Shown one piece after another: positions 1 through 64,000 of a stretch of 64,000 nucleotides of DNA. The position numbers and the translations under genes are program-made. A model generated the notes under the pieces. That model worked only from the letters and a program-made list of their open reading frames with translations. It was not told the DNA's origin and ran no database searches. Each line of letters starts with the position of its first letter. The first letter of the stretch is position 1. The DNA is from Diplonema japonicum (taxonomy: Eukaryota > Protista > Euglenozoa: Diplonemea), in the NCBI GenBank assembly GCA_964019335.1, contig OZ025706.1, forward strand, positions 62,001-126,000, read 5' to 3'.

Positions 1-1486
1 AGAAGAAGAATTTTACGCCTCATATCTCTAAAACCCCGTTTTAGCATCCCCTCGTGTCGGAGGGCACAGAAATTACCATTTCCTTCAAAAACAATGAAAT
101 CGTTTCGCAACACTTCAACAATAGTTCGCTGACTTTCGTTTTCGAAAAGTACAGGATTGACTAGAGATACAGGGCGTGAAAAAAAGGGGGGGATGAAACA
201 TATGTTCAGGAGGTGTAAGGTGTTGTTCCTACCCTTCCCTGCCAGCCATCATTTGCTGATAGAAAAAAAAGACAGATAGAAAAAAAAAAAAAAAAACCTC
301 AGAAAAGACGAAAGGTTAAATTAGGCCCATCACTTGGTCCAAAAAAAAAAAATAAAAAAAAAAGGAAAACAAATATATGAGTTAAAGGAAGTCTTTGTGA
401 GACGCCCTCTTGTTCTCATGTTCTACCAAACAAATAAAAGAGTTAAAGGAGGCCGGTGTTTGCGGCGCCCTGCACAAAAACTGGCGATGACCGACGAGGA
501 GGTTCTTTATCCCCACCACCTGAAAAAAAAGGGGGGGGGGAACACCCAGTTTCCCCTGCCACTGTCCCCACTATATCTCAGCTTCTACGTTTTGGGAAGA
601 GAACGATAAACCAAAGCACTGGAGTGCTCTTCCCACAGTGCCTTCGGCCTTAGCATGGGAGAAAAAGGGGAAACAAAATAAACATTTAAAGTTTGCGTTT
701 TCGCGCTCACCAGCATGTCCCACGGCTAAAAAAAGATGAAAGATGAGATAAAGGAGGTTCCTGCCTTTTGGGAACGCCCCCCTTTGTCCCTAATTATCAA
801 CCCAAATAAAAGTCCGCTCTAACGTACTGTGTCAGGCAGTGGTCCCTATGAGGGGGCCTGTGATCAACGAACTGCGCCGCCTCTTAAGGCAGTAATGCCT
901 CATATCTCTTAGCAACACGGCGGCCCACATAACATTTTCCTTTAATATTTTCAAAAAGAAAATTACATTTTTGTGAAACTTTTGCATGTTCCCTTTCGCC
1001 TAGCCCTAGCGCGAATTCAGCAACGAAAAAAAAAAAAAGAAGGAAAAAAAAATAGTAAAAATAAAAATAAAAAGTACAGCTGGCACTTTTAATTCTATAA
1101 AAAAAAAGGACACCTCTCTCTATAAAATCTCTGTAAACACATCTTTACCTTTTCAACTGCATTTTCCAATACAACTTATTGGCGCTCCACTCAGGCCGTC
1201 GTCTCTGTGCAATAAAAAAAATATATAAAAAAAAGGAGGCACGTTACGTAAACACGCACGTTGGTGTGAGCTTTAAAGGTGAAGCTGAAACGCGTCTCAG
1301 ACTAGGCGGGGCCACACACCCGTAGGCATCAGATCTGGGGGTGGGCCTTTTTTTTTTTTTTTTTTTTTCTTCTTATTTTCGCCCGTTAACTAAAACGTAC
1401 ACGGCTTCCGGGAGTAATAAAAAAAAAAACGATTTTCGTTCTTTACCTCTTCTTTTTCTTTCCTTTTTTTCCCCCCTTTTTTCTTT

Positions 1487-3688
1487 TTAAAGGTGTGTAT
1501 TGATTAAGAGGGCGGTTAGAACAAAAATAGCGATGAGGAGGAGGAGGATCAAAATCTTTTTCTTATGTCCCTTGACGAATGTAAGGAGGCCTGACTCCTC
1601 CTTCATGAAAGGGATGACGGGGATGGGCTTATCATCGGCAATATCCAACATGGGTGCAGGAGGGGTGGTCTCTGCGGACCCCGGGACACCACTGTCAATT
1701 CTACTCACCATCGTCTCGTCAGCCGCGTTTACACTAAACGCGATCCCGTTCACAAGGTCGTTCTCGCTGATGGAGTCCGAATGAGGAGTTTCGGCCATTT
1801 CAGGAAGTATATTGATAAGGCTCAGGCAGCTCCCGACAAGGTGCTTCGTGATCTCTCGCTTCTCCTCATTAAGACCCACGTTCTCCATTGTGCCCGGCTT
1901 GCTCGCTGCGATTCTCTTGCTGCCCTGTATTTTTTTTTTTTTTTTTTTTTTTCCCCTTCCTCCCCATTCAACACACCACTGATTTTCGCGATTTGTTCGT
2001 TGTAAACGAAGTACCCGACATGCTGCTGATGGAGGCCTGTGGAGGTGTACATAATTGAGACAACGTACCTTATCGTTAAATGGGTATTTCCTTGTCTTCC
2101 GCTTCCCTCTGCTGTTGACGGGCGAGGGTGCGTACGAGGTCTCCACGAGGCTGTGCTCGAACACTGTCGACGCTCCGAAGCTCATCTGCGATGTGGTCTC
2201 GTTGCCGTAGACATCCCTGTGCTCGTGCTGCACCTCTGCCACATGCGGGATGATCAGGCTGTTCTTATGGTGTACCACCAACGGAGAGTGGATCCCATTT
2301 GGGGCAGGCGACATTGCAGCTTCCGACCGCTGCCCTTGGTACAGCGCCTTCTCAGTTGATGCCACCGACACACGGCTGCCGTAGTCACCTTCCTCGTCTT
2401 CCTCCTCTTCGCTCGTGCCGCAATCAAGATATTGATGTTCAATGAGTTCCGTACAACTGGGCCTATCCTCCGGAAGCTTGTTGAAACACGGGACGAGAAA
2501 CTTCACAAGATCCTCGCCCCAGTACGAAGGGAGCGGCGGGAGGGGCGCGTCGCTTCCGATGATCTTCATCAGCTTGAACGTCACTGTCGTGATGTAACCA
2601 AACGGCGGGCCTGCTGTGAACATCTCCATCACGGTGCACCCCAAGCTCCACACGTCGCAAGGCATGCCCCCGCCTGAGCCGTTGATCACCTCGGGTGCCA
2701 TCCACGCTGGCGTTCCTTTCAGGTCCTCCTGTTCCTCTTTGTCTTTGTCGACATTCTTATTCACGTCCACAATGAAAGTTGCAGTCCCAAAGTCTGCCAG
2801 CTTGCACACCCCTCCTACTGTTAGCAGCACGTTGGCGCCTTTCACGTCCCTGTGGATAACATTGTTCGCATGCAGGTACTCCAGAGCGTTCAGGATCTGC
2901 CGCGTGTAGTTCGTGACCGTCATCTCAGACAAACTACCGAACTCCGCTAGCAATGCCGCAATGGAACCGCCAGGTACGAACTCCATGAAGATGTTGATGG
3001 TGGACCCGACCCGTTCCGTGCACAGGTATTGCACGATGTTGTCGTGCTTCAAGGCCTTCATGACCTTGATCTCGTGCTGCAGGTCGGTGAGCTTGGCCGC
3101 GATGTTGAGGTCCCTGGCGCAGAACTCGATGGTTTTGACCGCCATGAGCTTCCCTGAGTCTTGATTGAGCCCGAGGCTGACCTTGCCCCATGCTCCCGCA
3201 CCGAGAAATTTTCCGCGCTTCCATCGCAGTTTCGCGGCGTCCTTCCTTAAGGGATTGGGCGATGCAGGTGGGGGCGTGGCGTGGGGTGAGTTAAGTGTAG
3301 GTGGTGCAAGTTGTGACGGCACAGGCATCGTGTGCAACACAGAGACACGAGTTGGAGAGGTTCTGGGCGACGATACGACAGATTTGGGTGAGACAGGGCG
3401 GCTGCATTGAGATTGCCTCGGTGAACTAGACCGATTACAGAATTGATTCCCGTTGCGGGAGAGCAGCGTTGGTGACCCTATGTACTCCTCATTATCAGCG
3501 CTCCTACATGATCGCTTCGAGGGACTGAACGACGGCTTCCTCCTGCACGGTGTTCGAAAAAGATATTAAATATACATCGCATACCTATTGAAGCTGTGGC
3601 TCCTCCCAAGGTCACTGCCACGAGTTTTGCCCAGCGACGAGGCCGTCGAGGCCCGAGGAAGAGATGCTGCAGCTGAGTTCCTCCCCAT
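1487..3688 (-). CDS. STE11-like (MAP3K) Ser/Thr kinase with C-terminal transmembrane anchor; 3 predicted introns (3543-3584, 2037-2068, 1925-1976)
   Basis: GAGAWG, AVK, HRDVKGAN, DFG and GTPAWMAPE motifs; hydrophobic tail ILILLLLIAIFVLTALLI. The frame is open upstream of 3340 to an AG at 3543, and splicing joins MGRNSAA...SFNR|RKPSF. Removing two GT-AG mini-introns gives NDK|ASISSMSG...KSV|GSKR in frame. Confidence 0.9.
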
Positions 3689-3815
3689 ATCGGCTCCTCG
3701 CGTCACACATCTCCTTCCCAACCCAGCTCTGAAAAAGTTAATACATTGAAATTGTAAATACACCATGCTTATTAGGGTACTGTTAAGAGGGTTTTTTAAA
3801 TACAAGGTAAGTGTT

Positions 3816-5385
3816 TTAAGCACCGAACATTTTCCTTGGCTTGATGGGGCCGGCTTTTTTCAATTGGTTGAAACGGTCCTGCTCTTGCTGCTTTTTACGA
3901 TTTGCGGCGTGTTTCTCCTCCTCGGCTTTTCGGAAAGCCAACCGTTCTTTTGTGAGATCCAACCATTTCGCATGCGCGAATGCCTCGCGTTTCTGGTGCT
4001 GCTTGTTGTGGAGCACAGGGTTAAGGGTGAAGGTGGACACGAGGTGAGCGACGTGGAAGGCTAGCTGATGCGATATGATCAAGGCTGGCTTGTTGGTGAC
4101 CCGGGTGCCAGAGGGGTCGAGGGATGGAAGGGTAAAGGTGAACCGTGCTCCAGGTACATGCTCATCAAAGAAAGCTGCTGTCCTTGCATTGTTGGTCTGT
4201 GTCTTGAGCTCTGTTTGATATGCTTGCGTTTCGCGCCACGTTCTCTCCTTTGTTGTGAGAAACTGGTCGCTTATGTGAAGCGACACGAAACACTTCTGTG
4301 ACACAAGCCAGTCTAGCACTCGAAGCACGTTGCTGTTAAAGATCCCACCCCCGACAGCCGCTTCCTTGCATTCTGTCATCAGCCTGAGATCCGCCTCTCC
4401 CTTCCAATCCCGCTTTATCTTTTTCGTGCTGCACACCACACACCCATCCTTCCCGGCATTGGGTAGCACATGCCGTCCCACATCAGGGCACTCTTCCTTC
4501 ACAATCTCAGCGGCTACCTGTCAATTGTCGTAGCAAACACGGCTTTGCATACCTCATCACGGCACAGTGACAACACGAACCTGCTTTGCTTGCAGTCTTC
4601 CAACACCATCTCAATCTCCACCAAGTCCTCCGTTGGGGAGGCCGTGAAGTACTCATACGCCATTTGGAAGAACTATTTTTTTTTTTTTTTTTTTTTTTCC
4701 CTGGGAAGAAAAAAAATTAACATACGTTGTGTCTCTTCCTCAGCTGCAGTGTTATGAGGCAGTACTTGACGTTTGTCATGCCTGTGGCGTACACGCTGAA
4801 GATGTTGCAACCGTCTTTGTAAATGAGCGAGTCATCGTGCTGTGCTACACCCCCAGCCTTGGGCACCCCGAATCCTGTGTAGGTGAAGTTGTCGTCAAGG
4901 CAGTCCAGGATCGAGGCTGTGTACACCTTGGCTATGTTGTCATTTGAGGCAGTCCCGTGCCACCACGTGGCAGCGAACAGCACTGTCAGGATGAGACCGC
5001 AGATCAACAATGCCACGCTCTCCTTGGGCCGCTCTTTTATTTTTGTGGTGTCTTCTGTACTTGTCTTCAGGTCCATATCCATATCCATATCCATATCCAT
5101 ATCCATATCCATATCCATATCCATATCCATATCCATATCCATATCCATATCCATATCCATGCCCAAGTCCATGTCCGTATCTGTATCTGTGCCTGAATCT
5201 GTATCTATGCCCACGCCCATGTCAGCATCAATGCCCACCTCAGTCTCTCCCTGCATTCCCCCCTCTTCGAAGTCTTCGTCCACAAACCTGTTACTGGGAT
5301 CATCATCATCCTCATCGAAGTCCTCGATGCTGTACCCCCTGCATGCCAGCAGCATGGTGCACATCACCAACAGGTGAAACCTCAT
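3816..5385 (-). CDS. CCDC47: CCDC47/DUF1682-like ER membrane protein (PAT complex subunit); introns 4673-4725 and 4518-4552
   Basis: Signal peptide, acidic lumenal region, one TM, YATG...LQLRKRHN motif, and a basic coiled-coil C-terminus ending KPRKMFGA. Two GTATG...AG introns join ORFs 4717..5385 and 3816..4502 in frame. Confidence 0.8.
5072..5160. repeat. (ATCCAT)n coding hexanucleotide microsatellite encoding (DM)n
   Basis: About 15 perfect tandem copies, read directly. Confidence 0.97.
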
Positions 5386-5439
5386 GTTTATGGCCTGTGA
5401 TACGTGTGGTCTGTCACGCGATGGGGTGGTGTATACAAG

Positions 5440-6240
5440 TCACAACAGCAGCCTAGCAGGACTCACGCTAGGAGACTGCGGTTCGTCGGCTATGTCCAGC
5501 CGTCGCATGAGGTAGTCTTTATGTTGGTCAAGCTTCCTGTCGAAGCTCTCTGAAGGGTAGGGAGGGGTGATGGCAGGAGCCTGTTTAAGGCGTTGCAAGA
5601 TGGGCGTCACCGGGGAGTCTTCCCTTTGTGGCGTGTAGAGGGAGAGGGTAGTGGGGTTCCAGTTGATCCCGTTCCGCCGGACAACATATGTGGGCGACGG
5701 GGGCTGGCGGGAGGGTGTGGTCACCAGATCTTTGACGTCAGCTTCCAGTTTGGCGTGCTTCTTGCACAGGCTCTCCATGATGCCCATGAGCTTTGTGTTG
5801 GTGGTGGACACGGCGAGGCCTTCGCTGGCGAAGGTGCGGGACTTGATTTCGTTCTCTTTGGCGAGGAAGGAGTTCCCCTCCTGCAGCACGGCGATGGTGT
5901 TGCGGAGGTCTTGGATCTCTTGCTGCTGTGTGTTGCGCTGCCTCTGTAGAGTCTCTGACAGTTGGTTCTTGTCAGCTTGCAGCTCCTGGATGCGAGACGT
6001 AAGTGCTGCAAGGGGGTCGGTCCCCACCCTTGTCTCCTCTACACGCGGTAGCACCGCAGACGGGGTGTGCGATGCCTCTGCAGGAGCAAGATCACCATAA
6101 CTCGTGCCCATAATGGTTTTCATCATTTCCGCATGGTTTTTACACTGCTCCAAAGCCGCTGCGGCTGGGCTCCCCACACACCCCAAGGAGGGCACAGGTA
6201 CCCTTCCCGGCGAGAGGTCCTTGTAGCTTAGCTGTGCCAT
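5440..6240 (-). CDS. Hypothetical coiled-coil protein (MAQLSYKDLSP...)
   Basis: Long ORF with heptad coiled coil. The upstream poly-F part of the listed ORF is a polypyrimidine tract, so the ATG at 6240 is preferred. Confidence 0.7.
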   Translation of the reverse strand: MAQLSYKDLSPGRVPVPSLGCVGSPAAAALEQCKNHAEMMKTIMGTSYGDLAPAEASHTPSAVLPRVEETRVGTDPLAALTSRIQELQADKNQLSETLQRQRNTQQQEIQDLRNTIAVLQEGNSFLAKENEIKSRTFASEGLAVSTTNTKLMGIMESLCKKHAKLEADVKDLVTTPSRQPPSPTYVVRRNGINWNPTTLSLYTPQREDSPVTPILQRLKQAPAITPPYPSESFDRKLDQHKDYLMRRLDIADEPQSPSVSPARLLL

Positions 6241-6607
6241 GCGCCGTCCTTTTGCTTGTTTAAGGTGATATTGGAAGGAATAATCAAAAAGTGAGTGGAA
6301 CAAAAACGAAAAAAAAAAAAAAAAAAAAAAGAAGAAGAAGAAAAAGGTGTCGTAAATAGATATTTGAGCCAAGGAAGTCTCTAGGTTTCAGCAGCATGAG
6401 TTGAATTTAACAAATGTAAAACACCCCACTCCTTTAAAAAAAAAAAAAAAGAATCTTCCCAAACGATGGGTTCTATCCATATATATATGCCTGCCTTTTT
6501 TCTTTTTTAAATTCTGGGTGGAGGAAAAGATGGTCCCATTATTGCCTAAATGCTTTCTTGACTTTTAGATTTCAGAGGGACATTCACTTGGGCGAGGGCC
6601 ACCAAAA

Positions 6608-6710
6608 AACTAGTTTGGCGCTCCATTTGTTTGTGCGCACGAGCGGAATTTTACCTAATAAAATAGCTCATTACGCTGCCATCAACTAGTTTTTAGTCTC
6701 GACAATAATA
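6608..6710. repeat. Dispersed ~100-bp repeat family A, copy 1
   Basis: Closely matches 40169-40272 (AACTAGTTTGGCGC...ACCTAATAAAATAGCTCATTACGCTGCCATCAACTAGT...GTCTCGACAATAATA). Confidence 0.9.
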
Positions 6711-6934
6711 TTGTTAAAACAAAAAAAAAAGAAGAAAAAAAAGATACACAGAAAAAATACACAGGAAAAAAAAAGGGGGTGTGTGCAAATGTTTCTTCTT
6801 TTTTTTTTTTTGTTTACACGCAGCAGGAAATCGGGACAACAAAAAAAAAAAAAAACGGGCATTAAGAAGATAAATCACACCATGCTAGGTGGCGGGAGCA
6901 AGGGCTTTTTTTTTTTCTCTTTTTTTTTTTTTAG

Positions 6935-7228
6935 GGGTAATTCACTTTCGGTTAACCCAAGTAAAGTGCTGAAATTCACTTAATACCCAAAACCGGTTTT
7001 TTGAAATCTGCCGAATATCGCTGAAAATAGTGGCTTCACCTGTCTGGTGAGCGACACTCTGAAGGCTTGCGCACAAGCAAAGAATAGTTCGCCAATTTCT
7101 TTTTTTTTTTTTTTTTTCTTTTTGCTTTATTTTCAAGTTTCCCTTTGCCCTAATTTTGGGTACAAAGTGAATTTTCGACTTTTTTTGTATAAGTGAATTT
7201 CAGTACTTTTTTTTTGGGTACTAACCCC
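6935..7228. mobile_element. Degenerate MITE-like element with imperfect inverted ends
   Basis: Left AAAGTGCTGAAATTCACTTAATAC is the near reverse complement of right GTATAAGTGAATTTTCAGTACTTT; AATTCACTT is reiterated at both ends. No TSD resolved. Confidence 0.5.
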
Positions 7229-7639
7229 CCCCATTTTCTTTCTTGAAAGAAACAAATAAAAAAATAAAAAAAAAAGGTTTTTTCTTTTTTTCTAAATGGG
7301 GTACGAGGTATACCTGTTTTTTTTTCTTCTTCTTTCTATATAAGATAAATTCACTTTTTGTTAGTTTTTTCACACATATGACCCATTTAGAAAAAAAAGC
7401 TTACCCACGTTTTTAAAAGGAAAATGATTTTCTTTTCTCTTTTTTGGGATGGGGGAGGGTACCAGGTGATATCGCTTGAAAAGGAAGGAGGGATCATAAA
7501 AAAAAAAAAAAAAAAAAAAAAGGGAAACTAGTTTTTCTTTTCTTTTTTTCCTTCTTTCCTTTGATTAAAAATAAAAAAAAACACAAAGATCAACACTCAG
7601 CTAGGTTTCTTTTTCCCGTCTCCCCTCCCCTCCTTTTTC

Positions 7640-10494
7640 TTAAATCTCTTTACTGTCCAACTCCCACGGGGCTGGCTTAGGGACTATTTTCTGGAGCATA
7701 AATATGAGCTTGTCGATAATGATTGGAGAGACCTTTTGTTTAAATAAAATAAAATCTTATTCCTACCCTTCGCGCATACCTTTTCTGAGTAGTCATCATT
7801 GAGGCAGGCAAAACGTGTCACCCCGTCGCTGAGCCGGCTGTACATCTTCTCTGTATCAGTGGTGTCCTTGACCATTGTGAAGTAGCCCTGCTTGCTTGAA
7901 GCGGTAGAGTACTTTTTAACAACAGAATTCAACGCTTGTGTGATGTCTTCCCTGCAAGACTCCTTCAGTGCCGTTACCTTGACGCCTGATGCAGCTGCCT
8001 CCGTGCACACTGGGGTCAGAAGTTCCCCCAGCTCCTTCTTTTTCTTCTCAGACCATTTCGCAGGGTGCTGTCCCGCTATGCGGCACATGATGTCTGTGAT
8101 GCCCACATCACCCAGGCTCGTTTCCAGCCCCCCTAGCACGAGCTTCGATGTCCCCAGCAGCACGTCCTCGCTCAGCGACTGCATGAACCACGCGTACCCG
8201 AAGTTGGGCTCGAAGTCTCTCGGTGTTCTGAACTTGTTCCTGTTCAGGTCCTTGAACTCCTCTGCAAACTCCCGCCTCACCTCCGCCTGCAGTATCTTGT
8301 CAAACACCGGTGGAACATGTGCCTGTGACAACCACGTCATCTCGGGTAATCTGAAGTAGTTCTCGACCACTTTCTTGGTGTGCACCAGCGAGTCTTTGTA
8401 CGGCCCTGTTTTATGCGCGCTCGCCCTAAACTTCACCCTGTAGTACTGAACTGTGCTCAGCAGGTTGTCCCCCAGCACAGCAGACGGCGGTGTCGGCCTC
8501 ACAACCATGAAGTCGTCGTCCATGGAGAGGTACCGCAGTGCGAGGTGCGGGATGCTCCACAGCCTCGACTGGATGGAGTTGCTGTTCAGCTGTGGGAGTT
8601 CATCCCCCGAGAAGATGGCGCTGTGCGGCACGTAAGACACATAAGGGTTGCTGTCGTTCAGCCAGTCAGGCTTCGGCGTCCCGCTCACCACCCAGATGTG
8701 CCGCACCCATGGCATGAACTTCCTGACGCTTCGCAGCCCATAGCGCAGCTGCCCCGTGTCTCGCGTTCTGCTCTTTCTTTTGTCTTCTCGCTTCTGGGAA
8801 TATTTAATAGTTTGCTCGATGAGCGCAGGGTCTGACCCGTTCACCCACGTGAAGACAACATCGAACCCAGAGCACCCCGGCAGCACCTCGTATGTCTTCG
8901 TTCCATTGTAGTGAGGGTAATCGCAATCCATGCCCAGCCACCCGTTGTGGCAGACACACCCTGCCTCTGTGCACACACCGTTGCCGCTGCACGTCCCGCA
9001 ACTACTGTCCAAACCGTCCAGCTTGATCTTAAGCTTGGGCTTCGGGGTGGTGACTGGCTGCAGAGCGGCTGCGGAGTCAGACTCCTTAAGGGTGCCCTGT
9101 ACCGCCTTCCGTAGACGCCTCGACATGATCTCGAGCGACTCTGACCATGCTGCGATGTCAGGCCGCTTTACAGAGCGGGCGCCGTCCAGTTCGAACTCGG
9201 ACGGGAAAGGGTAGATACGATGCAGGAAGGCCTTCACAAGCTCTCCGGACTCGGGGTTGTTCCACCCGTCGTTCACTGTAAAGAACATGTGCGGGTTCAT
9301 CACGTGCTCCGCCATTTTCTTGTACGCCGCACGGTAGTCGTCCTTCACGATGCAGAGCTGCGCGTCGAGGTCCCTGTTCCCCACGTGGTTCGAAAACCTG
9401 ATGTCGTTCTCGGCGCCCTTTTCGATCACAAGGTTGTGGTGCAGGAAGGGGATCAACACGTCGTCGTAGTACCTGAACTTCATCTTGCTGGCGGCCGTGA
9501 GCTCCTTCGGCCAGATATCCCACATCATAGCAAAAGCTTTCTTGGAGTACACGAAGGGTGCGTGCTTCACGAACTTCCTGGTGCGGTACCCGTGTCTGTC
9601 GCTGAGCATTCCGATAGTGTGGTACACAGACCCGAGCCATTGCTTCTGCCGCAGCCTCTTCAGACGCTTGTAGTCGTCTGTGCCACCATTGACGGTGTTC
9701 CCCTCGTGGTAGAGGCGGATGCCGCCATCGTCTGTAATGAGGTCTGACTGGTGCATGGGCTGTAAGGTGTGAGTTAAACTTAGCTGCCTGCATACTCTTC
9801 CTATTATGTAATCGTCGTTCATGTGGACGAAGATGTCAGTGAGCCCCTCTATCCTGTGCATGTTCTGCTCGATGACAGCAGAGTTGAAGGCAGGCTGCGC
9901 ATCTCTGTTAAGGCTGACGAGAAATCAAATGACATACTTTTGGATGATGCTGTTCTGGTCCACAAGCTTTACTCTGGGGTGCGATTTGTTCAACCATGTC
10001 GGCCAGTGCCCCGGTGCGACGATAAAAATGGTGCCGTTGTGCCATGGCAGGTTTGCTGCGAGGGATCTGAAGGAGTGTAAGAGCTCTTCGGTTTCTCGGT
10101 AGCGAGACTCAGAACCCTTCTTGCCGTTTTGCCTTCGGAGCTCCCGGAAGTCAGGGTCGCTGCCGTTGACCCAAGTGTAGACAATGCTAATGTTGCAGAA
10201 CTGGTCCCAGAAAGGGTCTGTTAGTGCTCTCTTTGATCGCCACCCAGGCCGCTCAAGGCTGTATGAGGTACTAAATGTAGACACAGATACTCCTTTAAGG
10301 TACCCCATGCTGACTAGGTTCATCATCACGCAGATCAGTGCTGCTACAAGAACCGTAGCGAACCAACCCCCATAGTTCAGCTTGCTCTCCTTTTTAGTAT
10401 CTGCCCTCCCGCTCTTTCGGAGATCAGCCCGCACCTCGGTCTCCCCTGCATCCTCATTAGGCTGCCGCCGGAGTACGGGCACCCGCGAGGTCAT
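7640..10494 (-). CDS. Type II membrane Stealth-family hexose-1-phosphate transferase with two complete Stealth modules separated by an EGF-like domain; introns 9905-9937, 9760-9795, 7733-7779
   Basis: Module 1: VYTWVNGSDP, ELLHSFRS, AFNS..IE, MNDDY, HAPF, TVNDG. Module 2: VFTWVNGSDP, LRYGLRS, LNSNSIQ, MDDDF, HVPP, CLNDD. CSGNGVC...CVCHNGWLGMDC EGF. N-terminal TM. The spliced end reads VPKPAPWEL. Confidence 0.88.
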
Positions 10495-10662
10495 ATCATG
10501 AGGTGGGGGGCTTTGGTTGGTGCTAAAGAGGGGGGGGAAAAAAAAAACGAGGGTAAAAAAAATAGAAAAACTAAAACAGTTCCACGTTCAACGCACCGTG
10601 TAAAAGGGGAATGGGGAAGGGTGTAAGAAAAGTGTAAGAAAAAAAGGGGGAATAGAATATCT

Positions 10663-11244
10663 TCATGGGGCAAGGGGCTTCATGGGGATGTTTATGATGA
10701 AGTTGAAGACCGGCTGCTCCATTGCGTTCGCAATTGCAAGTAGGAAGGGGCACCATGTCTCGAGGCCGCTCTTTCCCTGTTCAATTAATTTGTACTCCTC
10801 TCCGGTGATCCCTGCAGTTTCGAGCACCTTTGATACGGGCATGTGAAGCTCTTCTCGGATAGTTTTTATAAGAGGCCCGCACCTCCCTTCTACGGCGTCT
10901 GTCGCCTTACCAGTTGTGGCGAGGAAGCGAGACGTTGGCTTGCCGGTTGCTACTGCGATGGCGCCCAACAGAGGGGCCCAGTGCTCAATCTAGAATTATT
11001 TTCTTTTCCCCCTCTTATAACAGCCTCATACCTCGCTGTTCCCCGATTCAATTTCATTGTACTTCTTCACACTCATCCCTGCTGCCATCGCCACATCTTC
11101 AGCAGTCCTGTTTTTTTTTTTTTTTTTTTTTTTTTCTTTTCTAATTTCCACGAAAAAAAAAAAAAAAAGAAACCTCGAAACAACGTTCCTCGCCGCCTTC
11201 ACCCTGCACCCGATCGTTTCTTGTTGATTTGCGAGCACAGACAT
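10663..11244 (-). CDS. Tandem XRE/Cro-C1-type helix-turn-helix protein (~157 aa); introns 11108-11173 and 10990-11031
   Basis: The spliced product has two repeats: IGCRVKAAR...TAEDVAMAAGMSVKKYNEIESG and CGPLIKTIRE...VSKVLETAGITGEEYKLIEQG, each followed by E.W.P.L.AIA.A. Confidence 0.78.
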
Positions 11245-11373
11245 ATTCCTTTTTTTTTTCTCTTTTTTTTTTGTGGCTGTAAAATTCGTATTTTCTTTTG
11301 ATTCGTTTCAAGAAGAAACAGAAAAGAAATGAAACGAAAGTGAAAGTGGAAGCACACTGCATATTTGATGCTC

Positions 11374-13047
11374 TCAGCGGCGGTAGCGGTACTTGATGAA
11401 CCTGTTGTGTTGCGGGGTTTGCGTTGGCAGTAAATCCATACGAGAAGTGGAGCGTGAAGACACCCCTGTCGAACGTGCACTTGTACCCCCCACGATAATG
11501 CTTGTCCCAGTCTTTGTTCACAATTCTGAACGCGATGTCCTCATAAGGAGGACCGGCGCTGAAACGGAGGACGCAAGTGTCGGCACGACGACCCTTGGAG
11601 TCGGGGAACTCAAGGAAGTAAACAGGCTGCTGCGAGGGGTCCACGAGGTCATGATAAAATATAGTGAACTTGTACCCCATGACCTGCTTTGGTGGGGGGT
11701 TATCGGCGTCGTAGTGGGTGCTGTTGTACTTGTTCCAGTCGAAGCCGGTGTGCACCTTGTTGAAGTACCTGGGCTTCCTTGGACGGTACTTGTCGTGCCA
11801 CTCGTACGATTTCTTTACATCGATAAGGTCGTCGAAGATGTCTTCCTCGTCGTTCAGCTTGATCCCACGAGCATTCATCAGCAGTTCTTGTTCCGCCCTT
11901 TGGTCCTTCAGCACCAGCTTGCTGAGCCTGTTCGCTAGCATATCTCTGTAGTCGTCTGTCTCTCCTGTCAGGCTGTCGATCTGTGTCTCGGTCATCTCTG
12001 AGAGCGGCTTTAGAACCGGCGACAACCCGCTTGTCTCAAGATGCATCTCGTCGTCTGAGTCGTCGGTGAACAAGACATGTGTCCTTTTCTTTCGCTCAGG
12101 TAGCGTTGCCCCAGTTTGTTGGGTGCCTTTGATGAGCTTCTTTATATTTGTGTCGTAAAATGCTGTCAGCACACTGCGGGATTTCCATGTTGTGAGCTGC
12201 TTCAGAAGAGTGTCCCAGAACTCCACGTCGATGCCCGCCGCGTTGGATTTGATCTGCTGTGTGATCTGTCGCTCCGCCTCGTCGAGCTCATCCTTGCTCT
12301 TCCCTTCGAATTGTTTTACAACGTCCGACTTCACATTGCTGTGCATTCCCTCCTTTCTGTCGCCGGACAGCTGTTCGGCCAGCTCCGTCTTGCCCACGAC
12401 CAGCACAGCCTCCCATAGTTCGCTGTGCTGTCTGTCGTACTTCACCATCGGCTCGGCCTCAGATAGCAGTGTCTTGAGGTCGCCGATGGACAACCCGCTG
12501 ATGATCTTTGTCATCTCACGCACGTCGCCGTTCACCTTCTCGATGCTGTCGAGGTCCGCCAAAACACGAATCGTGAAGATGAGGACATCAATGGGCGACA
12601 TGCGCTTCTCCTTTAGTCTGTTGTTGGCACGCATCAGCAGCTGTTCGTATTCAAAGTCCATCCCCTTGTCCTCCCATTCTTCGATTGTGAGGCCGTCGTT
12701 GTCTGCCAGCACTCTCTGTTTCTCCTTCTCCCACATGCGCACTTCTTCATCACGTTCGTCGCGCCTCCGCTTCACCTTCCGGATCTCCTCATTCAGCTCC
12801 TGCCGCCCTTCGTTGTTCCCTGAATTCGCCCCCTTCTTACCCCACGAGAACGCCTCAGTCAGGTTCCCGTCCCCAAAAGGGTTAGCCGTGTCGGAGTACC
12901 TGCGGGTGTGATGTGCTTTTCAACACAGTAGACATACCCGTGCTCCGTCGCTACCGACGCCTGCTTCCTGGTCATTACGGCATCCTTCTTCTCTCGCTTT
13001 GCCTGCCGCCTTGCACGCTTCTCCTCCTTTGTCTCTTCTTTAGGCAT
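11374..13047 (-). CDS. CACTIN: Cactin (spliceosome-associated); introns 12900-12937 and 11402-11441
   Basis: YSDTANPFGD, KYRPRKPRYFNKVHTGFDWNKYN, NPPPK, AGPPYEDIAF motifs. Splicing restores the conserved C-terminus FIKYRYRR*. Confidence 0.95.
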
Positions 13048-13207
13048 CTGCGCCTGTGCCTGTGTATGGTTACAAACAAAAGACGAGACCGCAAAAAAAG
13101 AGAAGAAAAAAAGTAAACAAATAGACGCTCGGGTAATGGGGTAATGGGACGGCAACAGAAATCTACCATGGTGGTGCGTCATGGCTAAGTGAGGTAAGGG
13201 AACACTG

Positions 13208-14551
13208 CTAGGCGACTATAGTGCTGATGAACTCGTTGAAGACGTAGAGAACCTCGTCGAGGGCGTCGGAGGTGATCAGAGTGCGTGCGAGGATCTCCTC
13301 TTTGGGCGTCTTACCATCGAAGAGATCGATGACCTTGCGCAGGTGCTCGATGATGTCGACGGACGTGGTACCTGTCTTGCTGTTCCGCGCGATCATCTCC
13401 ACGAACGAGGTATGCTGCTCGATCGCCTGCCGCATAACCGTCGACTTCGCACTGCGTTCTTCCTTTGCGCCGGTCAGCAGCCTTAACCCCGTCAGCGACG
13501 GCACCTCCGCGGCTATTACATCAGGTGGCGGTGATGTTCTTGGCGCTGCGTATTGTTTGCTCTTTTTGCTGGCGCTCTGCGCTGCGTCGCGAAACACATG
13601 TGCCTGAAAAATATAGTACGTCTTCAGAACCTTCGCCACCTGGTTGCTCACGAGGAATGCGAGCAGCTTGTTGAAAGTCGCTTGCTTCAGAGTATGGTGC
13701 TTCACCTCGTAGTAAGTCAGCGAGGGGTCCGCCTTACTGATCGCTCGTTCGATCCGTGCCTTGAGGCTTGGGACGGTGCACGGGCTGGCGATGAAGGAAA
13801 GGATCTCAGGCAACGTGATGTTCTTAATCAAATCAGAGACTTGATTGATGACAGTCTTCTCGAGAGGGAGCCGCAGTGAGGGGTGCACCATCAGCAATGT
13901 GTGGTTGTCGTCGTGCGACTTGCTTGGGGTGACCTCCGTGCAGGCGGGCTGCGTGCAGCCTTCGAGATGCAGCCAGTTGTTCACGTCAAGTATGACCTTC
14001 CCACCACTTGCAAAGGTGTCGGTGATGCACACAATCTCATTAACAAGCGAGCAAGACGCCACATCGTTGTAGATAGATGTCCAGCTGCCGTTCGGTTCGT
14101 CGCAAAGGTCACGCCGTGTTGAGAGGAGCACTGCTGCCTCCTGCAGGGACCCGCATCGGTGTTGCTCACGTGTCAGAGCCGCACTGTAGGAGTCTAGAAA
14201 CGAAGAGTACAGCCTTGCGTTGGGCTTCTCACCGTTGGCCTTCTCGCCGTTGGCCGCCACAACGATCGCCAAATGCTTTATGAAACTGCTCTCAATATGG
14301 AAATACCGGACGTGGAAGCTGAACCTCTCCACTGTGATGATGTCGCTGTCGGGGACCTCTTGGATCTGCTGCGGGCAGAGGAGGAAGGCAAGGTGTTCTG
14401 TCTTCACACCTAGGCTCAGCCCCAGGTCGTCCGACAGCGGTATCTCGTTGCCATACAGGTCGAGCCCCACACCCTTCGGGGGGTATCGGAACACCATCTG
14501 CACACCCCTGTTCACCCCGAAGCAGATCACAAACGACATCACCTGCGGCAT
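13208..14551 (-). CDS. NPRL3: NPR3/NPRL3-like GATOR1 subunit
   Basis: N-terminal longin-like RGVQMVFRYP, EQHRCG, VNNWL, and C-terminal winged-helix-like FDGKTPKEEIL. Confidence 0.65.
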   Translation of the reverse strand: MPQVMSFVICFGVNRGVQMVFRYPPKGVGLDLYGNEIPLSDDLGLSLGVKTEHLAFLLCPQQIQEVPDSDIITVERFSFHVRYFHIESSFIKHLAIVVAANGEKANGEKPNARLYSSFLDSYSAALTREQHRCGSLQEAAVLLSTRRDLCDEPNGSWTSIYNDVASCSLVNEIVCITDTFASGGKVILDVNNWLHLEGCTQPACTEVTPSKSHDDNHTLLMVHPSLRLPLEKTVINQVSDLIKNITLPEILSFIASPCTVPSLKARIERAISKADPSLTYYEVKHHTLKQATFNKLLAFLVSNQVAKVLKTYYIFQAHVFRDAAQSASKKSKQYAAPRTSPPPDVIAAEVPSLTGLRLLTGAKEERSAKSTVMRQAIEQHTSFVEMIARNSKTGTTSVDIIEHLRKVIDLFDGKTPKEEILARTLITSDALDEVLYVFNEFISTIVA

Positions 14552-14748
14552 CGCACGCAGCTTGCAGTGGGACCCCCCTTTTTTTTTGAGTGTGATTCGG
14601 GTAAGAAAAAAAAGAAGAAAAAGAGAAAAAAACAGGGGGGGGGAGGGGGAGGGTTTTTTCCGTGTAATAGAAAAAAAAAATAAAAGGCAATATTTTTTTC
14701 TTCTTCGTGTATACGTCCTTTTAAAAGAAAAAAGAAAAAAATAGTTTC

Positions 14749-15048
14749 TCAAATGAGTGCTTGCGAGTGTGCTACGCCGTGGGTGACGTTGCCTTTGGCA
14801 AGGTTGGGTCCAGAACCTTTAGGAGGCCCGGTGCCCTTTAGGCCAGCTGACAGGTCAGCAATGCTACCCTGTGCGAGTCCCGGGTGGCCAGCAATCCCGT
14901 CTGACGCCCCAGAGCAGCCTACTGGGCTGTGCACAGCATCCATCATCTGGGTGTTTTTTTTAATTTCTTTTTTTTTTTTTTTTTTAATTTCTACCTGCAT
15001 AACTACGCTGTCGAAATTCTTCCCTTGAAAACACGCCTGGTAAGACAT
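14749..15048 (-). CDS. Possible small two-exon hypothetical protein (MSYQACF...VMQ|MMDAVH...)
   Basis: GC-rich coding-like segment with an in-frame GT...poly(A)...CAG intron at ~14948-14994. No recognisable domain. Confidence 0.35.
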   Translation of the reverse strand: MSYQACFQGKNFDSVVMQVEIKKKKKKEIKKNTQMMDAVHSPVGCSGASDGIAGHPGLAQGSIADLSAGLKGTGPPKGSGPNLAKGNVTHGVAHSQALI

Positions 15049-15735
15049 CCTTTTCTCTTTTCTTCTTTTTTTTGTGTAGGACCTTTGTTTGTTTATGAGT
15101 GGTTTTTCTTATAACGGTCAAAGTGTTAAATTAAAAATAAAAAATAAATAAAATAAAATAAAAAAACAAAGAATACTCAAAGAAGAGAAAAGAATGGCAT
15201 AGGTGAGGGGGGGTCAAAACAAGGGGGAGAAGGGGTGGGGGATAAGAAAAATAAAAAAACGAAGGAAAAAAAAAAAAAAAAAAAAAAACTGGAATGAATG
15301 AAATATTGCTTTATCTTTCTTTTTTTTTCTTTTCTTTTTCTCATTTAATCCTCTGTTGGCTCCTCTGTTTCCATCCCTTTTGTGTTTGGGTAGGAGAGTG
15401 GCAAGAGCTTACAGAAAAAGAGGGGGAGAAGGGTGTCTCGTTTTTTTGTTTGTTTGTTTTTTTTTTTTGAGCAAAAGGAAAAAAAAAAAAAAAAGAACCC
15501 ACCTTTACCCATTACTCCATGAAAAGAGAAAATAATGGGAAGAAAAAAAGTAGGGGGAAAAGGAGTATGAGACGAAAAGGGTGGGGGAAACATAAGGAAA
15601 AAAAAAAAAAAAAAAAAAAAAAAAGGTGGCAGGAAAAAAAAAAAGCAAATGGAAAGTGCTTCCCTTCTTTTTTTTTTCGGAAGAAAAATATTACGTCAGT
15701 GGATCACTGTTCGGGAGAAAAAAAAACACTGAAAA

Positions 15736-15769
<34 letters not shown>

Positions 15770-16813
15770 TAGCGTTTTGTATCTTTTGAGGAAAAATATG
15801 GTGGTCTTGCTATATGGGGAGAAGGGGGGGATTTAAAGAAAAACCTTTTTTAAAACAAATGTAAGTATTTTGTAAACTCGTAATTGTCCCCCCAACAAGA
15901 TCGTTTTCTGCCTTAAACAATTCTTTGAAGGGGGAGAAGGAGGGCTCTTAGCAAACCTTGTAGATATTCTTTCTTTCTCCTCCTTTTTCTTCTTGATCCT
16001 CTCCCCTGCCCCTTGGTATCCCCCACAGTTCCCTCTTTCACTCCCTTGATTCAGTCTTTTGTTTTGCCCCTTCTTTTGTTGTGTATAAAATAAAAATGAA
16101 AAAAGGGTGGGGAGGAAAAAAAACGACCCCCCCCCCTCACATGTTCCCTCTGTTGCCTTTCTTTTTTTTTCCCCCTTTCTTAAATAATTCGCGAAAAATA
16201 ATGCTCAATTCTTACAACAATCGGGAGGGGGGGGGGGAGAAAAAAAAAGGGGGGGGAGAAGAAAAATGGCCAATTAATGCGCAATATTTCCAGTTCTGTT
16301 TCCCACTGCCCCTCCTTGAACATTAAGATGGGGGGGTGTTAAAATAAAATGAAAAAAAAGGGGGGGGGATAGAAATATATTATTATTCAGTGCGCGAAGA
16401 GTGGTGAGGGGAAACAAAGAAAAATCGAGCAACCGGCCATTTAAAAGATGTCGTGAGCAAAACTCAATATTTCGTCATAATTAAAAAAAAGGGGGGGGGG
16501 GAGCAAGAAGACAATAGCAGTCGGGTAGGTGATAAGGAGTATATTCCGTTTACATCTTCTAAACGCTCTTGTCCCTTGCTCTTGGGGAAGAAAATCACTA
16601 TGATGGGAGAGAAAAAGTTATGGCAGTGATCGGGCCACATACCCCATGATGCCTCCTTCTATAAACTTCCATTTCTTTTGAAAGAAAGAAAAAGTAATAT
16701 CTGATCAACGGTATTTGAAAAAGAAAGAAAGAAAAAAACAAATCAAACGACTCCCCCCCCCCCCTGTTTTCTTTCTTTTTCTTCTTTTTTTTTTCCTGAC
16801 AAAATAAGATTAA

Positions 16814-18593
16814 CCCCTAAACGCCCGGAGCCTATCTACGGTACCCCCATTTTCGTTGTTGCTTTAAATACTCAAAAAAAGGGCAGCATGCAACCATAGG
16901 AAGGTGCAAGGAAAGGGTAAACGGTACTAAAATTTTCAATTCCAGGTGCCAGATTCAGATGAGAACACTTAACTATGTGTGTAACAGGGGGGGGTTGAGG
17001 GGGTACTTTTTATGTCCGATTTTGGGGGGTCTTGTCGTGGGGGGTCCGTGGAGTTATGGCTGGGGTAAATAGGGCAGCATTCAGCCCTATTTGGTGCCCT
17101 GAACTCTAGGATTGAGGTCAGTCTGGAGACTTTTTGGGGCTGTGGGATGAAAAAAGCAACTTGTGAGTTTTTTTTCCAGCTGGGGTAGCATGCAAGGGTA
17201 AAAAACACGTTTTGCATAAGGGGGTTTTGCAACAGGGGCACCACGTTTGCACCTTCTTCCCGCACCCAGGAACAGCACAGAGCACCCTCCTCACCTTCGT
17301 TCCGTTCATCATGGTCTCGGAGGTGTGATTTAGGGTCAAATCGAGACGTTTTGGGTATTTCTGAGTGAGGGAATCCTCATTGCTAGCGTGTTTGCGCTTG
17401 GGGGTCGGTGACGGTGTTGTCGGGGGTGTGTGCTATCGGCTTTTGGGGCATGGGTGAGAAGCTTGCCAACAAGTTCTTCTTTGAAGCTCGGGAAGCCATA
17501 ATTTTTGCCACATTCCTTGCTCTTCTTCCAGATTATGGAGGAGTTGGCAACACAGCTTTCCAGGACCCAATAAAAAACGACCATGGTCCACTTCCGGGTT
17601 TTCATATGCCGAACTCCAGTCCCCTGGAGCTGGTCTTGCCGGTCAGGGGTCGACAGCAAACCCTTAGGAGTCGACAGCACGCATGACTAGGTCCTGTGTT
17701 GTGGACTTCTTGCTGAAAATGTTGAAATTCGCCAGGTAACAGTTTTATGAGTCGCATGTAGCGACTACCTTGATGCCCACCGAGTTGTTTTTTCGTGGTT
17801 CCATGACTTTTATTGTTGTCGGGATAACACTGTCGTCAACAGACAACCACTTGCCAGGGGTCCGCACAGTCCTACACCGGTTGGCAATGATGTCAAGAAA
17901 CCTGCGCATGAGGTGCAGTTTCAGGCCTTACTGATGTTTCCAGGTTGTCAAAGGTCGGCGCTGTATGTCAACGAATCGGTTTCCTCATTTTCTCAAAAGC
18001 CGGGATGGTTAAATTAGAATTTGTTGTCCAGTAGCTCTTCATATTCGGTGCCGAGCGTAAACCCATTAACAGGACCAACCCAAGCCAAATTTTGTACTCT
18101 GGGATGGAAGGATTCAGATTCCGCTGTTTTTTTGAACCGAAACGACCGTTCGTGGAAGAAACTATGAGCTCAAGGACTGCGTGTGTAAAAAAAAAGATTA
18201 AAAACACCCTCCTCATTGGTCGCTTCACCTAGAGGTGTCCTAAGCCCACCTTTTCACGGAAATGATATGTTTCGGGCCTTTGGGAGTATTTCTCCCACCC
18301 AAGCATCGTTTCCGGTCCCTCTTTGACCGCCTCATCGTCTGTTTCTTCTTTATCTGACCAGTCGGGGGAGACTCACGTTTTCGCTGCTATTTTGACCATC
18401 TGATTTCATTTTAAGCCAACCCTGCCGGTTTCAATTAAAACAAAACTTTTAACGCAAAATGTAGTTCCGAGACAAAATAAACCGCGCAACAATGCCATAT
18501 TTTGAAGTCCAGGGGCCGTGTTCAAAAAAAAGTACTTAGCGAAAAAGCAAATTTTGAAATAAGGACAAAAACGTCCGCGCGGGCGTTTAGGGG
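16814..18593 (-). mobile_element. piggyBac-superfamily DNA transposon relic (internally deleted, disrupted transposase)
   Basis: Perfect 14-bp TIR CCCCTAAACGCCCG / CGGGCGTTTAGGGG with TTAA on both sides (16810-16813, 18594-18597). Transposase fragments: LGLVLLMGL...KSYW, PGKWLSVDDSVIP, GIKVVATCDS, KTRKWTMVVFYW...ANS, and a Cys-rich tail CAVPGC...CPCCKTPLCKTCF. Confidence 0.93.
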
Positions 18594-18873
18594 TTAACCA
18601 AAAAAAAAAAAAAGAAAAAAAAATATACACCATAGAAAGGGTGGTGTGAATTTGGAGACGGGGGAGCAAAAAAAAAAAAAAAGGGAGTGAACTGGGGAGA
18701 GCGGGGTAAAAGGGACTCACTCGGTCTCGTTGTCACCCTTTTTTTCTTTTCTTTTTTGGTTTCTTGAAACATTTCTTTTCCTTTTTTTTTTTTTTTGTTC
18801 TTCACAAAAAAAAAAAAAAAAACACCCTTCTGCTCAGCTCTTTTTTGTTTTGTCTTGCTGTTGTTTGCCCCAC

Positions 18874-20090
18874 TCACGAAGTGCTATCTACCGCCTCTTT
18901 GTGTACCTATTTGTTGGTTTTCCCCCTTCGCATTCATCCATTTTTTTTTTTTTTCTTTTTGCATACTTGCTCCATTTTTTCAATATCAGCAGGCATCAAC
19001 TTGAGATCGTCCTTTGTGATTTTAATCTTGAATTCGCCCTTCGAGACCGACACGCTTGTGGCCTCTTCCTGTTCTCGATCTTCGTCCGAATATCTGAAGT
19101 AATTTAAAAAAAAAAAAACAACTTTTTTTTCCCTCCCCCCGTACACACCTGTAAGCAGGGACCTTGCCCACTTTGCTGTCTGACTCGTTCCATGCCACAA
19201 ATTTCCAGTTTCCGTAGCGGTATTTAACCTGTTTTTTTTTTTTTTCCCCCACCTTTTTTTTTTCTTCCTTCCCCCTTCTTACCTCTAATTTCAAAACGTG
19301 GGTGCCTGACCCAGTTTTGAGAAATAGTTTGAGAAGCTCCAAGTTCAATCTAGACCACCTGGGGTCTTTAAAATGAGAAGAGTCATCCTCCGACGGCCGC
19401 AGGAAGATGGGGAGAGATGTTTCGGGGGCTGTACGGTAAAAATGTCAAAAAAAAAAAAGAAAAAGAAAGAAGAAGAAACTTACCTGACTGACCATAAACA
19501 GATCCCCTGTCGGGAGTGAAGGTAAAGAAGGCCCCCTCTATGGGGTCGCAGGACCATGTGTCACAAGAGACTGCTGTTGGGGTCGACATGGATTTGCCAT
19601 TTATCATCAAGAACACGCCAATCTCTTTTATAGACTCGGGGTAGAGGAAGTATTTTCGTCTCTTTGAGTAGTCAGGTGTCTGACCTTGGCTGGCAAGCGC
19701 TGCGTCTCGTTCTTTAATTTTCTTGGTGTTGTAGTGAGGCCGGTCTTTTGAGAGCTCAAGGCGAGCCCAACCAACACTGAAGCAGGGCAGCGAGTGGCTG
19801 AAGAACGCCCTAGCATACATGGGATCGGTGTACTTAAACACCCTTTCGGTGCTGTCTTCCGCACCTTTCTCCTTCTTTACATCGGCCACCCCGAACTGAA
19901 TAATTTCCTGCACACTAGACTTTTTATCGCTTTCGAAGGGACCCTGTGCGGGTACCGCTTCTCCCGACTTTGACTCTATCCCGGGCTGTATCTCCCCAGC
20001 GACCCACCATTCGTGGAGCCGAAGCCCGTCAGGACCATACTCACTACCCTCGCTATCGGCGTCCCCATGTGCTGAGGCACCGCACCCCAT
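18874..20090 (-). CDS. Hypothetical protein with N-terminal myristoylation/palmitoylation motif MGCGAS; 4 predicted introns
   Basis: Exons join via GT-AG introns: ...YGQS|APETSLP...LKLE|VKYRYG...PAYR|YSDEDR...MEQ|VHKEAVDSTS*. Confidence 0.7.
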
Positions 20091-20132
20091 TTATATATAT
20101 TGTTTTCCCCCCCCTGAAAAAATTTCTAAGTA

Positions 20133-21730
20133 CTGTAAAACGAAAAACTCCCGGACGGAAAAATGTCCGAGTTTTTTTGGCGTCCGGGAATTTTTCCGTC
20201 CGGGAGTTTTTCCGTCCGGGAATTTTTTTTAGGTAAGGCCGTCAGGGGGCCTGGTCCACTACCACCTACATACTGGCCTGGGCTGCAAACGGCAACCGCG
20301 CGAAGAAACCCCCAGGGTTCCCTTTCTGCATCTTTGTCCTCCCTTGCTGCCCTGAGGCAATCAACTTGTCGAGCCTTCGTGTGGCCTACTACTTTCTTAA
20401 TAGATGATTTACAGCTGCGTTCAACCCAATATCCATCGGTTGAACCATGTAGGTGAGCCCAGGGGGACAAAAGCAATGTGCACGTTTGCGCCTGCGAACC
20501 ACTCTACGAACCCATAGGCATAGGTCGCGTGAGAGTTGTGGTCGCCGACAAGCAGCAGAATCGGCCCGTTCGGCAAAACCATGGGAATCGATGATTTATA
20601 GCAAAAAGGAAGAAACAGCTCCGTAACCCAGATACCGAGTATCATAATTAGCCCAATGATTGGGCGATGTCGTTAGGCTCCATTCGGTAGGCGGGTGCTT
20701 GACCGGGGCACGGATAATCCCTGCCGGTTGCGTTTCCGCTTTGCCTTTGTATTTAACCATCCAGCCAAGGAAACAGCCAGCTGTTCGGTTATAGCCCGTT
20801 TTGTCCCCCAAGCCACGGACTTTTACGACCTTAGCACCCCTTTTTGTTTTGGTTTTTAACCCCGTATTCCAGACCAATTCCGGCCTAACTTTATGGGTGT
20901 CGATTATGGACCTGAATTCCATGGTGAAACAGCGTGCCTCTCGTTGTCCTTCTCGTTTCCGGGCTTTCCGGAGGTGGCTTGCGGCTTTTGTCTTTCTTGC
21001 TGCAAAATTTTGTCAGCCTAGCCAGTGGAAAAGGACAGTGCCCCACCAAAGTCTACCAGGTCTGTCTTTCGGGCTGGATTGGCGCACAGCAGCCCTTCTG
21101 CATAGGTGCATATTTGTTGTGCTGGGATAGGCTCACCAAGCCCGTTTACCTATCGACTCAAGCAAAAATCTTTCAGCCCCCGAAGGATGCTAAATCCTGT
21201 ATTGGGCGATACGCAGCTATCACGGCGTCGTGGCGGCCAGGGTGTGGTAGGGTGGAATAGCAACGTCCAGTATTTCCGTCTGGAAGAAACCGGGGGCTCT
21301 GTTGAACCTGTTGCCGCCGTCTTCTGACCGAGGCAGAGGCCGCCAAACTGCTTTCGGGGGTTTGTACTGGCCCGGTGTAAGGAGTTTATCTCGGGGGTGA
21401 GCTGGCCGGGGGTGTCAGCACCAAAGTTGGGCCCCTCACAAGCCAGCTGCTCAACGTGCCTTGGGTAGTCGAACTGGTCAATCTGACGAAAGAAGTACGG
21501 GTTTATGAGAAGTTAAAGATCCCGTGGGTGCTGTTTGTTGGTGCATTGAAAGGGGAAGAAAAATTCAAACTGCCACGCAGGGTGACATTTTGGCTCTGCA
21601 CAAAAAAAACTTCTTCCCAGAAAAACTCCCGGACGGAAAAATGTCCGGGATTTTTTGGTGTCCGGGAGTTTCTCCGTCCGGGAGTTTTTCTGTCCGAGAA
21701 TTTTTCCGTCCGACATTATTCGTTTTACAG
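20133..21730 (-). mobile_element. pogo-like (Tc1/mariner superfamily) DNA transposon relic
   Basis: TA|CTGTAAAACGAA ... TTCGTTTTACAG|TA (12-bp TIR, TA TSD); subterminal CCGGACGGAAAAA arrays; DDE_1-like fragments VRPELVWNT, HWAN, PILLLVGDHNSH, IAFVP. Confidence 0.82.
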
Positions 21731-21754
21731 TATTTCAAAAAAAAAAATTCAAAT

Positions 21755-22249
21755 TCAAAGCCTTGATTGAGGGAAGCTGTTCATTCTGTCCAGCTTGTGA
21801 GGGTTTCGGTCGTAATACAGCATCGCGCTTTTCAACACCACGTAGCTTGTGCAGAAGGACATCAACACCGCAACGGGAAAGTAAGCGTGTGGTCGGAGGT
21901 GCAGAAGCTCGCTTAAAGGGGTGTAGCTGTGCCTCTTAAGATAGGCTTGTGCAAAGGCTCTGCTGGCTGCGCTGTATATAAACCCGGCCATCAACCCGGA
22001 AAAAATTGAACCACCCTCTTTCCGTGTGTTGTACGTAGGGAGGTCCCGGTAGCCGTTAGCAAGCTGTGCACTCCTGTTCCTCCCATAGTCCTCCATAAGC
22101 CCAGATTTGAGAACCTTCCAACTGGTATATCCTGACACCGCCAGCACACCGCCTGTCAGTGCTGCAAACACAACCTGCCCTGTATCTCTTCTCATGAAGA
22201 ATTTCTTCACCGTCGGGTTAATCAGCTTCTTATTGATGCTGTTACTCAT
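21755..22249 (-). CDS. Hypothetical small membrane protein (164 aa, MSNSINKK...)
   Basis: Intronless ORF with two or three hydrophobic segments and a basic N-terminus; possibly mitochondrial (inference). Confidence 0.6.
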   Translation of the reverse strand: MSNSINKKLINPTVKKFFMRRDTGQVVFAALTGGVLAVSGYTSWKVLKSGLMEDYGRNRSAQLANGYRDLPTYNTRKEGGSIFSGLMAGFIYSAASRAFAQAYLKRHSYTPLSELLHLRPHAYFPVAVLMSFCTSYVVLKSAMLYYDRNPHKLDRMNSFPQSRL

Positions 22250-22751
22250 TTTTTTTTCTTTTTTTTTTTTTTGTAGATTTATCTCCTCCCTGCTTTTTTT
22301 GTTTTCTCGTGTTTTTACTGGGAAGAGGGGGGGATGACTGTAAAAAAAAAAAAAAAAAAAAAAAAAAATCACACAAAGGAAAGGTAAGGGTGAATTCTTT
22401 TTTGCTTTTTTCTTTTGTTTTTTTCCCCCTCCCCACCCCCCTTTTTTTGTTTAACACTTTCTTTTTTTGTATTTCCTTTCCTTCTCTCACCAACCCCCCC
22501 CCCCCCCCCCCCTTCCCTTGCAAAATACCTGTTTCACGGGAAGAAGGGGAGGGGAGAGGGGGAGGGGGAACATTAAGAATAATGATAACGGGAACATTTA
22601 CCCGGGTAATGAGACAAAACTGCCAAAAAAAAAAAAAAAAAAAAAAAGAACGAAAAAAGAAAAAAAGGCCGGAAGCAAGAAAAACAAAAAAACAAAAAAA
22701 CAAAAATAAATAAAATACACTTTCGTTTTCTTCCCTCCCTCATTTCTGCTC

Positions 22752-25208
22752 CTAAAACTTGATTTTGAGTGATTTCTTGTACTCGTTGAACCCACCAGCG
22801 TTGAACTTCCTGCAGAAGAAATGAGTTTTGCTTCCCCCCTCCCCTTCCCCACATACTTCAAACTGTTGTTCCCACACACCCACAGCTCGTCTGCGACGGA
22901 AGTGATCAAATGCTCGTCGTGACTAATCAACAAAACACCACCCTTGAAGGTGGTGAGCGCCATGATAAGGGCGTCCACAGTGTCGATATCCAAATGGTTT
23001 GTAGGCTCGTCAAGAAGAAGAAGGTGAGGGTTCGTGAAGGTGAGGATGGCGAAGGCGATCCTGGACTTCTGCCCACCCGACAGCGTGTAGATAGGCTGGA
23101 TGGCCTTGTCCCCCGAGAGACCCATGGAGCCAAGATGCGCCCGGATCTTGTCCTTGTCAGCAGATGGGAACTTGGTACGCATGAACTCGAATGCTGTTTG
23201 CTGAAGGTTCAGGGAATCGACGTGGTGCTGTGTGAACCTGGCGATCCTCGCTTTGGGATTCCGGATCACCCTTCCTTCAAGGGGTTCCAGCTCACCAGCG
23301 ATGACGTTCATAAAGGTGGACTTCCCGCTCCCGTTGACACCGACCAGTGCAACCCTGCTGTCCATGTCCAACGCAAAGTTGACATCCTTGAAGAGGACCT
23401 GGTTGACCTTGTACCCAAAGGTCACGTCCAGGATCTGCATGAACGGGTTAGCAACAGGCTCGGGGTCGTTGAACTCGAACCTGAACGTCGACTCCTTCTC
23501 GACAGCATCGATGAGGTGCATCTTCTCCATCTGCTTGATACGCGACTGCACCATGGCCGCCCGCTTGGCGTTGAACCTGAACTTGTCGATGAACTCTTGC
23601 ATGTGCTTCCTGTGTAAGAATTTCTCAGGGAGGGGTGTGGGGTGGGGGGACACACCTTGTCTTCTCCTGTGTCTCGTGTTGTTTGGACTGCGTCCTGAGC
23701 TTCTCCTGCCTCGCGTTCTCGTACATGTTGTAGTCCCCTCGGTAGTACTCCAAGGCTTCATTTTGGAAGTGGATGATATCGGTCGTGACCTTTTTTTTTT
23801 TTTTTTTTTTTTGTCTTTTTAAAAAGACTGTTCCAACATACCGCGTTAAGGAAGGTTCGGCTATGGGAGACAACGAGCAGTGTCTTCTCCCAGGTGGAGA
23901 GGTAGTTCTCAAGCCACAGCACGGCGTGGAGGTCCAAGTGGTTGGTCGGCTCGTCAAGGAGAAGGATGTCGGGCGAGATGAAAAGCGCACGCGCGAGAGA
24001 GACACGCATCCGCCACCCTCCGGAGAGGGACTTTGTCGGCATTTTCATCATGTCAGGTGTGAAGGACAGACCGCTGAGGATGGTGGCAGCACGTGCTTCG
24101 GCGGAGTGCGCATCGATCTCGTCCATCCTGGCGTAGATCTCAGTAAGGCGCTTGCCCGACTCGGCAGTGTCTTCAGCTTGAACCAGCGCTGCCTCCTCTT
24201 CCATGAGGTTTGTCCTCTCCACATCTGCGCTCAGCACCACCTGGATGGGGGTGTCCAAGGACGGGACACACTCCTGCTCAATGTGCAGGATCTGCAGGAA
24301 AGGCGAGATCCCCTCCAGCTCACCCTCTGAGATGTGCCTCAGCAGCGTGGTCTTCCCCACACCGTTGCGACCGATCAACCCGTACCTGTGTCCGGCAATG
24401 ATCTGCACGTCTGCGTCCTTCAGCAGTACCAGCTTCCCCATGTTGATGTGCACGTTGTTGACACGGATCTCACCACCCTGATTTTTTTTTTTTTTTGGAT
24501 TCTTTTTTTTTTTTTTGTTTTATACCTGAGGAAAGCTTGTGGTACCGTGAATTTTAACGTGCTTCTGCCCGCTGAGACCTCGCTGGCGCATGAACACCTC
24601 GAACTCGCCTTGCATTGCTGTCTGGTGAGAGAGTGGGGTTTTGTTGAAGGGAAAAAAAAAAAAAAAAAAAGAAATACCCGTTTCTCGTCTTCTTTCTTCT
24701 GTTTTCGCGCTTCTTTCGCAGCGGACCGCTTCTTCTCCCAATCAAGATCGTCGTTCCAGTTGACGTCGTTGGCGGAGCCCAGACCGGTGATGGAGCCGAC
24801 AACTTTGGTTTCACGCATTTGTGCCTCAGCAATCTTCCCGATGGTGACGGTGTGCTGGAGGAGGCGCTTTTCCTTGTTGGCAGGGGGGATGGCAAAGATC
24901 TTCTGCTCTTTCATCACATTCACAAGGGCTGTGATGTTATTCACGGCTTGCTTCTCGTCTGTAAAGGCGTTGAACTCCAACAAGAATCGCGAGATGGCGC
25001 TGATAACGCTCTCCTCTTCTGATTGCGAATCGAGGACCATCTGCGCCTCCAGTACTTTCAAGATATAAAGCAGTGTTTGTCTGTCAAGCTTGTCAAGCCT
25101 GTCCTCCCCCACACACCCTTTCAGCACCGCTGTCATCTTGGAGTCATATGGTGCCATGACGGCACCTAGACTCACCTCCCCTGAAGGGGACCCGCTTTTC
25201 TTCCCCAT
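22752..25208 (-). CDS. ABCF3: ABC-F family ATPase (ABCF3/GCN20-like); 5 predicted introns
   Basis: Two NBDs (GRNGVGKT/LSGGW/LLLDEPTNHLD and GVNGSGKS/LSGGQ/LLLDEPTNHLD), linker FIDKFRFNAKRA..VQSRIK, no TMs. Spliced end KFNAGGFNEYKKSLKIKF*. Confidence 0.93.
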
Positions 25209-25370
25209 TTTCTTTGTTCCCTCCCTTTCCTTTTTTGTGACTTTGAAAGATATAAACGGACGGGCAGAAAGTAAAAAGAAAAAAAAAATAATAAAAACTT
25301 CCCTTCTTCCCCGTTTGGCTCAAAAAAAAAAAATGTTAGAACTGGGTGGGGTAAGGTGGGTCAAAAAAAG

Positions 25371-25406
<36 letters not shown>

Positions 25407-25853
25407 GCAACAACACTAAAGTGGCATGAGGGGAGGGCTTGATGGGTAGCGAAGGCTGGCGCTGCGGGTCAACGGGAGATGGGTGGAAATATTTTATTTC
25501 TAAAAAAACTTTTTTTTTTGTTTTGTTGTCTTTGCAGTGTGCGCTTTATGAGATTTTAAGGTAAGAAAGAAGAAAAGAAACTTCTTTCGGGGGGGGAGGG
25601 GGCCAAAAGCAGCATCACTGTTACATTCCTTTTTTTTTCTCTTTTTTTTTCGTTGTAGTGCCCTAACCATTCCCCCACAGCTGCACATCGCTGCACCCTT
25701 CAGAAAAGCCTTCCCTCCCAGCCACAAAAAAAAATGATTGAGAACAAAAAAAATAATCTTTTTTTGCTTCTCTTCTGGTCGCGTATTCGTAACACACTAC
25801 ATAAAGAATCGTTTTTTTTTTAGTTTTTCTTTTTTTTTCACTCGTCGTTTTTT

Positions 25854-25990
25854 TTACAGGCTCTTCCACTCCGCGAAATCGGTTTTCTGGTTTTTTTTTT
25901 TTTTTTTTTTCTTCCTTTCCCGCTTCTTTCCTCATACCGTCACGAGACCAGTGAAGCCAACAGTCATGTCCAGAAGGTCTTGTTTTGACA

Positions 25991-26033
<43 letters not shown>

Positions 26034-26549
26034 TTCCCTGTTTCCCTACACCATACCTTCAGGTCATCAATCACACAGGTCCATTTCAGTGAGTCTTTCG
26101 CCGCCACGAAGGTGCCAAATTCAAGACCGTCCACCTTTATCATTCTGATAAGGCTCTCGGTTTCTTTGGGGCAGGTTCCTGCTTTGAGGGAGATGTTTGC
26201 GACGACACTTGTCCTAGCGGCCTTTTTGACAACAGGGGCGGGCTTGTCCTTCTCGGCCTTTTTGCTTGCCTTGACATTACCGGACACCGAGCAGGTGATT
26301 TTGTTTTCTGCGGGCTTCGCGGCTTTCCACGCACCCCTTTCCACCTCAGTAAAGGAGGCCATGTGCTTCACCCACCTGTGAAGGCTGCTGTTCTTTTCAC
26401 CAAGCAGCTCATTGAAAAGCTTCACGTCTTCCGCACTGGGCTTGTCACCACCTTTTTTTTTTTTTCTTTCCCCCTTTTTTTTCTTCCTAACACAACATAC
26501 CTACGAATTTCTTCCCATCCAACAGAGCCTCAACCTTGCTCGCCGTCAT
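25854..26549 (-). CDS. Elongation factor 1-beta-like protein with divergent GEF domain; introns 26452-26500, 25992-26056, 25887-25937
   Basis: EDVKLFNELLGEKNSSLHRWVKHMASFTEVERGAW closely resembles the trypanosomatid EF-1beta N-domain. The C-domain aligns to the EF1B GEF (DGLEFG, CVIDDLKVS, TDFAEWKSL). Confidence 0.8.
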
Positions 26550-27286
26550 TTTTTTTTTTTTTTTTTTTTTCCCTTTTTTTTTTTTTTTTTTTTTTATATC
26601 TTACTACACAAACGGTAAAGGAGAAAAAAAAGGTGGGGGGCGGTGGGGAGTAAAAAAGGAAAAAAAAAAAAAAAAAAGAGACATTTAAAAAAAAGAAAAA
26701 AAGAAAAAATGGAAACGTTAACCCGCAGCCCACAACCATGCAGTGTCATAAGAGATAATCTGAGTAAGCGATCAGGGTCAGGGACATCTTTCCCTTCTCA
26801 TGTTTCTGCTGATGTACCCCTTGAGGCTTTCGGGCGTCACTTCTCGATCGTAAGGCCACGGGAAATAAAAAAGAAAAGCAAAAAAAAAATGAGACCAAAA
26901 AAAAAAAAAAAAAAAAAAAGGAACAACCCCTCTGCTCTACGAAAGTAACAACAAGCAAAAAATAAAAAATAAAAGACCAGCGTCTTGTAGCAGGCGAGGT
27001 CCTCTTTGCGTTGATGAGAAGAGGGAGAAGCTTTATCCTTTTTCATGGCAATTTCAAAGCACGGTTAGCATTGCAAAAAGTTCAGACCTTTGCAAGTACC
27101 CCCGAAGGGTATTTGGGTCGAGTGCAATGTTGGGAAAGAGAATTCTTTTTGGCGCGCTTTGTGATCACGTGCAGGGGAAAGAAGAAGGGAAGAAAAGAAA
27201 AAAAAAGAAAACAATAAATTTTTAAATAAAACAACATAACATCTCCACGCCACTCGTAGGGTAGTGCAACAAATCTTCAGCTTTTT

Positions 27287-28741
27287 CTACTTGCTGTAAA
27301 TGTGCTTACCTTCCTTGATTTCATTGGTCACCTTTGTGACCCACTCGGACCCCTCGCCTTGGAGCTTGGGCATGTTCGCCTCCTGTGTGAGGTGGCACTC
27401 CCCCCTGAGGGCAGCGAACTTCCCGATGATGCCTTCCTGGAGGTGGTTCAGGGGGAGGGCGGCCTCAGCCATGGCGTGCTCGTAGCCGAGGGACTTGGGG
27501 GCGTCGGGGAGGTGCATCGGGCAGTCGGTCCTGGGCTGCTGCTCGGACAGGATGTCCTCGAAGGTGGATGCCCAGGCGTCCCTCTTGGTGAGGAACTTCT
27601 CGTAGCCGAAGAGCTTCTTCATGGTGGACAGGATAGAGGTCGCCTCAAGCTCGCTGTTCGCCTCGGGCTTGATCCCGTTGGTGTAGACGCTGCCCTTCTG
27701 CACCCACGGGGAGATGGCGATGACCGGGATCCTCACTCCGAGGCGCGTGAACTGGAAGTCCTTGTCGGGGAAGGACTTCGAGTCGTCGGGGGCAGGGACC
27801 CCTGTGGGGGTGGGCACGTGGTCGTAGAAGCCGCCGTGCTCGTCGTAGGTGATGATGAAGAGGGTCTCGTTCCACTGCGGCGACACGCGCAGGGCCTCGT
27901 ACACCTCCTTCATGATCGCCTCCCCGAGCCTCACGTCGTGGTCAGGGTGGTCGTCGTTCGCCCCCTCCAGCGATGTCGCGTTCACGAACCACCTAGGGTT
28001 CACCCACGAGAAGGCGGGGAGGTCCCCGTTCTTCATGTCCTCGTGGAAGCGGTCCCACCCGTGCACCTTCTCAGGGTTCACCACCAGCTTCTCCATGAAG
28101 GCCATCTCAAGCGGGGCGTCGGCGTAGTACATCTTCCAGTCAAGCCCTGCAGACTCCACACGGTCGAAGATGGTGGGCCCCACGTACAGCTCCGTGTGGG
28201 GGTGGAAGGCAGAGGTCTCGGTGTCCCCCTGCGAGGTCGCCATCAGCTGGAACAGCCTGTTGGGCCAGGTGGGTCCGGGGTGCGAGCAGAAGAACCTGTC
28301 AAAGGTGAGGAACTCGTCGCTCAGAGCCGTCAGAACGGGGAGCCTGCTGTTGTTGAACATCTGCATCACAGAGTCCGGGTTCCTGTGGTGCTTCGACTCG
28401 AACTCGATGAAGCCGTCCATTGTCACGTTCTTCATCCCAGCCGCGATCTCCTTCTGCCCGTAGATCTTGTCCGTCGTTGCGGGGGTGCTGTGGTCGGGGT
28501 CGAACGGTCCCCTGTACGGGCTGGTCTGGCTCACCGTCACCCTCTTGCTGTTCGGGTCCTTTGTGTCCACAGGGTTCGACTCCGTCCCCTTCAGCCCGTT
28601 TACCTTCACGTTCTTGAAGAACCCCATCATGTGGTCAAACGACCTGTTCTCCTCCATCAGCAGCACAACGTTCTTGATCTTCCCGCTGTACCCAGCGCTT
28701 GCCTGTACAGCAAGCAGGCATGCCAGCAACGCTACTCTCAT
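27287..28741 (-). CDS. Secreted non-specific phospholipase C / phosphoesterase (NPC/PlcH-AcpA family)
   Basis: Signal peptide MRVALLACLLAVQASA; ENRSFDH, GPTWPNR, NDDHP, TYDEHGGFYDHV, RLGVRIP, LTKRDAWA. Confidence 0.93.
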   Translation of the reverse strand: MRVALLACLLAVQASAGYSGKIKNVVLLMEENRSFDHMMGFFKNVKVNGLKGTESNPVDTKDPNSKRVTVSQTSPYRGPFDPDHSTPATTDKIYGQKEIAAGMKNVTMDGFIEFESKHHRNPDSVMQMFNNSRLPVLTALSDEFLTFDRFFCSHPGPTWPNRLFQLMATSQGDTETSAFHPHTELYVGPTIFDRVESAGLDWKMYYADAPLEMAFMEKLVVNPEKVHGWDRFHEDMKNGDLPAFSWVNPRWFVNATSLEGANDDHPDHDVRLGEAIMKEVYEALRVSPQWNETLFIITYDEHGGFYDHVPTPTGVPAPDDSKSFPDKDFQFTRLGVRIPVIAISPWVQKGSVYTNGIKPEANSELEATSILSTMKKLFGYEKFLTKRDAWASTFEDILSEQQPRTDCPMHLPDAPKSLGYEHAMAEAALPLNHLQEGIIGKFAALRGECHLTQEANMPKLQGEGSEWVTKVTNEIKEGKHIYSK

Positions 28742-29040
28742 CGTGTCAGATGTGGATGTCCTGTGTGTGGTGTGTTGTGTGGTGTGTTGTACGAGCGTAA
28801 CCACGGAACAAGGCGAATAAAGAAGGCTAGAATGGAAAGAGGGACACTTAAAAACGATTCTTCAAAAGATGTTGTCCTTTAAAAAATACTTTCAAAGCAG
28901 GTCAGAATCAGTTGTACTCAGAAATTTAAACATTTCAAAAAGAAATACTGGTAAAGGGAGGCCTGCACCCGCGCTGACACATCTGATGTACTTCTTTATC
29001 TATATCTCCATGTCATCCCCGCCACCTGAAAAAAAAGAAA

Positions 29041-29796
29041 TCATTTCCCGCAGTGCTTGGAGGCGAACTCCAACATGGCGGGACGGCAGTGCACGGTGCC
29101 GATGGCGGTGGGACGGGCACGCTTTACCTCGAGATTCGCGATCTCTGTGTCACCGTCATAGAAGTGCTTCGCGAGGTAGGCGGTGGCGACGGTGACAGCA
29201 CGACCCTTGCCAGACTTGCAGTGGATGTACATGCCGCCGTTGTGGCGTTTGCTGTGTAAGAAGTCCACCGCCGCGAGGATCTTGTCAAGAGGAACGTCAA
29301 CGAAGTCAATGCAGTTCAGCCTCAGCTGGCAAACCTTGTGCTCCTGGTACACCTTCACAGGGCCCTTGTACTCCTCGCAGCAGTTCACCACTGTTTTAAT
29401 GTTGTGGCGTTTGATGAGCGTCTCGGCGATTGAGTCCCACGGTGCCCCGCCCACCACCACACCAGGGTACACCTCATCATAGTACTTCCTCTCCCCAATA
29501 AGATCCCTTATCCCGTTGAAGGCCACTGTGGGCCAGAGGGTCAGGCGGGCCACACCCCATGTTGCGACCCCTCCTTTCCTGAGCCCCGCCTTTTGTTTTT
29601 TAATGAAGGCGTAAGCCAGCGTGATGCACAGAATCAACGGGACGAACAACATCATCCCCTCCTGAGCCCTCCCGAACACGATGAACAGCAGCCCAGCAGG
29701 AACGGCCGCCGTCACTCCCCACCCGATCGATGTGATTATGAACCCTAGCTCGGTAAGCTTGTCTGAGACATCTGAGGGCAGCTCGGTGAGGGTCAT
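29041..29796 (-). CDS. PTPMT1-like dual-specificity phosphatase with two N-terminal TM helices
   Basis: HCKSGKGRA CX5R loop, WPTVAFN, VVNCCEEY, CIDF. Confidence 0.75.
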   Translation of the reverse strand: MTLTELPSDVSDKLTELGFIITSIGWGVTAAVPAGLLFIVFGRAQEGMMLFVPLILCITLAYAFIKKQKAGLRKGGVATWGVARLTLWPTVAFNGIRDLIGERKYYDEVYPGVVVGGAPWDSIAETLIKRHNIKTVVNCCEEYKGPVKVYQEHKVCQLRLNCIDFVDVPLDKILAAVDFLHSKRHNGGMYIHCKSGKGRAVTVATAYLAKHFYDGDTEIANLEVKRARPTAIGTVHCRPAMLEFASKHCGK

Positions 29797-29967
29797 TTTT
29801 TTTTCTTTTTCTTCTCCCTTTTTTTGTGCGTCTGGTTTTACCGGCCACCTGTGTCTATTTATGCTTTCCCCAGATTATATGCCTTTTGGGAGAACGGGAA
29901 AAAAAACACATTGTTTTTTTTTGCTCCCCCACAGCCACCCCGTGTAATTAAGGTTCTCCCCCCTCCC

Positions 29968-30123
29968 TTACTTCTTAAGAAGCTTCCACTTGTTCTGTTC
30001 GTGTTCCGCTGCAAGAACGGCGTCCTCATTCGAATGGTAGTTGTGTTTCGACCCGAAGGAATAGGGCCCGTGGATGTGGTAGATGAACTTCGCTGCGCTC
30101 GGAGTCGGCTGTGAAGAGAGCAT
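29968..30123 (-). CDS. Possible small protein (MLSSQPTPSAAKF...WKLLKK, 51 aa), perhaps with an upstream exon at ~30159-30239
   Basis: Below the ORF-track cutoff. GC3-rich codons in a coding-like island between poly-A/T spacers. Confidence 0.3.
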   Translation of the reverse strand: MLSSQPTPSAAKFIYHIHGPYSFGSKHNYHSNEDAVLAAEHEQNKWKLLKK

Positions 30124-30459
30124 CCCCCCCTCTATGCATTGCATACTGTTTTTGGTACGTAACAGAAGAAAGTCCCCTCCGCCTTGCCGTATCGATGCTG
30201 CTTCACAGCGCTCACCCTTTCGCCTGTTATTAGTCCCATTTATTTTCCCCTCCCTCTTTTTTTAATCGATGTAAACTGAAAAATATTTTTAGGGGCAATA
30301 CAAAAAAAAAAAAACTAATAATAATCAGGAGGAAGGGGAACATGAACTATACAAAAATGAAAAAGGGGGGGGGATAAAAAGACAACAAATACAACTCTAC
30401 TCCCTCTAGTTCATCATCAACAATGCTTACAGAACAACACTCGAACAGCGATACGCAAG

Positions 30460-32826
30460 CTAGTAAGCCGCATACATGGGCATGGACACAGGAATAGGTG
30501 GGTCGCAGAGTGAAGCTGAGCTCTGAGGGAGCAGCGTCATTTGAGGGGTCTGTACAGAGGAACAGTGTGGGGTGAGGTCTGCATAGGTGGGAGAGCGTTC
30601 TACTACCTTTGTGTGATGCTCTATAACCTCAACTTCAACAAAGGGCTGGGGCGGTGGTGGCATGTAAGGTGTTTGGTTCCTAACGGGCGACACCTGACGT
30701 GCTTCCTCAACCTTTGCGACCTGATTCATGCTGGTGCTCGTCACGTCCATGAGCATCGTCTCTAGCTGGGTGATCTTCTGCTGCTGTGTGGCAATTAACA
30801 CCCCTGCATGTTGCAGCTCTTCTTCCGCTTGAACAGCAGCACTTTTCCCCCTGTCCTCCAGCCGTCCCATCAAGTCTTCTGCAGCACTTTTCAGCGACCA
30901 GCACTCGGTCTCCAGCTCCTTTACTCTCCTCTCCTTCTCCACGAGTCTTCCCCCCAACAGCCCCACCTTTCTGCAAAGGACTGCAACTCTCTCTCCCAAA
31001 TTACTCAAGCCTTGAACTGCGTGCTGTACCGCCTCCATGCCTGGGGCATTCCCCAGCGCCTCCTGAAGCATCACCATGAGGTCAGCCGCTCCGTCTTGCG
31101 GTACCGACCGCACTGACACCACAGACATCGCCGGCGTTATGAGCTTCTCCCCTAGGAACCGCTCCCTCTGCCAGCTCTCCCTATGGGGCGACGTGGTGCG
31201 CGACTTCACGTACTCGGAAGGGTCCTTGGCTGCGAGCACCCCGTCCAGCTGCATGCGCAACGACTTGGCTTCGACTTCAAGCTGCCCAAATGCCTCGTTC
31301 TTTGCCTCCTCATTGTTCAGCAGTTCGGTGTTCCTTGCAGTGAGATCCCCCACTTGCTCTGTGAGAATTCGCACCTGTTCCGCGAGGCTCTCAGTTTGGA
31401 CGTCGCGTTCGGCACCTCTGCTTTGCAGCAAGTCAGCCTGCTGCCTGTCAGAAAGCTCTCTGTTTGCGTCTTGCAGCTCTTCGCACCTGGCCCTCAACGC
31501 ATGCAGCTCCACATTGTCACTGTCGCTAGGCCCTTCCTTCACGGTCACACTCTCCAACTGGGCTATCATCGCAGTAGCCGCCTTGAGTTCCTCCTCTAGC
31601 CTGCTCCTGTCATCAACAGCTCGGCTCAAGCGCATTGTAAGAAGCTTCTTCTCTTGCGATATTTTTGCGTTGACGGCAACGAGCTGCATGTCCTTCGTGT
31701 GGTCAGTAGCCTGCGGGAGGTCCTTTGCCGCGTCGAGTGCTCTCTTGAGATCTGCCACTTGCTGCTTTTCCCTTTCAAGCATCTCTTCGAGGTGTCTGCG
31801 TTCCGTCTGCTCCAGTTCGTGCTGCTCGGCTACACGCACGTTGTGTGTCTTGTAGTCAGACAGAAGGGACACCATGCCGCCTGTTAGTTTGCACAACCGC
31901 CTGCAGTCGAGCTCAGAAATAGATACAGGCCTAGAGGGTTTGATGATGAAGCTCTTCTTGGTAGGGCCTGTTCTGTATTCGAGAAGAGCGTCAGGTTTAG
32001 AGAGCGCGAGGAGTGCTTGAAGATGCACGGTGGAAGCGACCTCGGTGTCGGCCACCTTGAGGATCACGTCGCCTTCGCTGAGGTGTGCGGCGGTAGGGTC
32101 GGAGAAGAGGACGCGTACGCACCCGGTGAAAGAGTCGCCGGGGTTCCAGGATGGGTTCTTTTGGAGGGAGGCGATGTCGCCCTCCACCTCGGTGGCAGGG
32201 ATGTCGGCGACATGCAGGCCGAAGATTTCGGGCAACATGTTCTCGATGTGCTCCGCAAGGCATGTCTCATTCACGAGTGTCGTGGCCAGCGTGTCGTTGA
32301 GCGTGTTTTGGAGTTTGGACTGCAGCCCCAACACCTCGCGGGAGAGGTCCTCGATGCGGAGGTTCGCTGCTTGTTGTGCGTCAAGTGCAGCAAGCTTCTC
32401 TGCCTCCCTTGCAGAAGCGATCTTCTCGACGTCTTCCTGCAACCTTGCCGTCTCTTGCTTTCTGTACTCGTACTGTTCCGTCAGCTGGGTCAAGCGCTGT
32501 CGGAGATGCAAAGTCTTTTCCGTGTCAGTATCAGCTTGCAATCCTCCGGAGAGAAGACGGTCCTCAAGCCTTCGGATAGTCGCCTCGTATTCCGACCGTT
32601 CCTGCTTGCGCATCCGTTTCTCGTTCAAGAGGTCGTCCGTAAGCTGCTGGAGGTAGGTATCACTGGCAGAAGGCATTTGAGTGGCAGGGGTAGATGGAGG
32701 CATCGCGGGTGAGTAAGTAGTGCCAATAGACCCCATCCCCATCCCCAGCACCCCTAAGAACGCTGAACTTGCCCTGATAGGGGAGGCCCTCCTACGTAGA
32801 GGCGAGCGTCGATCCATATCCCTCAT
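30460..32826 (-). CDS. Large coiled-coil protein with a degenerate PDZ-like segment
   Basis: 788-aa ORF with extensive heptads; SDPTAAHLSEGDVILKVADTEV resembles the PDZ 'GD.IL.V' motif. Confidence 0.75.
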   Translation of the reverse strand: MRDMDRRSPLRRRASPIRASSAFLGVLGMGMGSIGTTYSPAMPPSTPATQMPSASDTYLQQLTDDLLNEKRMRKQERSEYEATIRRLEDRLLSGGLQADTDTEKTLHLRQRLTQLTEQYEYRKQETARLQEDVEKIASAREAEKLAALDAQQAANLRIEDLSREVLGLQSKLQNTLNDTLATTLVNETCLAEHIENMLPEIFGLHVADIPATEVEGDIASLQKNPSWNPGDSFTGCVRVLFSDPTAAHLSEGDVILKVADTEVASTVHLQALLALSKPDALLEYRTGPTKKSFIIKPSRPVSISELDCRRLCKLTGGMVSLLSDYKTHNVRVAEQHELEQTERRHLEEMLEREKQQVADLKRALDAAKDLPQATDHTKDMQLVAVNAKISQEKKLLTMRLSRAVDDRSRLEEELKAATAMIAQLESVTVKEGPSDSDNVELHALRARCEELQDANRELSDRQQADLLQSRGAERDVQTESLAEQVRILTEQVGDLTARNTELLNNEEAKNEAFGQLEVEAKSLRMQLDGVLAAKDPSEYVKSRTTSPHRESWQRERFLGEKLITPAMSVVSVRSVPQDGAADLMVMLQEALGNAPGMEAVQHAVQGLSNLGERVAVLCRKVGLLGGRLVEKERRVKELETECWSLKSAAEDLMGRLEDRGKSAAVQAEEELQHAGVLIATQQQKITQLETMLMDVTSTSMNQVAKVEEARQVSPVRNQTPYMPPPPQPFVEVEVIEHHTKVVERSPTYADLTPHCSSVQTPQMTLLPQSSASLCDPPIPVSMPMYAAY

Positions 32827-33440
32827 AAGGGACCTGCGGGGTGGTATGACTTAAAAGAGAACAAAATAGTGGGGGGGGGAACACTGGGAAGAGAAAGGAA
32901 GAAGAAAGAAAAACCTGAGCGGGCATTGCGTCAGGGGGAGGAGGGGTAGAAGAATGTATCCTATTATATCTTTTCGGTGCTGCTGCGGCTTTTTTTTTTT
33001 TTTTTTCTTCTTTTTTTTTCCTTTTTTTCTGTTCTACCCTTTTCCCCCTCTTTTTTTTCGACACAAACAGTAACGATCCCGCTTGCGCCGCTCTACCTTA
33101 GGGAAATGAAGAAAGTGATGTTTTCATTATCAAGTTTCGTTTCCCTTCCCTGCCCTGTGCTTTTTCTTCTATTGTTCTTTCCTTCTTCCACCACCGTTTC
33201 CTTCCCTCCCTTTTTTTTCCCCCCGTATCCGTATTTTTCTTCTAATCAAGAAACGCAAAGAAAAAAAAAGAGAAACAAAAAGAGGGGTACCTGTGGTATG
33301 TGGCAGGACGCCTTTAAAAAAACCTGACCTAACTTCAAGGTGACACATGTTAACGCTCAAAAAAAAAAAAACACTATTTTCTCTTCGACGAAAATCTTCT
33401 ACCACTTCGAGAATATCCCCCCCCCCCCCCCCCCATCCGG

Positions 33441-36400
33441 TTAGTCTTTATGTTCCCCGCCGTCCTGCGAGGGTGGGGGCGGGGGGTGGATTGGTATATT
33501 GTTCCTTTCGAATTCATCGGCTTGTTCGGTTTCTCCTTGAGATTGTCTGTCACCTTCGCCAGCACTGTCATGGATTTCAGGCATTGGGATATCGTCGAAG
33601 GTTTCATCAAGAACACGCGGCTGCTTGGACTTGAACAGCCTATAAATAGGCCTCAAGAAAATCCTCCAAATTATGCCCAAGAGGCACACCAACAGAATCC
33701 CAAGACACACACCAGCAATAATGGCTACGGCAGTGTACTCCTCAGCGTACTTCTGAGCTGTGTCCATCAAGGGTGCAGGGGTCGATTCAACAGGCGCCTC
33801 CATGCTTGTCGACAGAAGGATTCCAAATCCTACATCCACGCTCTTGGGGCTGGCCCCGTACACCCCGACGAACAGGTACTCACTCTGCATTTTAATCTCT
33901 ACAATGATCTGCTTCGTCTTTGTGTAGGGCTGCTTCATAACATGACTTTGTTTGACCTTGTCGGGCTGGCCCACTTGGTCGGGGCTGTCCCATATGAGCA
34001 CATCGAACATGCTTGACGGGTCCTCCCACTCTACAGTCAGGTACAGGTCGATGTCTTCTTGTTGATCCCACGAGTGTACCAAGAGGTCCCCTTCAAGGTG
34101 CGTCAGAAGCCTGTCTAGTTTCTTTCCCAACGGCAGTTCCTTCGCGGCCAATGAACAGTCCGCTCCGAAATGCTCCGCGTAGCACGTGCAGCCACCATAT
34201 GACCCACAGAACCCCGCCCCCGAGCACACCGTCGGGATCTTCGTCCCATTCGGTGCCGTCACCACGCCCATCGGGCAGACGGTGTCACAATGCACACCAC
34301 GTGCGTTCCCTTCGCACTGACAGCTTCCGTCAACGCACTGTCCTTTATTCGAGCACTGCTCACTGCTGAAGCATGCCGCTACTGACATGTGCCCCAGTTC
34401 GATATGTGCAGCATTCTCCTCAGAACTCGTCTGGAAGCACAGGTAGAACGCATCTTTTTTGCTCTCGGGCAGCGACACGCGCGGGTTGGCCAAAAGGAAA
34501 ATATGCATCCATTCTGTGCCACCTGGCTCCTTTTCCACCACGATGCCGCCCTTGCAGGGTTGCTCTGACACCCGTATCACAGCAGTCTTCGGCAGCTGCA
34601 AACCCTCAACCTTCAGCTTGGCATGCGTCTCAGCCGGGAACGCTCCCAGAGAGGAGCCACCATCGCTGATAATCGGTCTCGGGTATGCTTGTCCCCAGTA
34701 CTGCGATCCCGTGTCAATAGAAACGAGGTGGATACGGTCTACAACCGCAAGCGGCAGTAGACCTGGCTCTGCCTCGTACCAGAACCCTAAGTGCTGGAAG
34801 CACACTAGATACGAACCATCGCCGATGGTCACGAGACCCCCCTGCTCCTTGAATATGGTGATCATTGCATCGTCCATGTCCTTGCCAACGTACCCACACC
34901 TCGGTGCGGTAGTGAGGGCCATGGGTGCAAGAGGATTGTTGGGCATCCTGATGGAGAACGGGACAGTCGCCAGGAGCACGTCGGTGTTGTATTCGACAGC
35001 AGAGCTGAATGAAGTAGTGTTCCTTTCGAACGCGATGCCCACCTCCGGGTCTAAGACCACACCACCATAGTACACCCACATCATATGGATACCGGTGCTT
35101 TCTGGTGTCAGTTCGCATTTGATGACAGCACTGTCCGCCTCAACCACGTTGCAGGCGTAGCCCAGTTCGTCGTTGCCATACAGCACTACAGGGTCCTTCC
35201 CGTGCTTCCCGAACAGGTACAGGTAAGTGGCATCGATGCCCACCATGAGCATCCGAGAAGGTGTCCCGGTCTTCGTAAGACTCACGCCGTCTAAAGTAGG
35301 CAAGGGCATGATTGTGAAGGACAAAGGTACCTGGTCTACAGTGGTGGAGCCCACGTGCAAGATCACCTCGTACACAGCACCTTCTTCAGGCTTGAGGGAC
35401 TCCAAGGAAGGAAGTTGGAATTCAATGAGCTTGTCATTGAGGAGCTGGTTGGGGCACGACCCGATACGCTCCTTCTCCTGGTTAGGCATCGTCTTGAAGA
35501 CGAACACAGCCATGCGCTGCCCTTCGACACCGAGGTTCTGCCCGTGGATAAAGACTCTCCTCTCGCCGTTTTCGGAAACCACCGAGAATGGAAGGTCTAC
35601 TCGAGGGGCAGGATCCTCGTTGTACCCCTTGTAAGAGAGACCGGTGGTGGCAGCTTCGCCCATGATGCGAAGGGTGGCCATGGTGTCTGTCGTTTTCTGT
35701 GAGAATCCAAATCTTCGAACCTTGAAGTACAGCATCTCATCTATGATGGTGACGTTCAGCTCGCACCTGATGCGATCGTTCTCATAGTCGAACACCTCAC
35801 ACTCCCCGTCTTCAACTTCAGGGTACCGCCCCACCGTAACCTTGAGCCCGGGAGAAGGGACGTTCACGACTTCGGACATGCCGCAGATAACAAGGTTGCC
35901 GACGCAGACAGGCGGCTGCTGGTCGTAAAGGTTCCTCCCAAACAGCGTGACGGAGGGCAACGTGGAGTCGAAGGCTTCCGCGTAGGTGAGCTCCACTGAT
36001 GACTTCGCCACAGGGGGAACAGAGTTCGAGATGCCTGTGATGACAGTCACATCCTCGAACTGCAGCGTGGTGGACGTCTCTGCGATGGGCACACCGTCGA
36101 ACGTGATGTTCAGCTTGTAAATCCCTGCCCTCACGTGCGGGCTTGTCCTACAGTGCAGCATGTCGTCCGACACGTACTCCTGCACCGTGCACTCGTAGTG
36201 GCCGTAGTTCACTGTCGCCATAGGCTCATCCTGCCCATACCATCGCTCCCCGATGGATCGGCCTTCGATGTAAACGTCACCCGAGCCGTAGACAGTGAGG
36301 TAACGGTTGAAGTACACCGACGAGAAAGGCAGGCAGTTCTGCTCCGTACTGTCGCAGTATGACGAAAAGAGGCCCTGCACCCTGTGGTTGGACATTTGAG

Positions 36401-39400
36401 CCGTGGCAAACCGCACAACCTGCTTGGTTAACATGGGGTTCGGGCTGAAGGGTGTATAGATTTCGAGCTTGCTGATGACGTTGTAGCTCATGGACTGCGT
36501 CATGCAGATGATTTCCTTGTCCGAAGACTCCTCCACCGCAACGGTGCACTTCAAGCGGAGGTCCACCCCGTTTAGCTTTTTCTCGTAACCCACTGCAACG
36601 TCCTTTGGAGAGCCCAAGTTCGCTCCCTTGATGCTCAGCATGGTTCCAGTGCGCGTTAAGTCGTCGCTCACAACTACATCGCTGGTCCCGTCAGATCCGG
36701 AATTCCTCACACTCACGCTGTGGATGACAGGCTTGTTAGGGTCTACCTCCGTTACTTCTGTGATGGTCAGGTCGAGCACAGCCGCATGGCAACAACCCGC
36801 GTGCAATCCTATGAAGTACTCATCACCCGCCTTGTCATCGTTCACAGTCTCCTGCAGCATCTTCACATCTTCAGCCGCGCAGTCTGTGCACCTTTGGCTC
36901 ATGTCGTAGTGCGTGTCGTACTCCTTCATCGACGGCGGTGCGCCCTTTCTGATGAAAATATCAACATCACTGTACTTGTCGTACTGAGTTTGTCTTTCAA
37001 CAACGATCTTCAGGGCTTTTGTCCCTCCAGGCGACTTGTACTTGTAAAGCTTCTCCCCCCAAACGAGTAGTGACAAATTCTTCTCCACCTTTTCGCCTGT
37101 GAACTCTGAAACTTCGCAGAAGGAGCTGCCCACGCATGCTGGGAGCGCGTCACAACCGGTGCCTTCGATGCCGGAGGCCACGAGGGCGAACTTTTGCGTT
37201 GAGCTGGAGCCCATCGAGAAGCCCTTTACAACGATTTTGTACACTCCGGGCTGAGCGTCTTTGATGCTTACCTTCTCCACGTTGTTGAGGGCGTCGCGCT
37301 CGTGGTCAGCAGGCGAGCCGATGCCGTTCCCAAGATGCACGTGCCCGTCGGGTGTCATCACACGCAAGTCCAGATCATTGACAAGGGCCCACTTGCTGTT
37401 CGAACCTGCAGAAGCGTCCATCCACACCAGCGTGGCCCGGAACCCATACTTCGACACAGTTGCATAGTTAACGCAGAAGGAGAGCTCGTCACCCGTGCCT
37501 ACCTCACCCTCATTGATGAACAGTGGCACTGTCTTGTGCTGCGTTGACATGACAGCATCCAACGTCACCCTGCCGTGGCCTTGGTAGAAGGAAGGCGTGG
37601 TGTCGAGCTGCTCCCAATCCCCTTGTGCATTCCTGTCAACAAGACCCGTGAGAGGGACAGCGGATTGCACCAGCATTGCTTTGACAAGCACCCCAGACGG
37701 TTCCGGGTTGCTGGTCCCATGGCCACCCTTTTGGAGCCATTGCCTAATTTGCACAGCAACAGCAGCCACCATGGGGCACGCCATGGAGGTGCCCATCTCG
37801 GCCTCTAAGTCGCAGTTCTGCGTGTCGAGCATAGAGTCTGATCTTGCGCTGTGCACGTAGTACCCGACAGCCACAACGTCTGGCTTGAAGCGCAGGTCAC
37901 TTGTTGGCCCTCTAGAGCTGAACTCAGCAACGTTGTTCATGTTCTTATGCGGGCTGGGCTTCTGATCAATGACGATCGACGTAGTGATGGTCGGGTTCTT
38001 CTTCATGTCGGCCTTGAGCTGGTTCCCGCCTGAGAGGGAGATCATGTAGGCAGGTATCTTGAACTCGGACTTCTGTCCATCTTCGAGGCCCATCACAATG
38101 GGGTCGCCCGGGACGTGGTTCACGATGACGACACCCACTGCACCTGCATCTTGGAGCTCCTGTACCTTGACACCAAAGAAGCAGACCCCCCTGTTGACGA
38201 TGGCAAGTTTGCCTCTGATGGCAGCAGCGTTCGAGAGGTGACCTTCGCCCGGCTTGCCGCTAGAGGAGCAGCCGTTCTCAGGGTCCACCATCACAGGCAG
38301 CACGTTGGTGGGGAGCGTCGGGTGCTTGTCCCCAAAGTAGCCCTTCGTGACCAGGTACGAGAAGCCATTAAAGTCCAGCAGGAAATTATCAAGCCCCATC
38401 TCCTGCCAGGAAGCAAGGGGTGCCATCGACGCCCCAACGGAGACACAGTTCTTGGCAACGGACGGGGAGAGGATGGTGTACTTGTCGCACTTAGGGTTTG
38501 AGGGGGTCTTTTCACACGCTTTGTCAGCCTCGTTGCCGGCGGAAAAGAGGACCAGGTCTGTTGGGTAAGAGCGGCTAAAGGAATCAACATGCTGGGCATG
38601 TAAGCTGTATGTGCTCCTTCCGCCGCCCCACGAGTTGGAGTGCACATGTGCACCTGCGTCATGCGCGAACTTGAAAAGCTCCTTCTCAATGTTCGACGGG
38701 ACGGACACTGCTTCTGTTGAACCGTACTTCCCGGCGAGGTCGATGAAGGCGATCTTGGCCTTGGGGACAAACCCGTGGTACTCAGCCATGGCAGGGTCCT
38801 TGCTGGGGTTGAACATCTCGCCGGCCACTGTTCCGACCACATGGGTACCGTGCCCGCCACCGGTGTCCTTGTCGCTCATTCCCTCAATGGAGTTGTCGGC
38901 TGTTTTGTACGTGACGATCTTGCGGTGCGCAGGGTCTAACCTGTCGTAAGGAACGCTGCGTGAAGGGTCGTTGAAGAAGCAGTGGTCGGCGTCGATCCCA
39001 GTGTCAGCCACACCGACTACAGCACCCTCTCCATCCAGGTGAGCGTACGGCTCGGAAGCGGTCGCTGTACCAGTGGACAGAACAGGGCGGGAGTACTTGT
39101 TGAGGGGCTTGTACGTGATAGGGTGCTCAATGTACGCGACAGCACTCTCATGGATGTCCTCATGAAGTAGCGCAGACACGACACCTGACCAGTTTGTCGT
39201 GGTGTTGTGGTGTTTGAGATACAGCCTGTTTTCCTCCATCGTCACCTTCACGAAAGGGTCGTGTCGCGAGATGGCTTCTTCAACGTGATGCTTGTGCCTT
39301 CCTTCGGCATGGAGCGAAACAACAAGCTGGGATCTGTCATAACCAGGGCCAGTGTCCGACACGGAGTGGTGCTGTTTGAAGGATTTTACGAACCGTTGGG

Positions 39401-39752
39401 GGACGGTGGCCACGAAGGACACCCTTCGTAAGTTTGTTTGGATTTCTTTTGCGGTTATCTTTCTGACGTGGGCGATGTACGTATTGCGCGAGACGTGATT
39501 GACCCAGCCGCCTTCCGCGGAGACAATTTTCTCAAGCTCCTTAACTGTTTCGTGATGCACCGGGGCCTTTAGCTTCACTATGTACTCTCCGTTGTCTCTT
39601 CCGGCATCGATGCTGCCCATATCTTTCAAGTCTATTGTGTCTTCAACTAGTTCTATTACCTTTGGGTGGTCTACGTAACCTGTAACTCTGCCCTTTTCTA
39701 TCTTGGCCTGCCAGCCACATATCGCGGCCACAATCCATGCTGCGACGAGCAT
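33441..39752 (-). CDS. Type I membrane S8 subtilisin (KP-43/TagC-like) with PA, PPC-like, IPT/TIG-like and EGF domains
   Basis: Triad motifs VADTG, GHGTHV, GTSMACP; oxyanion SAGN; PA motif RGVCFFGVK; LVNDLDL; C-terminal EGFs, TM and acidic tail. 2103 aa, intronless. Confidence 0.93.
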   Translation of the reverse strand: MLVAAWIVAAICGWQAKIEKGRVTGYVDHPKVIELVEDTIDLKDMGSIDAGRDNGEYIVKLKAPVHHETVKELEKIVSAEGGWVNHVSRNTYIAHVRKITAKEIQTNLRRVSFVATVPQRFVKSFKQHHSVSDTGPGYDRSQLVVSLHAEGRHKHHVEEAISRHDPFVKVTMEENRLYLKHHNTTTNWSGVVSALLHEDIHESAVAYIEHPITYKPLNKYSRPVLSTGTATASEPYAHLDGEGAVVGVADTGIDADHCFFNDPSRSVPYDRLDPAHRKIVTYKTADNSIEGMSDKDTGGGHGTHVVGTVAGEMFNPSKDPAMAEYHGFVPKAKIAFIDLAGKYGSTEAVSVPSNIEKELFKFAHDAGAHVHSNSWGGGRSTYSLHAQHVDSFSRSYPTDLVLFSAGNEADKACEKTPSNPKCDKYTILSPSVAKNCVSVGASMAPLASWQEMGLDNFLLDFNGFSYLVTKGYFGDKHPTLPTNVLPVMVDPENGCSSSGKPGEGHLSNAAAIRGKLAIVNRGVCFFGVKVQELQDAGAVGVVIVNHVPGDPIVMGLEDGQKSEFKIPAYMISLSGGNQLKADMKKNPTITTSIVIDQKPSPHKNMNNVAEFSSRGPTSDLRFKPDVVAVGYYVHSARSDSMLDTQNCDLEAEMGTSMACPMVAAVAVQIRQWLQKGGHGTSNPEPSGVLVKAMLVQSAVPLTGLVDRNAQGDWEQLDTTPSFYQGHGRVTLDAVMSTQHKTVPLFINEGEVGTGDELSFCVNYATVSKYGFRATLVWMDASAGSNSKWALVNDLDLRVMTPDGHVHLGNGIGSPADHERDALNNVEKVSIKDAQPGVYKIVVKGFSMGSSSTQKFALVASGIEGTGCDALPACVGSSFCEVSEFTGEKVEKNLSLLVWGEKLYKYKSPGGTKALKIVVERQTQYDKYSDVDIFIRKGAPPSMKEYDTHYDMSQRCTDCAAEDVKMLQETVNDDKAGDEYFIGLHAGCCHAAVLDLTITEVTEVDPNKPVIHSVSVRNSGSDGTSDVVVSDDLTRTGTMLSIKGANLGSPKDVAVGYEKKLNGVDLRLKCTVAVEESSDKEIICMTQSMSYNVISKLEIYTPFSPNPMLTKQVVRFATAQMSNHRVQGLFSSYCDSTEQNCLPFSSVYFNRYLTVYGSGDVYIEGRSIGERWYGQDEPMATVNYGHYECTVQEYVSDDMLHCRTSPHVRAGIYKLNITFDGVPIAETSTTLQFEDVTVITGISNSVPPVAKSSVELTYAEAFDSTLPSVTLFGRNLYDQQPPVCVGNLVICGMSEVVNVPSPGLKVTVGRYPEVEDGECEVFDYENDRIRCELNVTIIDEMLYFKVRRFGFSQKTTDTMATLRIMGEAATTGLSYKGYNEDPAPRVDLPFSVVSENGERRVFIHGQNLGVEGQRMAVFVFKTMPNQEKERIGSCPNQLLNDKLIEFQLPSLESLKPEEGAVYEVILHVGSTTVDQVPLSFTIMPLPTLDGVSLTKTGTPSRMLMVGIDATYLYLFGKHGKDPVVLYGNDELGYACNVVEADSAVIKCELTPESTGIHMMWVYYGGVVLDPEVGIAFERNTTSFSSAVEYNTDVLLATVPFSIRMPNNPLAPMALTTAPRCGYVGKDMDDAMITIFKEQGGLVTIGDGSYLVCFQHLGFWYEAEPGLLPLAVVDRIHLVSIDTGSQYWGQAYPRPIISDGGSSLGAFPAETHAKLKVEGLQLPKTAVIRVSEQPCKGGIVVEKEPGGTEWMHIFLLANPRVSLPESKKDAFYLCFQTSSEENAAHIELGHMSVAACFSSEQCSNKGQCVDGSCQCEGNARGVHCDTVCPMGVVTAPNGTKIPTVCSGAGFCGSYGGCTCYAEHFGADCSLAAKELPLGKKLDRLLTHLEGDLLVHSWDQQEDIDLYLTVEWEDPSSMFDVLIWDSPDQVGQPDKVKQSHVMKQPYTKTKQIIVEIKMQSEYLFVGVYGASPKSVDVGFGILLSTSMEAPVESTPAPLMDTAQKYAEEYTAVAIIAGVCLGILLVCLLGIIWRIFLRPIYRLFKSKQPRVLDETFDDIPMPEIHDSAGEGDRQSQGETEQADEFERNNIPIHPPPPPSQDGGEHKD

Positions 39753-40168
39753 GGTTTTTTCTTTTTTTTTTTTTTTTTTTCCTTTCCTTCTCTCGTGTTA
39801 CTTTTTTTTTCTTTTTTTAAAAGTTTGAAAGAGAAAAAAAAAAAAGAAATATTGGGAAGAGGGAGTGGGCGGTGAATTTTTTTTTTTAAAGGCAGCTTTG
39901 GCCGCCTTAAGAGAGGGATAATAATAAAAAGAAAAAGAAAGGGGAGGAAGAAGAAAAAAGGGGGGGGGAAACAAGGGAGAAGGGGGGGGGGGGGGAGAAG
40001 AAATTTTCCGATGTATCCCCTAAATTTGGTGTCAAATAATAAACCTTAGGAAAACAAAGGGGAAGGGGGGTCTTTATAATTGCCAAATAGCTGTTGTGGT
40101 GTGCACAACGAAGTAGAATTGTAAAGGTGGGGGGGGGGAGGCCTTATACAGTTGCGGAGCATCTGAAG

Positions 40169-40272
40169 AACTAGTTTGGCGCTTCAGCTGTTTATGCGCA
40201 CGAGCGAAGTTCGACCTAATAAAATAGCTCATTACGCTGCCATCAACTAGTCAAGTAGTCTCGACAATAATA
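40169..40272. repeat. Dispersed ~100-bp repeat family A, copy 2
   Basis: Same-orientation match to 6608-6710. Confidence 0.9.
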
Positions 40273-41100
40273 ACTTTTAGAAAAAAAAAAAAGAAATCTG
40301 CTCTAGTATGCGTGGTGATGAATCGTCATTGCTGCCGTCCCCTCCCTTTTTTTTTTTTTTTTTTTACCTCCTTTAAAGTTTCTCTTGTCTCAAGAAACCG
40401 GTAAAACGGGAAAAAAAAAAAAAAAAAAAGAAAAGTTGTTTGCTTGTGTGATTACTGTAAAAACGACAAATTCCGGGAAAAAAAAAAAAGCACGAAAAAA
40501 GGGAAAACAAAATGCTTCGACTTTCTTCTTCTTCTTTTTTTTTTCTTTCCAAATTGTGGGAGCTGGGGGTCCTGCCGGAAGGATATTCCGGTTTTCTAAG
40601 GCAGTTGGAAGAAATGTCCGAAAGGAAGAAAACTTTGGCAACTGGAGGTTTTTATTTTTTTTTTTGTTTGTGTTTTTACAGTATTTTATTTGTTTTTTGA
40701 TTTGGTATAAAAAAAAAAAAAAAAGGAGAAAAGAAGAAAAAAAAAACCAGTACATAAAGTGTTCGCTGAAATAAAAAAGAAAGGACAAAAATAACCGCCC
40801 CTCCCCCTTTTTTTTTTTTGCCTTGTCAAAAGCACCTCAAAGAAAAAGAGAAAAAAAAAAAAAAAAAAAAAAGACTCGATTGTGCTTGAGCAAAAAAAGT
40901 CATTTTGAGGTGCACAACAAAAGCTGGGGCTGATAGTGATTTCTCTTCCTTCTTTCCAGGTGACAGAAGGTGTGTTCGAAAGAAAAAAAAAGGAAAAAAA
41001 AAAAAAAAGAGCAATAAAATTAGTGTGCAATATTGTTGGCTGTGCGAAGGGAGAGGAGAGACCCACCATGTCAATTACTGCGTTCGGGGGGGGAGGGATT

Positions 41101-42377
41101 AGCTATTTATTAAGTGAAAATAAGATAGCATTATTTCACGCGTGGTGGCAGGGGGTTTAACGAGTAGGGATCTTAGTTCACGAGCGAAGCGAGTGAAGTA
41201 AAAAGCTACGAGTTAAACCCGCCACCACAAGTGGAATAATGCTCTTATTTAACAAGAGCCGGGTTTGAAAGGGTGGGAGGTTACAGGGTTACAACAAGTG
41301 AAAAGTGGGATTTGGGTTACAGGGTGTGGGAGGTACAACGTCGCTAAATTTCAGTTTGTGCGACTCTTTTGTCCTTATCCCACTTGCAAACATGTAAGCT
41401 GCATATGCCTGACGCACTATGTTGTCGCTGAATTTCATTGCCAGATACTCTTTCATTTGTTCCTGACTAAACACCGAAGCTTTTTTTCACCATGGCCTTC
41501 TTCAAAAGAAGTGCATCCCTGGGAAAGTTCTGCATTTTCTTACCGAAGTTTCGTTGGATGATGGCGTTGATCTTGCTGCAACTTGCCCTGAACCTAGGTG
41601 GAATTAGGCCCAGGAGTGAAATAATGTTACATTATTTCACGCTCGAACATTATTTCACTTCTGGGCCTAATTTCAAGGTAAACTAGGAGTGAAAATAAAG
41701 CTGGGAGTGACATAAAGTAAAATCTTATTTTCACTCCCACCCTTGAAAACCCGGCTCGAGTTATATAAAATATTATAAAAAAAATCATTTGGTCCCTTGT
41801 GGCCAGACATTTTTTTCTTTTTTTTTTTATTTCACTCTTCGTCATTTTCTTCACTCACTAGGGGCCTCATTATTTAACGCGAAATGGCCATTATTTAACG
41901 CGAAATCGCCATTATTTAACTAGTTAAATAATGAGATTTTGCAGTTAAATAATGGCCCTTCAGAGTGGAAAAATGAGTCTCGCCGTGGAAAAAAATGCAC
42001 CCAACCCCTTGAAAAATTTTTTTTGGGGTGGGCGTATTTTGACTATTTTTGGCCATCTGAGGCCATTCCAGCCCTTAAAAGTGGGAATAAGTGCCTTACT
42101 TCCCCTTTAAATGCCACGGCGAAATAGCAACCCCATATTACCTTAGGAAACTCCCCAAAAAGGCTGACCTGCGTGAAAAAAAACAGCAGTGAAAGCAGTG
42201 AAGAGTGAGTGACTCAAATGACGAAGAGTGAAATAAAACGACTTACTTGCCGCCAAATGAGCCATTATTTAACTCTCGTTACCCGTTTTTTTGCACTCGG
42301 GCCCTGCGGGCCCTCGTGCAAAAAATTCGGGAACTCGAGTTAAATAATGACTCATAATTTGTTGGCAATAAATAGTT
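41101..42377 (-). mobile_element. Crypton-like tyrosine-recombinase element relic
   Basis: YR fragment KKASVFSQEQMKEYL...FASGIRTKESHKLKFSDV (G.R..E...L box); inverted ends CTATTTATT / AATAAATAG; many CATTATTT(C/A)AC sites; long terminal hairpin 42259-42353. Confidence 0.7.
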
Positions 42378-42489
42378 ATTTTTTTAAAAAGAAGTTACTA
42401 CATTTTGAAAAAATATGGCCCATTCTCTCTAATCCCCGTCGTTCTGCCCCCCTCTGTTCTACTTGACGAAACAACGTCGATTTTTTGCA

Positions 42490-42660
42490 CAAAAAATAGC
42501 AAGAGTGCTGACGACGCCCCCTTCATCTTCTACCTAACAAATAGCAAGAGTTAAAGGAGGCCGGTGTTGGCGGCGCCCTGCACAAGAATTGTCTACTTGA
42601 TTACAGGGGGTGCACCTCTGCCGAGATGTAGCCTTTCCATGTTATCCCCACCACTTAAAA
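42490..42660. repeat. Dispersed repeat family B (other copies ~368-525 and ~60690-60870; fragment ~33285-33313)
   Basis: AAGAGTTAAAGGAGGCCGGTGTT.GCGGCGCCCTGCACAA is shared with ~438-478; TGTCTACTTGATTACAGGGGG is shared with ~60727-60747. Confidence 0.85.
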
Positions 42661-43574
42661 GGAACTGAAAAAAGAAAAGAAAGCCACTCCATCTCAAAAT
42701 GTTTCGAAGGCGGGGACAGGTTGCCGAAAAGGGGGACCGGGGAAATAAAGGGGATCCAGTGTTTTCATGGGAAATAAAATGAGCATTCAAAAATCTTTTT
42801 AAAAGGGGGGGGGATTGGGGTGGTAAGCAACGGGCTGCATCAGGCGTATCTTTCCCCCCAAAACCCCTTTCCCTCCTTGTCGTAATGGTTTTTTTTTTTT
42901 ATTTTTCCCCCTTCTTTCTTCAGTCGTGCAAAAGGTGCTGACCAGTACTTTAACCAAGGACAACCCACGAATGACGAGGAGTTGTATTTCCTCCACTTTT
43001 TTTTTTTTTTCCCCCGTTCAATTTTTTAATATCACTTTTTTCTTTTCTTTTTTGTAAGAGTTTTTCTTGCACAAACGAACGGGGAGGGAAAGGGGGGGGG
43101 GGGGGGGGGGCTCTCAACCTGCCACGGCTTCAGTTTAACGTTGTTTCATTATTAACCCTTAGAGGTAATAACCTTTTTTTTTGGAGAAGGAGGGAGTAAA
43201 AGTAGGAAAAAGTAAAATACTTGCTGCAAAAAAAATCTGCTTTCTTTTTTTTCTTTTTCTTTTTTCTTTTTTTATTATATTTCAGGACAAGAAACTTTTC
43301 CCTTTCCTCGTGATCAGGAAGAAGAAATGCTAGCTGAGAGAGATTTTTTTTTTTTTTTTTTTTTTGCAACTTTCCAAAAAGTTAAAACCAGATATATTAA
43401 CATTTCTTTTTTTTTTTTCTTTTTCCTTCAAAAATGGTGGAGGGGGGAGGGGGACACGCAATGTAAGAAACAGAGGCACTCTTTGCAAGCACTACTTCCT
43501 CTTTCTATTTGCACCCCTCCCTTTTCTTTTTGCTACTTCATCAGGAATTTAAAAAAAAAAAAAAGAAAGTAAAA

Positions 43575-46500
43575 TAAATTTTAAGCATTTGGCGGTAATA
43601 GGCGATGTTTAAGGGCAAATCCCACTCGAGGACCACCCTTAGGGGGGGTGGGGGTCTATCTCTTGATGCTTCCTTTTTGGAGCCTCGCTTTCGTTCCGAT
43701 GGCGGATACCAGTGTCTTTCGCAGACTGTTGATGCGGTCCTTCTTCAGGTTGGTCTTCAGCTCTCTTAGCCTGTCCTGGGTTTCTCGTGAGGCGAAGATC
43801 GGTCTCCTTGCAAAGCCTATCGCCGCCTTCCCTCCTATTGCCATGAGGGACTTCACTCGTTCTTCGCCGGGAAAGGCCTTTTCCTTCCTTGTAATGCGCA
43901 CCTGTCGTTCACCTTTTGGATCAGTTTCTTGATCCTTCGCGCCTTTTCATCCTGCGTCATTCCCAGCGATCTTCGTGTCGTCGCTTCGAAGTCTAGGGCT
44001 AACTCCACCGCCGTCACCTCCGACGTCGTGTCTTCTTTAACCCATCTTAGCTCCGACATCCATTTCAACAGCGACTCCGCGTACATCCGCAGTATCCCAC
44101 TTGTCGTCCCGAGCTGTTCCAACGTCGGCGTCAAGTGCTTTACTCCTACCACTTTCCGTTCCCACGGCAGTTCTCCTCCAAAATCCTCCACTTGGATCAG
44201 TTCTTCATCACGTTTTGCTACTATCATCGCCAGGTACCTCTGCAACCTCTCCAGGTGTGCAAATCCGTGCCCCCTCGGCAAGATCCCGTGCAGTTCCAGG
44301 CAGAGAGGCCAGCCCGACCTGTCGCGTAGCGGTTCCAACCCGTCCCTCGCCAGCTCTTCCAGCGCAAGTGGGCATTCGTACAGCTGGTGCCGTAGCAGCG
44401 TCACTGTGTTCTGGTGTACTGCTGTGCATATGTCGCATCTATAATTCTGAGGAAGCATTGTCTCTCCGGGTGGTCTCCCGTCCTCTCTTTTCAAGTCATC
44501 ATTGTCCGGTTCCTCTTCCTCACTTGCCGGGTTGAGCGGAACGGTTTTCGGTCCCGCACTGGCGTGTGGGCTTATGTAGGGGACTGCTCCTGCTATGATC
44601 CTCCTGATCTGGTAGGCTACCACCGGATCCCTCTCCTCCTTCCACAGCCTATTCGTTTCAGGGTCAGCCCCAGCCTCGAGTCCTCGTACCGTGCTCCTTT
44701 CCTTCGTGAGGTCCCCGCACCGGGCCTTCCTCACAGCTTCCCTGAAGACGTGTCCTCTTTCTGGCCATCCCATGTTCTTGCAGTCCGTCAATCGGCTCCA
44801 GCTCCATCCGATGTACGGCAGCCATCTTTTCATCAGGTTCCCAACCGGACCTCTTGGCGCCCCCCCTTCCACGTAGCGTTCTGCTATTTTCTGCAACCTT
44901 TGTCGCAGTCCTTCCTTTTCCATGCCCTCGGATATCATTTTGAGGGACCGGTACGCCACTAATGAGGTAGGGTCGTTGGTGTGTCCCTTCAGCAGGACTG
45001 CATTCACAGCAATAGGCGAGCGGCCACGGTGGTGGGGGCCCCATAGGCATACTGTGATCCTCGTCGTCAATTTCTTGATCGTTTCCTTATTCGGCGGTGA
45101 GAAGGGGCTCGCGTATAGGCAGGAGGGCAGTATCGACGAGCTCACAAAGTACGCTTTGGTTTCGAAGGCCAGGTTCGTGTTCCCCAGTCTATCCAGGGAC
45201 CCGAATGCTTTGGTCGATGGGGCGTTCCATGTCGTTCCTGCTTCCATGCTCAGCTGCACCCCGAGTGCCTTCAGGCTCTTTACCGTTTTGTACGGCACTG
45301 TGACCTCAACGCCCTTCCGGCTCTCCTTTCTGTTCCCCAAGACCTCGGATTTGAACCCTCTCGCCGTGCCGAAGGCAACGGTCTTTGTGTCGTTCAGCTT
45401 CATGTCTGTTAGGGTGCAGAACTCCAGTGCGCCATCTATCCCTGCCTGCAGAATCGAGCGGAGCTTCGCCAGGAGGTATGCATCGTCCGCGTAGGCTACA
45501 ACGTCCACCCCCGCTGCCTCCATCGTCTTGATCATCACAGAAAGCAGCGCGTTGATGATGATCACCGACAATGGGCAGCCCTGGAGGATGCCGTTGGTTG
45601 CCTCGAACGGGTCGCCCACTCCAATCGGGAACTTAAACCTCCTTGAAATCTGGTTGTACATCCCTTGGAGTGCTCTCCTTATTGGTTCTGCCAGGCCCAT
45701 TGCACTCATCAGGTCCAGTGATAGTCTCTGCGGTACCATGTCGAAGCACTTGCTGAAGTCAAGGGCTATTCCTTGGAGTGGTTCTCCCTCGACTAGTGCT
45801 AGTTCCAACTTTGTACAGAGTTCCATCAGAGCTGAAGTCGTGCTGTGCTTAGGCCTGAATCCGTGCTGATTTGGCGTGATCCACCGCTCTTGCCAGCCTA
45901 GCACCTGCTTCAGTCTCGCGCTTGCCCACAGCCGGTAGATGGTGCTGGTCACCGTGATTGGCCGGTGGTTTAGGGGTGCCGACCCCTCCCCTTCGGTGTG
46001 AGCGTTACCAGGGCTGTTGTGATCTGCTCCGGCCATTGTCCTGTTCTCTCAACGAGGTTGAAGAGATCCGCGAATCCGCTGAGGATGGGCTTCGGCAGTC
46101 GCTTCAGCTCGCTGATGCGCCATCCATCCACTCCGCACGCTCCTTTGTCAGGCTTCTTCCTGATTACCTCTTTCAGGAGGTCAGCGTCTATCGCGCTCTG
46201 CGGCATTGGTTTTTCCCCGATGAAGTTTGCGTATTTCTTTCTGAACGTTTCGAATTGTGGCTCATCCTTTGGTTCCCGTGCACAGAAAATCGCTGACCAC
46301 GCCTTTCGCATCACCGCGTCCATTTCCCGCAGGTTTGCCGTCACTCCCTCCTCCGTGCTCACTGCTTCCGTTTTCTGTTCCGGGCTGTCCTTCACCCACG
46401 CTGTGATGTGCTTTCGCTCGTCCCCAAAGTCTGCGCGTATGGACCGCTCGTAAGCTTTTTTCTGGCACTCTTTCCGGTGGGCGATGAATTCGGATCTCTC

Positions 46501-48855
46501 CCCCTCGACGAAGTCCCCCGCTATGTCTAGGTTCTCCCAGATTGCATCGAAACCCTCTGTCGCATCTATCTGGCAGTATTCCACCTTGAGCGCCGCCCCC
46601 AGTTGCGAGATGTTCTTAAGGATGTTCCTCGTTTCCGTCGGCAGTGGGCCATGGTATCCCTCCTCCAGCTGAGCATGCATCCTTTCTTTGGCGATCCCGA
46701 TCTTCTTTTTGAGTTTCTCCAGTTGCATCTGTCTCGTCGGGATTGCCCCTCCAGCCTGGGTCGACGACCTCGCACTTAGTTCTGTCAGCACCGGTTTGCG
46801 GATGTTCCCTCTCCCTACAAACATCCCTCGCTGAGGTCCATCGTAGTTGTGCAGCAGGTATTTCTCCGCTATGCCTGAGATTACCGAGAAAGCGTCTGTC
46901 GTCTTGCCTTCTTCTATCAGTTTCCGGAAGTTGGAGTTGTCCATGAGGTTCACTGCGGTCCCCGGCGGTGCCTTCTTCGTCTTCGGGATCTCTTGTGGTA
47001 TGTTGTACCTCATGACGAGTTGTCGATATGCTGGGATGTTAAGCTTTAGTGACAGGCAGCGATGGTCTGATCCGAGCACCTCCTCCGTTATCCCGCAGTG
47101 TATCAGTCCTTGAGCCGCGATGTTGTTCAACAGGATCCGGTCGATCCTCGTGCCGCAATTGGACCTGACGAAGGTGTTCTCCGGCTCCTGTCCTCTCTTC
47201 TTGGCACAGAACTCAGCTGCATCCACCCAGTCTCTCTGGAGTGCCCTTCTCAGCGTCGGTGATCGTTCCTCGTCAGTGTTGAAGTCTCCGACCACCGCAA
47301 CTGGTACCTCTCCCAGATCGAACCTCACGCGTTGCAGGATGTGGTGTAGTAGTTCCTCCCTGGCGTTCTTCATTACCGGGTCCTGCCCTGAGTGGCAGTA
47401 CACGTTGATCACATGAAGCCACCTTTTTCCTGCATCCAGGGAAATCTTCACATGAGTCCATCTGTCCTTGTGGGGTCCTGGAGTCTCGCATTTTATCGCC
47501 GTTCGGGGTCTCTTCACCAGGGTTCCCAGCCCTCCCCGTTTGGCGATTGTTAGCGACGAGATCTCGTTTGCCTTCCTGCCTGGCTGCGGTTTCCCCCAGA
47601 ATCTGGTGTACTGCCTGCCCCATTCGTCATCTCTGAGCACGCGTTCCACTTCCAGCTGTGTCTGGGCTGTGAGCGCCGTCTCCTGGATGCAGAAGACGTC
47701 TGGGAGGACTCCAGCATATTCACCCAGCCTGTTGTTTAGGGCCGCGCCATTGTGCGTGAATAGGGTGAGCTCGTCTGTTCCGCGTCTCTCCAACTCGTCG
47801 TTCGCCGGTCCGGGTCCCGGGTTTGGCTCCACCCCATCCTCGACCAGTTGCTTCGATTCTCTGTCGGAGAGCAACCTCGGGTCGTGCTTCGACCGGGGCC
47901 GGGTGATCGTGTGGTGATGATTATAATTGTGATTGATGAAATTGTTTAGGTTAGGGTGTTGGCCGTTCGGCGGGGTTGGGGGTCGTTTATCATATGTCAG
48001 TCACCACCCGCCTTCCATACAACTACGGCACACGGTGGTCCTGCACTCGTTTATTATGCATTGTTGGGCCTGGTTCTTCTTGTGCACCCCTTCATCGCAT
48101 ATCTTGCACACTGCTCCCCTCCAGGTCGAGTACGTGCCGTTGAAGACGTGCGTCTTTCCTGTCACGCAAATGGTAAGGTCTCCTTCCTCCAACAGTTCCT
48201 CGTCCCCGTCTCCCCCTTCAGTTTCAATGTCCGTATCCGTCCCCGTAGGCGGTGGTCCCAAACTAGACTCAGCATTCCTTCCATCTCCGTGCCATACTGC
48301 GGGGAGCATGCTTCTTCCGACCTCTGCCCCTGCTTCACGAATACCTTCAGTTGGGCTGTTAGCTCCGTCATCGCCTGCTGTAGTTGGCGTACCTCCTGGC
48401 GTAGCTCGTCATTTTCCTTTCTCAGTTTCAGGACCTCCGACGACTCCTTTGGTTTCTTGAGTGGTCTGCCGGAGAGTTTCTGAATCGCTTTTTCGATCGC
48501 ACCTAGACGGTCTTCCATCGACGTGTTCTTTTGCACCTTCCCCTTTGTGTCTGGCGAATCCTTCGTTGCCTGAGTCTTGGAGCTAGGGGTGGGAGTAGTC
48601 TTAGCAACCCCTGCTGCCGCGTTCAGATAGGACTTGGCCCCAGCTGGCGAGGACTATTTTCTGCTCCATGTCTGCCCTGGGTGTGACTTTAAGGTGGCCA
48701 TCGGTCTGGTCGACGTATCCGACGTGATTCTGCAGTTTAGGATCTTCCCTGTCGGGGTCGTGATCCTCACCTTGTCGGTCGGAGGTTTCGTTCCTCTGAT
48801 GTACCAGCACCGTGTCCCGTTGCTCCATCCGCCTCTGACTGGTACTCCCTTCCAA
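43575..48855 (-). mobile_element. Non-LTR retrotransposon (APE + RT), 5'-truncated or interrupted; ORF1 (coiled coil + Cys finger), 2A-like peptide, ORF2
   Basis: APE motifs THNG, CIQET, NVY, VGDFN, TRIDRIL, SDH; RT motifs HRPI, QHGFR, LDFSKCFD, GILQGCPLS, AYADD; C-terminal CxxC...H....C. Frameshifts at ~45990, ~43870 and ~48280, and a TAG at ~48655. Boundaries are approximate. Confidence 0.93.
47812..47838 (-). other. 2A-like (StopGo) ribosomal skipping motif DGVEPNPG|P upstream of the APE domain
   Basis: Translation SKQLVEDGVEPNPGP; matches (D/G)(V/I)ExNPGP. Confidence 0.75.
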
Positions 48856-51800
48856 GTAATAAAAAGGGGAAAAAAATGTATATGGGTGGCTTTACGTACA
48901 TTTCACAAGCTGGTGCCGGCTGGGGAAAAAAAAAAAAAAAAGGCTGCCCTTCGAAAAATACCCCCTTTTCTTTACAATTTCCGGTTTGTGTGGATGACAT
49001 TTACTGTAAGCCGCTCATATTTGTGAACTGAAGCCTCAGACACTACAAATATTTTTTTTTTGTGACAGATTACTATTTTTTTTTTTTTTTTATGCTTGGT
49101 TGTGCTGACCGGATAATTCACGCCAGGGGGTTTAAAAAAAAAAACTCGATACAATTTCAGTGTGCATGGGGGTGCTCACTGTTCAGGTAGAAATTCACAC
49201 TAATCGGTCACCGTTCTGCGGTTGCTGTCTGGTGCCTGCGGTGGCTGTTTGTCGCGATGAGATGGACGGCATCTGGGCGAGAAACATTGCTTGGTCGTGC
49301 TAGGTAGGGGGCTGTTTGGCTCGAGGAGAAGAGTGGTCTCCTGTCGTAGCCGTGTGCCGTCGGGCCCCCAAGATGTCGAAGGGTATGCACCCTTGATTTG
49401 GCGTTGGCGGGGAAGGCTGACCTTCCACAGCGTGCTGAGCATTTCTGGATGCGACCCAAGATGTATCGCATCCTTGGGCCTTCTCCGCGAGCAGGTCCTG
49501 ATCGTCGAGGGGACCTAAAAAAAAAGAAAGTGTAGCTAGAACCGGGCCCACCGGTCTATCTCCGTCTTGCAAAGCGGGGTTAGCATGAGATTTTTCTATT
49601 TTTCGATTCTATTTGTTTCTTCTTTTCTTTTTCATTTATGACCGGCCCCTTTTTTTTTAGCCCCCCCCCCCGCTAGGGCTACGTTGTCGGCGTAAGCGTA
49701 CGCAGCAAAATCTGAAAAAGTGCGTACGGCTGTGCGTACGGCTCCTTACACCTACGGGTACAGGCTACGGGGTCAAAGGGCTTACTGGACAAGGGGCAAA
49801 TGGGAGTGGGGCATAAAAATGGATGGAAGAAAGGGTGAGCGGCAAGTTTCATGCAAACACTTTTACACCCTCGTCTCTATCAAAAAGTTCTCTTCGTCAT
49901 CAGGATCAGGCACCCTGCAGATCTTCCAACGCCAGTTCCGTCACACGCCAGTAGTCCCTTATAAACTGCGTGCAGGTGAAACTACGTTTGCTGAAGTAGA
50001 GTTTGACCTGAATTATATCTCTGACAAGAGAATCAGCTTTGTCAAATCCCAGTGGCCGATCTTTGGGTTTCCACCTTGAACGATGCCCACCCTTACCCCG
50101 AGCTACTTACACCGCAGGCCTGACCCAAAAGCCTCGTACCAATAGGTCGCAAGAGAGGCCCTTGCGCATCAAATTGCTCCAGCCGGGTTGTGCGTAAAAA
50201 AAAAAAAAAAAAGAATTAAAGAGGATTTTCAAGACGGGTTTAGAGATATGCAGTGTGGCGTAAGAGGTTACAGTATGTTTTCAATATTTCTTCTTTTTTT
50301 TTTTTTTTTCCCTTGTAAAGGGTACGAGGCAACAGAGGCCGCCTTCGACCGCCGAACTTTTTCTTCTTCTTTTTTTCTTCTTCCTCATTTTCCGATTTAT
50401 TTTTTTCAGTGCTGTGCGGTGTAGTTTTCAGAAGAAGTGAACCAGATTAAAATTGCATGAATTCCAAGTAGTTTCTTTCTTTCTTTTTTTTTTTTCTTCT
50501 TATTTTTTTTTTTCGTTCTTTCCGTTTTCTAAGCACTTTCTTTTCTTTTCTTTAAAAAAAAAGACAAAACAGTTTGTGTTCTTAAAAGAAAAGGCCTCGT
50601 TCGCACGTAAAAACAATTATTTAAAGAAAATAGAAGAAAAAAAAAATAACTGGGAATAGAAGGAGGGGGACCAAAAAGGGAGCTGATTTGAAGAAAATGG
50701 GGGGAGGGGGGAAGGTTTTACTCATACTTACAGAAAAGGCCGACCTGCCTTTTCTTTTTTTGCGAGTAAAGCTGGTACTGGAAAATGTTGTTCGGAGGTG
50801 GGGGGGCGTTTTTTTTTTTTTTTAATCAGCTCTTCAATAATACCAAACTTGGGTACACGTGCGTGTAGATAGAAAAAGCCCCCCCCCCCCCCCCCCCCCC
50901 CCCAGTATTAGCCCTAAAAAGACAAAACAAAAACAAAAAACAAAAACCTTTTCCACTCACGAAAGGAGCCAGCGTACAACTGCCTGCCCCACTCTTCACT
51001 TATTGGGTGACGGTATTGTCAAGAAACAAAAAAGTGAAGAGCAGAGCAAAGCAGAAGTCCTTCATTTACCATTAATAAGTTAGCGCTGAAAAAAGAACTG
51101 AAAAAAAAAAAAGAAGAAAATCATTTGTCGGTAATTTTCGCTCTTGCCCGGGGGGGGGGGAGAAAAAAAAAGGGGGGGGAAAGCGGGCAAAACCTTTCCC
51201 TACCCTTTAAAAAAAAAAATAATTCTTTATGACTATATGTCTTTGTTGTTCGCACGAGCAAAAAAGATTTTTAAAAAGCTGCGAAAGTTTTTTGCTCGGC
51301 ACAAGTTGCATATAGTTATAAAATCATTTTTTGAAAGATAAATATTTGTAACAAAAAAAAAAAAAAAAAAAAAAAAGAGCAACCTTGGGAGCAAAAGTGA
51401 CGGTTTTTTGAGTTGAACCCGCCATGATCCAGTAATTTAACTGCCTGAAACAAAAGAAACTTAAAAATCTTCCAAGGGGCTTTCCGTTTGACATTTCTTT
51501 TTTCCCGGACCGACTCATAAAAATATTCGACTTTCCCGAAAGAAAAGTGATGACCAGAATAGCCATTTCAAACCATATTTTAGATAATCTGGTGAAGTAT
51601 AGCGAGTAACACGAATGACCAAAAGGGTATAAAAGACCGACTTGCTTACCGTTAAATGAGCCATAATTCCTTTCTTACCACTTTGCTCTCCAGTTGGTTG
51701 TTTACTTTTTCTGTTTTTTTGAAAAGACAAATTTAAAAAATAAAAAAAAGGCCTGCGCAAGGCAACTTCCTTTCTTTTTGTTGTTGTTTTTTTTTTTTTT

Positions 51801-52601
51801 TTTGTTGATTTTGTCCAAATACATAAGTAGGAGAGGTGGGGTGGTGGAGAGAGAGAGTGGCGCAAGTGCCTTTCGGCCCTTCAGACAGGGAACAAGGAGT
51901 GAGAGGGGAGGGGAAACGAAAAAAAAAAAGAAAAAAAAAAGAAGAAAAGAAAATGCAACAAGACCCCCCAAGAAAAACAGAAAGAACGAAAATATTTGAA
52001 GATTCCCTTCAAACTGTATTCACCCCCCTACCTACAAAACAGCTGATCGAAAAAAAGGGGGGGGAAGGGGGAAAAGAGGAAAATAAGGTGTTACCCGTTA
52101 GCCACAGCAGAGGCCCCACCACGAAGGAGCTCGCTGGTTGCGTGCCTGTCCGGAAAAAAAAAGTTGTCTGATTCTTGTGAAGCTTCACCCGAAGCCTCCC
52201 AAGAAAGTAAAAGTGGAGGTAAAGAAAAAGAAAGCTTAGCTTTGAAAAAAGTAACAGGACGAACTCATAGCAACGAGACAGGGGGGGAGGCAATTCCTTG
52301 AGTCGAAAAAGAATAGTTTCCCGCTGCTCCAGCTGCTAATTTCAGAGGGCTAATATGTACATCCAAAACAACCCCCCCCAAAAAAAAACAAGACAAAAAA
52401 AAAAAACCCCTCAAAACATGTCCATCCCCAAGTACAAAAAAAAACTCCCCCCCCGCGCGGTCAAAACTCTTTTTTTTTTTTTGTGTAAATTTGTAAAAAT
52501 GAAAAAAAATAGAAGAAAAAAAAAAAAGAATTTTTTCTTTGAAATAAAAACCGCGGTCTTTTTTTTTTTTTTTTTTTTATTATAAATATATATATTCGTA
52601 A

Positions 52602-53144
52602 TCAGTTACGGAAGTACCCAGGAGCGGCCACCTGCGAGAATACAGTCATCACTGGGGTGCCTCGGTGGTGATGACCGTTGCCTTGCGAGGGGATGCAGGG
52701 GATTTGATAATACTGTTGCTGGGCTTGGTACGACGAGGCTTGTTTCATCTCGTGTATCGACATGTGCTGCTTCTGCTGCAGTTCACGCTGCAGCACGTGG
52801 TGCTTCTCACAAGCCTTGGAGAAGATGTGCGGGTGGGGGCAGTTATGCCCCAACATGCAATGCCCGGCGTAGAACGCTGTACACTTGGAGAAGAAGTCTA
52901 ACCTCGTCTTCCAGTACACCCTGCACACCCGGCAGCGCAGCGTGATGCTGTTCTTCTTCTTGCTCGCACGCTCCCACTGATTATCCTTGCAAGGAGGCTG
53001 CTCGCTCACACACATCTGCTTTCTCTCCCTTTTCCCATCCTCCCTGTCGTCGTCCTCAAACATTTCCTCATCGAGAAGATCTGGCATCTCCAAGGAAGGG
53101 TACTGCATCTTAGGGGTCACCATGCTGTAGGACATGCTAGCCAT
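52602..53144 (-). CDS. Zinc-finger protein (CxxC ribbon + CCCH), probable RNA-binding
   Basis: C..NQW...LRCRVC followed by C-x7-C-x5-C-x3-H (CTAFYAGHCMLGHNCPHPH); Q-rich tail. Confidence 0.75.
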   Translation of the reverse strand: MASMSYSMVTPKMQYPSLEMPDLLDEEMFEDDDREDGKRERKQMCVSEQPPCKDNQWERASKKKNSITLRCRVCRVYWKTRLDFFSKCTAFYAGHCMLGHNCPHPHIFSKACEKHHVLQRELQQKQHMSIHEMKQASSYQAQQQYYQIPCIPSQGNGHHHRGTPVMTVFSQVAAPGYFRN

Positions 53145-53270
53145 TTTATGTGGAAGAGGAGAGAGAGAGAAGATGTGTGTGCGTGGGGGTGGGTGGGTGG
53201 GGGGGGGGGGGGATAATGTGTCTGTAAAGTAGGTTGTTATTTGTTGTTGTTGTTATCCCCCCCCCCTAGG

Positions 53271-53933
53271 CATAGTGGTGCGAGTCGCATTCTCGCACAA
53301 AAAAAATCTGAGCCGAAATTCTCGCAAAACGACTCGCATTCTCGCACACTCTCGCACGATTCTCGCACATGCTAGTGTGCACTTCAGGTGTGCATGTGTC
53401 AAAAATAACCCCCTCGACCTTCATACTCCTCCCGAACTAACGCGATCAGTGCGTTCACGTCCGCCCCCGTGTGTGATTCACCCTCCTTGATGTCCAGGTG
53501 GGAGGAGGGGCTCCTCTGAGTACCCGACCAGCCCAGAAATGTTTGGCACCGGTGGCGTCTGTGTTTAACGGCAACAGGGTCTTTTCGATGCTTTGCTTCA
53601 CTCTTCTCGAGTCCTTGTCTCCTTCTCGAATCCGGGCCCCTTTGCCAGCAGCGTGTCCGGTGTCGGTATCTTCATGCGCGAGCTCCACCAATGCTGAGAA
53701 GGCGTGTTTGCAGCTTGGTGGTGGTGGTGCCTGCGACCAAACACAACATCGCCCACCGTCTATGAACCCCTGCCCCACCACGGGGCAAAGCACTGCCTGT
53801 TGAGGTCCTTAGAAGATTTTGACACTCAGGCACCTAGCTTTCCCTGTTGAAGTTTCAGCCAAAAAAATTCTCGCATCATTCTCGCATGCGAGAATGTGCG
53901 AGAATTTGGTGCGAGAATGCGACTCGCATTGTG
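53271..53933. mobile_element. MITE / non-autonomous DNA transposon (possibly hAT-related)
   Basis: Perfect 20-bp inverted repeat TGCGAGTCGCATTCTCGCAC (53279-53298 / 53909-53928) plus several subterminal TTCTCGCA copies at both ends. Confidence 0.75.
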
Positions 53934-54049
53934 ACACAAAGGCGCAAAAAACCACCTTAACCACCCCAAAGTCGCCTAAAAACCCATTTTTGGGCCGAGT
54001 TTCGACGAAATTTGCAAGTTGGCTACCCTAAAACGCCATTTTAATTTTT

Positions 54050-54315
54050 TGTGACAGAACCGGTACCTTGCTGCCCTCTACGCTGTACGCAAGAGGGCAC
54101 AACTGCGCACTGACCTTTCAAGTAAGCTAAAGGATGACCTCAAAAAACTGGTTGTAAATCGCAAGTTGGACACCTAAGGGGGCGAGACGGCACCAGAGCT
54201 GCATGGGCTACTCTTGGACGACATGCAGGACGATTTTTACCCGCTTGCTGCTCGTTCTGATGACTCTGATAATGTGTGCACAAAATAGGATTCTGCAGGT
54301 ACCGGTTCTGTCACA
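54050..54315. mobile_element. Small inverted-repeat-bounded element, probable DNA transposon remnant
   Basis: 19-bp perfect inverted repeat TGTGACAGAACCGGTACCT / AGGTACCGGTTCTGTCACA. Confidence 0.5.
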
Positions 54316-54930
54316 CCCGCTCAAAATTGTGAATACGTCACATAAAAGTCCACAAAAACCCCCAAATAGCGGCGGAAAGTGGGTGGAATTTTCGGGTATA
54401 ATTTACCCAGGGGTGCGTTTCCCGAAAAACACGAATTTCGGGCACTCCCTCTCGCCTGTTGCCCATACTTTCGTTCCTATCTCCCTGCCATCTTTGAACA
54501 ACACAGCGCGTTCCTTATTTAAAAACATGCTGCTAGGTTCCCACAACTGCTTTGATGCGTTCCGCATTATGTCTTTCGTGTACATGCAGTGCTGCATGTC
54601 CAAAAGGAAAACCTGGTGAGGCAAAAGAGGTTCTGGGAAAGACGAAGTACGAGAGAAGCACTAGGCAGAAATACAAATAAAGATAAAAAAGATATGTTAC
54701 TTAAAAAAGAAAACGAGATGAGAAAAGGGTAATAGAGGAAACGGGAAAAGAGAAAAAAAAGTAAAAAAAAAAAAAAAAGACACTCTCAAAAAAAAAGTGG
54801 GGGTACTGGCAAGCAGGATCTAAATCTGGTTTTTTTTTTTTTTTTTCAAAAAAAAAATTTTTTTTTATTGTTATTTATTATTCTATGTCGGTGCCGACCC
54901 ATTCTCACATTCTCTCTCTTTTTTCTTTCT

Positions 54931-57346
54931 TCAAGGCTTGTACAGCCTCGCATCAGGCCTGTTTCGCTCTTTTGTTGCTTCTTCTTGGATTTTCGAATTT
55001 ATCTTATCCCATGACAACTGCACGGCCTGGTCCCCCTGCATTCTCTGTTTGAAGGCTGCCAACGTTTCCTGCTTGTTAAACGTCTGAAGGTGAGCTGCAC
55101 GGAAGGCAAGCACCGTGTCGATATGAGTCATGTGCTTGGTAGCCAGCTCCAAGGCACGGTCCCAGTTGTACAGATCTATGTGCATTTTGATGGCACGGTA
55201 GTGAAGGCCTGCTTGGAGGAGGACCTGTTCGGCCTCCGCGGACCGCCTTTGGAAGAGGGCCAGCTCTGCTGCTCGTCCTTCAGGAACCGGGATTTCTTGA
55301 ATGTATCTCATGTACTGCAGCTTATCGCTTTCCTCCAGTGCCGCGTAGGCGATCTCAGCGGTGGCCAACTCACCTGACCTCACAGCGAGGCCTGCCAAGA
55401 TGCTCCACATGAAATCCTCCTTCACCACTCTGCACAGCCTTGTCGCAGCGTCCCAGTCGTTCCCCTTAATATGGCTGAAGATCAAGCTAGGGTAAGGAGA
55501 CACCGTGAACGTGAGCACCGCACCATCGGTGCCCCTCCTGATGGTCACCCTGCTCCCGAAGAAGTCTATTATTTGATCGTTCCAGCCGAACTCCACCTGC
55601 AGCTGTCCGTCCTCTCTTATCGTTTTCGTCTTTGGCAGCAGGTCCCTGTCGATGAAGACGACTGCTGGGTAGTACCAGATCACCAGCTTCAAGTCGGCCA
55701 GTGCCATCAAGATCTATGTGAATGTGTGTGTATTTATTGTTTTTCTTTTCCCATGTACCTCCGAGTTATCGTTCCACTTCACGCTCGACACCATTGCGGC
55801 CAGCTTGTGCACCTTGCTCACACCCGACGGCTGCAGGGACGTGACGTACAGGTCCCTGTTTCTGTCGACGAAGGCTAGCTTCCTCTCCTTGGCATCGCCA
55901 TACTGTTCAAAAGTTGTTGTATTCAGATACCACCTTGCTGCATACCTGGCTGAGGCATATTTCGGAGATCTCCATCATGTGCTCTATTTTAACGTCCGTT
56001 TTCTGCCTACCGTTCGAGCAGTCGAAGATGGAAACCGTCTTCGTGTTAGAAGCGTCCCTCACAGCGAAGGTGTCGTTGGAGAGGGACAACGACATGCTGT
56101 TGATGGTGGAGGTGGTGAGGTGGGGGACCTTCACTGTGCAAAGGGAGCGGCCGTCGTAGTTGTGGAGCTGGATGCCGTGGAAGGAGTCGACAAACGCGAA
56201 TACCTTCTCCGCCTGCAGGATGAGGTTGACCGTCGCCTTCAAGTCGAACTGATGAGGCGCGTTGAAGTTGTTGGTGTTGTACACTACGCACTGCGTCGTG
56301 GTGGCCACTATGAGGTGGCTGTACCCAAGTGCCATCTTAATGATCTTGTCGCGGTGCTCCAGCTCTTCCGCAGAGTCCGTCAGCACGTCGTACACCCTTA
56401 TCCTGTTCGCTTCCCGTAGCGACACTTCGAACTTGTCGTATGTCAGCTTCCTGTCCAGCAGCTGCGCAAAGGCGACGGTCCCCGTCCCTCCTGCACCCGC
56501 TAGCTGTGTGCTGTCGGACGTCCACGCTATCTTGAAGATGGACCCCGTCTTGCAGGAATCCCTGCAGTGCGTCCACCCTGTCCTGTCGCACACCCTGAGG
56601 GAGTTGAAGCTCCCCACAGCAAAACACTGCCCATCTGGCGAGAACGCCACCGACGTGATAGCATATTCGCTGGGGACCTGGCATGTGTAGGTGGGCCTCC
56701 CGTAGCTGTCCCACACTTTGAACCTCCCGTCTTCGGCACCCGACACAATCAAGTTGTTAACGGCGGACCAGTCCACAGCTAGAACCGCCGAGCTGTGCGC
56801 TGCCCACTGCAGGTTCTTGTTCGAGGGCTGCAAGGGTTTGATGATAAGCTCCTTCCCGCTGGCAAGAAGAATCTGGTCGTTCTCCGGTGACCAGCATAGA
56901 GCATGGATACACTGCGCCTGCTGTGCGAGCGTCGAACGGAGCATTCCCGCTTGTGACCATATCTTGACCTGCCCGTCCTCGCCGCCTGTTGCCAGGGCGC
57001 CGCCTTCGCTGTTCCATGCCAAGCACGCTACAGCGCCCTTGTGTGCCTCAACACATTTCTCGACTCTTCCGGTAACCGCGCTGATGACACGGAAGTTCCC
57101 ATCCGCACACGACACCACAAACAAGTCTTTGCCCTGGTCCCCTTTCTTTGCCATCGGATACCACACCATGCCTGTGGGGTGGGACTCAATGTCGCACATC
57201 TTCCCCATCGGCTCGCCGGACATGTTCCACTTCCATATCGTCAGGTCGTCCCCGCAGCTGTACAGCTCGTTGTTCGGGGACCACACCACGGCACTGCACG
57301 ACTCCTTGTGCTGGTTCGACGAGCACTGCGTGAAGTTCAGCCGCAT
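54931..57346 (-). CDS. IFT80: Intraflagellar transport protein 80; introns 55903-55945 and 55714-55758
   Basis: WD40 repeats (GGEDGQVKIWS, SGAEDGRFKVWDSYGR), LAFVDRNRDLY, C-terminal HIDTVLAFR. Splicing joins the two ORFs in frame. Confidence 0.95.
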
Positions 57347-57436
57347 TTTCCTGTCTTTCGTGTCCCCCCTGTGCTACGATACGACAAATGGAAAAAAAAA
57401 CCCTTTTTTTTTCAAGAAAAAAACTTTCTTCCTATT

Positions 57437-58588
57437 TCACTTCAAGTCTGCGATAACCCCTTGGACCCAAGACTCTGGCAGGTAGTCCTGCAGCTGAAGG
57501 GGTTCTGTGAGGAAGCTAGGAGGGCTATTAGTCGGGAGATCGGAGAAGACTTTTTTAGTCAGACTTTCGTAGAGGAGCTGGAAGGGGCCATCGTGGGGGA
57601 GGCTGAGGTAGAGATACGCGCAGCAGAGCTCAGATGCACGGTGGGGGTTCTTGGTCGAGGCGTAGATGTCGAGCATCTGACGCCAGATGGGGATGTGCCC
57701 AGTGCGGGAACGCGCAAGGGGAAAGAAGCAGGCCTCAGCAGCCTTGACGTCCGATAGTTTGTTACACCTGATGAGATACTGCAGCTGGAGGGAGTCGGAA
57801 GGGTTCTTCAACGTGCCCCACAGAGAGTCAAACCTGTCAAACTGGTTTGCTTTGATGTAGTGAGTGAGCATGCTGGTGCGGACAATCTCCCCGTCGAGCC
57901 CGTGCGCCTTCGCCGAGTCGAATATCTTCTCTGCGTTGGCGACATCGTTGGTCTTCTTGCAGACGTTGATCATCCTGGCGAGGGTGTAGACAGACGGCTT
58001 CAAGCCGTACATTTGCATTTCTTTGAGGTGCTGCTTGCATTCTGCGTAATTTTCGAATACAGGTATCACAGCGTCGAAGACGGAGGTGCGTGTCGGGACG
58101 AGACTTTCCTTGAAGGTCTTAAAGGTTGAGAGAGTGCGCCTTCTGTCGTGAACACGCACATACCCACGGATGACCACCTCGTACTCAAAATCAGTGAAGT
58201 TTTTCACCGTCTTCGCGATGTTTTCTATCTCAGAAGCGTGGCGAGCGAATGTTGACACGTTGTGCAGCATGGAAGCCCGAAGATGCGAGTCGGGTGTGAT
58301 GTTTTTTTTCTTGATGAGGCTCATCACGTAGTCGTTTGCCTTGTGGTCCATCGAGCCTCTCGCCACCATCAGGGCAGCGCTCAAGACACTGATCCCGATC
58401 TCCGGCAGGGCTTCCAGCGTCTCTCTCAGTACTTTTCCCCTTCCCATTCTCACCTCTTTGTCTTGCACAAGCTTCCCCTTGAATCTCGATGCCAACAGTT
58501 GTGCGCCTTCCTCATCTGTCGTGCACCTCGCTAACCTACCCTTCCAGTTGTCTATCGCCACCCGCAGCCTCACCGCGCTTCTCCGCAT
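57437..58588 (-). CDS. Pentatricopeptide repeat protein, probably mitochondrial
   Basis: Arg-rich presequence; PPR-like MQMYGLKPSVYTLARMINVCKKTNDVANAEKIFD. Confidence 0.75.
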   Translation of the reverse strand: MRRSAVRLRVAIDNWKGRLARCTTDEEGAQLLASRFKGKLVQDKEVRMGRGKVLRETLEALPEIGISVLSAALMVARGSMDHKANDYVMSLIKKKNITPDSHLRASMLHNVSTFARHASEIENIAKTVKNFTDFEYEVVIRGYVRVHDRRRTLSTFKTFKESLVPTRTSVFDAVIPVFENYAECKQHLKEMQMYGLKPSVYTLARMINVCKKTNDVANAEKIFDSAKAHGLDGEIVRTSMLTHYIKANQFDRFDSLWGTLKNPSDSLQLQYLIRCNKLSDVKAAEACFFPLARSRTGHIPIWRQMLDIYASTKNPHRASELCCAYLYLSLPHDGPFQLLYESLTKKVFSDLPTNSPPSFLTEPLQLQDYLPESWVQGVIADLK

Positions 58589-58927
58589 CTCATTTACCAG
58601 TATTCGAATGATGTAAAAGCACCGGCAGAAAGCATCAACACAAATAAAAAAATAAGCCCGATAATGCCGTTAGCATGAAGGCAATTCAAAGACAAAAAAA
58701 AAGGGGAGGAAGAAGCAGGGGCCAAGAGAAACATAAAAACATTTTGCCACATGGGTATAAAGGGGAGCACCCCATCTCGCATGCACACTTCCCGAGGAGG
58801 AAGGGGAGGGCATGTTGATGGGGAACGCACAGAAAGTAATAACAATAATCGTTTCTTTTTTTTTTTGTTGTTCTCCAACATATAATTGAACGTTTTTTTT
58901 TTTTTTTTTTTTTTTGTTTGTTTCAGC

Positions 58928-60277
58928 TTACAGGCCGGGCCAGTTCCCTGTGGTGGGGTTGCACTTGGTGTAGACAGGGGCGGGGCCCCACCTCCAGGTG
59001 GGCTTCATGATGTCGTTAAGATTGGCGGCGAGCTCTGGAGCGAGCTTGGTTCCGTTAGGGTTGGTGGTGGGGCTTGGGTTCACGGACCACACGAAGGCGC
59101 CGAGGAAGCCATTCTGCTTGGCGTAGGTGGCGATCTCCTTGTCAGCGGCCATGCCTTCCCACACGCCGCCAGCTGCCTGCTCACCGGGCTCGAAGCCGAT
59201 GTTGATCTTCTCCTTCGGGACCTTCCCGTAGGTCACGAAGTTGTTCATGATGGTCGTGAAGTTCAGCTGCAGCGCCCCCGCTGGGGTCCCCGCGTCATAG
59301 GCCATGATGTTAGCCGTGTCGAAGCTTGCCCCCGACTGCGGCCAGATCTTCGCCCCCTCGTTGTCCGTCGCGAAAGTCTGGTTCGGGCGCGGGCTCCCCG
59401 GCAGCAGGTAGTTCCACGGGTTCCCAGCAGGGAGGAAGGCGTTGAAGCGCGTCGTCCACGACACCTCCAGGTGGTCAGGCCCATTCTTCCCCACCTCGTC
59501 CATGAAGTTCATGTTGGTCTGGTAGTAGGGCTTCATGTCCGCCTGCTGCCACGGCTGCAGGGCGTTGTACTCCGCCTCCAGCTGCTGCTTCCTCGTCGCC
59601 GCGAAGCTGCTCCACTGCGGCTTCACGTTGCTGTCCAGCTCCTCCCGCAGGGCAGCCACCAGTGCGTTGTACGCTGCGAACTCATCGTCACCGTTGATCG
59701 TGGCGAACGGCGTCAGGTGCTCGAAGTCAAGGTCCACACCGTCAGCGAAGGTCCACAGCACGAGCTTGCCCATCAGCTTTGCGATGGAGCGTGCGTTCTG
59801 CACGGTCCCAACGCGGGCGAAGTCGCTCCATCCACCAAGCGAGATCTTGAACCTCTTCGGCCCGTCGGGGTGCATCTTCGCCATGCGAGAGGACTCCGCA
59901 ATGGACACGATCCCAGGGGTCGCGGCGGTGGTATCGGGGGTGATGGCAGCTGCACCGTTCTTTGACGCAGCCGCCAGATAGATCGCCCTCCTGTCCCACA
60001 CAGGGCATGGCCCGGATGCACCACTTGAGTTTGGTGCGTTGCTGCAGCTCACCTGCGACGGTGTGGGGTTCTCCGTCAGGAAGGTGAACCCGTAGTTCAC
60101 GCTCGAGTACGGCTTCAGCGATGTGATGTACGGCTGGGGTTCGAAGCACCCCATCAGGCAGTTCCCGGGGATGTTGTTGTCCCACCACTTCACGTTCACC
60201 CAGTCCTCAAGGTACCCCAGCAGCTCGTTCCCACTGCACACACCCGCAAGCAGCAGCACAAAGAGAAGCGATCTCAT
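58928..60277 (-). CDS. Secreted GH18 chitinase-like glycoside hydrolase
   Basis: Signal peptide; SLGGW, DGVDLDFE (DxxDxDxE intact), MAYD, GAFVW. Confidence 0.88.
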   Translation of the reverse strand: MRSLLFVLLLAGVCSGNELLGYLEDWVNVKWWDNNIPGNCLMGCFEPQPYITSLKPYSSVNYGFTFLTENPTPSQVSCSNAPNSSGASGPCPVWDRRAIYLAAASKNGAAAITPDTTAATPGIVSIAESSRMAKMHPDGPKRFKISLGGWSDFARVGTVQNARSIAKLMGKLVLWTFADGVDLDFEHLTPFATINGDDEFAAYNALVAALREELDSNVKPQWSSFAATRKQQLEAEYNALQPWQQADMKPYYQTNMNFMDEVGKNGPDHLEVSWTTRFNAFLPAGNPWNYLLPGSPRPNQTFATDNEGAKIWPQSGASFDTANIMAYDAGTPAGALQLNFTTIMNNFVTYGKVPKEKINIGFEPGEQAAGGVWEGMAADKEIATYAKQNGFLGAFVWSVNPSPTTNPNGTKLAPELAANLNDIMKPTWRWGPAPVYTKCNPTTGNWPGL

Positions 60278-61081
60278 CTTGCGTATTGTAAACCCTGTAG
60301 TGTGTTGGGTAGTGCAAAAAAAAAAACAAAAAAAAAACTATAATGGGGGGAGGGGGGCATTGCAAATCGGAAAAAAAAAACGGGGGGGGAAGGAAAAGCA
60401 AGGAAAACTTTTAATAAAAAAAAGAAACTAGTAACTCTTTTTCTTGGGGGGGGGGCTTTTTTTGATTTAATTTTCCTCTCGGCTTTTTTTTTTAAAAAAA
60501 AGGAAAAAAGAAATTCTTTTTTTTTTGGACACTTTTTCTTGTTACCTTTTTACATGCGGACCTCACAAAGGCGTGTAAACAGACACCGTGAGCGCACACG
60601 TTGCGGGCTGTTGTAGGAAGGCAATAATAGTTTTGAATGTAAGGGGAAAAATAGGAAAAAGAAATAAGGAAAAGGAAAAAAAAGAGAATAAACAAGGCCC
60701 GTGTTGGTGGCGCCCTACACAAGCACTGTCTACTTGATTACAGGGGGCACCTCGGCCGAGCTGTAGTCTCTTCTGCATTCTGCGTCGTGTCCTTAATGCG
60801 TGCGATGTGCAGCTCAAAAAAAAAAAAAAAAAAGAGACATGGGTACCTGCGGTATGTAGCAGGACGCCTGGAAAAAAGAAAGAAAAACGCGGTGTCGAAG
60901 AGCAAAGCCTTACTCGAGGACCCACCCAAAAGAAGAATAAAAAGGAAGAAAAAAAAAAACCGAATAATAAATAAAAAAAATACTGTGGTGTGTTGAGTGC
61001 GGGGAAGGGAGAGAGGTGGTGGGCCTCTTTTTATTCTTTTTTTTGGGGGGGGGGATGTTGTGGTTACCATCCAGAATTCTT

Positions 61082-61112
<31 letters not shown>

Positions 61113-61167
61113 CTCATCACTTTATATTTAAAAAAAAAAAAAAAAACTTTTCTAACGCTATGTCACA

Positions 61168-62355
61168 TCAGTTGAGCGAAGAAGCAATGAGTCTGGATGG
61201 CTGCTGCAGAACGTGGTTGGCAGCACGCTGCAGCTGTCTAGCAAGAAGGGTCATATTGGGGGTATTGTCACCAAAATCGGTGCCATAAGCAATATGTGGT
61301 ATGTACAAGTGGCCGAGGTGCACAGCGAGATCTGCATAATTCCAGCCATTTAGATCTAGTACTGGCTGAGGCGCGAGCTGGATCACAACGGAGGAGGGTG
61401 GCAGGTATATCAGCATTGTGAGGCCATTACCGTGCACACCAAGAAAAATGTCTGACGTTACAACTGTCTTAAGCTGTTCCTTGAATGGCATTCCTTCCCA
61501 TTTCGTAACGGTGGCTGTCATGCGATGCTTCTCAGCAAGGCCTGCGATCTCTTCGGCCCCCCTCATGAACCTGCCGTAAATAGGATCTCTATTTAAAATA
61601 AGCAATCTCGGCGTGGCAAGCCGACTGTCAGCAATTGGGACCAACGTGATCCCCATTTGCTTTAACACAGCATCACGGAAATCTGGAATATCATGTTTGT
61701 GCCAAGCGTGCTGGCCTTCACCTTCGAATACCCGCCAGCCACCTACTAAACCTTCCTTGTGACAGATGGTGTGTTGAATTGTTTGTAACAGTCGGACGTC
61801 AGCAGGGTCCGCTGTAAGGAGCTTGAAAAGCCCCCAGTGATGGTTCTGCAGAGGGACGTCCCACGAGGTATTTGAACCAAGTAATAGGTCGGACCGTTTA
61901 CCGTGCAGATAAACTATAGGGTTGGTGAGGTTCATTTCTTTGAGCAGTTTGAAGGTTGGGATGAGGCGCTGCATGAGGTGGTAACCGGTCGACTTCCACA
62001 ACGTGATAACAACTGCAGATCGCTCTATAGACCTAGAGCTGCACTGTAGCCTGGGATCGGATCTGAAGGAGACCTTGACCCGGGTTGTCACTTCGTTGCA
62101 TATTTTCAAGCTTTGTCTTTTTCTTACGGGCATGGTACCTGTGTCCAGTATCAGGCCGCCACCGCCCACGCAGAAACACCCCATCTCGTAGCTGCACTTT
62201 TTAAACTGTTTCACAATGCTGCCCAGAGAAGGCGTGGCCAATGGTACCGCCTGCACCTCGTCACCCGGTACCACGTGACTTGCGCCGCCGTACCATGTTC
62301 CATACACAACTAACTGGCAAAACACGGCCGCCAATAGAATCTTACGCAGATGCAT
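61168..62355 (-). CDS. Type II membrane GT61-family glycosyltransferase
   Basis: N-terminal TM; EGMPFKEQL...GVHGNGLTMLIYLPPSSVVIQL. Confidence 0.82.
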   Translation of the reverse strand: MHLRKILLAAVFCQLVVYGTWYGGASHVVPGDEVQAVPLATPSLGSIVKQFKKCSYEMGCFCVGGGGLILDTGTMPVRKRQSLKICNEVTTRVKVSFRSDPRLQCSSRSIERSAVVITLWKSTGYHLMQRLIPTFKLLKEMNLTNPIVYLHGKRSDLLLGSNTSWDVPLQNHHWGLFKLLTADPADVRLLQTIQHTICHKEGLVGGWRVFEGEGQHAWHKHDIPDFRDAVLKQMGITLVPIADSRLATPRLLILNRDPIYGRFMRGAEEIAGLAEKHRMTATVTKWEGMPFKEQLKTVVTSDIFLGVHGNGLTMLIYLPPSSVVIQLAPQPVLDLNGWNYADLAVHLGHLYIPHIAYGTDFGDNTPNMTLLARQLQRAANHVLQQPSRLIASSLN

Positions 62356-62547
62356 TGCCGCATGCCGCGTGTGGTGGCCTTTCTCTCTTTTTATTTTTAA
62401 AAGAGGGGAATCTGATGTGATTTTTTTTTTTTAGGGGAGGGGTGGGAGGGCAAGGGGAGAAATACAAAAAAAAAAAAAAAAAAAAAAAGAGTGATCATAA
62501 TTTCCCTTTAATGTTTGTAAAAAAAAAAAAAAAAACCTTTTCCCTTT

Positions 62548-64000
62548 TCAAAACAGCGTTGTGAAACTCAGCTGTGCTACCTCCAAACCGGCTACGGTCT
62601 CTGAGATCACCGAGTCCATCTTCCCTCCTGGTAGGTACTGCGCCGTTCCCTCGTATTTGATGCTGGTGGGCCGTGCCACGAATGTGCCTTTTGGTGGTGC
62701 AGTAGACGGGGCTGAGGCGAGTTGGAGGGTGCCATGACTGTCCACAAACAATACCCCACAGCACCACTGTGTTTCAATTTTGTTCTTTCTGTCTTTCCCC
62801 TCATACCTTGACAGGGCCTTCACGTAACCGAGGGACACGCCATGTGTCCGGCAGTAGAATCCTTGTCCTTGTCACGGAGCCTTTGCTGTACAACGGGAGC
62901 AGCTTCAGGAAGGCATCGCCTGCAGCATTCGACAGCACTTCTAAGCACAGCACCACACCTCGTCTAGACACCGGTTTCTGTTTAATATTACTTTTTTCTT
63001 CCCACCCTTGCAATGTCATACTATGGTACACCGTACAAGCCTTCTCCCGATGGACACAGCACGCGGTGGGGTTGCGAGGGCCAACGGCTGCAGCACCATC
63101 CCAGCAATGGAGGCAGGGTAGGGGAGGGCAATGGGTGACGCTGACATCGACACTAAGATACTGGACCTTCCTGCCACTACCGCGACAGCTACATGGTACG
63201 GAGGAAGGACCGTAGCAGTGGGGGTTAGCCTGAGCGTGATCTTGGTCAGGGTGAGGACCAGTAGGTTGCCTTCAACAGCGAAGGAGATGACAGGTGACAC
63301 ATATGGGGGCATGACCTCGAAGAGCTGTTTCCCGTATTTCGAAGGAAACATGTCTAAGGAGTACGGAAGCACTCCGCCATGCTCCCCAACACGCAACCAC
63401 AACCTCCTGCACCTTCGCAGCCCCACCTCCCCCGGGGTCCCTAGCATCCTGCAGTTCCCATCCACCACCCTCCCGACATCCATGCATGGGAGGGCCGTTT
63501 CCTTCCCTTCGTAGCTTACGATGATCCCGCTGTCTTTGTACCCTACGTCATACCACCATTTCACCCCGCCAGCTGTTATGTTGCGGGTCAGGTCGCCCTT
63601 CAACCTCTCAACGCCACCCTTCACCCCCAGCTGGCCTAGGTACCAGAAGCAGCATTTTCCGAACTGGTTTGTCTTCACAAGCATCAGCTTCTTATACTTC
63701 TCGGTCAATGGATCATCAACGGCACTCGCAAGCATCTCGCTCATCTGCGGGACAACCTGCAATGTCAGCGACCTCTCCAGCTGCGGGTTCTGCGTCTTGT
63801 ACACCATCTCGAGGAGCGGGACACAGTTCCTCATCTTCTCCATGGAATTGAGATGCGCATGGACAGCACCTACCTCGCCTGCGGGTATCTTCAGCACCAT
63901 GTTGATGTTCGGCCCCGTTGCAGTGGGAACGACCCTGCGCCTCTTGACGGCCACAGGCTGGTGTTTCACCTCGAGCCTCTTGCAAGCCTGATTGGCTCGC
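62548..64000 (-). CDS. Hypothetical protein, 5' end outside window; two introns (~62978-63021, ~62768-62805)
   Basis: ORFs join via GTATG...CAG introns: RCTI|KPVSRR...GPVK|WCCG...TTLF*. Confidence 0.6.

What the first reader, a model, noticed from the sequence alone, without database searches (positions are those of the whole stretch)
47812..48003. Retrotransposon ORF2 apparently expressed by double recoding: leaky UGA-CUG readthrough, then 2A StopGo
Seen: ORF1's Cys finger ends ...CMEGGW-TGA (48001-48003). The same frame continues with no further stop (CTG ACA TAT GAT...) for about 54 codons into DGVEPNPG|P and then the APE domain. ORF2's first in-frame ATG lies deep inside APE (DPVMKN), so it cannot initiate conventionally. 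Known: UGA followed by C, especially CUR, is the leakiest stop context; 2A peptides precede APE in some non-LTR elements such as trypanosome L1Tc; G(I/V)ExNPGP variants occur in insect viruses. Inference: readthrough sets a low ORF2:ORF1 ratio, and 2A then frees ORF2p from the ORF1 fusion, a compact scheme suited to polycistronic, trans-spliced expression.
Basis: partly seen in the sequence, partly recalled or inferred. Interest (0 to 1): 0.9.

Follow-up and report, generated by a model that had tools for sequence, protein, structure and literature searches.

The report
LINE with leaky stop plus 2A
A jumping gene of the marine protist Diplonema japonicum seems to make its copying enzyme only when ribosomes read through the stop codon of its first gene and then release the enzyme with a virus-like "2A" skipping peptide; I found no description of this two-step scheme for this class of element.

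Summary
On the minus strand, ORF1 ends in TGA (48003-48001). The same frame runs 63 codons without a stop or ATG into ...DGVEPNPG|P (ends at 47812), then into APE-RT. The window copy is a 5'-truncated, decayed member of a ~6.9-kb LINE family.

The TGA is not a copy-specific mutation. All 5 copies of this family keep TGA-CTG, and intact copies have ORF1 (736 aa) and a 1450-codon ORF2 in one frame. Nine of 12 related LINE families in this genome keep a single in-frame stop between ORF1 and ORF2, although their linkers differ in sequence and in length (20-241 codons). Eight use TGA and one uses the TMV-type CAA-TAG-CAA-TTA. ORF2 ends in TAG or TAA.

The 27-codon 2A block is under purifying selection. 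GVEPNPGP and GIEPNPGP are the C-termini of experimentally active viral 2As.

Programmed readthrough followed by StopGo is therefore the best explanation. Nothing here shows it at the RNA or protein level: no RNA reads were available.

2A in LINEs and UGA-C readthrough are each known. I found no published case of their coupling, or of readthrough for LINE ORF2.

First-stage readers flagged the same cassette on other pieces of this genome. No follow-up report on it was shown to me.

The parts
43597..48854 (-). 5'-truncated, decayed copy of LINE family A (full length about 6.9 kb)
   Evidence: 99.4% identical over 5274 aligned positions to the intact copy on contig C20, with 4 deletions and 17 mismatches. 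The copies on C20, C60, C113 and C15 continue upstream of this copy's 5' end.
48004..48854 (-). Remnant of ORF1 (C-terminal ~285 of 736 codons): coiled coil plus Cys-rich finger. Broken by TAG at 48656-48654 and a 7-bp deletion at ~48276
   Evidence: The intact ORF1 is in L024:6398-8605. It has a weak OTU match at its N-terminus.
48001..48003 (-). ORF1 stop codon TGA, followed by CTG; the proposed readthrough site
   Evidence: Identical in 5 of 5 family copies. No variant in contigs of 4 runs. In frame with ORF2 in intact copies.
47893..48000 (-). 36-codon linker, G-poor, rich in Pro, Asn and His. No stop, no ATG, no predicted RNA structure
   Evidence: Linkers of sister families cannot be aligned with it but are always in frame.
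47812..47892 (-). 27-codon 2A-like block SKHDPRLLSDRESKQLVEDGVEPNPG|P
   Evidence: Conserved in families A, B and C with pN 0.19-0.31 against pS 0.37-0.93. Among B subfamilies pN is 0.02-0.07 against pS 0.17-0.41. GVEPNPGP and GIEPNPGP are the ends of active picornavirus 2As (PMC11512398).
47062..47727 (-). APE endonuclease domain of ORF2
   Evidence: Pfam PF03372, E 1.7e-13, residues 50-271 of window:45970-47874:-.
45254..45970 (-). Reverse transcriptase domain of ORF2. It lies downstream of the frameshift caused by a 1-bp deletion at ~45994
   Evidence: Pfam PF00078, E 2.5e-21. Deletion mapped.
43656..43658 (-). Original ORF2 stop codon TAG. It is out of frame in this copy after the 7-bp deletion at ~43859

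Best explanation
This is a dead copy of an active, transcribed LINE family of Diplonema japonicum. The proposed way its messenger is read is as follows.

1. Ribosomes start at the ORF1 AUG and make ORF1p, which has a weak OTU-like match at its N-terminus, a coiled coil and a C-terminal Cys finger.
2. Most ribosomes terminate at UGA-CUG.
3. A minority decode the UGA with a near-cognate tRNA and continue in the same frame through a disordered linker.
4. They then translate a 27-residue 2A-like peptide. At ...EPNPG|P the nascent chain is released without a peptide bond being formed (StopGo).
5. The ribosome carries on from Pro and makes a free APE-RT protein at a low ratio to ORF1p.

Shown here:
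- the anatomy;
- conservation of the stop, the frame and the 2A block across copies and families;
- absence of a usable AUG;
- transcription of the family.

Inferred, not shown:
- that readthrough happens, and how often;
- that this 2A skips.
For: (1) TGA-CTG is present in 5 of 5 copies. Intact copies have ORF1 and a 1450-codon ORF2 frame separated by this one stop.

(2) Families B and C are 70-78% identical in DNA to A where they can be aligned. They have the same layout with TGA-CTC and TGA-CAT. Their stop-to-PGP distances are 48 and 62 codons, against 63 in A. Subfamilies B2 and B3 have TGA-CTC and TGA-CTA, and differ by 6-nt indels.

(3) Of 12 related families, 9 have one in-frame stop. 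Frame 0 holds no stop from the ORF1 stop to APE in any of the nine. The other two frames hold stops in eight of the nine.

(4) ORF1 stops are TGA in 11 of 12 families, at different distances after the last Cys. ORF2 stops are TAG or TAA. A sample of 18 host ORFs uses TAA 7, TAG 7 and TGA 4 times.

(5) Family L has the exact TMV-type CAA-TAG-CAA-TTA, with 9 exact copies in the genome and 0 in the control. Families with TGA-A carry strong hairpins 5-9 nt downstream: D z -5.9, I z -2.6. These two signals match the type I motif in the review PMC13517186 and the stop-plus-downstream-structure class it also describes.

(6) There is no ATG between the stop and the 2A in families A, C and D. The three families whose ORF2 is not in frame (E, F, J) each have an ATG upstream of their 2A.

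(7) The 2A block is under purifying selection. Its last eight residues are identical to those of active viral 2As.

(8) UGACUG and UGACUC occur as natural variants at viral readthrough sites.

(9) Trinity ORFs of EukProt D. japonicum are identical to ORF2 parts of families A and D, so these elements are transcribed.
Against: - There is no direct evidence. The public runs were contigs that behave like DNA, and no RNA run was on record.
- Families A, B and C have no downstream stimulatory structure. Readthrough would rest on UGA-C(U) alone, which is about 1% or so in other systems.
- The 2A core departs from D(V/I)ExNPGP: Gly stands where Asp is expected. It also lacks the Trp that is critical in Class B 2As.
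- In a 2026 screen, Class B 2As from reverse-transcribing elements were not among the highly active ones.
- Families B and D have HPGP.
- The dominance of TGA may be partly inherited, since the out-of-frame families E, F and J also end ORF1 in TGA.
- The families share ancestry, so they are not fully independent.
Confidence: 0.6

Rival explanations
1. Termination followed by reinitiation, or non-AUG initiation. Ribosomes finish ORF1 at UGA and some restart in the linker at a non-AUG codon, as proposed for human L1 ORF2. The CTG right after the stop in family A is one candidate. The 2A then only trims a short leader.
For: AUG-independent ORF2 translation is the accepted view for mammalian L1, and stop-start coupling for SART1 (PMC5972666 and PMC5009743). 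Family A has CTG immediately after TGA. Diplonema ambulator relatives start ORF2 with their own AUG and a leader before the 2A.
Against: Reinitiation does not require ORF2 to be in the ORF1 frame. Yet 9 of 12 families keep it there, through linkers of 20-241 codons and through 6-nt indels. The CTG is not conserved: B has CTC or CTA, and C has CAT. The stop is almost always the leaky UGA, or a TMV-type UAG.
Confidence: 0.15
2. Readthrough is real but the 2A-like block does not skip. The ORF1-ORF2 fusion either works as a fusion or is cut by a protease, for example the OTU-like domain carried by these elements. The block is conserved for another reason.
For: The core deviates from the Class A and Class B consensus, with no Asp and no Trp. 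Two families carry HPGP. Families H, I, K and L have the in-frame stop without any 2A. OTU-like domains are present in ORF1 (A) or in ORF2 (G). Class B 2As of retroelements were not among the highly active ones in human cells.
Against: The block sits exactly where active 2As sit in L1Tc and ingi and other LINEs, immediately before APE (PMC3708506 and PMC5814959). The P(N/H)PGP end is invariant in every intact family that has the block, while neighbouring residues vary. GVEPNPGP and GIEPNPGP end active viral 2As. His before PGP is an accepted Class B variant.
Confidence: 0.15
3. The stop is removed at the RNA level in some transcripts. This could be A-to-I editing of UGA to UGG, or removal of a small intron or internal spliced-leader addition. 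Either would give a sense-joined or separate ORF2 message.
For: Diplonemids edit RNA heavily in mitochondria (own knowledge). In A and C the stop is embedded in GTGAC, and a pyrimidine-rich tract and an AG follow (read from the sequence).
Against: - B and D have no GT at or next to the stop, so a shared intron is excluded.
- There is no double-stranded structure around the UGA in A, B or C to guide editing.
- In B the first AG after the tract lies inside the 2A core.
- A spliced-leader-capped ORF2 message would still lack an AUG.
- No joint across the stop appears in the contigs of 4 runs. Two joints lie further downstream, inside ORF2, one in a single contig of X1 and one in a single contig of X4. 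The runs appear to be DNA.
Confidence: 0.05
4. TGA is a sense codon in this organism (a variant genetic code), so ORF1-ORF2 is simply one ORF.
For: Stop-codon reassignment exists in another euglenozoan, Blastocrithidia (own knowledge).
Against: ORF1 (736 codons), ORF2 (1450 codons) and host ORFs of up to 2103 codons contain no other in-frame TGA. Several host ORFs end in TGA.
Confidence: 0.02

Closest known systems
L1Tc / ingi 2A (Trypanosoma; Heras et al. 2006, as reviewed in PMC5814959 and PMC3708506)
   Same: An APE-type LINE of a euglenozoan with a 2A-like peptide immediately upstream of APE and in frame with it. The 2A is proposed to lower the yield of the downstream enzyme.
   Different: L1Tc and ingi have a single ORF that starts with its own AUG, and no ORF1. 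Here a 736-aa ORF1 precedes the 2A. The 2A lies behind ORF1's stop codon with no AUG, so it can only be reached by recoding or an unconventional start. The core is G(V/I)EP(N/H)PGP rather than D(V/I)ExNPGP.
2A-bearing CR1, L2, Rex1 and Crack LINEs of animals (Odon et al. 2013, PMC3708506; Luke et al. 2013, PMC3894237)
   Same: The 2A sits in the N-terminal region of ORF2p. A PHD-like finger is associated with the 5' part of the element.
   Different: Those authors report that presence of 2A correlates with absence of ORF1, with a few exceptions (CR1-26_BF, CR1-53_BF, CR1-1_LG). They do not mention readthrough. Here ORF1 is always present and joined in frame by one stop.
Type II (UGA-CGG / UGA-CUA) and type I (UAG-CAA-UUA) viral readthrough; gammaretrovirus gag-pol (review PMC13517186)
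   Same: A leaky stop sets a low ratio of a replication enzyme to a structural or RNA-binding protein. The contexts match: UGA-CUA (B3), UGA-CUG (A, as in Trocara virus), UGA-CUC (B), UAG-CAA-UUA (L), and stop plus a 3' stem-loop (D, H, I).
   Different: The host is a LINE, not a virus or LTR element. The fusion is proposed to be resolved during translation by StopGo rather than by a protease.
Termination-reinitiation in SART1 (UAAUG) and AUG-independent ORF2 translation in human L1
   Same: The same problem is solved: getting a little ORF2p from a bicistronic LINE RNA.
   Different: Those mechanisms need no shared reading frame. There is no overlapping stop-start here, and the frame is conserved.

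Membership tests
APE-type non-LTR retrotransposon (LINE) | APE endonuclease followed by a reverse transcriptase in one long ORF | tested here: met
   PF03372 E 1.7e-13 and PF00078 E 2.5e-21.
APE-type non-LTR retrotransposon (LINE) | Dispersed copies with variable 5' truncation | tested here: met
   The window copy starts at family position 7748 and others are full length. Further truncation junctions appear as loose ends in contigs.
APE-type non-LTR retrotransposon (LINE) | Assignment to a named clade (e.g. Ingi) by RT phylogeny | not tested
   No reference LINE library was on hand. A C-terminal CxxC...H...C motif is the only hint.
2A / StopGo peptide, Class A | C-terminal D(V/I)ExNPG|P | tested here: not met
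   (V/I)ExNPGP is present in A and C, but Gly replaces the Asp (DGVEPNPGP). B and D have HPGP.
2A / StopGo peptide, Class B (WxxxLxxEG(I/V)Ex(N/H)PGP; Rao et al. 2025 as cited in bioRxiv 10.64898/2026.09.24.754024) | G(I/V)Ex(N/H)PGP core | tested here: met
   GVEPNPGP (A), GIEPNPGP (C), GIEPHPGP and GVEPHPGP (B, B2, B3). Identical octapeptides end active picornavirus 2As.
2A / StopGo peptide, Class B (WxxxLxxEG(I/V)Ex(N/H)PGP; Rao et al. 2025 as cited in bioRxiv 10.64898/2026.09.24.754024) | Invariant upstream Trp, and Glu before the Gly | tested here: not met
   No Trp is present. Phe sits one residue out of register in B and C, and A has Glu at that place. Asp or Gln precedes the Gly.
2A / StopGo peptide (any class) | Ribosome skipping demonstrated in a reporter | not testable with these tools
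   Needs a translation assay.
Programmed stop-codon readthrough | A single stop followed by a long in-frame ORF that is conserved among relatives | tested here: met
   9 of 12 families. Intact copies have 1428-1451 open codons after the stop.
Programmed stop-codon readthrough | Known leaky context or 3' stimulator | tested here: met
   UGA-C in A, B and C (UGA-CUA in B3). UAG-CAA-UUA in L. A hairpin 5-9 nt after the stop in D, H and I. Family A itself has only the UGA-CUG context and no structure.
Programmed stop-codon readthrough | Readthrough product or ribosome footprints observed | not testable with these tools
   No RNA or ribosome data. The runs found were contigs.

The most novel reading that the evidence does not exclude
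A whole clade of diplonemid LINEs expresses ORF2 by programmed stop-codon readthrough and uses three different signal types. These are UGA-CUN in an unstructured C-rich linker, UGA-A plus a 3' hairpin, and a TMV-type UAG-CAA-UUA. In one subclade the readthrough product is resolved during translation by a 2A StopGo peptide. This would be the first LINE shown to use readthrough for ORF2, and the first natural readthrough-then-2A cassette.
Probability: 0.5. Interest if true: 0.8.

Novelty: new variant of a known kind. Interest (0 to 1): 0.7.

Why it matters
How LINEs translate ORF2 from a bicistronic RNA is a long-standing open question. The accepted answers are reinitiation, stop-start coupling or an IRES. 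A LINE clade in which sequence conservation points to readthrough would add a fourth mechanism.

It would also revise the published view that 2A in LINEs goes with loss of ORF1. And it would give a compact two-step natural cassette that sets a protein ratio at the stop and separates the products at the 2A.

The genome holds several signal variants side by side (UGA-CUN, UGA plus hairpin, UAG-CAA-UUA, and NPGP against HPGP). They can be compared directly in reporters, and they bear on termination fidelity in Euglenozoa.

Tried and rejected
- **Copy-specific nonsense mutation:** rejected.
- **Variant code with TGA as a sense codon:** rejected.
- **Shared intron spanning the stop:** rejected, because B and D have no GT at or next to the stop.
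- **Internal spliced-leader acceptor in the pyrimidine-rich linker:** unlikely. In B the first AG falls inside the 2A core, and no AUG would follow.
- **ATG in the +1 frame 5-11 nt after the stop in A, B and C:** looked suggestive, but it is absent from B2 and B3.
- **RNA structure after the stop in family A:** none. MFE is -3.7 over 66 nt, z -0.8.
- **Relatives with DNA context in other species:**
  - The metagenome scan gave only seven loci at 24-26% identity, too distant to be relatives of this LINE clade; I did not examine them.
  - The viral contig scan gave nothing.
The DNA around the Diplonema ambulator, Logan and ENA relatives (P0003, P0008-P0011, P0018) could therefore not be read.
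- **RNA evidence:** The look-up of sequencing runs listed no RNA run. The four runs laid were contigs that break at copy variants and truncation junctions, as DNA does.
- **Whole-genome letters:** For families D to L only 1.8-kb junction pieces were read.
- **Literature:** searches for readthrough in non-LTR elements found nothing that describes it. From memory, some older papers on plant LINEs may mention in-frame stops. I could not check this.
Full report
**What is at the site.** The feature lies on the minus strand. Translation shows ...CKICDEGVHKK...CRSCMEGGW, then TGA (48003-48001), then CTG ACA TAT. A 36-codon linker rich in Pro, Asn and His follows (48000-47893). Next is a 27-codon block, SKHDPRLLSDRESKQLVEDGVEPNPGP (47892-47812). 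It runs straight into an APE domain (PF03372, E 1.7e-13) and a reverse transcriptase (PF00078, E 2.5e-21). The 63 codons hold no stop and no ATG. From the stop to the start of APE (77 codons), the two other frames hold 2 and 4 stops. The first in-frame ATG (DPVMKN) lies past the THNG and QET motifs. A conventional start would therefore give an endonuclease without its N-terminal part, which by my own knowledge of APE-type endonucleases includes catalytic residues.

**The window copy is dead but its family is not.** A DNA search of the window's own 62.5-Mb genome found four more copies at 97-99% identity. Against an intact copy on contig C20, the window copy spans 48854-43597. It is 5'-truncated and lacks about 450 ORF1 codons. 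It carries a TAG at 48656-48654, 7-bp deletions at about 48276 and 43859, and a 1-bp deletion at about 45994. The intact element is about 6.9 kb. ORF1 has 736 codons (L024:6398-8605), then comes TGA, and the same frame stays open for 1450 codons to a TAG.

**The family is transcribed, and the organism is identified.** Proteins of the EukProt Diplonema japonicum transcriptome (EP01064) are identical to ORF2 parts of this family and of family D. This identifies the organism as D. japonicum or a very close strain, and shows that these elements are transcribed.

**The stop is not a copy-specific mutation.** All five family copies read TGG-TGA-CTG. Logan contigs of four runs of the same organism, from two studies, bridge the site without any variant. 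They do show variants elsewhere.

**Related families.**
- *Families B and C.* They are about 78% and 70% identical in DNA to A over the parts of APE that align. They have the same layout: CAA-TGA-CTC with 48 codons to ...GIEPHPGP, and AAG-TGA-CAT with 62 codons to ...GIEPNPGP.
- *Subfamilies B2 and B3.* They read TGA-CTC-CAG and TGA-CTA-CAG with GVEPHPGP, and differ from B by 6-nt indels in the linker.
- *Wider survey.* A protein search with the 2A-APE segment found 129 matches, which fall into at least 12 families. I read one junction from each family.
- *In-frame families.* A single in-frame stop joins ORF1 and ORF2 in A, B, C and D (AAA-TGA-AGC; GVHPHPGP). The same holds in G (CGA-TGA-AAC; an OTU domain, then APE), H (AAT-TGA-AGT), I (AAC-TGA-AGG), K (CAT-TGA-ACG) and L (CAA-TAG-CAA-TTA-CAG).
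- *Out-of-frame families.* In E and F, ORF2 is in the -1 frame and overlaps the end of ORF1. J is arranged differently again. Each of these three has an ATG 18-39 codons upstream of its NPGP.
- *Linker statistics.* The distance from the stop to APE ranges from 20 to 241 codons, and frame 0 never holds a stop. In base shuffles of each family's own sequence, the chance of no frame-0 stop over this stretch is 0.05-0.23 for A to D and below 0.001 for G.

**Stop-codon choice.** ORF1 ends in TGA in 11 of 12 families, at different distances after the last Cys of the finger. ORF2 ends in TAG (A, C) or TAA (B). A small sample of 18 host ORFs uses TAA 7, TAG 7 and TGA 4 times. The one non-TGA junction is the exact type I motif UAG-CAA-UUA of tobacco mosaic virus. 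It occurs 9 times in the genome and 0 times in the reversed control (motif classes from PMC13517186). UGA-CUA is the type II motif. UGACUG and UGACUC are listed there as natural variants at viral readthrough sites.

**RNA structure.** Families in which UGA is followed by A have hairpins that start 5-9 nt after the stop. D has a 16-bp stem (MFE -30.5 against -15.7 for shuffles, z -5.9), I has z -2.6 and H has z -1.2. H and I share the apical TCC-GGAG-GGA, but their lower stems differ in sequence and still pair. Families A, B and C have no structure there (MFE -3.7 to -5.9 over 66 nt). Their linker is G-poor. For the family in the window, any readthrough would rest on the UGA-CUG context alone.

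**Is the region behind the stop translated?** The 27-codon block shows purifying selection:
- Between A, B and C: pN 0.19-0.31 against pS 0.37-0.93.
- Among B, B2 and B3: pN 0.017-0.066 against pS 0.165-0.41.

The linker itself is only weakly constrained (pN/pS 0.3-1.2 on few sites). It keeps its frame and stays free of stops. Families A and C have no ATG anywhere between the stop and the PGP, and D has none before its PGP. Translation must therefore enter from upstream. The conserved shared frame points to readthrough rather than reinitiation, which would not need it.

**Is the block a 2A?** It sits where 2As sit in L1Tc and ingi and in animal LINEs, directly before APE (PMC3708506 and PMC5814959).
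- *For:* GVEPNPGP and GIEPNPGP are the C-termini of aalivirus, grusopivirus and potamipivirus 2As. Of these, aalivirus B1 2A2 and grusopivirus A1 2A1 gave separated products in vitro (PMC11512398). The core fits the Class B pattern G(I/V)Ex(N/H)PGP, in which His is accepted (bioRxiv 10.64898/2026.09.24.754024). HPGP is kept in three B subfamilies that have intact ORFs and many copies.
- *Against:* The Asp of the Class A motif and the Trp of Class B are missing. Class B peptides from reverse-transcribing elements were not among the highly active ones in human cells.

Relatives in Diplonema ambulator and in unnamed Logan and ENA assemblies carry GD(V/I)HPNPGP behind their own AUG and a leader of about 10-100 residues. 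The 2A is thus a feature of the clade. The AUG-less position behind ORF1's stop is what is special here.

**Comparison with what is known.** 2A in LINEs is known. Odon et al. and Luke et al. report that it correlates with absence of ORF1, and they do not mention readthrough. Reviews of LINE ORF2 translation list reinitiation, stop-start coupling and frameshifting. Four literature searches found no description of readthrough between LINE ORF1 and ORF2, or of a readthrough-then-2A cassette. The D. papillatum genome paper only counts LINE-like gene models. I therefore class this as a new variant of known kinds.

**Earlier notes of this scan.** First-stage readers had flagged the same cassette, and the TMV-type junction, on other pieces of this genome. 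No follow-up report on them was shown to me, and I used them only as leads. I confirmed the TMV-type junction myself. I also saw the spliced-leader-like head with its hairpin at the 5' end of families A, B and C.

**Limits.**
- There was no RNA, ribosome or protein evidence.
- The families share ancestry, so the 9-of-12 count overstates independence. The differing linker lengths argue for repeated selection on the frame.

Noticed in passing
L024:6131-6180; L026 and L025, upstream of the ORF1 ATG: Families A, B and C all begin with TTTCTGTACTTTATTGG followed by a short inverted repeat (CTTTATTGG...CCAATAAAG). In B and in contig loose ends, the longer ...ACCAACGATTCTAAAGCTACAG precedes it. This looks like the diplonemid spliced leader carried at the element's 5' end, as earlier notes of this scan said.
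   Followed up: partly
L030 (family D), L035 (H), L036 (I): 5-60 nt after the ORF1 TGA: Strong hairpins sit right after TGA-A stops (D z -5.9, I z -2.6). H and I have different but still complementary lower stems under the same apical TCC-GGAG-GGA.
   Followed up: partly
L039 (G000:C77:212321-212335) and 8 other places: Family L joins ORF1 and ORF2 with CAA-TAG-CAA-TTA-CAG, the tobacco-mosaic-virus type readthrough motif. There are 9 exact copies in the genome and 0 in the control.
   Followed up: partly
L031, L032, L033 (families E, F): ORF2 lies in the -1 frame and overlaps the end of ORF1 (AAC-TGA). An ATG lies 36-39 codons before GIQPNPGP or GIHPNPGP. The ORF2 frame stays open for more than 500 codons across ORF1. 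Whether this is frameshifting or reinitiation is undecided.
   Followed up: no
L034 (family G; protein P0005): Behind the in-frame TGA the ORF2 frame first encodes an OTU-like cysteine protease (DGNCQF...), then a degenerate GNLPGP, then APE. In families A, B and C the weak OTU match is at the N-terminus of ORF1 instead.
   Followed up: partly
window 47975-47983 and the same place in families B and C: A run of 5-6 C followed by A (GACCCCCA or TCCCCCCA) lies 16-27 nt after the stop in A, B and C. The linkers are otherwise unalignable and the run sits in a different codon phase. Synonymous change in the B-subfamily linkers is lower than in the ORF1 tail. A nucleotide-level signal is possible, or it may be chance in a C-rich stretch.
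   Followed up: no
L018:2400-2805 (G000:C100): A family C copy is interrupted, and a long tandem array follows that encodes the repeat ANPQTRKP in one frame.
   Followed up: no
L003:2290-3100 (G000:C60): A family A copy is cut off inside APE. The DNA that follows encodes ankyrin-type repeats (...GWAPVHLAASSGQLETVKYLVE...).
   Followed up: no
window 1-64000: Of the 23 ORFs of 250 aa or more, 18 lie on the minus strand, including all the longest. This fits a one-directional euglenozoan gene cluster into which the LINE copy inserted in the same orientation.
   Followed up: no
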